A stretch of 42,039 bases of DNA from an uncultured Candidatus Saccharibacteria bacterium (GCA_964434255.1 CAYSUL010000001.1:269683-311721); one strand, 5' to 3'. Positions 1 to 42,039 are shown, counted from the first letter of the stretch. Made by a program: numbers and translations. The notes: a model not told the origin generated them from the sequence alone.

Positions 1-54
1 GTCGGTGACGCCTTTCTGCCGCTTTATCTGAGACCACTTACTGTGTCCTGACAT
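1..54 (-). CDS. yebC: YebC/PmpR family protein, 5' end (runs off the window)
   Basis: Reverse complement of 54..1 translates to MSGHSKWSQIKRQKGVTD, the characteristic YebC N-terminus. TGcTATAGT lies 6 nt upstream of the ATG. Adjacent to ruvB, a common neighbour. Confidence 0.92.
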   Translation of the reverse strand, partial: MSGHSKWSQIKRQKGVTD

Positions 55-120
55 GTATCGACTATAGCAAAAAGCAGAGCTGCCTAGAAATCAGTGGGGT
101 TCGGTACCTGGTCTGTCAGC

Positions 121-1101
121 TTAATTATTCAAATACTCTCTACCTTTCGAGGTAAGGATACGTCCCCTCGGAGAACGCTCGATGAATCCAAGGCGCAGAA
201 GATACGGTTCGTACACGTTCTCGACGGTCTCCGGGTCTTCGTGGAGTCCGCTCGCGAGCGCACGGATACCGGCTGGCCCGCCCTTGAAGCTATCCCGCAG
301 CGTCGTGAGGTACCGACGGTCATCCTTGGTGAGGCCGAGCTCGTCGATACCGAACATCTCGCAGGCGAGGTCGCATACTTCAGGCGTAATGGGGACGTTC
401 TTCACTTCCGAATAGTCACGCACGCGTTTGAGGAGCGCGTTCGCGACTCTTGGAGTCGCGCGGCTGCGGCTCGCGATGCGATCAACGACTGCGTCATCCA
501 CCGAAAGACTGAGCACGCCAGCGGAACGCTTGATGATGCTCTTCAAGTCATCCTCGGTATAGAAATCGAGCTGGTACACGCCGCCGCCGAAGCGAGAGCG
601 GAGTGGGGAAGAGAGCTGCGCTACACGGGTGGTGGCGCCCACGAGCGTGAACGGAGGAAGTGCGAGCTCAACAGTGCGCGCTGACGGCCCCTTTCCAAGG
701 ATGATATCGAGGGAACCTGACTCAAGCGCAGGATACAGAAGCTCCTCAATCTTATGCGAGAGCTGATGTATCTCGTCGATGAACAGCACAGTGCCAGGCT
801 CAAGGTTGGTGAGGATGGCTGCGAGGTCGCCTGCGCGTTCTATCGCGACCCCGGATGTCGACTTGATAGGGGCTTCAAGTGTGTGGGCGACGAGGTGGGC
901 GAGCGTGGTCTTGCCGACGCCTGGAGGGCCATAGAAAAGGAGGTGTTCGGGCATGTCGCCACGGTTCTTGGCCGCGGTGAGCACCACCTGCACGTTCGCT
1001 TTCACGTGCCCCTGGCCTATGTATTCATCCCATAGGGTAGGGCGGAGCGCCGAATCGAGGGACTGGTCTTTTATCCGAATCGTGTCAGGGGTACTTGACA
1101 T
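121..1101 (-). CDS. ruvB: Holliday junction branch migration helicase RuvB
   Basis: LRP..WDEYIGQ, Walker A GPPGVGKTT, Walker B LFIDEIH, FTLVGATTR, EPYLLRLGFIERSPRGR. Start placed at MSSTPD (1101). Confidence 0.97.
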   Translation of the reverse strand: MSSTPDTIRIKDQSLDSALRPTLWDEYIGQGHVKANVQVVLTAAKNRGDMPEHLLFYGPPGVGKTTLAHLVAHTLEAPIKSTSGVAIERAGDLAAILTNLEPGTVLFIDEIHQLSHKIEELLYPALESGSLDIILGKGPSARTVELALPPFTLVGATTRVAQLSSPLRSRFGGGVYQLDFYTEDDLKSIIKRSAGVLSLSVDDAVVDRIASRSRATPRVANALLKRVRDYSEVKNVPITPEVCDLACEMFGIDELGLTKDDRRYLTTLRDSFKGGPAGIRALASGLHEDPETVENVYEPYLLRLGFIERSPRGRILTSKGREYLNN

Positions 1102-1122
1102 AAAATCGAGGTATGCTAGTAT
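1095..1122 (+). promoter_or_regulatory. sigma70-type promoter pointing into a non-coding region
   Basis: TTGACA (1095-1100), 16-nt spacer, TAGTAT (1117-1122) preceded by TGn. No plausible + strand CDS follows. Confidence 0.6.
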
Positions 1123-1129
1123 TCTAGCA

Positions 1130-1409
1130 CACAGGGGTCGGCCTTGTGAGAACATTCTCACCGGGCCTTTTTCTTTACCTTGGTAAGGAGGGCGGCCCCT
1201 TAGATCCTACTCATCACCCTCTAGGCAAGGCTTGACGGCTTTTGGGCTTTTCCCCAAGGACATTCTGGTACCGCACTCGTATGCGGAGCGCTGGGACACT
1301 CCTCAGGCGATTTGTTCAGTCATCCATTCGGATGATCGTGCCTGGAGGGTAATGTGCGGGATCGCGCGAGAACGTACATAAGTAAAAAGCGTCCTACGGG
1401 GCGCTTTTT
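1130..1409 (+). ncRNA. putative structured non-coding RNA, family unassigned (6S-like rod plus 5' three-way junction)
   Basis: Helix 1133-1140/1193-1200 encloses two hairpins. A long imperfect stem 1203-1227/1339-1363 encloses further hairpins. Promoter upstream and U-tailed terminator downstream. Confidence 0.6.
1384..1409 (+). terminator. intrinsic terminator, probably bidirectional
   Basis: AAAAA-GCGTCC-TACG-GGGCGC-TTTTT. The cUACGg loop and G-U pair are read on the + strand. Confidence 0.75.
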
Positions 1410-1414
1410 ACGTT

Positions 1415-3088
1415 CTAATCGCGCGGGATATCCACGATACGGAACACCTCATCGAGCGAGGTGAGACCATTAAGTGCATCGATGACGCCCTGCTGTGCCA
1501 TGGTGAGCGCTCCTTGGCGGCGCACATGCTTCGCGATGTCGTGCTCGCTTGGGTTATCGCGCAAGAACTCACCCAGCTCGTCATCCATGAATATCGCTTC
1601 GTAGAGTCCCATGCGGCCCTTGTATCCGGACGTCTCGTCTCCTTCTACAGTGTCAGGCACCCACGTCATGTCGTATGAAGCGGGGAGGAGGGACGTATCC
1701 TCGACCGTTGAGAATATCTTCTCGACGGTCTTCTTCTGCTCGTCGGTAAGGGGCACTTGCTTGCGGTGGTCGTGGTCGAGCGTGCGCACGAGACGCTGCG
1801 CCATCGCCACCGTGATTGCGGACGCGAACGTCTTCGGGTCGATACCCAGGTCGACGAGGCGCGGGAAGGTGCCCGCTGCATTATTGGTGTGGAGCGTTGA
1901 GAACACGAAGTGACCGGTGAGCGCCGCTTGAATGGCGGTCTCCGCGACTTCCGCATCACGTATCTCGCCCACCATGATGACGTCAGGGTCCTGGCGCAGA
2001 ATGGAACGCAGTCCGGCCGCGAAGGTGTAGTCCTTATGGTTCACCTGCGTCTGCACGATGCCGGGGATGTGGTACTCCACCGGGTCCTCGATAGTGATTA
2101 TTTTTATATCAGGCGTGTGGAGGTATTTAAGGAATGCATACAGCGTCGTCGTCTTACCCGAGCCGGTAGGGCCGGTTGTAAGGAGCATTCCGTTCGGGCG
2201 CTTGAGTTCGACGGCGAGCTTCGCGAGTATCTTCTCGTGGATGCCGAGGCCCTCGAAGGATATGGAAAGTGTATTGGGGTTCAGGATACGCATGACGATC
2301 GATTCGCCGTACGCGCCCGGGATGACCGAAGTACGCACCTCTATCTCGTTGTTCACTACGATGGAGAAGCGGCCATCCTGCGCACGGTCCTTGATGTTGA
2401 GCTTGAGCCCCGAAAGGAGCTTGATGCGCGACGCGAGGAGCTCGTATCCGTGAGGATCGAACATGAACACATCGGTCAGGAGTCCATCGATGCGCAGGCG
2501 CAGGCGTATCCCAGCCTCCTCAGGTTCTATATGGATATCGGAAGCGCGCATGGAGAGCGCGGCCGCGAGCAATTGCTCCAATATCCTCGAGGTCTGCGCG
2601 CGATGGCCCACCTCCATGCTCTTGGTGAGGTTGTCGCGGAGCGCCGCGATATCGGTGAGCTTGTTGGTGAGCTCGTGGATCTCCTCGCTCTTGATATCGA
2701 ACATGCCCGCCCTATCCTCGTGGGCATAGGAGAGGTCTGCGTAACGGGAAAGTGCCTTCTCGAGGCTCTTCCTTGAAGCGAGGAACTTCTCGATGATGAG
2801 GCCCTGCGCTTCGAGATCGCTCACCACCTTCGCGAGCGCGATGTTCTCGGGGTTCTGTATCGCGAGCGAGACATGCTTGCCGTTCTTGTCGAATGCGACC
2901 ACTTCCGCTTCCTTTGCTTGCGCCTCCGGGATGATGCGAAGCGCATCCATATTCACCGGCACTACCGAAAGGTCGGTATAGGGAAGTCCATGCTTCTCGG
3001 AGAGTATCTGGGCGAGGTCCTCCTCCTCTTTCTCGCGGACGGACGCGAGCTTCGCGTCCTCCGCATCGGTGTCGAAATGAGCCGGCAT
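1415..3088 (-). CDS. pilB: type IV pilus assembly / type II secretion ATPase (PilB/GspE family)
   Basis: ASDIHIEP, AQDGRF, Walker A GPTGSGKTTT, ITIEDPVEY, LRQDPDVIMVGEIRD, TGHFVFSTLHTN. Start at MPAHFD, 9 nt after TGcTACTAT. Confidence 0.92.
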   Translation of the reverse strand: MPAHFDTDAEDAKLASVREKEEEDLAQILSEKHGLPYTDLSVVPVNMDALRIIPEAQAKEAEVVAFDKNGKHVSLAIQNPENIALAKVVSDLEAQGLIIEKFLASRKSLEKALSRYADLSYAHEDRAGMFDIKSEEIHELTNKLTDIAALRDNLTKSMEVGHRAQTSRILEQLLAAALSMRASDIHIEPEEAGIRLRLRIDGLLTDVFMFDPHGYELLASRIKLLSGLKLNIKDRAQDGRFSIVVNNEIEVRTSVIPGAYGESIVMRILNPNTLSISFEGLGIHEKILAKLAVELKRPNGMLLTTGPTGSGKTTTLYAFLKYLHTPDIKIITIEDPVEYHIPGIVQTQVNHKDYTFAAGLRSILRQDPDVIMVGEIRDAEVAETAIQAALTGHFVFSTLHTNNAAGTFPRLVDLGIDPKTFASAITVAMAQRLVRTLDHDHRKQVPLTDEQKKTVEKIFSTVEDTSLLPASYDMTWVPDTVEGDETSGYKGRMGLYEAIFMDDELGEFLRDNPSEHDIAKHVRRQGALTMAQQGVIDALNGLTSLDEVFRIVDIPRD

Positions 3089-3128
3089 ATAGGCCATATA
3101 GTAGCACCCTGCAGAAAGGGCTAGGCTA

Positions 3129-3157
3129 TTGACATTTACTGTATATTTTGCTATACT
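3129..3157 (+). promoter_or_regulatory. near-consensus sigma70 promoter
   Basis: TTGACA-N17-TATACT with TGn extension, upstream of the ORF at 3192. Confidence 0.75.
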
Positions 3158-3191
3158 ACACCCCAGTAACCAAGCAATCAGGAGACTCATC

Positions 3192-3926
3192 ATGCGCCTT
3201 CGCGCTCTTCTTGGCGTTCCTTCCATCGCCATAATCGCCACCATCGCGTTCGGCGGTACCGCGTCGGCAGAATGCTTCAAATCCTTCTCGGGCAAGTATC
3301 CGAAAGAGTACCCGAAAGGGTGCCCGAAATCGATTACGGCTCCGGCCACGCCTACTGTCCACCCGCAACCGCGTCAGCTCGCGTTCACGGAAAGCCCGAC
3401 CGACGACCAACGGCCCGTTTCGCGCTCGAGCGGCATCACTCCGCTCGAGGAGTACCGGATTTCCGAATCCTCTGCGACGCCGACGAGCTACTACCGGGAA
3501 CCGCCTTCGTTGGCCTATCCCGAGCCCGTCCGTGTCGCAAGCGACTATCGCGGTTATAACCGCGGAGGGTACGGCGGCTACGCGAGCAATGTCGGATGCG
3601 GATTCAATCTGCAATCGAACATGTGCCAAACGCCTGACGGTCGCGACTACGGCTACAGCGGTCAACGCGACTACGGCTACGGTCGGTACGGCAGTTCCGG
3701 ATCGCGGTTCTATGGTGGCGTCGTGTGGCCGTTCCCGTACGAGAAGTACGGCGACCAGTGCCCGCCGGCGCCACCCAACACCAGAGCGCCCCGCGGCTAC
3801 AAGTGGCACTGCGAACGCGGCTTGACCGTCCAATACGGCGGCTACGTGGTCAAAGGCTCCGAGCACGTGAAGAGCCTCGCCATCACCGCCGGCGCGCTCG
3901 CTGCCCTCGCTGCAGCGAGCCGCTAG
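3192..3926 (+). CDS. hypothetical secreted Gly/Tyr/Pro-rich protein
   Basis: AGGAGA Shine-Dalgarno before the ATG, signal peptide ending A-S-A, own promoter and downstream terminator. No recognisable family. Confidence 0.7.
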   Translation: MRLRALLGVPSIAIIATIAFGGTASAECFKSFSGKYPKEYPKGCPKSITAPATPTVHPQPRQLAFTESPTDDQRPVSRSSGITPLEEYRISESSATPTSYYREPPSLAYPEPVRVASDYRGYNRGGYGGYASNVGCGFNLQSNMCQTPDGRDYGYSGQRDYGYGRYGSSGSRFYGGVVWPFPYEKYGDQCPPAPPNTRAPRGYKWHCERGLTVQYGGYVVKGSEHVKSLAITAGALAALAAASR

Positions 3927-3939
3927 GCATCTGAACACT

Positions 3940-3974
3940 GTGCCCGCTTCCCCCTGGGGAGCGGGCGCTTTTTT
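3940..3974 (+). terminator. intrinsic terminator
   Basis: GTGCCCGCTTCCC-cct-GGGGAGCGGGCGC followed by T6. Confidence 0.7.
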
Positions 3975-3993
3975 ATATTGGTACAATCCGGGC

Positions 3994-4431
3994 ATGGGAA
4001 AGAAGCTCCAGAACCTCGACGAACTCACGCACGAAGCCAGGGTGCTATCCGAGCGTCTTGTCCCGAAGGCCAGCGGCGCGACTCTCGTTACGCTCTCGGG
4101 CGAGCTCGGGGCGGGGAAGACCTCGTTCACGCAGGCGCTCGCGAAGGCATACGGCATCGAGGAGCATGTGACGAGCCCGACATTCGTACTTGAGAAGGTG
4201 TATCAGCTCGCGAAGGATAAGTCGTTCAGGCGGTTGGTACACATCGATGCATATCGTTTGAAGAGCGGAGAAGAGCTCAGCGCTCTTGGTTGGGACGAGC
4301 TTATGAAAGACGCGCGAACGCTCGTAGTACTCGAGTGGCCAGAGATGGTCGCCGACGGACTACCGAAAGCGGACATCGCGATATTGCTTACGGTAGAACC
4401 GGACCAGTCCCGCACCATTGCCTATGCCTAA
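3994..4431 (+). CDS. tsaE: tRNA threonylcarbamoyladenosine biosynthesis ATPase TsaE
   Basis: LSGELGAGKTSF, VTSPTFVL, HIDAYRL, VLEWPE. Confidence 0.95.
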   Translation: MGKKLQNLDELTHEARVLSERLVPKASGATLVTLSGELGAGKTSFTQALAKAYGIEEHVTSPTFVLEKVYQLAKDKSFRRLVHIDAYRLKSGEELSALGWDELMKDARTLVVLEWPEMVADGLPKADIAILLTVEPDQSRTIAYA

Positions 4432-6838
4432 GAAGACCACGGACAAGACCCGGCTCGTCGTTCTTGATGCGCACGCCATAATCCACCGGGCGTATCATGC
4501 GCTCCCGGAATTCACGGGGCCCGACGGTGAACCGACTGGAGCCTTGTACGGACTCTCCTCGATGCTTCTGCGCATCATGAGCGAGCTCAAGCCGGACCAC
4601 ATCGTTGCGGCGTACGACCTTGCGGGCCCCACCGTGCGTCACGAGGCATATGCGGAATACAAGGGGACGCGCGCGAAGACCGATGATGCGCTCATCAAGC
4701 AGCTCACGACCTCGCGCGATGTGTTCGAAGCGTTCTCCGTGCCTATATACGAGCGCGCTGGCTTCGAAGCGGATGATGTCATCGGCACCATCGTGAAGAT
4801 GCTCGAGAAAGACAAAGAGATAGAGATAATCATCGCATCGGGCGATATGGATACGATGCAGCTCATCACGGGCAAGCAGGTGCAGGTGTACACGCTCAAG
4901 AAAGGCCTGAACGACACGATTCTGTACGACGAGAAAGCAGTCGAGGAGCGTTACGGATTCCTACCGAAACTCATCGCGGACTATAAGGGCCTGCGCGGCG
5001 ACCCGTCCGACAACATCAAGGGCGTGCCTGGTATCGGCGAGAAGACTGCGACCGAGCTTATCCAGAAGTTCGGCACGGTCGAGGATATATACAAGGCGCT
5101 TAAGAAGAGCGAGACCTCATTCATCGAAGCGGGCATAAAGCCTCGTATCGTGAAGCTACTCATCGAGCATGAGGAGGATGCCCGTTTCTCGAAGAGCCTG
5201 GCGACGATACGCATGGACGCGCCCATCGCGTTCCATCTTCCGGAGAAGGACTGGAACGAGTGCGTGTCGCTCCCGGTCATCGCCGCATTGTTCGATAGGT
5301 TCGGCTTCCGGTCGCTCCGTCCTCGTGCGCAGGCGCTCTTCGGGAAGGACGGCACGGACGACGATTTCCTCGACGACGGCCCGCTCGAAGACGAGGAGTC
5401 TATCGCATCCGACCGGCTCGCCGAAGCGAAGGTCATGCTCTTCCTGCTCCATTCGGACTTCACGAACCCATCGCTCGATGACGTGCTCGCGTATACCAAG
5501 GCGAAGAACTTCGAAGAGGCATATGAAACCCTATCGAAGAGTATTGCTACTACCGGAAGGCTCAAGGAGGTATACGATTCCATCGAGCGTCCGCTCATCG
5601 ATATCGTGCGGGAGATGGGGGAGTGCGGCGTGAAGATAGACCGCAAGGTGCTCGAGGGACTGCGCGCCACGTATCGCAAGGAGCTCGAGAAGATAGAGAA
5701 GGGTATCTATACAATGGCAGGGCATGAGTTCAATGTCTCGTCACCCAAGCAGCTCGGTGACGTGCTCTTCGATGAGCTCGGGCTCGTGACGAAGGGACAG
5801 AAGAAGACCGCGGGCGGGCAGCGCTCGACGAAAGAGTCCGAGCTCGAGAAGATACGGGAGCTCCATCCCATCGTCGACGAAGTGCTCAAATACCGCGGGC
5901 TCATGAAGCTGCTCGGTACCTATATAGAAGCAATCCCGCCGCTGCTTGATAGCGAGGACCGCCTCCATGCGGAATTCCTGCAGACGGGCGCGATCACGGG
6001 CCGCATGGCGAGCCAGAACCCAGGTCTCCAGAACATTCCTATTCGTACGCCCGAGGGCCGCGCCATCCGTAACGCGTTCATCGCGCGCGACGGGTTCACG
6101 CTCGTCGCGCTCGACTATTCGCAGATAGAGCTTCGCATCGCCGCCATCCTTTCGAAGGACGAGAAACTCGGTGATATCTTCCGCTCCGGGCGCGACGTGC
6201 ACCAGGAAGTAGCAGCTGCGGTGTTCGCGGTCGAGCCCGCGAACGTGGACCGTGAGATGCGTCGCCGCGCGAAGATAATCAACTTCGGCATCCTCTATGG
6301 CATGGGCGTGAATTCGCTCCGTACCCAGCTCGGCGTATCGACCGCAGAAGCGCACCAATTCCACGAGGACTATTTCCGTACATTCGATACGCTCGCGAAG
6401 TATCTCGAGTCCACCCGCGGATTCGCGCGCAAGAACGGATACACGGAGACATTGTTCGGACGCCGCCGCCAGTTCCCCGAGATGAAGTCACCGCTTCCAT
6501 ACGTCCGTGCTCAGGCCGAACGCATGGCCATCAACGCACCGATACAGGGAACGCAGGCAGACATTATCAAGCGCGCGATGGTGGAGGTGGACACCATGCT
6601 CCGCAAGGAAGGGAGGCGCGAGGACGCGCACTTGCTTCTCCAGGTGCATGACGAATTGGTGTACGAGATACGCGACGGGTTCGTGAGCGAGCTCGCGCCG
6701 AAGATCAAGAAGATCATGGAGGACGCCCTATCCGGAAAGGAGGCCGAGGGCGTGCCCATCATCGCGGAAGGGAAGGTGGGGAAGAACTGGGGCGAGATGT
6801 CCCCACTTGGGGAATGGTCTCCACCCCCAGGCGGGTAG
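4424..6838 (+). CDS. polA: DNA polymerase I (5' nuclease plus polymerase, proofreading domain largely deleted)
   Basis: LDAHAIIHRAYHA, FEADDVIGT, GDPSDNIKGVPGIGEKTA, TGRMAS..PGLQNIP, DYSQIELR, KIINFGILYG, LQVHDEL. Confidence 0.97.
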   Translation: MPKKTTDKTRLVVLDAHAIIHRAYHALPEFTGPDGEPTGALYGLSSMLLRIMSELKPDHIVAAYDLAGPTVRHEAYAEYKGTRAKTDDALIKQLTTSRDVFEAFSVPIYERAGFEADDVIGTIVKMLEKDKEIEIIIASGDMDTMQLITGKQVQVYTLKKGLNDTILYDEKAVEERYGFLPKLIADYKGLRGDPSDNIKGVPGIGEKTATELIQKFGTVEDIYKALKKSETSFIEAGIKPRIVKLLIEHEEDARFSKSLATIRMDAPIAFHLPEKDWNECVSLPVIAALFDRFGFRSLRPRAQALFGKDGTDDDFLDDGPLEDEESIASDRLAEAKVMLFLLHSDFTNPSLDDVLAYTKAKNFEEAYETLSKSIATTGRLKEVYDSIERPLIDIVREMGECGVKIDRKVLEGLRATYRKELEKIEKGIYTMAGHEFNVSSPKQLGDVLFDELGLVTKGQKKTAGGQRSTKESELEKIRELHPIVDEVLKYRGLMKLLGTYIEAIPPLLDSEDRLHAEFLQTGAITGRMASQNPGLQNIPIRTPEGRAIRNAFIARDGFTLVALDYSQIELRIAAILSKDEKLGDIFRSGRDVHQEVAAAVFAVEPANVDREMRRRAKIINFGILYGMGVNSLRTQLGVSTAEAHQFHEDYFRTFDTLAKYLESTRGFARKNGYTETLFGRRRQFPEMKSPLPYVRAQAERMAINAPIQGTQADIIKRAMVEVDTMLRKEGRREDAHLLLQVHDELVYEIRDGFVSELAPKIKKIMEDALSGKEAEGVPIIAEGKVGKNWGEMSPLGEWSPPPGG

Positions 6839-6880
6839 ATACTTACGGGGGGAGTAACAGCTAGTTCGGGGAGGAAGACT

Positions 6881-7021
6881 ATGACCGGCGTTCCTATCGC
6901 GGGCTCGGTGTCTCGCAAGACTACTGGCAATCGCTTGCCGCCCGCCATCGGGCTCGGTGTCGGGGCCGGTGCGAGCCTCATGCTCTGGGCGCTGATTATC
7001 GCAGCCTTCAGGGCGTTCTAG
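6881..7021 (+). CDS. putative small membrane protein (46 aa)
   Basis: GGGGAGG Shine-Dalgarno, then MTGVPIAGSVSRKTTGNRLPPAIGLGVGAGASLMLWALIIAAFRAF*. Followed by a terminator at 7042-7067. Confidence 0.5.
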   Translation: MTGVPIAGSVSRKTTGNRLPPAIGLGVGAGASLMLWALIIAAFRAF

Positions 7022-7041
7022 AAAGCCAGGTTTCAATATGG

Positions 7042-7067
7042 AAAGGCGCCCGTAAGGGTGCCTTTTT
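7042..7067 (+). terminator. intrinsic terminator
   Basis: AAAGGCGCCC-GTAA-GGGTGCCTTTTT with a GNRA-type loop. Confidence 0.7.
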
Positions 7068-7088
7068 CCGTTCCTATATACTACGGAG

Positions 7089-7736
7089 GTGATCTACCTC
7101 TTCCACGGAAGCGATGCGAATAAAGTGCGAGCGAAGGCATTCGCGTGGGTAGCCGCTGCGCGCGCCAAGGCGCCGGAGGCCGCGTACATTCGCATATCCG
7201 CCGACCAGGTAAGCGCGAGCTCGCTCCTTGAGGCGCTTTCCTCGCAGGGTCTCTTCTTCACGAAGACTCTCGTGCTGCTCGACGACCCGTTCGCCCTTAG
7301 CGAGTCTGGCGAGACCGTGCTCGAGCACATCGACCTGCTTGCCGCATCCGCTAATCCGGTCGCGGTGCTTGCGCCGAAGCTTCTTGCTGCGCGCGCGAAG
7401 AAGCTCGAGGCCGTAGCGGAGAAGACCTTCAAGATAGACGCGGTCGCTTCGAAGGATCGCGGGTTCAATAGCTCGCTCGTGAATGCGCTCGCAGCGAAGG
7501 ACAATGCCGCGCTATGGAAAGAAATCGTTAAGGCCACGCGCGCAGGCGACGCTCCCGAGGCAGTGCATGGCCTCCTTCATTGGAAGGCGCGTGACCTGAT
7601 GCAGAAGGGAGGGCGCGAGTGGAACAAGGAAGAGGCGAGAGCGCTCTCGCTCTCCCTTATCGAGCTCCTTTCGGATTCAAGGGGGCGAGACCTTCCGCTC
7701 CCGCTCGCTCTTGAGCGGTTCGCGCTCGCGCTATAA
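7089..7736 (+). CDS. holA: DNA polymerase III delta subunit-like protein (shortened HolA)
   Basis: MIYLFHGSD N-terminus, SQGLFFTKTLVLLD, C-terminal LPLALERFAL typical of delta. Only 215 aa. Confidence 0.65.
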   Translation: MIYLFHGSDANKVRAKAFAWVAAARAKAPEAAYIRISADQVSASSLLEALSSQGLFFTKTLVLLDDPFALSESGETVLEHIDLLAASANPVAVLAPKLLAARAKKLEAVAEKTFKIDAVASKDRGFNSSLVNALAAKDNAALWKEIVKATRAGDAPEAVHGLLHWKARDLMQKGGREWNKEEARALSLSLIELLSDSRGRDLPLPLALERFALAL

Positions 7737-7745
7737 TCCAAACAT

Positions 7746-8150
7746 ATGAACAAGACACTTATCGCAGTTATCATCCTCGCGCTCGTGGCCGCCGGCCTGT
7801 ACGTGGTACTTACTAAATACCCCCGTCAGCAGGTGTCGGAAATGGCACCTGAAGAGCAGGTCGCATCTGAAGATCGCGCAGCGAGCGGTACCGTCGTATC
7901 GGTGAATACTGAACAGGCCATGGTGGACGGTCCAGTACTTGTGACTATCCTCAGCGAGACCGAAGGCGTCGCCGTCATTGCGATACCCTCCATGGGGCTA
8001 CCGACCTGCGCCGCACGTGCCAATATGGCGGACGCATTCGCGCTCATGGCAGGAGATTACGTAGAGGTGCGCGGAAGCATCGGGGAGGAGGGGATGATAA
8101 TCCCGTGCATGTCGACCGAGCATTACCTGCGCGTCATAGCACCGATGTAA
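7746..8150 (+). CDS. hypothetical membrane-anchored protein
   Basis: N-terminal transmembrane helix. TATAAT 8 nt before the ATG and a terminator after the stop. Confidence 0.7.
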   Translation: MNKTLIAVIILALVAAGLYVVLTKYPRQQVSEMAPEEQVASEDRAASGTVVSVNTEQAMVDGPVLVTILSETEGVAVIAIPSMGLPTCAARANMADAFALMAGDYVEVRGSIGEEGMIIPCMSTEHYLRVIAPM

Positions 8151-8161
8151 TCCACGTTAGG

Positions 8162-8198
8162 AATGAAAACACCTCGCTCTACGCGAGGTGTTTTCATT
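8162..8198. terminator. bidirectional terminator
   Basis: Perfect 16-bp inverted repeat AATGAAAACACCTCGC/GCGAGGTGTTTTCATT between a convergent gene and tRNA. Confidence 0.75.
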
Positions 8199-8201
8199 TT
8201 G

Positions 8202-8274
8202 TGCGCCCGCCTGGGCTCGAACCAGGGACCGTCTCCTTAAAAGGGAGCTGCTCTACCGACTGAGCTACGGGCGC
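8202..8274 (-). tRNA. tRNA-Lys(TTT)
   Basis: GCGCCCG-TAGCTCAGTCGGTAGAGC...CT-TTT-AA...GGTTCGAGCCC...CGGGCGC-A cloverleaf. CCA not encoded. Confidence 0.95.
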
Positions 8275-8292
8275 AGTCCAAAAGTTATATCC

Positions 8293-9228
8293 TTAATACG
8301 TGTAGAGGTCTACCGTTTTCCCGTTCGCATCGAGCAGCTTCACCGCCTCCCGATCCGGCTTCCACAAGTCGCCGCTGCGCTCGAGATAGATGCGCCAATC
8401 CTGGCTCTTGAAGCCCGCTTCCTGCTGATGCGCCGCGACGCAGCCGTTGTAGTCGAGATAGTCATCGATGAATTCCTCGCACCTGCCGGTCAGGTTCGGT
8501 GTGTCGGTAGGGGAGACGCATTGCGAAATAGTCTGGACGAACTGGTAGCAGGAATCGTCCGCGAGCTTGTTCCCGTCGTAGAAGCGGTCGAACTCCTGCA
8601 TAGGCGAAGGGCAGCTACCGCTCAGCGAAGGATAGAACGCCTGCCGCTTCGAGAAATAGCCGACGCACATGTTCTCGCGGAACGAGACGCCGGTGGGCGC
8701 TTCGCCCGTAAGGACGATGGCGCGGTCACCCGGCTGGAGCGTGATGGGTCCGGTGGAATTAACTCCTGTTTTCGGTGTTTCGGTACCGTTCGGTATTGTT
8801 CCGGATTTGTAGGTGGCATCGCTGCGCAATCGCCACCCGCTTATCGTGAGCGGTCCCGTCGCGCTGCTCGACATCTGGAGGGTGACGTATTCATCATCCG
8901 GTCCCGTGCCGCTCGATACGCTCGTGATGGTTATCTGGCCCCGGTACGGCGACGGGTCGCCGAATGCCTTCACTTTATCCGCGTCGCCCGAGAAGATGCT
9001 CCCTATTCCTTGGATGCTCTGCTGGCCGCCGAATAGACCCGCGCCCCCGGTCGGATTCCCGCCGAACCACTGCTCCGCGTCGTATCCGAACTGTGTCTGG
9101 CCGGTATCAGTTATCGGGGTGATGTACGGTCCCGAGAAGGAAATGGGTTTCGTCGGGCCGCCCGAGACGAACCACAGGAGAAAGAAGAAGATGATGACCG
9201 TCGTGAAGAGGATACCGTCGCTTCCCAT
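8293..9228 (-). CDS. hypothetical membrane-anchored protein with a lamin-tail-like beta domain and a Cys-rich insert
   Basis: N-terminal TM helix. EYVTLQ...ISGWRL and LW....EAVKLLDANGKTVD resemble lamin tail domain motifs. Confidence 0.65.
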   Translation of the reverse strand: MGSDGILFTTVIIFFFLLWFVSGGPTKPISFSGPYITPITDTGQTQFGYDAEQWFGGNPTGGAGLFGGQQSIQGIGSIFSGDADKVKAFGDPSPYRGQITITSVSSGTGPDDEYVTLQMSSSATGPLTISGWRLRSDATYKSGTIPNGTETPKTGVNSTGPITLQPGDRAIVLTGEAPTGVSFRENMCVGYFSKRQAFYPSLSGSCPSPMQEFDRFYDGNKLADDSCYQFVQTISQCVSPTDTPNLTGRCEEFIDDYLDYNGCVAAHQQEAGFKSQDWRIYLERSGDLWKPDREAVKLLDANGKTVDLYTY

Positions 9229-9230
9229 AG

Positions 9231-10502
9231 CTACATACTACCAGGGGTACCCTTGAGCTTCCGAAGTTCTTCCCGCACGACTTCCGCATCGCTCCACGGA
9301 GTCTTCGTGCCGTTCGCTCCCATGATGTATGGGTCGGTTCCTTTCCCGGTTACGAGAACGGCGTCGCCGGTGCGAGCGAGCGAGAGCGCAGCCCTGATGG
9401 CCTCGCGCCTGTCCATAATTATCTTCGGCGCGCGCTTCATGCCGGCTGCCATAGCATCAACGATAGCTGTGGGGTCCTCGTCGTATGGGTCCTCGTTCGT
9501 GAGGATGACCTCGTCGCACTCTTGGTCTGCGATTGCGCCCATGGAAGGACGCTTCCACGTGTCGCGTCCGCCACCCGTGTTTCCGAGTACGCATATCTTC
9601 CGGCTCGGGTATGCCGCATAGAGGGCAGCAAGGGAGTCAGGGGTGTGCGCATAGTCGACAATTGCGTGGAAATCCTGGCCTTCCTCGATGCGCTCGGTGC
9701 GTCCCGGAATGCGTTCGAGTTTGGCGAGCGCATCTGCGATACCTGAGAGCGGGACACCCAAGAAGCGTGCTGCGCGTATGACTGCGAGCGCGTTCATGAT
9801 GGAGAAGCTGCCCGGCAGATGCATATCGAAATGAGTGTCGTCCACGGAGAAGGAGACGCTGCCGGGATGAAGTACGACATCGGTCGCATCGGCGTACGAG
9901 AACGGAAGTACATTCTCGAGCGGAAGCGCGAGATACGGAGCGCTGTGTTCGTTATCTGCGTTCGCGATGATGGCGCGCGGGCGCTTCGGGGAACTGAGGA
10001 GCTCCTTCGCGATGGAAAGCTTCGCGCTCGCGTACCGCTCGAACGAGCCATGCGACTCGATGTGCTCTTTCTGGAGGTTGGTGAACACGAGCGCGTTCGG
10101 GTACAGGAAGAGATGGCGGTATTGGAGCGTCGCTTCGGACGTTACCTCTATCACCGCATGCGTCGCCCCTTTCGCCACCGCTTCGGCGAGGAACGCCTGG
10201 ATGAACCCGCGTCCGGGCATCGTCATCTTATAAAGGTTCGGACGCGTCTCATCGTTTATCGCGAAGCGTATCGTGCCTGCGACCGCGGCCTTGATGCCTG
10301 CATGGCGCAATGTCGCGAAGAGCATCTCGGTCACGGAAGACTTTCCCTTGGTGCCGGTGACGAGGATGACCGTCAGCTTTTTCGCAGGGAACCCATAGCG
10401 TAGCGCAGCCGCGCAGGTGATGAGGAAGTGGTAGGGACGCACGATCGCTCTATAGAGCTGGCGGGGAACAAGGGCTTCTATGAATCGTTTCAGCGCGCCC
10501 AT
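9231..10502 (-). CDS. murE: UDP-N-acetylmuramoyl-dipeptide amino acid ligase MurE
   Basis: VTGTKGKSS, IEVTSE, FTNLQKEHIESHG, IPGRTE, VDYAHTPDSL, GGGRD..KRP.MG, DRREAI, VTGKG. Confidence 0.93.
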   Translation of the reverse strand: MGALKRFIEALVPRQLYRAIVRPYHFLITCAAALRYGFPAKKLTVILVTGTKGKSSVTEMLFATLRHAGIKAAVAGTIRFAINDETRPNLYKMTMPGRGFIQAFLAEAVAKGATHAVIEVTSEATLQYRHLFLYPNALVFTNLQKEHIESHGSFERYASAKLSIAKELLSSPKRPRAIIANADNEHSAPYLALPLENVLPFSYADATDVVLHPGSVSFSVDDTHFDMHLPGSFSIMNALAVIRAARFLGVPLSGIADALAKLERIPGRTERIEEGQDFHAIVDYAHTPDSLAALYAAYPSRKICVLGNTGGGRDTWKRPSMGAIADQECDEVILTNEDPYDEDPTAIVDAMAAGMKRAPKIIMDRREAIRAALSLARTGDAVLVTGKGTDPYIMGANGTKTPWSDAEVVREELRKLKGTPGSM

Positions 10503-10504
10503 AG

Positions 10505-11056
10505 CTAGCGTGAGGCGGAAGTGAGCGCTGCCTTGAGGCGTGCGTCCTTGCCGGTGACGCTTGCGGGCAGGGAAGAGAGCGTCTTGCGGGCTTCACGTTC
10601 GGTGTACCCGAGCGCGACGAGTGTATCGAAGACTTCCGCATCATCGTCGCCATGCACCGCCTTCGCGCCTATCTTCTCCGACAGCTCGATGGCGAACTTC
10701 TCCGCCGCCTTCTTCGAGAGGCCGATGACGCGCGTGAGGTACGTGATATCGCGTGACCCTATCGCGCCTTCGAGCGCCTCGCGCGGCGCCTTGCGCAGTA
10801 TGCCCATCGCAGTCTTGGGTCCGACTCCGGGCACGGTGACTAGGAGCTCGAAGAAGTGCCTGTCCTCCTCGGTCGGGAAGCCGTAGAGGTCTATACCGTC
10901 TTGCTTGATACCCAGATGGGTCTTCAGACGGACCTGCGTACCTTGGGTAAGGAGGAGGGGATTGGCGAGGAATACGAATACGCCCCATCCGGACACATCG
11001 ATGACCGCACCAGCTGCTTCTATAGAGAGGACTACGCCTTTTATCTCCCGGATCAT
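10505..11056 (-). CDS. ruvA: Holliday junction branch migration protein RuvA
   Basis: MI..IKG, IDVSGWG, LYGF, VPGVGPKTA, LVALGYTEREA. Confidence 0.95.
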   Translation of the reverse strand: MIREIKGVVLSIEAAGAVIDVSGWGVFVFLANPLLLTQGTQVRLKTHLGIKQDGIDLYGFPTEEDRHFFELLVTVPGVGPKTAMGILRKAPREALEGAIGSRDITYLTRVIGLSKKAAEKFAIELSEKIGAKAVHGDDDAEVFDTLVALGYTEREARKTLSSLPASVTGKDARLKAALTSASR

Positions 11057-11154
11057 GCGTCTATCGTACCACTCCTCGCAAAAGACAGGGTTGAGGCGGC
11101 CTCGTCCTCCCGGAACTTGTCTTTAAAGGGCTTCGATAGTAGTATTCCGGACAC

Positions 11155-11418
11155 ATGGCAATCACGAAATCAGCTAAGAAAGCGCACCGCGCCTCCCTCC
11201 GGAAGCACGTATTCAACGTGCGCAGGAAGCGTGCGCTCGTGGACACGACCAAAGTCGTCCGCAAGCTCATCACGACCGACACCAAGGAAGCGGAGAAGTC
11301 CCTCTCGGCGGCATACAAGGCCATCGATAAGGCGGCTAAGACCGGCGTCATCAAGAAGAACGCAGCCTCCCGGAAGAAGTCGAGGCTCGCCAAAGCGATA
11401 GCGCGGGCGAAGGCCTAA
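11155..11418 (+). CDS. rpsT: 30S ribosomal protein S20
   Basis: MAITKSAKKA, AIDKAAKTGVIKKNAASRKKSRL. Confidence 0.97.
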   Translation: MAITKSAKKAHRASLRKHVFNVRRKRALVDTTKVVRKLITTDTKEAEKSLSAAYKAIDKAAKTGVIKKNAASRKKSRLAKAIARAKA

Positions 11419-11449
11419 AGAAAAGAGCCCCGAGAGGGGCTCTTTTCTT
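11418..11449. terminator. bidirectional terminator
   Basis: AAGAAAAGAGCCCC-GAGA-GGGGCTCTTTTCTT. Confidence 0.8.
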
Positions 11450-11454
11450 ATATC

Positions 11455-11529
11455 TGGTGCTCCCAGCAGGAATCGAACCTGCATTTCTTCCTTCGGAGGG
11501 AAGTGTCCTATCCATTGAACGACGAGAGC
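11455..11529 (-). tRNA. tRNA-Arg(CCG)
   Basis: Anticodon arm CTTCC-CT-CCG-AA-GGAAG, T-arm GCAGG-TTCGATT-CCTGC, ends ACCA. Confidence 0.95.
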
Positions 11530-11563
11530 GTCGACTGGACTATATCATTCTGCCCACACGTTG

Positions 11564-11635
11564 TGCTCCTGGTTGGAATCGAACCAACATTACATCCTCC
11601 GCAAGGATGCGTCCTATCCATTGAACGACAGGAGC
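11564..11635 (-). tRNA. tRNA-Arg(GCG)
   Basis: Anticodon arm CATCC-TT-GCG-GA-GGATG, acceptor stem GCTCCTG/CAGGAGC. D-arm identical to the adjacent tRNA-Arg(CCG). Confidence 0.92.
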
Positions 11636-11681
11636 GATACGCCTGACTCTATCGTTTCGGGCGGTTGTCCGCAAGAAGATG

Positions 11682-12155
11682 CTACAGGCGGAGCATGTCG
11701 ACGAAACGATCGACGACCGACTCATCATGGCGACCTTCCTCGACATGCTCGAGGAAGAAGGCGTATATCTCGACCGGATCGTACCCTTCGATAGGGATGA
11801 GGAGGTGGGGAGCGAGGAAATGCTTCGTCTTTATGGAAAGCGAAGGAGGAAGTGACTCGTCGGCGTACTCGAGCACCGAGAAGGAGAGCATGTCCTCGAA
11901 CAGGTAGAGGCGATCATCGATAGCGAGGCCGCGGTCGTATATCGCGAAATGGTGCGTGCGCGGATGCTTCGCGGCTTGGAGCGCAGCTGCGGAAGCCGCA
12001 GCAGCAACAAGAAGCGCGAGGATGATGTTATTGAAGAGGATGCAGGCGATTATCGCTGCGACCGCGATGATACCGAGCGCCCAGTACCAATCGGCGCCTT
12101 TTTCTTCGAACGCGTATTCCGTTCCTTCCCAATCGTAGAGTGGCGGGCGAGGCAT
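11682..12155 (-). CDS. hypothetical membrane protein (two TM helices plus a small soluble domain)
   Basis: WEGTEY..EEK..DWYW, two hydrophobic helices, then a short beta-rich domain. Genome-typical codon usage. Confidence 0.75.
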   Translation of the reverse strand: MPRPPLYDWEGTEYAFEEKGADWYWALGIIAVAAIIACILFNNIILALLVAAAASAAALQAAKHPRTHHFAIYDRGLAIDDRLYLFEDMLSFSVLEYADESLPPSLSIKTKHFLAPHLLIPIEGYDPVEIYAFFLEHVEEGRHDESVVDRFVDMLRL

Positions 12156-12213
12156 GGTATGCGCTCATGATATCACTCGAACGTATGTGAAGTATTGGCT
12201 GCGCACAAATTAG

Positions 12214-12298
12214 CGGAGGAGGTGAGATTCGAACTCACGGTACCTTGCGGCACTCCTGTTTTCAAGACAGGTGCGATAGACCACTCTGCCACTCCTCC
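12214..12298 (-). tRNA. tRNA-Ser(TGA)
   Basis: GGAGGAG acceptor stem, CCTGT-CT-TGA-AA-ACAGG, long variable arm, G discriminator. Confidence 0.95.
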
Positions 12299-12349
12299 GA
12301 GAACCTACATTCTATAGCACAGAGGCAGTCAGGCGTGTAGGATGCGGAT

Positions 12350-12751
12350 ATGCGCTACCTCGGCATCGACTACGGCACCAAGCGGATAGGGCTCGCGCTC
12401 TCGGACGACGCAGGCACCATGGGCTTCCCGCACAGCATTATGGGGAACGATGGCCGAACGCTGGGTGGAGTCGTGAACCTCATCCAGAAGGAGAAGGTGG
12501 AAGCCATCGTGGTAGGGGAGTCCCGCTCATTCGCCGGCACCGACAACCCAGTCGCCAAGGATGCGCGCGCGTTCGCGGAATCGCTTACCGAGCGTACCGG
12601 CGTCCCCGTCTTCTACGAGCCCGAGACGTTCACCACCCAAGAGGCCCGCAGGGATTTCGAGGGCGTCCATATCCGCAAGAGCGGTAACGTGGACTCCTCG
12701 GCAGCAGCGCTCATACTTACCAGCTACCTTTCCCATACGAACCATGGATAA
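12350..12751 (+). CDS. yqgF: YqgF/RuvX family RNase H-like nuclease
   Basis: YLGIDYGTKRIGLALSD, IVVG, EPETFTTQEA, VDSSAAALILTSYL. Confidence 0.92.
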   Translation: MRYLGIDYGTKRIGLALSDDAGTMGFPHSIMGNDGRTLGGVVNLIQKEKVEAIVVGESRSFAGTDNPVAKDARAFAESLTERTGVPVFYEPETFTTQEARRDFEGVHIRKSGNVDSSAAALILTSYLSHTNHG

Positions 12752-13082
12752 GCCACGCATTTCCATAGATGATTTCTCGAAGATAGAAGTGAAGGTCGGT
12801 ACCGTCATATCGGCCGAGCGCGTTCCTGAGACCGACAAGCTGCTGCGTCTCATGGTCGAGTTCGGGGAAGAGGCGCCACGCCAGATAGTGTCAGGCATAA
12901 ACGCGTACGTTTCCGAACCCGAGACGCTCATCGGCCGCCAGCTTTCCTTCGTGACGAACCTCGAACCACGTACCATCAAGGGACTCGAGAGCAACGGCAT
13001 GCTCTTCGCTGCAGGAGAAGGGGACACGTTCGCGTTCATGGTCCCTGATAGGCAGGTGCCGCCCGGAACGGGTACTCACTAA
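12744..13082 (+). CDS. stand-alone tRNA-binding OB-fold protein (Trbp111/CsaA/MetG C-terminal-like)
   Basis: ISIDDFSKIEVKVGTV..AE.VP..DKLLRL.VEFG...RQIVSGI, NLEPR...GLESNGML. Confidence 0.88.
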   Translation: MDKPRISIDDFSKIEVKVGTVISAERVPETDKLLRLMVEFGEEAPRQIVSGINAYVSEPETLIGRQLSFVTNLEPRTIKGLESNGMLFAAGEGDTFAFMVPDRQVPPGTGTH

Positions 13083-13119
13083 CCGCGCGTGCGAGCATGT
13101 GCGGTATAATTTTCGGAGC

Positions 13120-14211
13120 ATGGCGCTCAACGATTCTCTCAAACGGTTCATGCGCGTCGAATTCGCCGCGCCCAGGTACCTTGCACCGCTTTCTGCGGGC
13201 ATCGACATCTCCGCGAGCGGGATAAAGCTCGCGGTGATAAGCGAAAAGCTCGACGGCCTCGAGCTCACCGACTTCGGCGACGGTCGCCTCGAACTCGGCG
13301 CGATGAACGGTGGCGAGATAGCCGACCGCGCGGCGGTCGTGAACGCGATACGTACGCTCGCGAAGGAGCACCACGTTCGGTATGCACACATCGCACTCTC
13401 CGAATCAAGAAGCTACCTCTTCGAAGCGGACGTACCAGGCACCAAGAAGAGCGAGTGGCGTGCGGCGGTCGAGGCTCATATCGATGAATACGTGCCGCTC
13501 CCTCCAGCAGAGACGCTCTTCGATATCGCGCCCACCGATACGAAGGGAGAGCTCACGCATGTGGTAGGCATCGCGTACGCGAACCGCCTCATCGATGAGT
13601 CGCTCTCAGTGCTCGATGAGGCGAAGGTGGGAGTGTCAGCGGTGGAGAGCGAGACATTCTCGCTCCCACGCGCCCTTCTTCCGGTGGGGGACACGGATAC
13701 CGTCCTCATCATCGATCTGGGTCGCACGACCACCAAGCTCGTCATCGTGGAGAAGCGCATCCCGCGCTTTGCGACCACGCTCGATATCGGCGGGCATGCG
13801 CTCACACTCGCGGTCCAGAAGTATTTCAATGTAACGGAAGAGGAAGCGAAGCGGGTGAAGGCCGAGCGCGGGCTCATGGGAGGCGAGGGCAATGAGGAGT
13901 ACCTCGCCGCGATGCTCACCACGGTTTCCGTCATCCGCGACGAGATAGCGCGACGCCTTCAGTACTGGCAAGCCAGAGCCGGAGGGGAAGGGGGCCATAC
14001 ACCGGTCACACGCGCGATACTCGTGGGCGGCAACGCGACCGTGCGTGGCCTTGCGGAATACCTCGAGACGAATCTCGGGCTCCCGGTCGAGCTCGGTGAC
14101 GTGTTCACGAACCTGGCGTCCCGCGATGCGTGGCTGCCTCCCATCGACTATATGGAATCCCTCGCCTATGCGACCGCCATAGGGCTCGCGCTTCGTACCT
14201 ATGCAAACTGA
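13120..14211 (+). CDS. pilM: type IV pilus assembly protein PilM
   Basis: GIDISASGIKL, IIDLGRTTTKL, IGGHALT, ILVGGNA, YATAIGLALR (actin-like ATPase fold). Confidence 0.9.
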   Translation: MALNDSLKRFMRVEFAAPRYLAPLSAGIDISASGIKLAVISEKLDGLELTDFGDGRLELGAMNGGEIADRAAVVNAIRTLAKEHHVRYAHIALSESRSYLFEADVPGTKKSEWRAAVEAHIDEYVPLPPAETLFDIAPTDTKGELTHVVGIAYANRLIDESLSVLDEAKVGVSAVESETFSLPRALLPVGDTDTVLIIDLGRTTTKLVIVEKRIPRFATTLDIGGHALTLAVQKYFNVTEEEAKRVKAERGLMGGEGNEEYLAAMLTTVSVIRDEIARRLQYWQARAGGEGGHTPVTRAILVGGNATVRGLAEYLETNLGLPVELGDVFTNLASRDAWLPPIDYMESLAYATAIGLALRTYAN

Positions 14212-14761
14212 CCTCACCAACCTTCTTCCGCGCGATAGGAAGCACGGCCTCGTACGGGATTACATCTTCCGTATAGTCGTCGTTGCGATATGCCTGCTCG
14301 CGGCGCTCATCGTGGTGCACGGTGCGCTCCTCCTCCCGTCATATATCTACGTCGTCCAGCAAGCCTCTAGCCGTGCGGAGCAGCTCGCGACGCTGCAGAT
14401 AGCAGCGAGCGCGACCAGCGAGCAGGAGCTCAAGGGGCGCGTCGACGCGCTCAAGACCAAGGCGACGCAGCTGAAAGTCCTCGGCACCCAGGCAACCGCC
14501 ACAGGTGCGATAAAAGCAGTGCTCGCCGTGCCACGCACAGGTATCAATATCCACGGATTCACGTTCACGCCGTCGGTCACGCTAGGAGCGAATCGCATGA
14601 CGCTCGTGGGCGTCGCGGTCAATCGTGATGCGCTTCGCCAGTACGTTCAAATCCTGGGTACGCTTCCGTTCGTCGCGAAGGCCGAACTTCCCATTTCTTC
14701 CTACGCAAAAGAACGCGATATCGCGTTCACCGTTACCCTCACCGGAACACTTCTGCCATGA
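14201..14761 (+). CDS. PilN-like pilus assembly protein
   Basis: NLLP motif, TM helix, coiled coil, C-terminal F.VTL. Overlaps the pilM stop. Confidence 0.72.
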   Translation: MQTDLTNLLPRDRKHGLVRDYIFRIVVVAICLLAALIVVHGALLLPSYIYVVQQASSRAEQLATLQIAASATSEQELKGRVDALKTKATQLKVLGTQATATGAIKAVLAVPRTGINIHGFTFTPSVTLGANRMTLVGVAVNRDALRQYVQILGTLPFVAKAELPISSYAKERDIAFTVTLTGTLLP

Positions 14762-15282
14762 CCCGCTCCCTCTCCCATCTCATAATATCCATCTCGCTCC
14801 TTGCGGGTGTGCTCGGGCTCTATGCCTTTTGGTACTACACGGTCGAGAAGGCGACGGGGCGTTCGGTCGCGCTCCAAGCGGAGATAGATAAGGTAATGCA
14901 CGATACTGTGGTCGCGGCCGAGACGAGCGACGCGCTCACCGCACTTGCGACCGATGAAGCTGCGATCAAGGGATATTCCATACCGCTCACCGATATCGTT
15001 CCGTTCCTTGAGCGCATCGAGGGCACGGGTAGGGAACTCGGGTCCTCAGCCGAAGTGGTCGCCGTGTCGGACAAGCCGGGCGCGGACGGACGCATCGTCA
15101 TCTCGCTTCGCATCCTCGGTTCGTTCGATGCGGTCATGCGCACGCTCGGTGCTATAGAATACGGTCCCTATGATAGTCGCATCGTGAACCTTACGCTCGA
15201 TAAGCCGCCGACTGCCGGAAGCGCGTGGACCGCATCGGCAAGCATTTCAGTAGCGGTTACCGAGGTACCAACCAAACCATGA
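14758..15282 (+). CDS. PilO-like pilus assembly protein
   Basis: TM helix, coiled coil, GSFDAVMRTLGAIE. ATGA-coupled to the PilN-like gene. Confidence 0.68.
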   Translation: MTRSLSHLIISISLLAGVLGLYAFWYYTVEKATGRSVALQAEIDKVMHDTVVAAETSDALTALATDEAAIKGYSIPLTDIVPFLERIEGTGRELGSSAEVVAVSDKPGADGRIVISLRILGSFDAVMRTLGAIEYGPYDSRIVNLTLDKPPTAGSAWTASASISVAVTEVPTKP

Positions 15283-15587
15283 ATATGAAACTCCATCTTC
15301 CGAAGAGCCTCGCGCTCCCACGATTCCCTCGGGGCGACCGCCGCCGCCCGATACGTGACTGGTTCACCCTGCTTACCATTGCTTTTGTCATCCTGCTCGC
15401 GAGCGTCGCTTGGAACGTATGGACATTCACGCGAGTGACGAGCGGACAATTAGTAGGAGGCACCCCTATCGAGACGCAGGCCCCTGATATCTCCGCGCTC
15501 GAAGCGGTGCAGGAGATATTCGCCTCACGCGCAGCTGAAGAAGCCCGCTACCGAGCGGAGTACCGTTTCGTTGACCCGAGCAAATAA
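15279..15587 (+). CDS. small membrane protein of the pilMNO operon
   Basis: ATGA-coupled to the previous gene, single TM helix, ends FVDPSK. Confidence 0.65.
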   Translation: MNMKLHLPKSLALPRFPRGDRRRPIRDWFTLLTIAFVILLASVAWNVWTFTRVTSGQLVGGTPIETQAPDISALEAVQEIFASRAAEEARYRAEYRFVDPSK

Positions 15588-15604
15588 GACGATAAGGTAA
15601 AGGA

Positions 15605-15676
15605 GCCCCGATAGCACAATGGATAGTGCAGCGGACTTCTAAGCCGTGGATGTTGGTTCGATTCCAGCTCGGGGCA
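15605..15676 (+). tRNA. tRNA-Arg(TCT)
   Basis: GCCCCGA...CT-TCT-AA...GTTGGTTCGATTCCAGC-TCGGGGC-A. Confidence 0.93.
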
Positions 15677-15687
15677 CAAGAGCGAAT

Positions 15688-15771
15688 GCCGAAGTGGTGA
15701 AATTGGTAAACACGCTACGTTCAGGTCGTAGTGCCCGTAAGGGCTTGGAGGTTCAAGTCCTCTCTTCGGCA
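15688..15771 (+). tRNA. tRNA-Leu(CAG)
   Basis: GCCGAAG acceptor stem, CTACG-TT-CAG-GT-CGTAG, long variable arm. Confidence 0.95.
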
Positions 15772-15774
15772 CAA

Positions 15775-15810
15775 TATGAAAAGCCGCAGCGTTTGCTGCG
15801 GCTTTTCATA
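15775..15810. terminator. bidirectional terminator between convergent tRNAs
   Basis: TATGAAAAGCCGCAGC-gttt-GCTGCGGCTTTTCATA. Confidence 0.75.
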
Positions 15811-15817
15811 ACTATAG

Positions 15818-15891
15818 TGCGCGATGAGGGACTCGAACCCCCGACCTTTCCGGTGTAAACGGATTGCTCTAACCAACTGAGCTAATCGCGC
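15818..15891 (-). tRNA. tRNA-Val(TAC)
   Basis: GCGCGAT-TAGCTCAGTTGGTTAGAGC...TT-TAC-AC...GGTTCGAGTCC...ATCGCGC-A. Confidence 0.95.
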
Positions 15892-15964
15892 GTACGGCTA
15901 CCTTATCGCACTTCACTCCCTTTTTGAAGTAACCCTCCCGCGGTAGGCTTGGTTCTTAACTCCT

Positions 15965-16240
15965 ATGGAACGCCTCGAAGCGATAGTGTCCGGCCGCGTT
16001 CAGCTCGTGATGTATAGGGACTTCGCGCAGCGCAAGGCGAGCGGCCTCAAGCTTGTGGGCGAAGTACAGAATCTTCCGGACGGGACAGTGCGCATTGTCG
16101 CGGAAGGACCACGCCCCATGCTCGAGCGGTACGTTCTCAAGCTCCGGAAGGGTTCGCTTCTCTCGAACGTAGAAGATGTCCACGTGAAGTGGCTACCAGC
16201 AACGGGCGAGTATAAGCATTTCGACATCAACTATGACTAA
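15965..16240 (+). CDS. acyP: acylphosphatase
   Basis: VSGRVQLVMYR, GEVQNLPDGTVRIVAEG. Confidence 0.9.
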   Translation: MERLEAIVSGRVQLVMYRDFAQRKASGLKLVGEVQNLPDGTVRIVAEGPRPMLERYVLKLRKGSLLSNVEDVHVKWLPATGEYKHFDINYD

Positions 16241-16913
16241 CGGGCCCAGATCAGTAGGTATCATCATGGACGGCAATCGTCGGTGGGCGAAAGAGCGCGG
16301 TCTCCCGACGCTTGAAGGTCATCGGAAGGGTCTTGATAAAGTGCGCGACGTGATCGAATGGGCCCGCGATGCTGGCGTCGACGAGGTCACGCTCTATGCA
16401 TTCTCGACGGAGAATTGGAACCGCACCGAGGAAGAGATTGGATATCTCATGGGACTGTTGGAGCTTGGGTTCCGTGAACACTTCGCTGAGGTCATCGAGG
16501 CAGGCGGCAGGCTCCGATTCATTGGGGAACGCGAGCGCATGTCAGAAAAGCTCCAAACACTCATGAACGAAGCGGAAGAGAAGAGCAAGAGCGGGACAAA
16601 AGGAACGCTCGTCGTCGCGCTTTCATACGGCGGACGTCCGGAGATACTCGCTGCCGTGAATACACTTCTTGCGTCGGGAGCGAAGCATGTCGACGAAGAA
16701 TCCTTCCGCGCTGCCATGTGGAGCGCTGGCACGCTCGATCCCGATCTCATCATTCGTACTGGGGGAGAGAAGCGGTTGTCTGGGTTCCTCACCTGGCAAT
16801 CGGTATACAGCGAGCTTTTCTTCATCGATACGAAGTGGCCGGATTTCAGTAAGGAAGAATTCGACAACATCATCAGCGACTACGCATCGAGGGAACGGCG
16901 CCTGGGTAAATAA
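16233..16913 (+). CDS. uppS: undecaprenyl diphosphate synthase
   Basis: IIMDGNRRWA, YAFSTENWNR, SYGGRPEI, DLIIRTGGEKRLSGFLTWQSVYSE. Confidence 0.96.
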   Translation: MTNGPRSVGIIMDGNRRWAKERGLPTLEGHRKGLDKVRDVIEWARDAGVDEVTLYAFSTENWNRTEEEIGYLMGLLELGFREHFAEVIEAGGRLRFIGERERMSEKLQTLMNEAEEKSKSGTKGTLVVALSYGGRPEILAAVNTLLASGAKHVDEESFRAAMWSAGTLDPDLIIRTGGEKRLSGFLTWQSVYSELFFIDTKWPDFSKEEFDNIISDYASRERRLGK

Positions 16914-16935
16914 CGAGTTGTGATAGGGTGGGGAA

Positions 16936-17685
16936 ATGAATGGCCTCGCGCTACCCATCATCTATGAAGACGCCGACATGGTCGCGGTCAATAAGCCTGC
17001 GGGCGTAATGACGCATCCGGACGGTCACTCGGAGGACGAGACGGCGAGCGACTGGTTCGCCAAGACATATCCTGACTCGAAGGAGGTGGGGGAGATGCAG
17101 CGGCTCAAGGACGGGACGGAGATAGCGCGTCCGGGCGTGGTACATCGCCTCGATAGGGAAACCTCGGGCGTGCTCGTCTTCGCGAAGACGCCTGAAGCTC
17201 ACGCGCACCTCAAGGCCACCTTCCAGGAGCATGAAGCGAAGAAGACGTATCTCGCCTTCGTGTACGGTGTGCCGAAGGAACGGAAGGGGACCATTGAGTT
17301 CGCGATCGGGCGGTCCCGCAAGGATTTCAGGCTCCGCTCCGCCCAGCCACGCGCTCGCGGCACCATGCGCGAGGCGCTCACCCGCTATGAGGTAGTGAGC
17401 GACATCGGTACCCACTCGCTGCTGAAAGTGATGCCCGAGACCGGCCGCACGCACCAGATACGTGTGCACCTGAAGGCTATCCATCATCCGGTAGTCGCTG
17501 ACCCGCTCTATGCCCCCAACAAGCCGAAGGACCTAGGGCTCGTCCGGCTCGGTCTCCATGCGTATTCGCTCGATATCCCGCTTCCGTCAGGCGGGCGGAA
17601 GCTCCTCTCCGCTCCGGTCCCTGAGGATATGCAGCAAGCATTCGCACGATTCCCGGACACCGCGGATTTCCAGGCCGTCGATTAG
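16936..17685 (+). CDS. RluA/RluD family RNA pseudouridine synthase
   Basis: VNKPAG, VHRLDRETSG, TGRTHQIRVH, LHAYSL. No S4 domain. Confidence 0.93.
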   Translation: MNGLALPIIYEDADMVAVNKPAGVMTHPDGHSEDETASDWFAKTYPDSKEVGEMQRLKDGTEIARPGVVHRLDRETSGVLVFAKTPEAHAHLKATFQEHEAKKTYLAFVYGVPKERKGTIEFAIGRSRKDFRLRSAQPRARGTMREALTRYEVVSDIGTHSLLKVMPETGRTHQIRVHLKAIHHPVVADPLYAPNKPKDLGLVRLGLHAYSLDIPLPSGGRKLLSAPVPEDMQQAFARFPDTADFQAVD

Positions 17686-17736
17686 GGGTCCTCGCCGTTT
17701 TGCTTTTATTTTGGGCCGTGTTACAGTACCCCGGTC

Positions 17737-18282
17737 ATGCAGAACGTCATCACTCCCGTCGCCGTCAATGAGCGCACGAGCCTCGGTATCCGCCCGGGGG
17801 ACACTGTGCGTGTCCACCAGAAGGTCGTCGAGAAGGGGAAAACCCGTATCCAGAACTTCGAGGGACTCGTCCTCGCGGTGAAGCACGGTAGCGAAGCCGG
17901 TGGTACGTTCACCGTTCGCGCCACCATGTCCGGCGTCGGCGTCGAGAAGATCTTCCCGCTCTACTCTCCGGTCATCGACAAGATAGAGATCGTACGCCGC
18001 TCGAAGGTGCGCCGCGCGAAGCTTTACTTCATCCGTGAGAAGGTTGCACGCGAAGTGCGCCGCCAGCTCCGTAACATGCGTATGGTCAACATCTCGACCG
18101 ACGATTTCAAGGAAGAGGAGAAGGCCGTAGAATCCGAGGCGTTAAGTGTCACCGAGGAGACATCGATTGAAGCAGGTGCGCCCGAAACCCTGGAAGAGGT
18201 TGCTGCAGTTGAGGAAGCCGATGCGGAAGTCATCGCCGAGGTCGCGCCCGAAGAAGCCAAGGAAGAGGAGAAGACAGTCTAA
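17737..18282 (+). CDS. rplS: 50S ribosomal protein L19 with acidic C-terminal extension
   Basis: [19 protein letters not shown]...[20 protein letters not shown]. Confidence 0.96.
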
Positions 18283-18295
18283 TTTCAAGGCCCGC

Positions 18296-18334
18296 AAAAT
18301 ATAAAGAGCCGACAGTGTCGGCTCTTTATATTTT
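18296..18334 (+). terminator. terminator after rplS
   Basis: Perfect 18-bp inverted repeat AAAATATAAAGAGCCGAC/GTCGGCTCTTTATATTTT. Confidence 0.7.
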
Positions 18335-18362
18335 CATCATCTCTAGAATGTATATTCTGGGC

Positions 18363-19061
18363 ATGGGATTGCGAGGTCCAAAACCAAGGAGGAAGGAAGT
18401 GATATGGTCTGGTAACTTGGCCTATGCGCTCGGTCTCATGGCTTCAGATGGGTGCCTTTCTCCTGATGGCCGCCATCTCATATTCGTATCTAAAGATATA
18501 GAACAGATACACAATCTTCAAACTTGCCTCGGGCTTGAGGTAAAGATAGCTCGATTTTTATCAGGCCGTCCAGGCTCGACCGAACACTACTACCGCCTGC
18601 AGTGGGGAGATGTGACACTCTACGATTTCTTGCTCTCGATTGGGTTTACGCCCCGAAAATCGCTCACTCTGGGAGCCCTTGCGATACCGGACGAGCATTT
18701 CTTCGATTTTCTGCGTGGGCATTTCGATGGGGATGGCTGTTTCTATAGTTATTTCGATCCACGTTGGAAAAGCAGCTTTATGTTTTACTTCACTATCGCC
18801 TCTGGAAGCAAGGATTTCGTGCTGTGGCTTCAAGAGTTACTTACCCGGCTTTCAGGTGTGGCAGGCCACATCACCAGTAACCCTAGTAAAACGTTCTTCC
18901 AGCTGAAGTATGCAAAAAAGGAATCACTCGTTCTTCTGGAACGAATGTATGAAAACCCGACGGCTCTGCACCTAAAACGCAAGAAGTTGAAAATAGCTCG
19001 CGCATTACGTATAGTGGGTCTGTCGCTGCCCACGAGTCGACAAATATTGCCCGGGTGCTGA
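18363..19061 (+). CDS. free-standing two-motif LAGLIDADG homing endonuclease-like protein
   Basis: LAYALGLMASDG and FLRGHFDGDG motifs, AT-richer than flanks. Start uncertain (18315-18363). Stop codon lies inside the downstream tRNA-Leu gene. Confidence 0.85.
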   Translation: MGLRGPKPRRKEVIWSGNLAYALGLMASDGCLSPDGRHLIFVSKDIEQIHNLQTCLGLEVKIARFLSGRPGSTEHYYRLQWGDVTLYDFLLSIGFTPRKSLTLGALAIPDEHFFDFLRGHFDGDGCFYSYFDPRWKSSFMFYFTIASGSKDFVLWLQELLTRLSGVAGHITSNPSKTFFQLKYAKKESLVLLERMYENPTALHLKRKKLKIARALRIVGLSLPTSRQILPGC

Positions 19062-19132
19062 AATTGGTAGACTGGCCGCCTTGAGGTGGCGGTGCCCTTA
19101 TGGGCGTGGAGGTTCAAGTCCTCTCCCGGGCA
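19049..19132 (+). tRNA. tRNA-Leu(GAG)
   Basis: GCCCGGG acceptor stem, CCGCC-TT-GAG-GT-GGCGG, long variable arm, GGAGG-TTCAAGT-CCTCT. Confidence 0.95.
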
Positions 19133-19135
19133 CTA

Positions 19136-19173
19136 AAATGATTAGCCGCGACGTGAGTCGCGGCTAATCATTT
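19136..19173 (+). terminator. hairpin/terminator after tRNA-Leu
   Basis: AAATGATTAGCCGCGAC-GTGA-GTCGCGGCTAATCATTT, 17-bp perfect stem. Confidence 0.65.
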
Positions 19174-19224
19174 AGCCTGAATCGTGTTATAAACCCTACG
19201 TACTTGTTCGAGAATATAAGCCAT

Positions 19225-19300
19225 GGCGGCTATGGTGTAACGGTTAACACTACAGATTGTGGTTCTGTCAATTCGGGTTCGATTCCCGGTAGCCGCCCCA
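19225..19300 (+). tRNA. tRNA-His(GTG)
   Basis: G-1 encoded (GGCGGCTA), ACAGA-TT-GTG-GT-TCTGT, ends TAGCCGC-C-CCA. Confidence 0.95.
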
Positions 19301-19375
19301 AAGTAAGTGGATAGTCTGGTTGCCGGTATTTAAATAGGGAGTAGTATCACGAGCGGACCAACTAGGGAGGCTCGA

Positions 19376-19939
19376 ATGAGTCAAGAAGTGTTGAGTGAAC
19401 GCTATGTCATCGGTTACCTCGCACCGGAGCCGGTACACCGGCTCTTTGCGGGAGTAACCGCCATCTGCCAAGAAAGGCTTGGGCTCACGCCCTATCCTGG
19501 GCGGTTCGGCCTGAAGACCACGATCAAGTCTCCGTGCGCCCTCGGCTTCACGAAACGGGACGAAATCATCGAATGCATCGATGAACTCGTCGAGAAGAAG
19601 GAGCTCGTTGCGGTCCAAGCCCTTCTTGGGTCCGTCAGCCGTTTCTGCGAGCCGGAGGACGTCATCCATCTTCCGGTCGGGGGAGTGGATTTCCTGGCTC
19701 AGACGGAGCATATCCTCTCGGTCCTTGAGTCGCGTGGCGTGATGCGCAGCGAATACGACGGTGTCTCACCGCACTTCTCGTTCGCCAAGAATTTCCCGGC
19801 TGCGGTGGGGAATCAGATGTTCACGTTGTGCGCGGACGCCTGCTGCATGCGACACCGGCCCCGCATGGCTCGACTCGATCGGCTTGTGTTGTTCGATCGC
19901 GAACAAAAACGACAGATTGGTGCGTGGACGCTGCATTAA
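19376..19939 (+). CDS. 2H-phosphoesterase (2'-5' RNA ligase/YjcG)-like protein with degenerate first motif
   Basis: GGGAGG Shine-Dalgarno. LKTTIKSP at the first HxT position, PHFSFA at the second. Size and C-terminal LDRLVLF strand fit the fold. Confidence 0.55.
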   Translation: MSQEVLSERYVIGYLAPEPVHRLFAGVTAICQERLGLTPYPGRFGLKTTIKSPCALGFTKRDEIIECIDELVEKKELVAVQALLGSVSRFCEPEDVIHLPVGGVDFLAQTEHILSVLESRGVMRSEYDGVSPHFSFAKNFPAAVGNQMFTLCADACCMRHRPRMARLDRLVLFDREQKRQIGAWTLH

Positions 19940-20028
19940 GCGAACTACGCCCATGACGGCGGAAGGGGGAGGGGACTTCAGTTCCCTCCCTTTTGCTTTT
20001 ATGTACCCGTACGGTATACAGGAAGCAT

Positions 20029-20427
20029 ATGAAGCACTTCTTCGAAGAGTTCAAGAAGTTCGCGCTGCGCGGCAATGCGGTCGATCTCGCGATCGGTGTC
20101 GTGATAGGGGCAGCATTCACGGCCATAACGAATTCGCTCGTGACGAATATCCTCACGCCCCCCATCGGCCTGCTGCTCGGCGGCATCGATTTCAGCGCGC
20201 TCGGGTTCACGCTCCAGGGCGACGCGGTCATCCAGTACGGGCTCTTCATCGAGGCGTGCGTGAACTTCATCATCACCGCGCTCGCGCTCTTCCTCTTCGT
20301 GAAGTTCATCAACCGCCTCGTCCTTGTAGCGCGCAAGGAGCAGGAGGAGGGGACCGCTCCTGCCTCAGAAAAAAGCCAGGAGCTCGTCGTGCTCGAAGAG
20401 ATACGGGACGCCCTCCGCAAGGGATAG
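20029..20427 (+). CDS. mscL: large-conductance mechanosensitive channel
   Basis: EFKKFALRGNAVDLAIGVVIGAAF, YGLFI...NF, LEEIRDAL. Confidence 0.96.
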   Translation: MKHFFEEFKKFALRGNAVDLAIGVVIGAAFTAITNSLVTNILTPPIGLLLGGIDFSALGFTLQGDAVIQYGLFIEACVNFIITALALFLFVKFINRLVLVARKEQEEGTAPASEKSQELVVLEEIRDALRKG

Positions 20428-20473
20428 AAAGAACCGGTTGGGCCAGCCGTCTTATCCATTGAACCCACACTCT

Positions 20474-21148
20474 ATGCTTTCCATAAAACAACTTATCGCA
20501 GGCGTTCTCATCATCATCGTGCTCGGGGTTGGTGCGTTCATGTACCGTAACGCGATGGAGCGCCCGCTCGTGCCGGGAGGCGCGGTCGCCTGCACCGAAG
20601 AGGCGAAGATATGCCCCGATGGGACCGGGGTCGGTCGCCAAGGACCGTCCTGCGAGTTCGCAGCGTGCCCCCCGCCTAACGTGGAGGTAGCGGACGCGGG
20701 AATCGCGTTCGCGCTTCCAGTGGGCTACACCCAGATACTCGCTGGCGCCGCTAACCAGGAGACCCTTCGTATATACCAGAAGCCAAGCCTGTCCCCGGGT
20801 GTCCAGCACACCATCAGCGTTAAGCACTACCCAATTCCAGTGGGGAAGACCGCCGACGAAGTCATCCTCGCGAATACCCGCTACCAGCCGTCCGATATGG
20901 ACGCGGAGGACTTCAGTCGCTTCAAGACGGTAACGCTCGGCGGGAAGCAGTTCCGCACCACCGTCATCGAACGTTTCGAGGCCATCGTGCAAAGCTCGTA
21001 CTTCGTCGTGAGCGGGAACACAATCCTTCGCTTCGATATCGTCGAGCATGATGTGACGGATTGGATGGAACCGAATCTCGTCGTCGGGGAACTTCCGGAA
21101 CATGCCGCGCTCGAGCGGATGCTGGGAACGCTCCAGATAGCACCGTAA
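20474..21148 (+). CDS. hypothetical membrane-anchored protein with a CTxEAKxCPDG cysteine motif
   Basis: N-terminal TM helix, then ACTEEAKICPDGTGVGRQGPSCEFAACP. Confidence 0.75.
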   Translation: MLSIKQLIAGVLIIIVLGVGAFMYRNAMERPLVPGGAVACTEEAKICPDGTGVGRQGPSCEFAACPPPNVEVADAGIAFALPVGYTQILAGAANQETLRIYQKPSLSPGVQHTISVKHYPIPVGKTADEVILANTRYQPSDMDAEDFSRFKTVTLGGKQFRTTVIERFEAIVQSSYFVVSGNTILRFDIVEHDVTDWMEPNLVVGELPEHAALERMLGTLQIAP

Positions 21149-21182
21149 TCAAAAGCCCCGCAGAAGCGGGGCTTTTGGTTAG

Positions 21183-21938
21183 CTATCCCTCAAGAGCGAG
21201 GATCGCGAGCATCGCGAGCACGCCGACGATGATGGCTAGCAGCTGGAGAAGTGAGTGGCGTACCGACGTCGTCTTATGCAGCTCAGGGATAAGGTCGGTG
21301 AGCGCGATGTAGATGAACCCGCCCGCAGCGAGCGGCACGAGCCAAGCGGTGAAGACTTCGGTCGCGCCCCCAAGAAGGAGGGCAACGGCTGCGCCGAGAA
21401 CCGCGAAGAGCGCGGAGAGGAAGTTGAGCCAGAGCGCTTTCATCTTGCTGTATCCCGCATGGAGGAGCACCCCGAAATCGCCTATCTCCTGCGGTATCTC
21501 GTGGAGGATGACGGCAAGCGTCGTCGCGATACCGACCTCTATGGAAACGAGATAGCTTGCGGCAATGATGAGACCGTCGACGAAGTTGTGCACGCCGTCG
21601 GAGACGAGGATCATCTTCCCGACTGGATGAATCTCAGGTTCGCTCGCTTCGAGCCCTTGGTGGTGGTGCCAGTGGAGGAACTTCTCGAGCACGAAGAATA
21701 TCAGCATACCCCCGATGATGGTGAGCGAGAGGATGACGGGGTTGGCCGCTTCTTCGAACGCCTCAGGGATGAGGTGGATGAACGCATCGCCGAGAAGAGC
21801 TCCGGTCGCGACGCCCACCAGGATGAAGGTGGCACCCTTGATGAGGCTGTCCTTCAGGGACAGGGTGAATATCCCGATGAGGGAAAGCACGCCCACGATG
21901 ACGACGCTGCCGAGAGCGAAGAGGGTGGTAGTAAGCAT
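21183..21938 (-). CDS. ZIP (ZupT) family metal transporter
   Basis: GALLGDAFIHLIPE, LHWHHH, DGVHNFVDG, LHEIPQEIGDF, AAGGFIYIA. Confidence 0.93.
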   Translation of the reverse strand: MLTTTLFALGSVVIVGVLSLIGIFTLSLKDSLIKGATFILVGVATGALLGDAFIHLIPEAFEEAANPVILSLTIIGGMLIFFVLEKFLHWHHHQGLEASEPEIHPVGKMILVSDGVHNFVDGLIIAASYLVSIEVGIATTLAVILHEIPQEIGDFGVLLHAGYSKMKALWLNFLSALFAVLGAAVALLLGGATEVFTAWLVPLAAGGFIYIALTDLIPELHKTTSVRHSLLQLLAIIVGVLAMLAILALEG

Positions 21939-22078
21939 GGAAGGAAGGATACGTCGGGCAGAGCCGATTGCAACCTGGCGCGGTGGACTTCAGCCCCTCT
22001 CTGCCAGAAAAGACTCCGCCGAACGTCATAGCCACCAGTGATATACTCGCTATATCCTTATCAAGAATTATCCAGATT

Positions 22079-22876
22079 ATGATGAATGAAATGATGGGCG
22101 ACAAGAAGATGCGCCTCGCGCTCCTCTCCGTTTTCGTACTTCTCTCGCTCTTCCTCCTCGCGAAGACTTGGGATGCAGTGTTCGGCCGCGAGCCAAGCGA
22201 TCCGTACAACACGATAACCGTGACCGGTTCGGGAGAGGCGACCGTTATCCCTGATATAGCGCAAATAGACTTCACGGTTACCGAGCAGGGCACGACGGTT
22301 GGCGAGGCCCAGACCAAGGCGACCGATAAGAGCGATGCCGCTATCGCATACCTCAAGCAGCAGGGCATCGAGGACAAGGACGTGAAGACCGTGTACTACA
22401 ACGTGAATCCGCGTTACGAGTACAACACGCAGTCCTGCGGATACGGCATGCCGTGCCCGCCAGTCACCAGCTCACCGAAGCTAATCGGCTACGAGGTATC
22501 GCAGTCCATCCAGGTGAAGGTGCGTGATACCGCGAAGGCAGGCCAGGTGCTCGAAGGCCTCGGCTCCTTGGGCGTCCAGAATATCTCCGGACCGAACTTC
22601 ACCGTGGACGATGAGGACGCTGTCCGTGCTGCCGCCCGCGAAGAGGCTATCAAGGAGGCCCGCGAGAAGGCGAAAGTCCTCGCGAAGCAGCTTGGCGTCA
22701 GTCTCGGGAAGGTAACGTCATTCTACGAGAATGACGGTGGCTACCCGATGTACGGATACGGCAAGGGAGGTGCGGCAATGGAGTCCGATATCCGGGTCTC
22801 TGCAGTCGCTCCGACGCTTCCGATGGGAGAGAACGAGACGAATGTCTCAGTCACCGTCACCTACGAGATACGGTAA
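22079..22876 (+). CDS. SIMPL domain (DUF541) protein
   Basis: ITVTGSGEATVIPDIAQI, YNVNPRY, AREKAKVLAKQLGVSLG, VTVTYEI. Confidence 0.9.
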   Translation: MMNEMMGDKKMRLALLSVFVLLSLFLLAKTWDAVFGREPSDPYNTITVTGSGEATVIPDIAQIDFTVTEQGTTVGEAQTKATDKSDAAIAYLKQQGIEDKDVKTVYYNVNPRYEYNTQSCGYGMPCPPVTSSPKLIGYEVSQSIQVKVRDTAKAGQVLEGLGSLGVQNISGPNFTVDDEDAVRAAAREEAIKEAREKAKVLAKQLGVSLGKVTSFYENDGGYPMYGYGKGGAAMESDIRVSAVAPTLPMGENETNVSVTVTYEIR

Positions 22877-22932
22877 GAACGCCGGTTAGCGTAGTCAGCA
22901 CAAAGCCCTGCGCAAGTGGGGCTTTCTGCTAT

Positions 22933-22961
22933 TTGACACAGGAACCAGGCCGTACTATCAT
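22933..22961 (+). promoter_or_regulatory. sigma70 promoter of secE-nusG
   Basis: TTGACA-N17-TATCAT. Confidence 0.65.
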
Positions 22962-23003
22962 GCTTTTATATAAGGCCCGCGGGGCTTTTTTATTTGGAAC
23001 GAT

Positions 23004-23192
23004 ATGACCTCATTCTTCACCTACCTCAAGAACGTTCGGGGCGAGCTCGCGCACGTCGTCTGGCCATCACGCGGTCAGGCCATAACCCATACGGTCCTCA
23101 TCATCGTCATCTCCGCGCTCGTGGCGCTCCTGCTCACGGGCTTCGACTACGTCTTTACGAACATCGTGAACCAGGTCGTTTCCAGCTACTAA
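23004..23192 (+). CDS. secE: preprotein translocase subunit SecE
   Basis: ELAHVVWPSR plus a single TM helix, directly upstream of nusG. Confidence 0.93.
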   Translation: MTSFFTYLKNVRGELAHVVWPSRGQAITHTVLIIVISALVALLLTGFDYVFTNIVNQVVSSY

Positions 23193-23204
23193 CCCCACGT
23201 CACT

Positions 23205-23774
23205 ATGGACATGAAGACCCTCCCCCAGTTCTCAGAAGAAGGCGCCTCGCTCGAGCCGCACTGGTACACCATCCACACGTACGCCGGCTACGAGAACGCC
23301 GTCGAGCGTAACCTCAAGCAGCGCATCGAGAGCCTCGGCATGGAGAATAAGATCTTCGAGGTGGTCGTTCCGACCGAGAAGAAGATCCGCGTGAAAGGCG
23401 GCAAGCGTGTCGTCGAGGAAGAGAAGATATACCCGGGCTACATCCTGGTCCGCATGATCGTGGATGAGGACTCGTGGTTCGTGGTACGCAACACCCCAAG
23501 GGTGACTGGTTTCGTCGGCTCCGGCACCACCCCAGTCCCTATGGAGGACGCCGAGGTGAATTCACTCATGAAGCGCATGGGTCAGGAAGCGCCGAAGCAC
23601 CGTATCGACCTCATGAAGGACGATCCGGTGGTCATCGCCGACGGTCCATTCAAGGATCTGGAGGGCAAGGTAGGCGAGATAGACGAGGAGCGCGGGAAGG
23701 TGAAGGTCATGGTCGCGATGTTCGGCCGCGAGACCCCGGTCGAACTCGACTTCCTCCAGATCAGGAAACTATAG
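23205..23774 (+). CDS. nusG: transcription termination/antitermination factor NusG
   Basis: WYTIHTYAGYE, IYPGYILV, VRNTPRVTGFVG, MFGRETPVELDF. Confidence 0.97.
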   Translation: MDMKTLPQFSEEGASLEPHWYTIHTYAGYENAVERNLKQRIESLGMENKIFEVVVPTEKKIRVKGGKRVVEEEKIYPGYILVRMIVDEDSWFVVRNTPRVTGFVGSGTTPVPMEDAEVNSLMKRMGQEAPKHRIDLMKDDPVVIADGPFKDLEGKVGEIDEERGKVKVMVAMFGRETPVELDFLQIRKL

Positions 23775-23827
23775 GAAAAGCGCGAAGAAATTGACCCGAA
23801 CACTCATTTAAGATACATTCCACTGAC

Positions 23828-24250
23828 ATGGCAAAAGTAGTTAAGAAGATAAAGCTCCAGATCCCGGCAGGGAAGGCGACCCCGGCACCACCAGTTGGTA
23901 CCGTTCTTGGTCCTGCAGGCGTCAACATCGGCGACTTCGTGAACAAGTTCAACGAGGCGACCAAGGACCGTATGGGCCAGATAGTCCCAGTGGACCTCTC
24001 CGTATACGACGACCGCACCTTCACCTTCGTCCTCAAGGTGTCCCCTATGTCCCGCCTCATCCTCAAGGCTATCGGCGTAGACAAGGGCTCGGGCAAGACT
24101 CCGCTTTCTAAGGTGGGCACCATCTCCCGCGCTCAGATAAAGGAGATCGCTGAGACCAAGATGCCGGACCTTTCCGCAGGCTCGCTCGCAGCAGCGGAGA
24201 AGACGGTAGAAGGAACCGCCCGCTCGATGGGCGTCACCATCGGTAGCTAA
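23828..24250 (+). CDS. rplK: 50S ribosomal protein L11
   Basis: KLQIPAGKATPAPPVG, GTARSMGV. Confidence 0.97.
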   Translation: MAKVVKKIKLQIPAGKATPAPPVGTVLGPAGVNIGDFVNKFNEATKDRMGQIVPVDLSVYDDRTFTFVLKVSPMSRLILKAIGVDKGSGKTPLSKVGTISRAQIKEIAETKMPDLSAGSLAAAEKTVEGTARSMGVTIGS

Positions 24251-24262
24251 TACCGTTTCATA

Positions 24263-24295
24263 AAAGAACCCCCGGCCTTGCGCCGGGGGTTCTTT
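24263..24295 (+). terminator. terminator directly after rplK
   Basis: AAAGAACCCCCGGC-cttgc-GCCGGGGGTTCTTT. Confidence 0.75.
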
Positions 24296-24316
24296 CGTTT
24301 ACAGTGCGAGGACGAC

Positions 24317-25078
24317 ATGCAGATAATCGGCATACAGACACGGGCGCTCATCGCGCCCAAGGATTCGCTCCTCGATGCGATAAAGAAGTCGAAGCTATCC
24401 CTTAAGGAGGGAGACATTGTCGCCATCTCCTCCAAGGTAGTTTCTATCGACGAAGGTCGTACCGTGCTCATTGCAGATATTCCTGACAAGGAGCTGCTCA
24501 TACAGCAGGAAGCCGATTGGTATTTGAAAGCGCCTCGTACCTCCAAGTGGCGAAGTCGCTTCACGATAGCTAAGGGGGCAATGGCTGGATCCGCGGGAAT
24601 CGATGAGAGTAATGGCAGTGGTCACTACGTCTTGTATCCAGCAGATCCCTTCAAGAGTGCAAAGCGACTGCGCGCGTGGCTCCAGAAGGAATATGGCGTG
24701 AAGGAGCTTGGAGTCATCATTACGGACTCAATGAGCACCCCGCTTCGTCGAGGCGCCATCGGTTTCGCTCTCTCCTGGGACGGCATTGACCCGCTCCGGG
24801 ATTATCGTGGCACCGAGGACATCTTCGGTCGCATCATCAAGATAGAGCTTGCGAATCTCATCGATGCGCTCGCGGCTGCGGCGGTACTAGAAATGGGAGA
24901 GGGAGCTGAGCGTATTCCTGTCGCCGTTATCCGTGGCGCGAAGAATATCAGTCTCAAGAATCGCTCAAAGGGGAAGGACCAGCTCATCGTTATGCCCGAA
25001 GACGATGTGTTCGCAACATTCTTCTTCCACAAAAGCTTCAAGTGGAAGCGGGGAGGGAAGACTAACGCTCGAGCGTGA
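24317..25078 (+). CDS. CofE-family gamma-glutamyl ligase (probable alternative folylpolyglutamate synthase, FolC2-like)
   Basis: GDIVAISSKVVS, SAGIDESN, GVIITDS..TPLRRG, DYRG..DIFGR, MGEGAE. Convergent with folA. Confidence 0.85.
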   Translation: MQIIGIQTRALIAPKDSLLDAIKKSKLSLKEGDIVAISSKVVSIDEGRTVLIADIPDKELLIQQEADWYLKAPRTSKWRSRFTIAKGAMAGSAGIDESNGSGHYVLYPADPFKSAKRLRAWLQKEYGVKELGVIITDSMSTPLRRGAIGFALSWDGIDPLRDYRGTEDIFGRIIKIELANLIDALAAAAVLEMGEGAERIPVAVIRGAKNISLKNRSKGKDQLIVMPEDDVFATFFFHKSFKWKRGGKTNARA

Positions 25079-25553
25079 CCCAGGTATACGAGATTCCATT
25101 CTCGCTGTGGTCTTCGCGTTCGATCTCGTTCACGAACTCCGGATAGTCGGGGAAGGTGACGGTACCAGGCGTATCGTCATCGACGAGTGTTAGGTACAGG
25201 CGGGAGGCGAAAGGAAGTGCTGCGCGATATATCTCGCCGCCGCCTATGACGAATATCTCCTCGGCTCCAGACGCTTCTTTTGCGTATGAAAGAGCTTCAG
25301 GAAAAGAGTGGGCTATCGTCGCGCCTTGGGAAGGATATCCCTGAATCGTAGTGACGATGATGTTGGTGCGTCCCGCGAGCGGTCGGAACTTGAATGGGAT
25401 GGAGTCCCAAGTCTTTCGGCCCATGATGACCGGATGATTCATGGTCAGTTCCTTGAATCGTTTCATGTCGTCCGGAAGGCGCCACAGAAGATCATTGTCC
25501 TTTCCGATGACCCTATCCTTCCCGAGGGCTGCGATGAGGCTGATCTGATTCAT
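25062..25553 (-). CDS. folA: dihydrofolate reductase
   Basis: LIAA...RVIG..NDLLWRLPDDMKRFK, VIMGRKTW, RPL.GR.NI, VIGGGEIY. Confidence 0.96.
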   Translation of the reverse strand: MNQISLIAALGKDRVIGKDNDLLWRLPDDMKRFKELTMNHPVIMGRKTWDSIPFKFRPLAGRTNIIVTTIQGYPSQGATIAHSFPEALSYAKEASGAEEIFVIGGGEIYRAALPFASRLYLTLVDDDTPGTVTFPDYPEFVNEIEREDHSENGISYTWVTLER

Positions 25554-25565
25554 GGGAACAGCATA

Positions 25566-26012
25566 TCAGCTTCGGGCTCCTGTCTCATATAGGGCAGGCG
25601 ACCCGCCAGCTCGAGGAACAACGACTACGTAGTCCATGGGCTCGTCCCATGGCTGACGTCTAAGCGGTTCCTGCGAGAACTGGTCTTCGAAGCAGAACCC
25701 GATGCGCGTCCACTCGACAGGAACATGCGCGAGGAATCGGTCATACCAGCCGCCGCCTCGGCCGTAACGTGTTCCACCAGCATCGAAAGTACGCCCAGGT
25801 AAAAGAATCACCGTACTTTTATTGTCGGTCACCTTCCTTACTCGCATGGCTTCCATTACCGGATCGAGAGAAGCGCGGGGCGGAATTTCCAGTACTCGCG
25901 TCGCTTGAGGTAGTAGGAAACGTGTACGAAAATCTACTTCGGTTCGCAAGGGAACGTAGACGATGGTGAAGTCAGGGTGAGCGAGAAGGTTTTCGATAAC
26001 AGTCGCGGTCAT
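25566..26012 (-). CDS. 5-formyltetrahydrofolate cyclo-ligase family protein (N-terminally short)
   Basis: YVP..TEVD, LLPG..FD..G.RYGRGGGWYDRFL, PWDEPMDYVV. Confidence 0.85.
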   Translation of the reverse strand: MTATVIENLLAHPDFTIVYVPLRTEVDFRTRFLLPQATRVLEIPPRASLDPVMEAMRVRKVTDNKSTVILLPGRTFDAGGTRYGRGGGWYDRFLAHVPVEWTRIGFCFEDQFSQEPLRRQPWDEPMDYVVVVPRAGGSPALYETGARS

Positions 26013-26103
26013 CTGGTCGATTATAACGCTTTAAAACACTCAATTGCGCAAGCCTTCAGACTCTAGTAGCGTCACTCGAGACAACGTTCCTTAGAGGTGT
26101 ATC

Positions 26104-26784
26104 ATGGACGAAACTATGGCTAAGCCTACGGTATCCAATGGGGGAAGTAGGGCGCATAAGCCCAACCCGCTTCATCAACGAGCGGCGCGGCTCCTCAAGG
26201 GGTCTGCCTCATATGGTGATCGATTCGTACCGAATCACGATGAACTCACGGAGATAATCGGCCACCTGCGTTCTATGGGTGCGATCATCGTGTTCTCGAC
26301 AGGTGTCTGGGATCTCTTCCACATCGGCCACGCGGAATATATCCGTCGCGGCAAGGAGGAAGCGAAGAAACTGTATCCAGATGCCGAGCACATTATTCTC
26401 GTGCTGGGAGTCGATACGGACGAGCTCACTAAGATTAGAAAGGGTCCGAAGCGACCGATTGTTCCTGAGGACGAACGGTGCAAGATCCTCAGCGAGTTGA
26501 GAAGTGTGGATCTCCTCACCCTGCAGTATGAACAGAATCAACTTTACAAGGTTGTCGAACATGACGTGCGTGTCATATCAACCTCCACGCTTGATCTCCC
26601 AGACGATTTTGAGGATATCAAGCAGCAGTGCGAACATCTGGTGAATCTCCCGCCTCAGGCGGAAACGAGCACTTCTGCTCGGATCAGACTGCTTGCAATG
26701 GATGGCAAACTCGAGACACTTCAGTCATTCAAGGATCGACTGGAACGGCTACTGAAGGAGGTTGGCGATGAGCTCAATGCCTGA
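26104..26784 (+). CDS. cytidylyltransferase-like nucleotidyltransferase (TagD/RfaE-II-like HUP fold)
   Basis: TGVWDLFHIGH, LGVDTD, KG..RPIVPEDER, TSTSARI. Confidence 0.88.
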   Translation: MDETMAKPTVSNGGSRAHKPNPLHQRAARLLKGSASYGDRFVPNHDELTEIIGHLRSMGAIIVFSTGVWDLFHIGHAEYIRRGKEEAKKLYPDAEHIILVLGVDTDELTKIRKGPKRPIVPEDERCKILSELRSVDLLTLQYEQNQLYKVVEHDVRVISTSTLDLPDDFEDIKQQCEHLVNLPPQAETSTSARIRLLAMDGKLETLQSFKDRLERLLKEVGDELNA

Positions 26785-27604
26785 TATGACGCTCGTGGCG
26801 TACGTAGCTTCACCGCACGCTGGCTACCTGAAGCTCTTCCGGAAGTATCCCGGAGCGGTACTCTACGTGCTCGGGCCAGAATTCATCAGTGAATTCCCCT
26901 CGCTCACCCGGCATCTTCCGGGTAACGAACCTGAGGAAGCTCGTACGATGATCGAGGCTCTCGGTATCTTTCGCGAAGTGAAGGTGCTCCGGCCGGGCAT
27001 GCAGGGCGGGCTTGTTGGCCTCATAACGATGCCGGACGAGGATGTGTCACACGCGTTCGCAAGTAAGTATCTTCCAGATGCCGATATTTCCTTTGATGGG
27101 GAGTGGCGACTCAGGTGGGATTGGGCAGCCGTAGCTGCTCCGCAGGCTTCTACAAGCGATGAGCTTGTCTCGGAAGATGAGCTGGATCAAAATCTTCTTG
27201 GGCGTGCGACGGTCAGCTCACTTCGGAGTCCAGACTGGTGGCGACAGGTCGGTGCACTACTTGCGCGTGACGGGAATGCTATTCTCACCGCGTACAACAC
27301 GCATCTTCCATCGGAACAGAGCAACTATCTGCTCGGCGATCCGCGAAGCAACTTTGGTCCGGGGGAGAACATCGATATTTCTGCTGCACTACATGCGGAG
27401 ATAGGGGTGCTTACGGAAGCTGCGCGAAGAGGGATATCAACGGAGGGATGTGATCTCTATGTCACCACGTTCCCTTGTCCGCCCTGTGCATACGCGGTGG
27501 CAAATGCGGGTATTAAACGGCTCTTCTATGCTGACGGATATTCGCTCATCGCTGGTCGAGATGCCCTGGCTTCCCGTGGCGTGAAGATCATAAGGGTCAC
27601 GTGA
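26777..27604 (+). CDS. dCMP deaminase-family protein with an extra N-terminal domain
   Basis: S.DWWRQVGA, HAE, LYVTTFPCPPC zinc motif. About 130-aa N-terminal extension. Overlaps the stop of the upstream gene. Confidence 0.88.
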   Translation: MPDMTLVAYVASPHAGYLKLFRKYPGAVLYVLGPEFISEFPSLTRHLPGNEPEEARTMIEALGIFREVKVLRPGMQGGLVGLITMPDEDVSHAFASKYLPDADISFDGEWRLRWDWAAVAAPQASTSDELVSEDELDQNLLGRATVSSLRSPDWWRQVGALLARDGNAILTAYNTHLPSEQSNYLLGDPRSNFGPGENIDISAALHAEIGVLTEAARRGISTEGCDLYVTTFPCPPCAYAVANAGIKRLFYADGYSLIAGRDALASRGVKIIRVT

Positions 27605-27606
27605 CC

Positions 27607-27634
27607 ACTCCCTTGCCTGCGATGGCAAGGGAGT
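27607..27634. terminator. hairpin between convergent deaminase and HIT genes
   Basis: ACTCCCTTGCC-tgcgat-GGCAAGGGAGT. Confidence 0.6.
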
Positions 27635-28107
27635 TACTTTTTACCCTTGAATCCAATAAGTGCGGTGATGGGCTGGGTATCCTTCGTGCGTAGTGCTCCC
27701 ATTACTATTTGAGCGTGAAGATGCCGTACAGATGCCCCAGTACGGCGCATGTCTCCTGAGCGCATGAAAAGGGTGCATCCGGTCAATCCGTGCTCCTTAG
27801 ATAGTTTTGCGAATGCCTTGCCGAGGTCGGTCCAGGCGCTGTCTGGAAGCTCTGCTGCATTCTCGGTGTGCTTTCGATAGATGAGGAGAAAATGGTGTTT
27901 TGCACCCTCGTATTTCCACGCATTCCTGGTCGCAAGCCAATGGGTCGTTTTGAATAAGAGAGCTTCAGAATGATGCCGGAAAAGGTTCTCTTCGCAGAAC
28001 GGACAATGACCCTCTTCGACAATGCGAGTGAGAGCATCGGCATAATCACTACGGCTTACAAGCAAGGCGTTATTAATGCTCACTTGAAGTGTTCGTTTTC
28101 GGGCCAT
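27634..28107 (-). CDS. HIT-superfamily protein with HxHxQ motif
   Basis: CPFC, N..KY....HFLLI..KH, GASVRHLHAQI. Starts 2 nt after the thyA stop. Confidence 0.82.
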   Translation of the reverse strand: MARKRTLQVSINNALLVSRSDYADALTRIVEEGHCPFCEENLFRHHSEALLFKTTHWLATRNAWKYEGAKHHFLLIYRKHTENAAELPDSAWTDLGKAFAKLSKEHGLTGCTLFMRSGDMRRTGASVRHLHAQIVMGALRTKDTQPITALIGFKGKK

Positions 28108-28109
28108 GA

Positions 28110-28982
28110 TTACGGACGATAGGGAATCGCCATCCGCGGATGCGGATCATAATCTTCGATAGAAAAATGCTCGGTTCTAAAATCGAATAGATTCTTTATA
28201 TTCGGGTCGAGCTTCATTGTCGGGAAGGGTCGTGGGTCGCGCTGAACGAGCTCCCGTACTTTCTCTACCTGATCTTCGTAGATATGTGCATCAGAAAAAC
28301 TGTGCACATAATTACCAGGACGATAGCCGGTGACCTGGCAAATCATAAGCAGCAAAGACGCATATTGGATCATGTTCGATGGAACTCCTATGGGCATGTC
28401 TGCCGATCGCTGGTCCATACGCATATGGAGTCGGTCGCCAATCACTCGGAAATGGAGCCATCCATGGCAAGGAGCCACGATAACCTTCCTCCGGTCACCG
28501 CGAGCGGTGTAGTACGGTTTCCATGGCGTCACGAGGTGAGTGCGTACGGAAGGATAGGTGCGTATTTGTTCGATAACTTGCGCGAACTGATTCAACGTCC
28601 CTCCCTCTGGTATCTCAAAGTCATGAAAGGCTGCACCGTAAGAACCCGGACCAAGATCGTCGGCTTCGAGTCCAAGTTCGGTACCCTTACCGTAATAGTC
28701 CTTCCAAAAGTCACAGCCGAACGCCTCGAGTTCCGGGATACGTCGAGCGCCATTCATGAAGGCAATTATTTCTGAAACCGGCTTCTTCCAGAAGCTGATA
28801 CCGCGTTCCGTGATGAGCGGCACGCCATTTTCGAGATCGAAAACCATAGGCTGGAGTGTTCCGAAACAAGTCAGTGCGCCGATTCCTTGAGGGGTGTCCT
28901 TTACAAGTTCGCCGTGCTCAAGAATGAATGCGAGCCGATCTCGATATTGGGTGTCAGGCGTTCGCTCAGCGAAAGGCTTCAT
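28110..28982 (-). CDS. thyA: thymidylate synthase (divergent ThyA)
   Basis: FDL..G.PLIT, DLGPGSYG, APCH, QRSAD..IGVPSN, DAHIYE, YDPHP. Confidence 0.9.
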   Translation of the reverse strand: MKPFAERTPDTQYRDRLAFILEHGELVKDTPQGIGALTCFGTLQPMVFDLENGVPLITERGISFWKKPVSEIIAFMNGARRIPELEAFGCDFWKDYYGKGTELGLEADDLGPGSYGAAFHDFEIPEGGTLNQFAQVIEQIRTYPSVRTHLVTPWKPYYTARGDRRKVIVAPCHGWLHFRVIGDRLHMRMDQRSADMPIGVPSNMIQYASLLLMICQVTGYRPGNYVHSFSDAHIYEDQVEKVRELVQRDPRPFPTMKLDPNIKNLFDFRTEHFSIEDYDPHPRMAIPYRP

Positions 28983-29035
28983 TTGCCCCAATACTATCAC
29001 CCGGCTCGCAGATGCGAGAGTGCTACAATCCGGCC

Positions 29036-29464
29036 ATGAATGTACCAATCCGCCGCTTCGACCCAGAGGTCCCGCTCCCTGAATACAAGACCGAAGGGGC
29101 TGCAGCAATGGATTGCTATGTACGCGAAGACGTCACGATAGAAGCAAAGAGTATCGGATATGCTCAATTGAATTTCGCGCTCCAGGTCCCTCCTGGCCAC
29201 TTCACCATGCTTGCGGCGCGGAGCTCTCTCCATAAGCGCGGGCTCATGATGGGAAATGGTATCGGTATCCTCGATGAGGATTATCGCGGGAACGACGACG
29301 AATTCAAGGCGGTCCTCTATAACTTCACGGATGCGCCGGTAGAGGTGAAGCGGGGGGAGCGAGTGGTCCAAATAGTCATTCTTCCTTTCGATCGCGTAAC
29401 GCTTATGGAAGTCGAGTCGCTTGAGGGGAATTCGCGTGGAGGGCTGGGCACGACAGGTCTCTAG
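29036..29464 (+). CDS. dut: dUTP diphosphatase (trimeric type)
   Basis: AAAMD, ARSS, GILDEDYRG, GERVVQ, RGGLGTTG. Confidence 0.94.
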   Translation: MNVPIRRFDPEVPLPEYKTEGAAAMDCYVREDVTIEAKSIGYAQLNFALQVPPGHFTMLAARSSLHKRGLMMGNGIGILDEDYRGNDDEFKAVLYNFTDAPVEVKRGERVVQIVILPFDRVTLMEVESLEGNSRGGLGTTGL

Positions 29465-29535
29465 CTTGAGCTAATTGACCGTGCGAGGCATGATGGACGG
29501 CGGACCTTGTTTCTGCCTCAAAGGAGACGTTTGTC

Positions 29536-29940
29536 ATGGATATCCATCCAGCGCCTCCCGAGGCGCGATTCCTTCGAGCCCTACCGCTTATAGGGAAAGC
29601 TCGATACCAAAGGGAAGTGCCGCTCGCAGCTGCGCCACACATCGTTAACTGCTATAGAACCGTGCAGTGGTCATGGCTACCGTATCGCGAGCTGCCGGAC
29701 CATCTCCTTGCGTGGGAAGGTGCCCACGCGGTTCCTATCGAACTGATCGCCCCTGATGATCTAGTCTTCGCGCCGCGCCGCCGCTATCGGCTCGAGGAAG
29801 ACGACTTCGGTCACGTGGGCATGATGACGGATGTGGGCACTGTCGTTCACGCCACGAAATGGAAACGAGGGGTCGTTGAAGACCCCCTTGAAGAATTCCT
29901 CAGTCGCGGATGCCTCGGCATACGACGCATCCCGACCTAA
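29536..29940 (+). CDS. NlpC/P60 (C40) peptidase-like protein
   Basis: AAAGGAG Shine-Dalgarno. IVNC (catalytic Cys position), DLVF, GHVGM, VVHA. No signal peptide. Confidence 0.72.
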   Translation: MDIHPAPPEARFLRALPLIGKARYQREVPLAAAPHIVNCYRTVQWSWLPYRELPDHLLAWEGAHAVPIELIAPDDLVFAPRRRYRLEEDDFGHVGMMTDVGTVVHATKWKRGVVEDPLEEFLSRGCLGIRRIPT

Positions 29941-30055
29941 CCCCTGCTGCCGCCCCTCGGGCGGCAGCTTCCTTTTCAATTGGTATACTGTGCCCATCAC
30001 AACGGCTTATGGTGTAACGCGCTCCCCATTCTTTTATTAACGTATCCACCACACC

Positions 30056-31357
30056 ATGGATAATTACGACCACCTCAAGAACGAAGATAAGGAGATATAT
30101 GACGCGATAGCGGGGGAGGAACTACGCCAAGCGAACGGGCTCGAGCTCATTCCATCAGAGAACTACGTGTCGAAAGCGGTGCGCGAAGCGATGTCTTCCG
30201 GGCTCACCAACAAATACTCCGAAGGATATCCCGGCAAGCGCTACTACGGCGGCCAGGAATTCACGGACGAGATAGAGACCATCGCTATAGAGCGCGCGAA
30301 GAAGCTCTTCGGCGCCGACCATGCGAACGTGCAGCCGCTCGGGGGTGCAGCCACTAACATCGCAGCGTATTTCGCATGGCTCGAGCCGGGCGACACCATC
30401 CTCGGTATGGACCTCGCACATGGCGGCCACCTTACTCACGGCTCACCTGTGACCTACATGGCGCGTCTCTTCAACTTCGTCCGCTACGGCATGAAGGATG
30501 CGGACACCGGCGAGATAGATTACGACCTCATGCTCGAGGTCGCGAAGAAGGAACGACCTAAGATAGTGCTCGCAGGATTCTCGGGGTATCCCCGCGAACT
30601 CGACTGGCAGAAGATTTCCGACATCGCGCAGGAAGTGGGAGCGGTCGCGATGGCGGATGTCGCGCATATCGCGGGACTCATCGCAGGAGGCGCCGCAAAG
30701 AATCCGTTCGACTACGGGTTCCATATCGTGACCACCACCACCCACAAGACCCTGCGTGGCCCGCGCGGCGGCATGATCCTCACGAAGGGTACGATCTCGA
30801 CGCCGCTCAAGGCGCCGGAGAAGACCATTGAGAACCTTCCGACCCTCGTGGACCGCAGTGTATTCCCCGGGTTCCAGGGAGGCCCTCATATGCATCAGAT
30901 AGCGGCGAAGGCTGTGATGCTGCATGAGGCTGCACAACCATCATTCTCTACATACGCACATCAGGTGGTGAAGAATGCGAAAGCGATGGCGGAAGTGTTC
31001 ACCGACGACGGCGTGCGCCTCATTGCGGGCGGTACTGATAACCATCTCATCCTTGCGGACGTATTCACTTCGTTCGGGGTGGGGGGAGCTGAAGCGGAGA
31101 CACTGCTTGATAAGGCGGGGATGACGCTGAATAAGAATTCGATAGCGGGCGACACCCGGAAGCCGTTCGACCCATCAGGAATCCGTTTCGGTACTCCGGC
31201 CATGACTACGCGCGGGTTCCTCGAAGAAGACTCTCGCGAGGTCGCACGTCTCATGCTCGAGGTGCTGAAGAGTCGTGATGACGTGACTGTCGCCTCTGTT
31301 CGCGCAAGAGTGACTGCGCTCGCGCAGGCACACCCGATTCCTGAGTCGTTCGTATAA
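30056..31357 (+). CDS. glyA: serine hydroxymethyltransferase
   Basis: LIPSENY, NKYSEGYPGKRYYGG, HGGHLTHG, TTTTHKTLRGPRGG, SGIRFGTPA. Confidence 0.97.
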   Translation: MDNYDHLKNEDKEIYDAIAGEELRQANGLELIPSENYVSKAVREAMSSGLTNKYSEGYPGKRYYGGQEFTDEIETIAIERAKKLFGADHANVQPLGGAATNIAAYFAWLEPGDTILGMDLAHGGHLTHGSPVTYMARLFNFVRYGMKDADTGEIDYDLMLEVAKKERPKIVLAGFSGYPRELDWQKISDIAQEVGAVAMADVAHIAGLIAGGAAKNPFDYGFHIVTTTTHKTLRGPRGGMILTKGTISTPLKAPEKTIENLPTLVDRSVFPGFQGGPHMHQIAAKAVMLHEAAQPSFSTYAHQVVKNAKAMAEVFTDDGVRLIAGGTDNHLILADVFTSFGVGGAEAETLLDKAGMTLNKNSIAGDTRKPFDPSGIRFGTPAMTTRGFLEEDSREVARLMLEVLKSRDDVTVASVRARVTALAQAHPIPESFV

Positions 31358-31419
31358 TGAGCACTCCTTCAAGAAAGCGCCCGCTACGAAGCGGGCGCTT
31401 TCTTTGCTAGAGTGGCCGT

Positions 31420-33063
31420 ATGGAAGACCGGATACGGCAAGCAGTTCAGGCGGCCCTTATGACGCTCGGAGCGGAGGATGTTGCCTTTGCGGTCGAATGG
31501 CCGGGAGACCTCGCGCATGGCGACTTCGCGACCAATGCCGCGCTCGCGGCCGCTAAGCCGCTCGGGAAGGGACCTCGCGAGATAGCGGATGCGCTCGTGC
31601 CGCTCATCAAAGAGGCACTCGGGGACGCTGCGAGCTCAGTGGAAGCGGCTGGTCCCGGGTTCGTGAATATTACGCTCGCACCGGAGGCGATTGCAGCCGT
31701 TGTTGGAATTGCGGCGAAGGAACCGAGTGTTTGGGGCATGGGAGATGCTAATGCCGGGAAGCGTGTGATGGTTGAATACACCGACCCGAACCCGTTCAAG
31801 GAAATGCACATCGGTCACCTAATGAGCAATGTCATCGGCGAATCCATCTCTCGGCTCGTGGAATTCTCCGGAGCAACAACGATGCGCGCGAACTATGAGG
31901 GTGATGTCGGTCCGCATGTCGCCAAGGCGATATGGGGTCTCCAGAAGAAAGGCATCAGTGAGCCCGCGACTGCGGAAGAGCTCGGTCATGCGTACGCTCA
32001 AGGGTCGCGCGCATACGACGAATCGCCAGAAGTGAAAGGGGAAGTGGATGCCATCAACCGCGCCATCTACGAAGGAACCGACCACGAGCTCATGGAGCTG
32101 TGGCGGAAGGGCAGGGATGTATCGCTCGCAGCATTCGAGGAGCTGTACCGCACGCTCGGCACCACGTTCGACTACTATTTCTTCGAGAGCGAAACCTCGA
32201 AGCCCGGGCTCGATATCGTGCGGGAGCATACACCCTCTGTATTCGAGGAGAGCGAAGGCGCCGTTATATACAAAGGCGAGAAGAAAGGACTGCACACGCT
32301 CGTGTTCATCACGTCGTACGGCACGCCGACCTATGAAGCGAAGGACATAGGGCTCGCGTTCCTCAAGGAGGAACGGTGGCCATCCGATATTTCGATAATC
32401 ATCACGGCTGCCGAGCAGATAGGACACTTCAAGGTCATGTTTGCCGCACTTGAGGAGGTGGCTCCATCGCTTGCCGCAAAGACGGTGCACGTTCCGCACG
32501 GCTTCCTGCGCCTCGCCTCAGGGAAGATGTCGTCGCGCGAAGGGACCATCATCACCGCAGCATCGCTCATTAATGATGTCGTTGCGAAGACGAGCGAGCG
32601 AAACGAGGACCCACTCATTGCGGAGCAGGTAGCGCTCGCGGCAATTAAGTATTCGATACTCAAGCAGTCAGCGGGCTCGGATATCATCTTCGACTTTGAC
32701 CAATCACTCTCGCTCGAGGGTGATTCGGGTCCGTACCTTCAGTACGCGTGCGTGCGCGCGCAGTCCATCATTACCACAGCGGGTGATAAGAAGGTGGGAG
32801 AGAGCCCGGAGAAGCCATTCGATATCGAGCGGCTCATCACCCGATTCCCCGAAGTCGCTGCAAGAGCGGAACGCGAACGAGCGCCGCACCATGTCGCGCA
32901 GTACCTCACGCAGCTTGCCGGCGAATGGAACTCCTTCTATGCGAAGGAACGCATCATCGATGGGGAGCATGAGGCATACAAGTTGAGGCTTGCGAAAGCA
33001 TTTGTCGCTACGATGAGGAATGGCCTGACGCTTCTGGGTATTCCGGTGCCGGAGCGGATGTAG
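31420..33063 (+). CDS. argS: arginine--tRNA ligase
   Basis: HGDFATN, GPGFVN, EYTDPNPFKEMHIGH, KMSSREG, GDSGPYLQY, LGIPVPERM. Confidence 0.96.
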   Translation: MEDRIRQAVQAALMTLGAEDVAFAVEWPGDLAHGDFATNAALAAAKPLGKGPREIADALVPLIKEALGDAASSVEAAGPGFVNITLAPEAIAAVVGIAAKEPSVWGMGDANAGKRVMVEYTDPNPFKEMHIGHLMSNVIGESISRLVEFSGATTMRANYEGDVGPHVAKAIWGLQKKGISEPATAEELGHAYAQGSRAYDESPEVKGEVDAINRAIYEGTDHELMELWRKGRDVSLAAFEELYRTLGTTFDYYFFESETSKPGLDIVREHTPSVFEESEGAVIYKGEKKGLHTLVFITSYGTPTYEAKDIGLAFLKEERWPSDISIIITAAEQIGHFKVMFAALEEVAPSLAAKTVHVPHGFLRLASGKMSSREGTIITAASLINDVVAKTSERNEDPLIAEQVALAAIKYSILKQSAGSDIIFDFDQSLSLEGDSGPYLQYACVRAQSIITTAGDKKVGESPEKPFDIERLITRFPEVAARAERERAPHHVAQYLTQLAGEWNSFYAKERIIDGEHEAYKLRLAKAFVATMRNGLTLLGIPVPERM

Positions 33064-33142
33064 ATAACCTGGTTGCGTATAAGGGTGGGGCGGAGTAATG
33101 TAGCCAACGTGTTGCATACGCACACGTAATGGGGAGGTTCGC

Positions 33143-33316
33143 TTGACTAAGCACATTCATTCGGAAGCCGTCGACGGTCACCCGTCGCACAATCGCTCGC
33201 ACGTGGTCGCTTTGGGCGACCAGCAGCGCCGGGATGCGCTGCGGTATGCCGAGGGCAGGGCCGCGCCGAATGCGCGCCAGAAGCTGGCGGAGCAATACGG
33301 CGGCATCCGACGATAA
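33143..33316 (+). CDS. possible small protein (57 aa, TTG start) within a hairpin-rich intergenic region
   Basis: GGGGAGG 5 nt before TTG, then [57 protein letters not shown]. Terminator at 33338-33376. Confidence 0.4.
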
Positions 33317-33405
33317 GGGGAGGGGCCGACACGGCCCACGGGTCCGCCGCGCAAGCGTCGGACCCGTTTCCTTTTTATGAAGCAAGACGATACGATAGGA
33401 AAATC

Positions 33406-36400
33406 ATGGCTGAAACCGAGAAAACAGAGGCAGTGAGACGGGAAGAAAAGATACTGGCGTTCTGGCAAGAACGAAGTATTTTCGATAAGTCTCTCGAGAA
33501 GCCGGCTCCTAAGGGCGACTTCGTCTTCTACGAAGGTCCACCGACCGCGAACGGCCGCCCAGGCGTCCATCATATGGAGTCTCGCTCCTTCAAGGACGCG
33601 ATACCGCGGTACAAGACGATGCGAGGGTATCGTGTCCCGCGCCGCGCTGGCTGGGACACGCACGGCCTCCCAGTCGAACTCGAGGTGGAGAAGCAGCTCG
33701 GCTTCTCGGGCAAGCAGGACATCGAGAAGTACGGGATAGCGGAATTCAATAAGAAGTGTCGGGAGAGCGTATTTAACTACATCAATGAGTGGGAGAAGTT
33801 TTCCGAGCGTATCGCATACTGGGCCGATCAGAAGAAGGCGTACTTCACGTTCGATGCTCCGTACATGGAGTCCCTCTTCAGTATCTTCAAGAAGGTGAGT
33901 GATGATGGGCGCGTGTATAAGGACTATCGGGTGGTGCCGTGGTGCGTACAGTGCGGAACAGCGCTCTCTTCGCACGAGCTTGCGCAGGGGTATGAGGAGG
34001 TGAAGGACCTCTCCCTTACGGCGAAGTTTAAATTGTCTCCCGGTCAAAAGTGGAATGGAGGGCTAACAAATCTTCCTGAAGATACCTATCTTCTTGCTTG
34101 GACTACCACGCCATGGACGTTGCCGGGCAATGTGGCTCTCGCCGTGAATCCGGCGATTGAATATGTTCTCTGGACGCACGAGCAGGCCAATTACGTCATC
34201 GCTAAGGATTTAGCTTCTAAGCATTTCCCCGAGTTCGATGCGTCAAAAGCGCAAAGTATAGACACATTGGTAGGACTCAAGTCCGAACCCCTCTATCCAT
34301 ACGCGCATCAGCTCGCTCCGGGAACCGAAGTCCCCAAATTCGAGAATGCATTCCAGGTGTATGCAGCCGATTTCGTCACCGCGGAAGACGGTACCGGCAT
34401 CGTCCACACTGCGGTGATGTACGGCCAGGACGACTTCGAGCTCGGCCAGAAGCTCAGTCTGCCTAAGGTGCACCTCGTCGCTCCGGACGGGACCTTCATC
34501 GCAGGTACTGGATTCCTCGAGGGCGCATCGGTCATCGATCCCGAGACGAACATCGCGGTGCTGAAAGACCTTCAGGCGAAGGGCCTCTACTTCTCGAAAG
34601 AGAACTATACGCACTCGTACCCGCATTGCTGGCGCTCGAAGAACCGCCTCATATACTACGCGCGCGATTCCTGGTACATCCGGATGACCGAGCTCAAGGA
34701 TGAGCTCATCAAGGAGAACCAGAAGGTCTCGTGGGAACCAAGCCACATACGCGACGGAAGGATGGGCGAGTGGCTCGCGAATGTCCGGGACTGGGCGATA
34801 TCCCGCGAACGCTATTGGGGAACTCCGCTCCCGATATGGGAGACCGCTGATGGTAGTGAACGGATAGTGATCGGATCCGTCGATGAGCTCAAGAGCCGTA
34901 CGAAGAAGAGCGGTAACCAATACTTCGCGATGCGCCACGGAGAGGCCGAGAGCAATGCCCAGAACGTGGTATCGTGCGACCCGCACGCATCGTATTCGCT
35001 CACTGCGCGCGGGAAGGAACAGGTAAAAGCCGCAGCCGAGAACATGCTCCCGGTAGGCATAACCCGTATCTATTCCTCTCCGTGCGTGCGAACGCAGGAG
35101 AGCGCGAAGGTGGTTGCGGAAGCTCTCGGACTGCCAGCGGACGCCGTCGTCACCGACGCGCGGCTGAACGAGCTTGATTTCGGCGACTTCAACGGGAAAT
35201 CATTCGATGACTTCATGGCGTATAAGGAAGAGCACATGCGCGACTACGGTGTGCGCCTGCCGAACGGCGAAAGCTATCTCGACGTGAAGCGCCGCGTGGG
35301 GGAATTCCTTTACGATATCGAATCGACCTTGCGCAAAGAACGCATTCTCATCGTGACGCATGGGGTGGGGCTCGAAACCATAGGCGCCGCAGCGCAGGGA
35401 GCGAGCCGTGCGGAGTCGACCGAGCGCGCATTCGCTCCGAAGAGTGAGTTCGCCATCATCGAGAAGCTCGATTTCGTTCCGCTTCCGCACAACGACGACT
35501 ATGAACTCGACCTCCATCGTCCGTATATAGATGACGTAGTGCTCATTGCGGAGTCGGGCGCAGAGATGCACCGAGTAAAAGAGGTGATGGATGTATGGTT
35601 CGACTCGGGCGCGATGCCGTTCGCGCAGGACCACTATCCGTTCGAGAACAAGGAGCGCCTGGAAAAGCACGGGTACCCGGCTGACTTCATATCAGAAGCC
35701 ATCGACCAGACGCGTGGCTGGTTCTACACGCTGCTCGCCGTCGGCGTGCTCATGGGACGCGGAACGGCGTACAAGAACGTCATCTGCCTTGGGCACCTGC
35801 TCGATGAAAGCGGCCAGAAGATGTCGAAGTCGAAGGGGAACATTGTGAACCCCTGGGATGCGATAGAGCAGTACGGCGTCGATACGCTGCGTCTCTGGAT
35901 GTTCAGTGTGAACCAGCCGGGCGACTCGAAGAACTTCGATGACAAGACCATGAAGGAAGCCGCTCGTGTCATCTCCTGGCTCGACAATAGCGCCAAGTTC
36001 TACGAACTCTTCAAGGACGGAGCGGGAGCGGGGGAGAAGACCGCGATGGATCACTGGATGGATGCGCGCACCACAAGCACGGTGCGAGCGGTCACGGAGT
36101 ATATGGATACGTACAAACTGTACGAAGCGACGCGCGAGATACGCGTGCTGCTGGAGGACCTTTCGCAATGGTACGTGCGCCGTATCCGCGACCGTGCGCG
36201 CGACGGCGATGCTGCAGCACTCTCGACCCTTAAAGAAACGCTCCGTACCATCGCGCTCCTTATCGCTCCATTCTCCCCATTCGTTGCCGAAGACGTATTT
36301 CAGCTCGTGAAGGGTGGAGAAGACCCAGAGAGCGTGCATCTAGCTGATTGGCCGACCACCTCGCTTACCATCGTCGACAGGGTGTTCGGCCATGAGAGCA

Positions 36401-36801
36401 AGAGCGAGAAGCTCATAGAAGGAATGGCACGCGTCCGTACGCTTGCTTCCGAAGCGCTCATGCTCCGCCAGAAGGCGAACGTGAAAGTGCGTCAGCCGCT
36501 CGCGAGCCTTTCCATCAGCGGCTCCCTTTCTCCTGAACTGGCCGCTATACTCGCCGACGAAGTGAATGTGCGGGATATCATCATGGACACGTCCGAAGTC
36601 TCTCTCGATACGAATATCACCCCAGAGCTCGCAGCGGAGGGGGACGAGCGTACGTTCCAGCGTGCGGTCGCCGAGGCTCGCAAGGCCGAGGGCTTTACGC
36701 AGAAGGACACGGTACGGGTAGAGAGGATCGAAGCGGGTACGCACGTCGCGGAACTCTCGACCGGGACGGTGCGCTTCTCGCTTTCTCGGGATGCAGCATA
36801 A
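33406..36801 (+). CDS. ileS: isoleucine--tRNA ligase (type 2) with inserted histidine-phosphatase domain
   Basis: [71 protein letters not shown] insert at about 34915-35480. Confidence 0.96.
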
Positions 36802-37342
36802 GTACGTAACCCGGGCGGTGGTTCTCTCGCGTGCTCCGGTGAAGGAAGTCGGTGCGGTCGTAACGCTCCTGACTCAAGACTTGGGCCTCGTGCGCGCTCG
36901 GGCCGAAGGGCTCAGACGTTCGGGCGCGAAACTCGCGCATGCGCTTCAGACTCTTTCGGAAGTCGAGCTTACGGTGCTGCGCGGGAAAGAAGGGTGGCGG
37001 CTCTCAGGCGCAGTGCTCGTCGAGCCATGGTTCCAGAAGTTATCGCCCGCCGCACGCACGCGGGCAGGGAAGCGCGCCAGCCTCATCCTCCGCCTCGTGC
37101 AGGGTGAGACGGTGGATGCGCAACTGTACGATACGTTCATCGGGTTCTTGAATGAGCTTGCGACTGGCGGTGATACGGAACAGGACCGTGCCGAGCTCTT
37201 CGCGACGCTCAAGATACTTTCCATACTTGGCCACGATGATGGGCCGTTCCCGAGCGCGGAAGAGGTGAAAGCGCTCGCCAAGGAGGAGCGTCTCGCGCTC
37301 ATCAGTCGCATAAATCGGGGGCTTGAGGCGTCAGGGCTTTAA
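36791..37342 (+). CDS. recO: DNA repair protein RecO (short form)
   Basis: T.AVVL....KE....[26 protein letters not shown]-terminal OB fold. Confidence 0.8.
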
Positions 37343-37366
37343 ACACGTACGGTATACTGGGTTTTA

Positions 37367-39253
37367 ATGCCCGCAGCTGACAATAGGAGCCCGCTCGAGA
37401 GGATGCAGGAGCGCCTCTATGCGCCCAAGAAGAACACTTCGTTCGAGGTTCCAGCCCTCGCTGCGGACGCGCAGCCGCAGGAACCCGAGCGCTGGCAGGC
37501 ACCTCCGCCTCCTCCGCCGAAGAAGCCTGGTCTTCCCCGCTCCGTTCTTTTCCTTATCGGTGCCGGAACATTCTTCGCAATTGCGCTTATCGTAGCGGGG
37601 GGACTCATCATCTTCGGAGGACGCACCGTCTCGACCGAGAATGTGGCCATAGGCGTGCGGGGACCTACCACCATCGGGAGCGGCGACACGGTCGAGCTGC
37701 TGATCACGGTAGAGAATGAGAATCCGGTACCGCTTTCAGGAACGACGCTCTCGGTGGATTTCCCGGAGGGTACGCGTTCAGCGGACGATAAAGCCGACAT
37801 GTTCTCGCACTACAGCGACACGCTCGGGGACCTGCCCGCAGGCGGGAAGGGGGAGCGCACGGTGCGCGCCGTGCTTTTCGGATCGGAAGGCCAGAAGGTA
37901 ATCCTTCCTATCCGGTTCGAATACCGGACGCCCGGTTCCAACTCAGCTTTCATAAAAGAGGAGACATACGAATTCACCATAACCACGTCACCGCTCTCGG
38001 TGTCTATCGGCGCGCTGTCTGCGGTCTCGGCAGGGCAACCGTTCTCGATAGCGGTCGCTGTCCGCTCGAACGCCGCTACCCCACTTATGAACGCTGCGCT
38101 GCTTGCGGAGTATCCTCCCGGGTTCGTCGTGACCGAGTCAGTTCCGGCTCCAGTGAGCGGCTCACTGTTCGATTTGGGTACCGTCGCTCCGGGAGAGGAG
38201 AAAGTCGTGCGTATCACCGGACGCATCTCGGGGGAGGATAGGGATACACGCGTATTCAGGTTCACGACCGGAACGCGTGCGAGCGCGGACGCCACCACGC
38301 TTGCCGTTTCGTACACGACCGCGCAGGCGTCAGTGGTTGTCGAGAAGCCGTTCCTGGCGCCCACCCTCTCGCTCAATCGGGACACGACCGGGAACATAAC
38401 GCTCTCGCCCGGCCTTCCGGTCGACGGGGTATTGTCTTGGGTGAATACGCTCACGACCCCTATTCAGGACGCGGAGATACGCATCAAGCTGAGCGGCAAT
38501 GCGCTCGATCCCGAGAGCATCACCACTGCGAACGGCTTCTACCGCTCCTCCGACTCCACCATCACGTTCGCGAGCGAGACCATTCCCGCGCTTGCTCAAG
38601 TCGGCCCTGGCCAGACCGGCAATGGATCGTTCCGCTTCGCGACGAAGTCCGGCGCGGGAGCAGCCGCATTGCGTAACCCGACAGTCGAGCTCATCATCTC
38701 GGTCGCCGGGAGAAGGCTCAACGAACGGAACGTCCCAATGAACGTCTCTTCGACCATCACGCGCACGCTCAAGATGGAGACCGAGCTCTCGCTTGAGTCG
38801 AGCGCACTGCGCACCAAGGGACCGTTCACGAATACCGGGCCGTGGCCACCGAAAGCCGACAGCGAGACGACGTACACCGTTCAGTGGACGCTCGCTAACT
38901 CGGTGAATTCCGTGGGCGGCGCGACCGTCACCGCCACGCTGCCGTCATACGTGAAGTACACAGGGCAGATAAGCCCGAGCGGGAGCAATATCACGTACAA
39001 CGATACCTCGAGGACGGTCACCTGGAACGCGGGCGACGTGCCGCCGGGCACCGCTAGCAAGACCGCGTACTTCCAGGTGTCGCTCCTTCCAAGCGCGTCC
39101 CAGCGCGCCACCTCGCCCGTCATCGTGAACCCGACGAGCTATTCAGGCACGGATAGGTTCACGGGCAATAAGGTTATGGGAGCAACATCTGCGCTCACGA
39201 CCCACATCGATAACGACCCGGCTTGGAATCCGGGTGCTGGCCAAGTACAGTAG
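37367..39253 (+). CDS. large membrane-anchored surface protein with tandem Ig-like (DUF11-like) beta domains
   Basis: Pro-rich N-terminus, TM helix, then repeated Thr/Ser-rich beta-strand modules (LGDLPAG, LGTVAPGE, WNAGDVPPG). Confidence 0.75.
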   Translation: MPAADNRSPLERMQERLYAPKKNTSFEVPALAADAQPQEPERWQAPPPPPPKKPGLPRSVLFLIGAGTFFAIALIVAGGLIIFGGRTVSTENVAIGVRGPTTIGSGDTVELLITVENENPVPLSGTTLSVDFPEGTRSADDKADMFSHYSDTLGDLPAGGKGERTVRAVLFGSEGQKVILPIRFEYRTPGSNSAFIKEETYEFTITTSPLSVSIGALSAVSAGQPFSIAVAVRSNAATPLMNAALLAEYPPGFVVTESVPAPVSGSLFDLGTVAPGEEKVVRITGRISGEDRDTRVFRFTTGTRASADATTLAVSYTTAQASVVVEKPFLAPTLSLNRDTTGNITLSPGLPVDGVLSWVNTLTTPIQDAEIRIKLSGNALDPESITTANGFYRSSDSTITFASETIPALAQVGPGQTGNGSFRFATKSGAGAAALRNPTVELIISVAGRRLNERNVPMNVSSTITRTLKMETELSLESSALRTKGPFTNTGPWPPKADSETTYTVQWTLANSVNSVGGATVTATLPSYVKYTGQISPSGSNITYNDTSRTVTWNAGDVPPGTASKTAYFQVSLLPSASQRATSPVIVNPTSYSGTDRFTGNKVMGATSALTTHIDNDPAWNPGAGQVQ

Positions 39254-39258
39254 TCTTC

Positions 39259-40593
39259 ATGGATAAGGTACCGGTCACCCTCGACACCATCGTCTCGCTC
39301 GCGAAGCGGCGCGGCTTCGTGTTCCCGGGGTCCGAGATATATGGCGGCCTCGCTGGCACCTTCGACTATGGCCCCCTCGGTGTCGCCCTCAAGAAGAACA
39401 TCGAGAATCTCTGGTGGAGCATGTTCGTGGACTCGCGCGATGACATGTACGGCCTCGATGCGGCCATCCTCATGAATCCGAAGGCGTGGGAAGCGTCAGG
39501 CCATGTTTCTGGATTCAGTGATCCGCTCGTCGAGTGCACGAACTGCAAGAAGCGCTTCCGTGCGGACCACCTCGAAAGCCCGGACGTGTGCCCATCGTGC
39601 GGAAAGAAGGGAACGCTCGGCGAGACGCGCCAGTTCAACATGATGTTCGCGACGAAAGCGGGCGCGACTGAAGATGAGTCGGCCACTGTGTATCTGCGAC
39701 CCGAGACCGCAGGCGGCATCTTCGTGAACTTTAAGAACGTCGTCGATAGCTTCCATCCGAAGCTTCCCTTCGGTATCGCGCAGATAGGGAAGGCATTCCG
39801 GAACGAGATAGCGCCGCGCGAGTTCGTATTCCGCGTACGCGAACTCGAGCAGATGGAGGTGGAGTATTTCGTACGTCCAGGTGAATGGGAGGTCGCCTTC
39901 GAGGAATGGCGCACCGGCATGCTCGCGTTCGCGAAGGAGCTCGGCCTTCCGACCGATGCGCTGCATGAGCTTGAGGTCACTCCCGAGGATCGCGCGCACT
40001 ATAGCAAGCGCACCATCGATTTCGAGTTCGATTACCCGTTCGGTCGCAAAGAGCTGTGGGGACTCGCGTACAGGACCGACTTCGATCTTGCAGCGCACCA
40101 GGAGCACTCGGGCGCAAAGCTCGAATACCTCGATGAGTCGACCGGGGAGAAATTCCTTCCGCATGTCATCGAGCCATCGCTCGGTGTCGGTCGCACCATG
40201 CTCGCGGCGCTTGTGTCCGCATATCACGAGGATGAGCTCGGTAGCGAGACGCGCATCGTGCTTAAACTACCGGCGAAGATAGCTCCCATCAAGGCGATGG
40301 TATCGCCGCTCCTGAAGAACAAGCCGGAGCTCGTCGAGAAGGCGAAGGAGGTGCGTCGTACGCTCCAGAAGATACATCCCGCTATCGCTTGGGACGATAA
40401 CGGGAATATCGGCAAGCGGTACCGCCGCCAGGACGAGATAGGTACGCCGTTCTGCATCACTATCGATTTCGATACGCTCGGCGAGACGCCGGAACTCAAG
40501 GATACGGTCACGCTCCGCCATCGCGATAGTGGGGAGCAGGAGCGTCTTTCCATAGAGGAGGTCGGGGACCGCATACGTCAAGCGCTCGGGTAG
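39259..40593 (+). CDS. glyQS: glycine--tRNA ligase (alpha2 type)
   Basis: KRRGFVFPGSEIYGG, DYGPLG, WEASGH, YLRPETA, AQIGKAFRNEI, IEPSLG, IGKRYRRQDEIGTP. Confidence 0.96.
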   Translation: MDKVPVTLDTIVSLAKRRGFVFPGSEIYGGLAGTFDYGPLGVALKKNIENLWWSMFVDSRDDMYGLDAAILMNPKAWEASGHVSGFSDPLVECTNCKKRFRADHLESPDVCPSCGKKGTLGETRQFNMMFATKAGATEDESATVYLRPETAGGIFVNFKNVVDSFHPKLPFGIAQIGKAFRNEIAPREFVFRVRELEQMEVEYFVRPGEWEVAFEEWRTGMLAFAKELGLPTDALHELEVTPEDRAHYSKRTIDFEFDYPFGRKELWGLAYRTDFDLAAHQEHSGAKLEYLDESTGEKFLPHVIEPSLGVGRTMLAALVSAYHEDELGSETRIVLKLPAKIAPIKAMVSPLLKNKPELVEKAKEVRRTLQKIHPAIAWDDNGNIGKRYRRQDEIGTPFCITIDFDTLGETPELKDTVTLRHRDSGEQERLSIEEVGDRIRQALG

Positions 40594-40667
40594 ATTGACA
40601 TTATCGTCCAACGGGTGTGTTCTATGGTTTGGCGCGCTCATGCGCACGAACATTCACGGAGGCCATC

Positions 40668-41087
40668 ATGGCAAAAGAAAAAGCCTCCGCGACCGAGCGG
40701 ACGGTTCGGTGGGCGGTTCTGGTATTCGCAGCAGTATGCGTCGCGGCAGGGTTCGCCGGCACTAATGCCCTGCACGCAGAAGAGGCATCGCTTACCCCAC
40801 CCGAAACGACCGTTTTCGTCGGGGATCTGCAGGACGCGAAGGTGCTCTTCTTCTTTTCAACCGCCATGTATGAAGGCGCTGAGCAGCCCTTCGAGATAGA
40901 CCGACCGGTCTATGTGCGGGGAGACCTGGCGGAAGCGCTCGCGCGTTCGCTCGTAACTCGTGCACGGATCGTAGAGGTCTGCAGCCTCGTGCACATCAGT
41001 CAGGGGGTCTACGTGGCTCCGGCGAATGGCGAGCGGAAGAAACACTGCAAGTCCTTTATCCCGGTGGTCGAGCAAGGGACCAAATAA
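40668..41087 (+). CDS. hypothetical secreted protein
   Basis: GGAGG Shine-Dalgarno, signal-peptide-like N-terminus (…ALHA), terminator at 41091-41118. Confidence 0.6.
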   Translation: MAKEKASATERTVRWAVLVFAAVCVAAGFAGTNALHAEEASLTPPETTVFVGDLQDAKVLFFFSTAMYEGAEQPFEIDRPVYVRGDLAEALARSLVTRARIVEVCSLVHISQGVYVAPANGERKKHCKSFIPVVEQGTK

Positions 41088-41172
41088 AAGAAAGGGTCGT
41101 CTTAGGACGGCCCTTTTGCATTTTCGGCCCGTATTTCCTATGGTGTGCTAGCATTTACTGAAATCACCCTCT

Positions 41173-42039
41173 ATGGATAAGAACACCACCATCTCGATAA
41201 CCACCGGCACCGTCGTACGGGTGATACTCGTGCTCGCCGCAGCCTATGCGCTCTGGACGCTCCGCGACCTCTTCCTCCTCGTCGTGACCGCTATCGTGCT
41301 CGCCTCCGCTATCGAGCCAGGCGTCGCGTTCTTCGTGAAGCATAGGCTTCCACGCGTCGTAGCAGTGACGATGATGTATGCGGTGGTGTTCGGATCCCTG
41401 TTCGGGGTCATCTACGCGTTCTTCCCGCCGATTCTTGAGGATACGCAGAACTTCCTCCTCTCCGCTCCGCAGTACCTCAATACGCTTAACCTTCCAGCGT
41501 CGCTCACGAGCTTGACCGACGCAAGCGTGGTCGCGGCAGGGGAGAACCAGGCACAGTCCATCCTCAATACGCTCTTCGCGTTCCGCTCCGCATTCACGGA
41601 CGCGTCCGGCGGCGTCGTACGTATCGTCTCGACCTTCTTCGGCGGCATCTTCGCGCTGATACTGGTCATCGTCCTCTCGTTCTATTTCGCCATACAGGAG
41701 ACCGGTGTCGATGATTTCATCCGTCTCGTGACGCCCGTGAAGCACGAGGAGTACGTCATTGATCTCTGGCTGCGCGCTAAGAAGAAGATAGGGTTATGGA
41801 TGCAAGGACAGTTACTGTTATCACTCATCGTCGGTGTCATCGTGTATCTGGGCCTCCTCATTCTCGGTGTCCCGTACGCACTCCTGCTCGCGGTCATCGC
41901 GGCGGTCCTCGACCTCATCCCGATATTCGGTTCGTTCATCGCGGGCATCTTCGCGGTCATCGTCGCGTTCGGTTCAGGCGGCTTCGCGCTCGCACTCATC
42001 GTTGCCGGCCTCTTCTTCGTCGTGAACCAGTTCGAGGCG
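41173..42039 (+). CDS. AI-2E (PerM) family transporter, 3' end runs off the window
   Basis: Own translation: MDKNTTISITTGTVVRVILVLAAAYALWTLRDLFLLVVTAIVLASAIEPGV…, later IGLWMQGQLLLSLIVG and LDLIPIFGS. Open to the window end. Confidence 0.88.
   Translation, partial: MDKNTTISITTGTVVRVILVLAAAYALWTLRDLFLLVVTAIVLASAIEPGVAFFVKHRLPRVVAVTMMYAVVFGSLFGVIYAFFPPILEDTQNFLLSAPQYLNTLNLPASLTSLTDASVVAAGENQAQSILNTLFAFRSAFTDASGGVVRIVSTFFGGIFALILVIVLSFYFAIQETGVDDFIRLVTPVKHEEYVIDLWLRAKKKIGLWMQGQLLLSLIVGVIVYLGLLILGVPYALLLAVIAAVLDLIPIFGSFIAGIFAVIVAFGSGGFALALIVAGLFFVVNQFEA

What the first reader, a model, noticed from the sequence alone, without database searches (positions are those of the whole stretch)
26104..28982. 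Candidate non-canonical thymidylate or nucleotide-modification module: nucleotidyltransferase + HUP-like deaminase + HxHxQ HIT + Arg-deficient ThyA
Seen: two tightly coupled gene pairs converge on a shared hairpin. The first is an HIGH-motif cytidylyltransferase-like gene overlapping a dCMP-deaminase gene. The second is thyA followed 2 nt later by a HIT gene. They lie between folA/5-FTHF cyclo-ligase and dut/glyA. Known: ordinary dTMP synthesis needs a deaminase, Dut, ThyA, DHFR and SHMT, but no nucleotidyltransferase or HIT enzyme. No teichoic-acid, heptose or FAD genes, the usual partners of TagD/RfaE/RibL-like enzymes, are nearby. Inference: the four proteins may form one pathway in which a (d)C nucleotide is first conjugated to an acceptor, then deaminated and methylated while capped, then released by the HIT enzyme as dTMP or dTDP. 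Alternatively the module makes a modified base or signalling nucleotide. Each enzyme deviates in a way consistent with this (see separate findings).
Basis: partly seen in the sequence, partly recalled or inferred. Interest (0 to 1): 0.88.

Follow-up and report, generated by a model that had tools for sequence, protein, structure and literature searches.

The report
Four-gene variant thymidylate module in Patescibacteria
A strictly conserved set of four neighbouring genes (a nucleotidyltransferase, a two-domain dCMP-type deaminase, an unusual thymidylate synthase and a HIT enzyme) takes the place of the ordinary thymidine-nucleotide genes in many ultra-small Patescibacteria, which suggests a so far undescribed way of making the DNA letter T.

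Summary
At 26104-28982 two gene pairs converge on an 11-bp hairpin. NT overlaps DEAM, and ThyA is followed 2 nt later by HIT. They lie between folA/MTHFS and dut/glyA.

The four genes co-occur. In 60 relatives, 17 genomes have all four and 2 have three at contig ends. None of the other 41 has a strong NT, HIT or long-DEAM match. Of 80 loci found through DEAM across Paceibacteria, 76 carry NT>DEAM> <HIT<ThyA.

- The DEAM N-terminal domain folds like a cytidylyltransferase (HxGY instead of HxGH).
- Module ThyAs form their own clade. They lack 2 of the 4 phosphate-binding arginines (R21, R127') and keep the catalytic residues.
- HxHxQ is not conserved: the third position is H, Q or N.
- A close relative carries tmk + canonical thyA + dcd at the same locus.
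- Module genomes G009 and G036 show no Dcd, Dut, Tmk, dNK, TK or ThyX.

Best reading, at about 0.35: NT and HIT add and remove a nucleotidyl handle on the 5'-phosphate. This is untested. Points against it:
- Dut and sometimes Tmk sit beside the module.
- A natural R127'-less ThyA is known to be active.

The finding is a new variant of a known pathway and can be tested biochemically.

The parts
26104..26784 (+). NT: cytidylyltransferase-family nucleotidyltransferase (226 aa). It has HxGH (H73, H76), RKGPxRP and ETSTxAR motifs. The first ~40 residues are poorly conserved.
   Evidence: PF01467, 32.4 bits. TIGR02199 scores 57.9 bits against a cut-off of 181.5. PDB hits are ECT, 3glv, CCT and TagD. 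Motifs are invariant in 17 sequences and in 89 of 91 unique sequences; the other 2 are gaps.
26762..27145 (+). DEAM N-terminal domain (about 128 aa). It has a cytidylyltransferase-like (HUP) fold with conserved HxGY, PxED and LR motifs. The likely start is the ATG at 26768, overlapping NT by 17 nt.
   Evidence: AF2 model, pLDDT 84.2, pTM 0.79. Best Foldseek hits are Fom1 CyTase 5x3d (E 4.8e-3, TM 0.56), TagD 2b7l, 3glv, HldC and FAD synthetase. Invariant residues.
27146..27604 (+). DEAM C-terminal zinc deaminase domain of dCMP-deaminase type, with HAE and PCxxC intact.
   Evidence: PF00383, 55.2 bits. Fold hits are dCMP deaminases 5c2o, 2hvw, 1vq2, 4p9c and 2w4l. H211, E213, C239 and C242 are conserved.
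27607..27634 (.). Hairpin shared by the two convergent gene pairs. It is probably a bidirectional terminator, and its 3' arm reaches the HIT stop codon.
   Evidence: 11 bp stem, -22.2 kcal/mol, z = -5.4.
27634..28107 (-). HIT-superfamily protein (157 aa) with a CPFC zinc motif and HLHAQ. It starts 2 nt after the thyA stop.
   Evidence: weak PF01230/PF19327. 15 of 17 family members match PF01230. The profile hits Hint/Fhit-type PDB chains. Invariant residues.
28110..28982 (-). ThyA*: thymidylate synthase of a separate clade (290 aa). The catalytic residues are kept. R21 is replaced by P and R127' by T.
   Evidence: The clade split has support 1.0.
24278..26012 (.). Context: cofE-like putative folate gamma-glutamate ligase (24278-25078, +), folA (25062-25553, -) and a short 5-FTHF cyclo-ligase (25566-26012, -).
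29033..31357 (+). Context: dut (about 29033-29464), an unassigned 134-aa ORF (29536-29940) and glyA (30056-31357).

Best explanation
The four genes form one dedicated module that turns a deoxycytidine nucleotide into a thymidine nucleotide. In part of the Paceibacteria it takes the place of the ordinary Dcd-ThyA-Tmk gene set at the same chromosomal site.

Shown:
- The module exists, is conserved and is exclusive of the canonical set.
- DEAM is an intact zinc deaminase of dCMP-deaminase type fused to a cytidylyltransferase-like domain.
- ThyA* keeps all catalytic and uracil/deoxyribose-recognising residues and sits beside folA and glyA. It is therefore a reductive C5-methylase of a dU nucleotide.
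- ThyA* is the only thymidylate-forming enzyme detected in the genome.

Inferred mechanism:
1. NT joins a nucleotide to the 5'-phosphate end of the deoxypyrimidine. Either it transfers (d)CMP from dCTP to a phosphorylated acceptor, or it transfers an NMP onto dCMP. Either way the product is a pyrophosphate-linked conjugate.
2. DEAM holds the handle with its degenerate transferase-like domain and deaminates C to U.
3. ThyA*, whose phosphate pocket has lost two of four arginines, methylates the conjugate.
4. HIT cleaves the pyrophosphate link through a nucleotidyl-histidine intermediate and releases dTMP. With phosphate as acceptor it would release dTDP.
For: Co-occurrence in 60 relatives:
- 17 genomes have all four genes on one contig, and 2 more have three at contig ends.
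- None of the other 41 has a strong NT, HIT or long-DEAM match.
- 20 of those 41 have a ThyA at 27-41% identity.

Order NT>DEAM> <HIT<ThyA:
- Found in 16 of 16 fetched loci.
- Found in 76 of 80 loci reached through DEAM. Three of the rest are cut by contig ends and one has NT+DEAM only.

Alternative set at the same site: the close relative G028 carries tmk + canonical thyA + dcd there.

NT-DEAM coupling:
- The two genes overlap by 17-23 nt.
- One 469-aa NT-DEAM fusion occurs among the 150 listed of 587 representatives.
- A 158-kb viral record (CheckV 97%) holds the NT+DEAM pair but no ThyA or HIT.

DEAM N-domain: cytidylyltransferase-like fold, with conserved HxGY (88 of 93 unique sequences).

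ThyA*:
- R21 is non-Arg in 86 of 89 unique sequences.
- R127' is T or S in 88 of 89.
- R166 is kept in 89 of 89.
- It forms a separate clade: 94 module versus 16 non-module sequences, support 1.0.

Pathway holes:
- G000, G009 and G036 have no dNK, Dcd, ThyX or TK.
- G009 and G036 also have no Dut.
- All three have no Tmk.

Chemical precedent: in fosfomycin biosynthesis a substrate is cytidylylated by Fom1, methylated as the CMP conjugate by Fom3, then released by FomD (PMC8158854, passages read). Fom1's cytidylyltransferase domain is the best fold match of the DEAM N-domain.
Against: - No biochemical datum exists, and no substrate can be read from the sequences.
- R127' is naturally Gly in the Vibrio-clade ThyA. 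That paper describes this position as permissive to mutation with activity retained (PMC6005164, passages read). From recall, not from a call, R21 is also mutation-tolerant.
- ThyA* has clade-specific basic residues that could replace the lost arginines (R8, R81, K100, K167, R270).
- A third ThyA type in the same genus (G017) lacks R21, R126' and R127', yet has no NT or HIT.
- dut, which makes free dUMP, lies in the flanks of 20 of 80 module loci and next to thyA* in the window.
- Tmk is in the flank of 6 of 80 loci and in 16 of 50 module genomes. So Tmk is not generally replaced.
- The HIT third residue varies (H 44, Q 41, N 17 of 104 unique) and does not track Tmk presence.
- Profile comparison of the DEAM N-domain with NT gives only 3% probability.
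- The fold match is modest (E 5e-3, TM 0.56).
- The handle route costs extra energy.
Confidence: 0.35

Rival explanations
1. Ordinary chemistry with accessory enzymes. DEAM deaminates free dCMP, and its extra domain is only a nucleotide-sensing or regulatory module. ThyA* methylates free dUMP. NT and HIT serve supply or clean-up around the pathway, for example turning dCTP into a dCMP-level compound, or hydrolysing nucleotide by-products. No capped intermediate passes through ThyA*.
For: - ThyA* keeps every catalytic residue plus R126', R166 and S167.
- A natural R127'-less ThyA is reported as active (PMC6005164).
- dut lies beside thyA* in the window and in 20 of 80 flanks, and tmk in 6 of 80 flanks.
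- Tmk is present in 16 of 50 module genomes.
- Canonical dCMP deaminases are allosterically controlled by dCTP and dTTP (established knowledge, recalled).
- The HIT profile is closest to Hint/Fhit-type hydrolases.
Against: - It gives no specific role to NT or HIT, although both are strictly tied to DEAM and ThyA* and were not found in relatives with a canonical ThyA.
- It does not explain why HIT always follows thyA* while NT always precedes DEAM.
- It leaves the source of dCMP open in genomes without dNK, Dcd or Dut.
Confidence: 0.3
2. A triphosphate-level route. DEAM is a zinc-dependent dCTP deaminase whose transferase-like domain grips the triphosphate. This would parallel the kinase-like domain of anti-phage dCTP deaminases. 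HIT, together with Dut where present, then converts dUTP to dUMP for ThyA*. NT has a separate, linked role.
For: - The best NCBIfam match of the DEAM core is the anti-phage dCTP deaminase NF041025, at 64.5 bits over residues 199-264.
- A chlorovirus bifunctional dCMP/dCTP deaminase is among the fold hits (7fh4).
- Module genomes lack Dcd, and G009 and G036 lack Dut.
- HUP-fold HxGH motifs bind NTP phosphates (established knowledge, recalled).
Against: - The NF041025 score is far below its cut-off of 400 and covers only the catalytic core.
- The top fold hits are dCMP deaminases.
- NT remains unexplained.
- dUTP hydrolysis by a HIT enzyme is not an established activity (recalled).
Confidence: 0.15
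3. The module makes a modified base for DNA, or a signalling dinucleotide, not ordinary thymidylate.
For: - ThyA-family enzymes include hydroxymethylases and CMP/UMP-specific enzymes (PMC5175136, abstract in the listing only).
- A putative jumbo phage carries the NT+DEAM pair beside a Tad3-like counter-defence gene.
Against: - ThyA* is the only ThyA in G000. No ThyX and no TK were detected. So it must supply thymidylate.
- N177, H207 and Y209 are conserved.
- folA and glyA are adjacent, as expected for reductive methylation that yields dihydrofolate.
- The island lies among housekeeping genes, between rplK and argS.
Confidence: 0.07
4. Chance neighbours: NT and HIT are unrelated housekeeping genes that happen to lie in a conserved syntenic block.
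For: The whole region from secE-nusG-rplK to glyA-argS is syntenic across the order.
Against: - NT, HIT and long DEAM appear and disappear together with ThyA*, while the flanking synteny stays.
- An NT-DEAM fusion exists.
- A virus carries the NT+DEAM pair.
Confidence: 0.03

Closest known systems
Canonical bacterial dTMP pathways: dCMP deaminase or Dcd/Dut, then ThyA + DHFR + SHMT, then Tmk
   Same: The module has a deaminase of dCMP-deaminase type and a ThyA with all catalytic residues. It has folA, glyA and (in the window) dut as neighbours. The close relative G028 has the textbook set tmk-thyA-dcd at the same site.
   Different: - Two obligate extra genes (NT, HIT).
- The deaminase carries a transferase-like domain.
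- ThyA lacks R21 and R127'.
- No Dcd, dNK, TK or ThyX in the three module genomes searched (G000, G009, G036).
- No Tmk in 18 of 20 module genomes of the relatives sample, and no Dut in G009 and G036.
Vibrio-clade (VAAP) thymidylate synthase with a natural R127' to Gly change (PMC6005164)
   Same: A natural loss of one of the four dUMP-phosphate arginines, at the same position.
   Different: ThyA* lacks R21 as well, forms its own clade, and is always followed by a HIT gene. The paper calls its case the first natural substitution of these arginines (passage read).
Transient cytidylylation in fosfomycin biosynthesis (Fom1 CyTase, Fom3, FomD; PMC8158854)
   Same: The same logic of attaching a nucleotide handle, modifying the conjugate (there by C-methylation), then hydrolysing the phosphoanhydride. 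Fom1's CyTase domain is the best fold match of the DEAM N-domain.
   Different: - The substrate there is a phosphonate.
- The methylase is a radical SAM enzyme.
- The releasing enzyme FomD is, from recall, not a HIT protein.
- Here the analogy is only inferred.
Cytidylyltransferase family: TagD/GCT, CCT/ECT, RfaE/HldE domain II, HldC, archaeal RibL-like 3glv
   Same: NT has the HxGH, KG..RP..ER and ISTT-like motifs, and it matches PF01467 and these PDB chains.
   Different: It scores far below every equivalog cut-off (57.9 against 181.5; 27.3 against 165.4). The usual partner genes are absent in the flank, and the acceptor is unknown.
HIT superfamily: Hint, Fhit, DcpS, GalT and Ap4A phosphorylase
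   Same: It has a CxxC zinc motif and the histidine triad core H-x-H. Profile hits go to Hint/Fhit chains and to the HIT and DcpS_C Pfam families.
   Different: It is a divergent subfamily. The window's copy falls below the Pfam cut-off, and the third triad position is H, Q or N. It cannot be placed in the hydrolase or the phosphorylase/transferase branch.
Two-domain zinc dCTP deaminases (anti-phage dCTP deaminase NF041025; vertebrate CDADC1)
   Same: A cytidine-deaminase-fold catalytic domain joined to another domain. The DEAM core matches NF041025 best among NCBIfam models.
   Different: From recall, the extra domain there is kinase-like or a second deaminase-like domain. Here it is a cytidylyltransferase-like fold. 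The score is far below the cut-off.

Membership tests
Thymidylate synthase ThyA (PF00303 / TIGR03284) | Family model scores above the curated cut-off | tested here: met
   PF00303 scores 213.2 bits against a cut-off of 24.3. TIGR03284 scores 173.9 against 108.35.
Thymidylate synthase ThyA (PF00303 / TIGR03284) | Catalytic Cys146, uracil-selecting Asn177, 3'-OH ligands His207 and Tyr209, and essential Arg166/Ser167 | tested here: met
   Alignment to PDB ThyAs. Among unique module ThyAs: C in 88 of 89, N in 87 of 89, R166 in 89 of 89. Among all 94 module ThyAs, not de-duplicated: H207 in 91, Y209 in 91.
Thymidylate synthase ThyA (PF00303 / TIGR03284) | Four-arginine clamp on the dUMP phosphate (R21, R126', R127', R166) | tested here: not met
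   R21 is P in the window and non-Arg in 86 of 89 unique sequences. R127' is T in the window and T or S in 88 of 89. R126' is R or K in 86 of 89.
Thymidylate synthase ThyA (PF00303 / TIGR03284) | Converts free dUMP and CH2-THF to dTMP and DHF | not testable with these tools
   Support is from context only: folA and glyA are adjacent, this is the only ThyA in G000, and there is no ThyX or TK.
dCMP deaminase (PF00383, dCMP_cyt_deam_1) | Zinc and catalytic motifs HAE and PCxxC, with a dCMP-deaminase fold | tested here: met
   PF00383 scores 55.2 bits. The motifs are invariant. Fold hits include 5c2o, 2hvw, 1vq2 and 4p9c, with E of 1e-9 to 1e-10.
dCMP deaminase (PF00383, dCMP_cyt_deam_1) | Equivalog-level match to a named dCMP deaminase (ComEB, TIGR02571) | tested here: not met
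   48.7 bits against a cut-off of 219.45. There is an extra N-terminal domain of about 130 aa.
Cytidylyltransferase family (PF01467), for NT | HxGH and C-terminal ISTT-type motifs, with the family model above its cut-off | tested here: met
   PF01467 scores 32.4 against 21. H73 and H76 are present in 89 of 91 unique sequences. The ETSTxAR motif is seen.
RfaE domain II / TagD / RibL-type enzymes, for NT | Equivalog score and the usual partner genes (heptose, teichoic acid or flavin) | tested here: not met
   TIGR02199 scores 57.9 against 181.5. TIGR01518 scores 27.3 against 165.4. No such partner genes occur among the 9 ORFs scanned from 24278 to 29940.
Cytidylyltransferase-like (HUP) fold, for the DEAM N-domain | Fold similarity | tested here: met
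   The model has pLDDT 84. The top 3 PDB hits and 2 further entries (HldC, FAD synthetase) in the top 10 are cytidylyl/adenylyltransferases, with prob 0.9-1.0, TM 0.5-0.57 and E 5e-3 to 6e-2.
Cytidylyltransferase-like (HUP) fold, for the DEAM N-domain | Catalytic HxGH motif and sequence-level family membership | tested here: not met
   The motif is HxGY (Y in 88 of 93, H in 2 of 93). There is no Pfam match. The profile has no significant PDB hit by sequence. hhalign against NT gives 3% probability.
HIT superfamily (PF01230) | Histidine triad core and family model match | tested here: inconclusive
   The window copy scores 20.1 bits against a cut-off of 21.5. 15 of 17 members match at E <= 0.1, best 6.7e-8. 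The profile hits Hint/Fhit chains at E 3e-6. H129 is in 109 of 109 and H131 in 108 of 109 sequences, paralogues included.
GalT / Ap4A-phosphorylase branch of HIT (HxHxQ) | Gln at the third triad position, conserved in the family | tested here: not met
   The third position is H in 44, Q in 41, N in 17 and other in 2 of 104 unique sequences. PF19327 matches only 1 of 17 members.
Nucleotide-handle pathway (Fom1/Fom3/FomD type logic) | The intermediate is a nucleotidyl conjugate that the tailoring enzymes require | not testable with these tools
   Support is indirect only: gene order, the DEAM N-domain fold, and arginine loss in ThyA*.

The most novel reading that the evidence does not exclude
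Paceibacteria with this module make thymidine nucleotides on a handle. A deoxycytidine nucleotide is first joined through a pyrophosphate bond to a second nucleotide or phospho-compound by NT. It is deaminated and C5-methylated as that conjugate by a handle-binding deaminase and an arginine-poor ThyA. The HIT enzyme then releases it as dTMP or directly as dTDP. In this scheme free dUMP/dUTP, Dut, Dcd and, in many lineages, Tmk are dispensable.
Probability: 0.25. Interest if true: 0.9.

Novelty: new variant of a known kind. Interest (0 to 1): 0.68.

Why it matters
Thymidylate synthesis is one of the best-known and most drug-targeted pathways, and its enzyme set is regarded as settled. Here a lineage holding at least several hundred species-level genomes carries a fixed four-gene alternative. 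One search found at least 564 DEAM relatives among the species-representative genomes.

- Two members of the set have no role in the textbook pathway.
- The deaminase has an unrecognised domain architecture.
- The ThyA clade breaks the four-arginine rule.

If the accessory enzymes act on the 5'-phosphate, this would be a new way of handling deoxypyrimidine nucleotides. It could explain how organisms with 0.6-0.9 Mb genomes do without Dcd, Dut, dNK and often Tmk. Even under the ordinary reading, it assigns a pathway context to three protein subfamilies that are now annotated only generically. All four proteins are small and soluble-looking, so the question can be tested directly in vitro.

Tried and rejected
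1. Tmk bypass: the idea that NT+HIT replace thymidylate kinase.
- It was suggested: Tmk over the cut-off in 2 of 20 module genomes against 27 of 41 others.
- It was weakened by tmk in the flank of 6 of 80 module loci and Tmk in 16 of 50 module genomes.
- Nine relatives have neither ThyA nor Tmk, and type-C genomes lack Tmk without having NT or HIT.
- The HIT third residue shows no link to Tmk presence.
- I keep it only as an option for the release step.

2. An AAA_33 kinase in G000 (C7:7976-8491) as a general Tmk substitute. Rejected: strong matches occur in only 4 of 61 genomes, one of them the canonical-type G028.

3. Complex prediction of DEAM with NT. The verdict was 'no answer', score 0.00, and the controls were not run. 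It counts neither for nor against binding.

4. hhalign of the DEAM N-domain against NT gave 3% probability. A sequence profile of the N-domain against PDB gave no significant hit. Only the fold search was informative.

5. Fold search with the full-length DEAM model returned only deaminase hits, so the N-domain was folded alone.

6. Searches with little or no yield:
- The search for homologous proteins with HIT gave 15 proteins carrying only generic 'Ap4A HIT family hydrolase' names.
- GenBank phages searched with NT gave only remote CTase hits of 33% identity or less over partial length.
- The Protein Atlas gave only generic cluster names.

7. Literature. Searches found no paper on this gene combination in Patescibacteria or CPR. 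That is a statement about those three searches of the held library only. Supplements were closed and not consulted.

8. The TLC nucleotide transporter search is uninformative, because the control genomes did not ring either.

Full report
THE OBSERVATION

The ORF list and family scans show two convergent gene pairs.
- On the + strand lies a 226-aa cytidylyltransferase-family protein, NT (26104-26784). It matches PF01467 at 32.4 bits. Its best NCBIfam models are RfaE domain II and TagD, both far below their cut-offs.
- NT overlaps by 17-23 nt a 280-aa protein, DEAM (26762/26768-27604). The C-terminal half of DEAM is a dCMP/cytidine-deaminase zinc domain (PF00383). Its first ~140 residues match nothing.
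- On the - strand, thyA (28110-28982; PF00303, 213 bits) is followed 2 nt later by a 157-aa HIT-like gene (27634-28107). That gene has weak PF01230/PF19327 matches, a CPFC motif and HLHAQ.
- Between the pairs lies an 11-bp-stem hairpin (27607-27634) with a T-rich tail. Its energy is -22.2 kcal/mol and z = -5.4.
- The flanks are cofE-like/TIGR04132, folA and a short MTHFS on one side. On the other are dut, an unassigned ORF, glyA and argS.

The description is correct.

THE GENOME

The window lies in a 710-kb, 42-contig genome that is 97.8% complete. Its closest named relatives are labelled Kaiserbacteria, Paceibacterota or Parcubacteria. This is a CPR/Patescibacteria organism with about 58% G+C.

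CO-OCCURRENCE

I searched 60 relatives, 36 of the same genus and 24 of other families in the order, with each of the four proteins.
- Seventeen genomes have strong matches to all four genes, always on one contig.
- G001 and G006 have three of the four at contig ends.
- None of the other 41 genomes has a strong NT, HIT or long-DEAM match. Twenty of them have a ThyA at only 27-41% identity.

In 16 of 16 fetched module loci the order is NT>DEAM> <HIT<ThyA, between secE-nusG-rplK(-folA) and (dut-glyA-)argS.

A pattern scan of one genome per species, using the DEAM alignment, found at least 564 relatives. The best 80 loci all carry Patescibacteria-type labels, apart from a few evidently automatic ones.
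- Seventy-six of the 80 contain all four genes in the same arrangement.
- Three are cut by contig ends.
- One (L082) has only NT+DEAM.
- folA sometimes sits between HIT and thyA.
- Some loci carry a second HIT paralogue.

ALTERNATIVE GENE SETS AT THE SAME SITE

The site between rplK and argS carries different gene sets in different relatives.
- G028 has flanking genes 79-91% identical to the window's. It carries tmk, a canonical thyA with all four arginines, and a dCTP deaminase.
- A third type (G017 and others) has two Dcd-like genes and a longer ThyA lacking R21, R126' and R127'.

So the module is one of at least three interchangeable solutions at one locus.

THE PROTEINS

NT keeps the catalytic HxGH, RKGPxRP..ER and ETSTxAR motifs. 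They are present in 89 of 91 unique sequences, and the other 2 are gaps. By sequence, the nearest solved structures are ECT, the RibL-like 3glv, CCT, HldC and TagD.

DEAM keeps HAE and PCxxC. Its model matches dCMP deaminases of Streptococcus mutans, T4, cyanophage S-TIM5 and human. Its N-domain was folded alone (pLDDT 84).
- The best matches are the Fom1 cytidylyltransferase domain, TagD, 3glv, HldC and FAD synthetase (E 5e-3 to 6e-2, TM about 0.56).
- This is the same fold family as NT. It carries HxGY in place of HxGH, plus conserved PxED and LR motifs.
- Sequence-level kinship to NT is not demonstrable (hhalign 3%).

HIT has an invariant CPFC...H zinc motif and an H-x-H core.
- The third triad position is H in 44, Q in 41 and N in 17 of 104 unique sequences.
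- Profile searches place it nearest Hint/Fhit/DcpS-type HIT proteins.

ThyA* keeps C146, R126', R166, S167, D169, N177, H207 and Y209.
- R21 is replaced by P, Q, I or F, and R127' by T or S, in 86 and 88 of 89 unique sequences.
- All 94 module ThyAs separate from 16 non-module ThyAs of relatives on a long branch with support 1.0.
- They share clade-specific basic residues and an N-terminal extension with a nearly invariant Arg.

LINKS BETWEEN THE GENES
- NT and DEAM overlap.
- One representative protein of 469 aa is an NT-DEAM fusion. A sequencing frameshift cannot be excluded.
- A 158-kb viral record (CheckV 97%) carries the NT+DEAM pair next to a Tad3-like gene. It has no ThyA or HIT anywhere in the record.

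NT+DEAM is therefore a separable unit, and ThyA*+HIT is the other.

PATHWAY CONTEXT
- G000 has one ThyA, NDK and a class I/II RNR.
- G000 has no ThyX, TK, dNK or Dcd.
- The high-quality module genomes G009 and G036 also lack Dut.
- Tmk is over its cut-off in 2 of 20 module genomes, against 27 of 41 others, in the relatives sample.
- Tmk is present in 16 of 50 module genomes sampled more widely and lies in the module flank in 6 of 80 loci.
- dut lies in the flank in 20 of 80 loci.

INTERPRETATION

It is shown that the four genes form a functional unit tied to dC-to-dT conversion. It is also shown that ThyA* must be the cell's thymidylate synthase. What NT and HIT do is inferred.

The reading that gives every part a role is a nucleotidyl handle on the 5'-phosphate:
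1. NT installs the handle.
2. The degenerate transferase-like domain of DEAM binds it.
3. ThyA*, with an opened phosphate pocket, accepts the conjugate.
4. HIT removes the handle.

The logic has a precedent in fosfomycin biosynthesis, where Fom1 cytidylylates, Fom3 methylates the CMP conjugate and FomD hydrolyses it (PMC8158854, passages read). I give this reading about 0.35, and about 0.25 for the full version in which ThyA* requires the conjugate.

Against it:
- A natural ThyA lacking R127' is reported as active, and the position as permissive (PMC6005164, passages read).
- Type-C ThyAs lack three arginines without having NT or HIT.
- Dut and sometimes Tmk accompany the module.
- The fold evidence is modest.
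- Nothing biochemical is known.

The main rival (0.30) is ordinary dCMP/dUMP chemistry with NT and HIT as accessory supply or clean-up enzymes. A triphosphate-level variant (0.15), a modified-base or signalling product (0.07) and chance (0.03) follow.

COMPARISON WITH WHAT IS KNOWN, AND NOVELTY

Each protein belongs to a known superfamily. None reaches an equivalog-level assignment except ThyA, and ThyA fails the four-arginine criterion.

Three full-text searches found no description of this gene combination in the held library. Supplements were closed.

I rate the finding a new variant of a known pathway. It would be categorically new if the handle mechanism proved true.

Noticed in passing
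L040 (G017:C1:843000-856000) 4894-6993; also L039, L041: A third island type has two tandem Dcd-like genes (187 aa each) and a 321-aa ThyA with a large insert. That ThyA lacks R21, R126' and R127' and keeps R166. These genomes mostly show no Tmk (G003, G007, G017, G023, G029), but G002 has tmk adjacent.
   Followed up: partly
L030 (G028:C4:12000-24500) 5038-7292: A close relative, with flanking genes 79-91% identical, carries tmk + canonical thyA + dcd exactly where the window has the four-gene module. This implies cassette replacement within a conserved syntenic frame.
   Followed up: yes
L125 (IMGVR_UViG_3300037483_001116) 4553-6807: A 158-kb viral record carries the NT+DEAM pair directly after a Tad3-like (Thoeris inhibitor family) gene. 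Glycosyltransferases and a C-methyltransferase lie nearby. The record has no ThyA or HIT.
   Followed up: partly
P0163 (469 aa): A single-polypeptide NT-DEAM fusion occurs among the representatives. It could be a true fusion, or a frameshift artefact at the overlapping gene junction.
   Followed up: no
window 24278-25078 (+) and 25062-25553 (-): A cofE-like gene best matches TIGR04132, 'putative folate metabolism gamma-glutamate ligase' (202.8 bits, below its cut-off of 350). It overlaps the 3' end of folA by 17 nt in convergent orientation. Some relatives (L018) carry two copies.
   Followed up: no
window 25566-26012 (-): The 5-formyltetrahydrofolate cyclo-ligase is short (148 aa) and matches only the C-terminal part of the Pfam and TIGR models (profile positions about 103-185).
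   Followed up: no
window 29536-29940 (+): A 134-aa ORF between dut and glyA has no Pfam or NCBIfam match. A relative of it appears in one other module locus (L104).
   Followed up: no
G000:C7:7976-8491 (L123 974-1492, -): A 172-aa AAA_33-family P-loop kinase of unknown specificity lies next to a pheT-like gene (assigned by eye from the translation, no family scan). It is one of two small stand-alone P-loop kinase candidates found by a Walker-A pattern scan of G000. The other, at C1:176684-177268, looks like a guanylate kinase from its motifs (recalled, not scanned). It is sporadic among relatives, with strong matches in 4 of 61.
   Followed up: yes
L018, L019, L022, L028 and about 14 of L043-L122: A second, more divergent HIT paralogue (26-30% identity to the first) lies inside or beside many of the more distant modules.
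   Followed up: no
G013, G016, G034, G040, G046, G047, G048, G056, G059: Nine relatives show neither ThyA nor Tmk. I did not search ThyX or thymidine kinase in them. Their source of thymidine nucleotides is unexplained.
   Followed up: no
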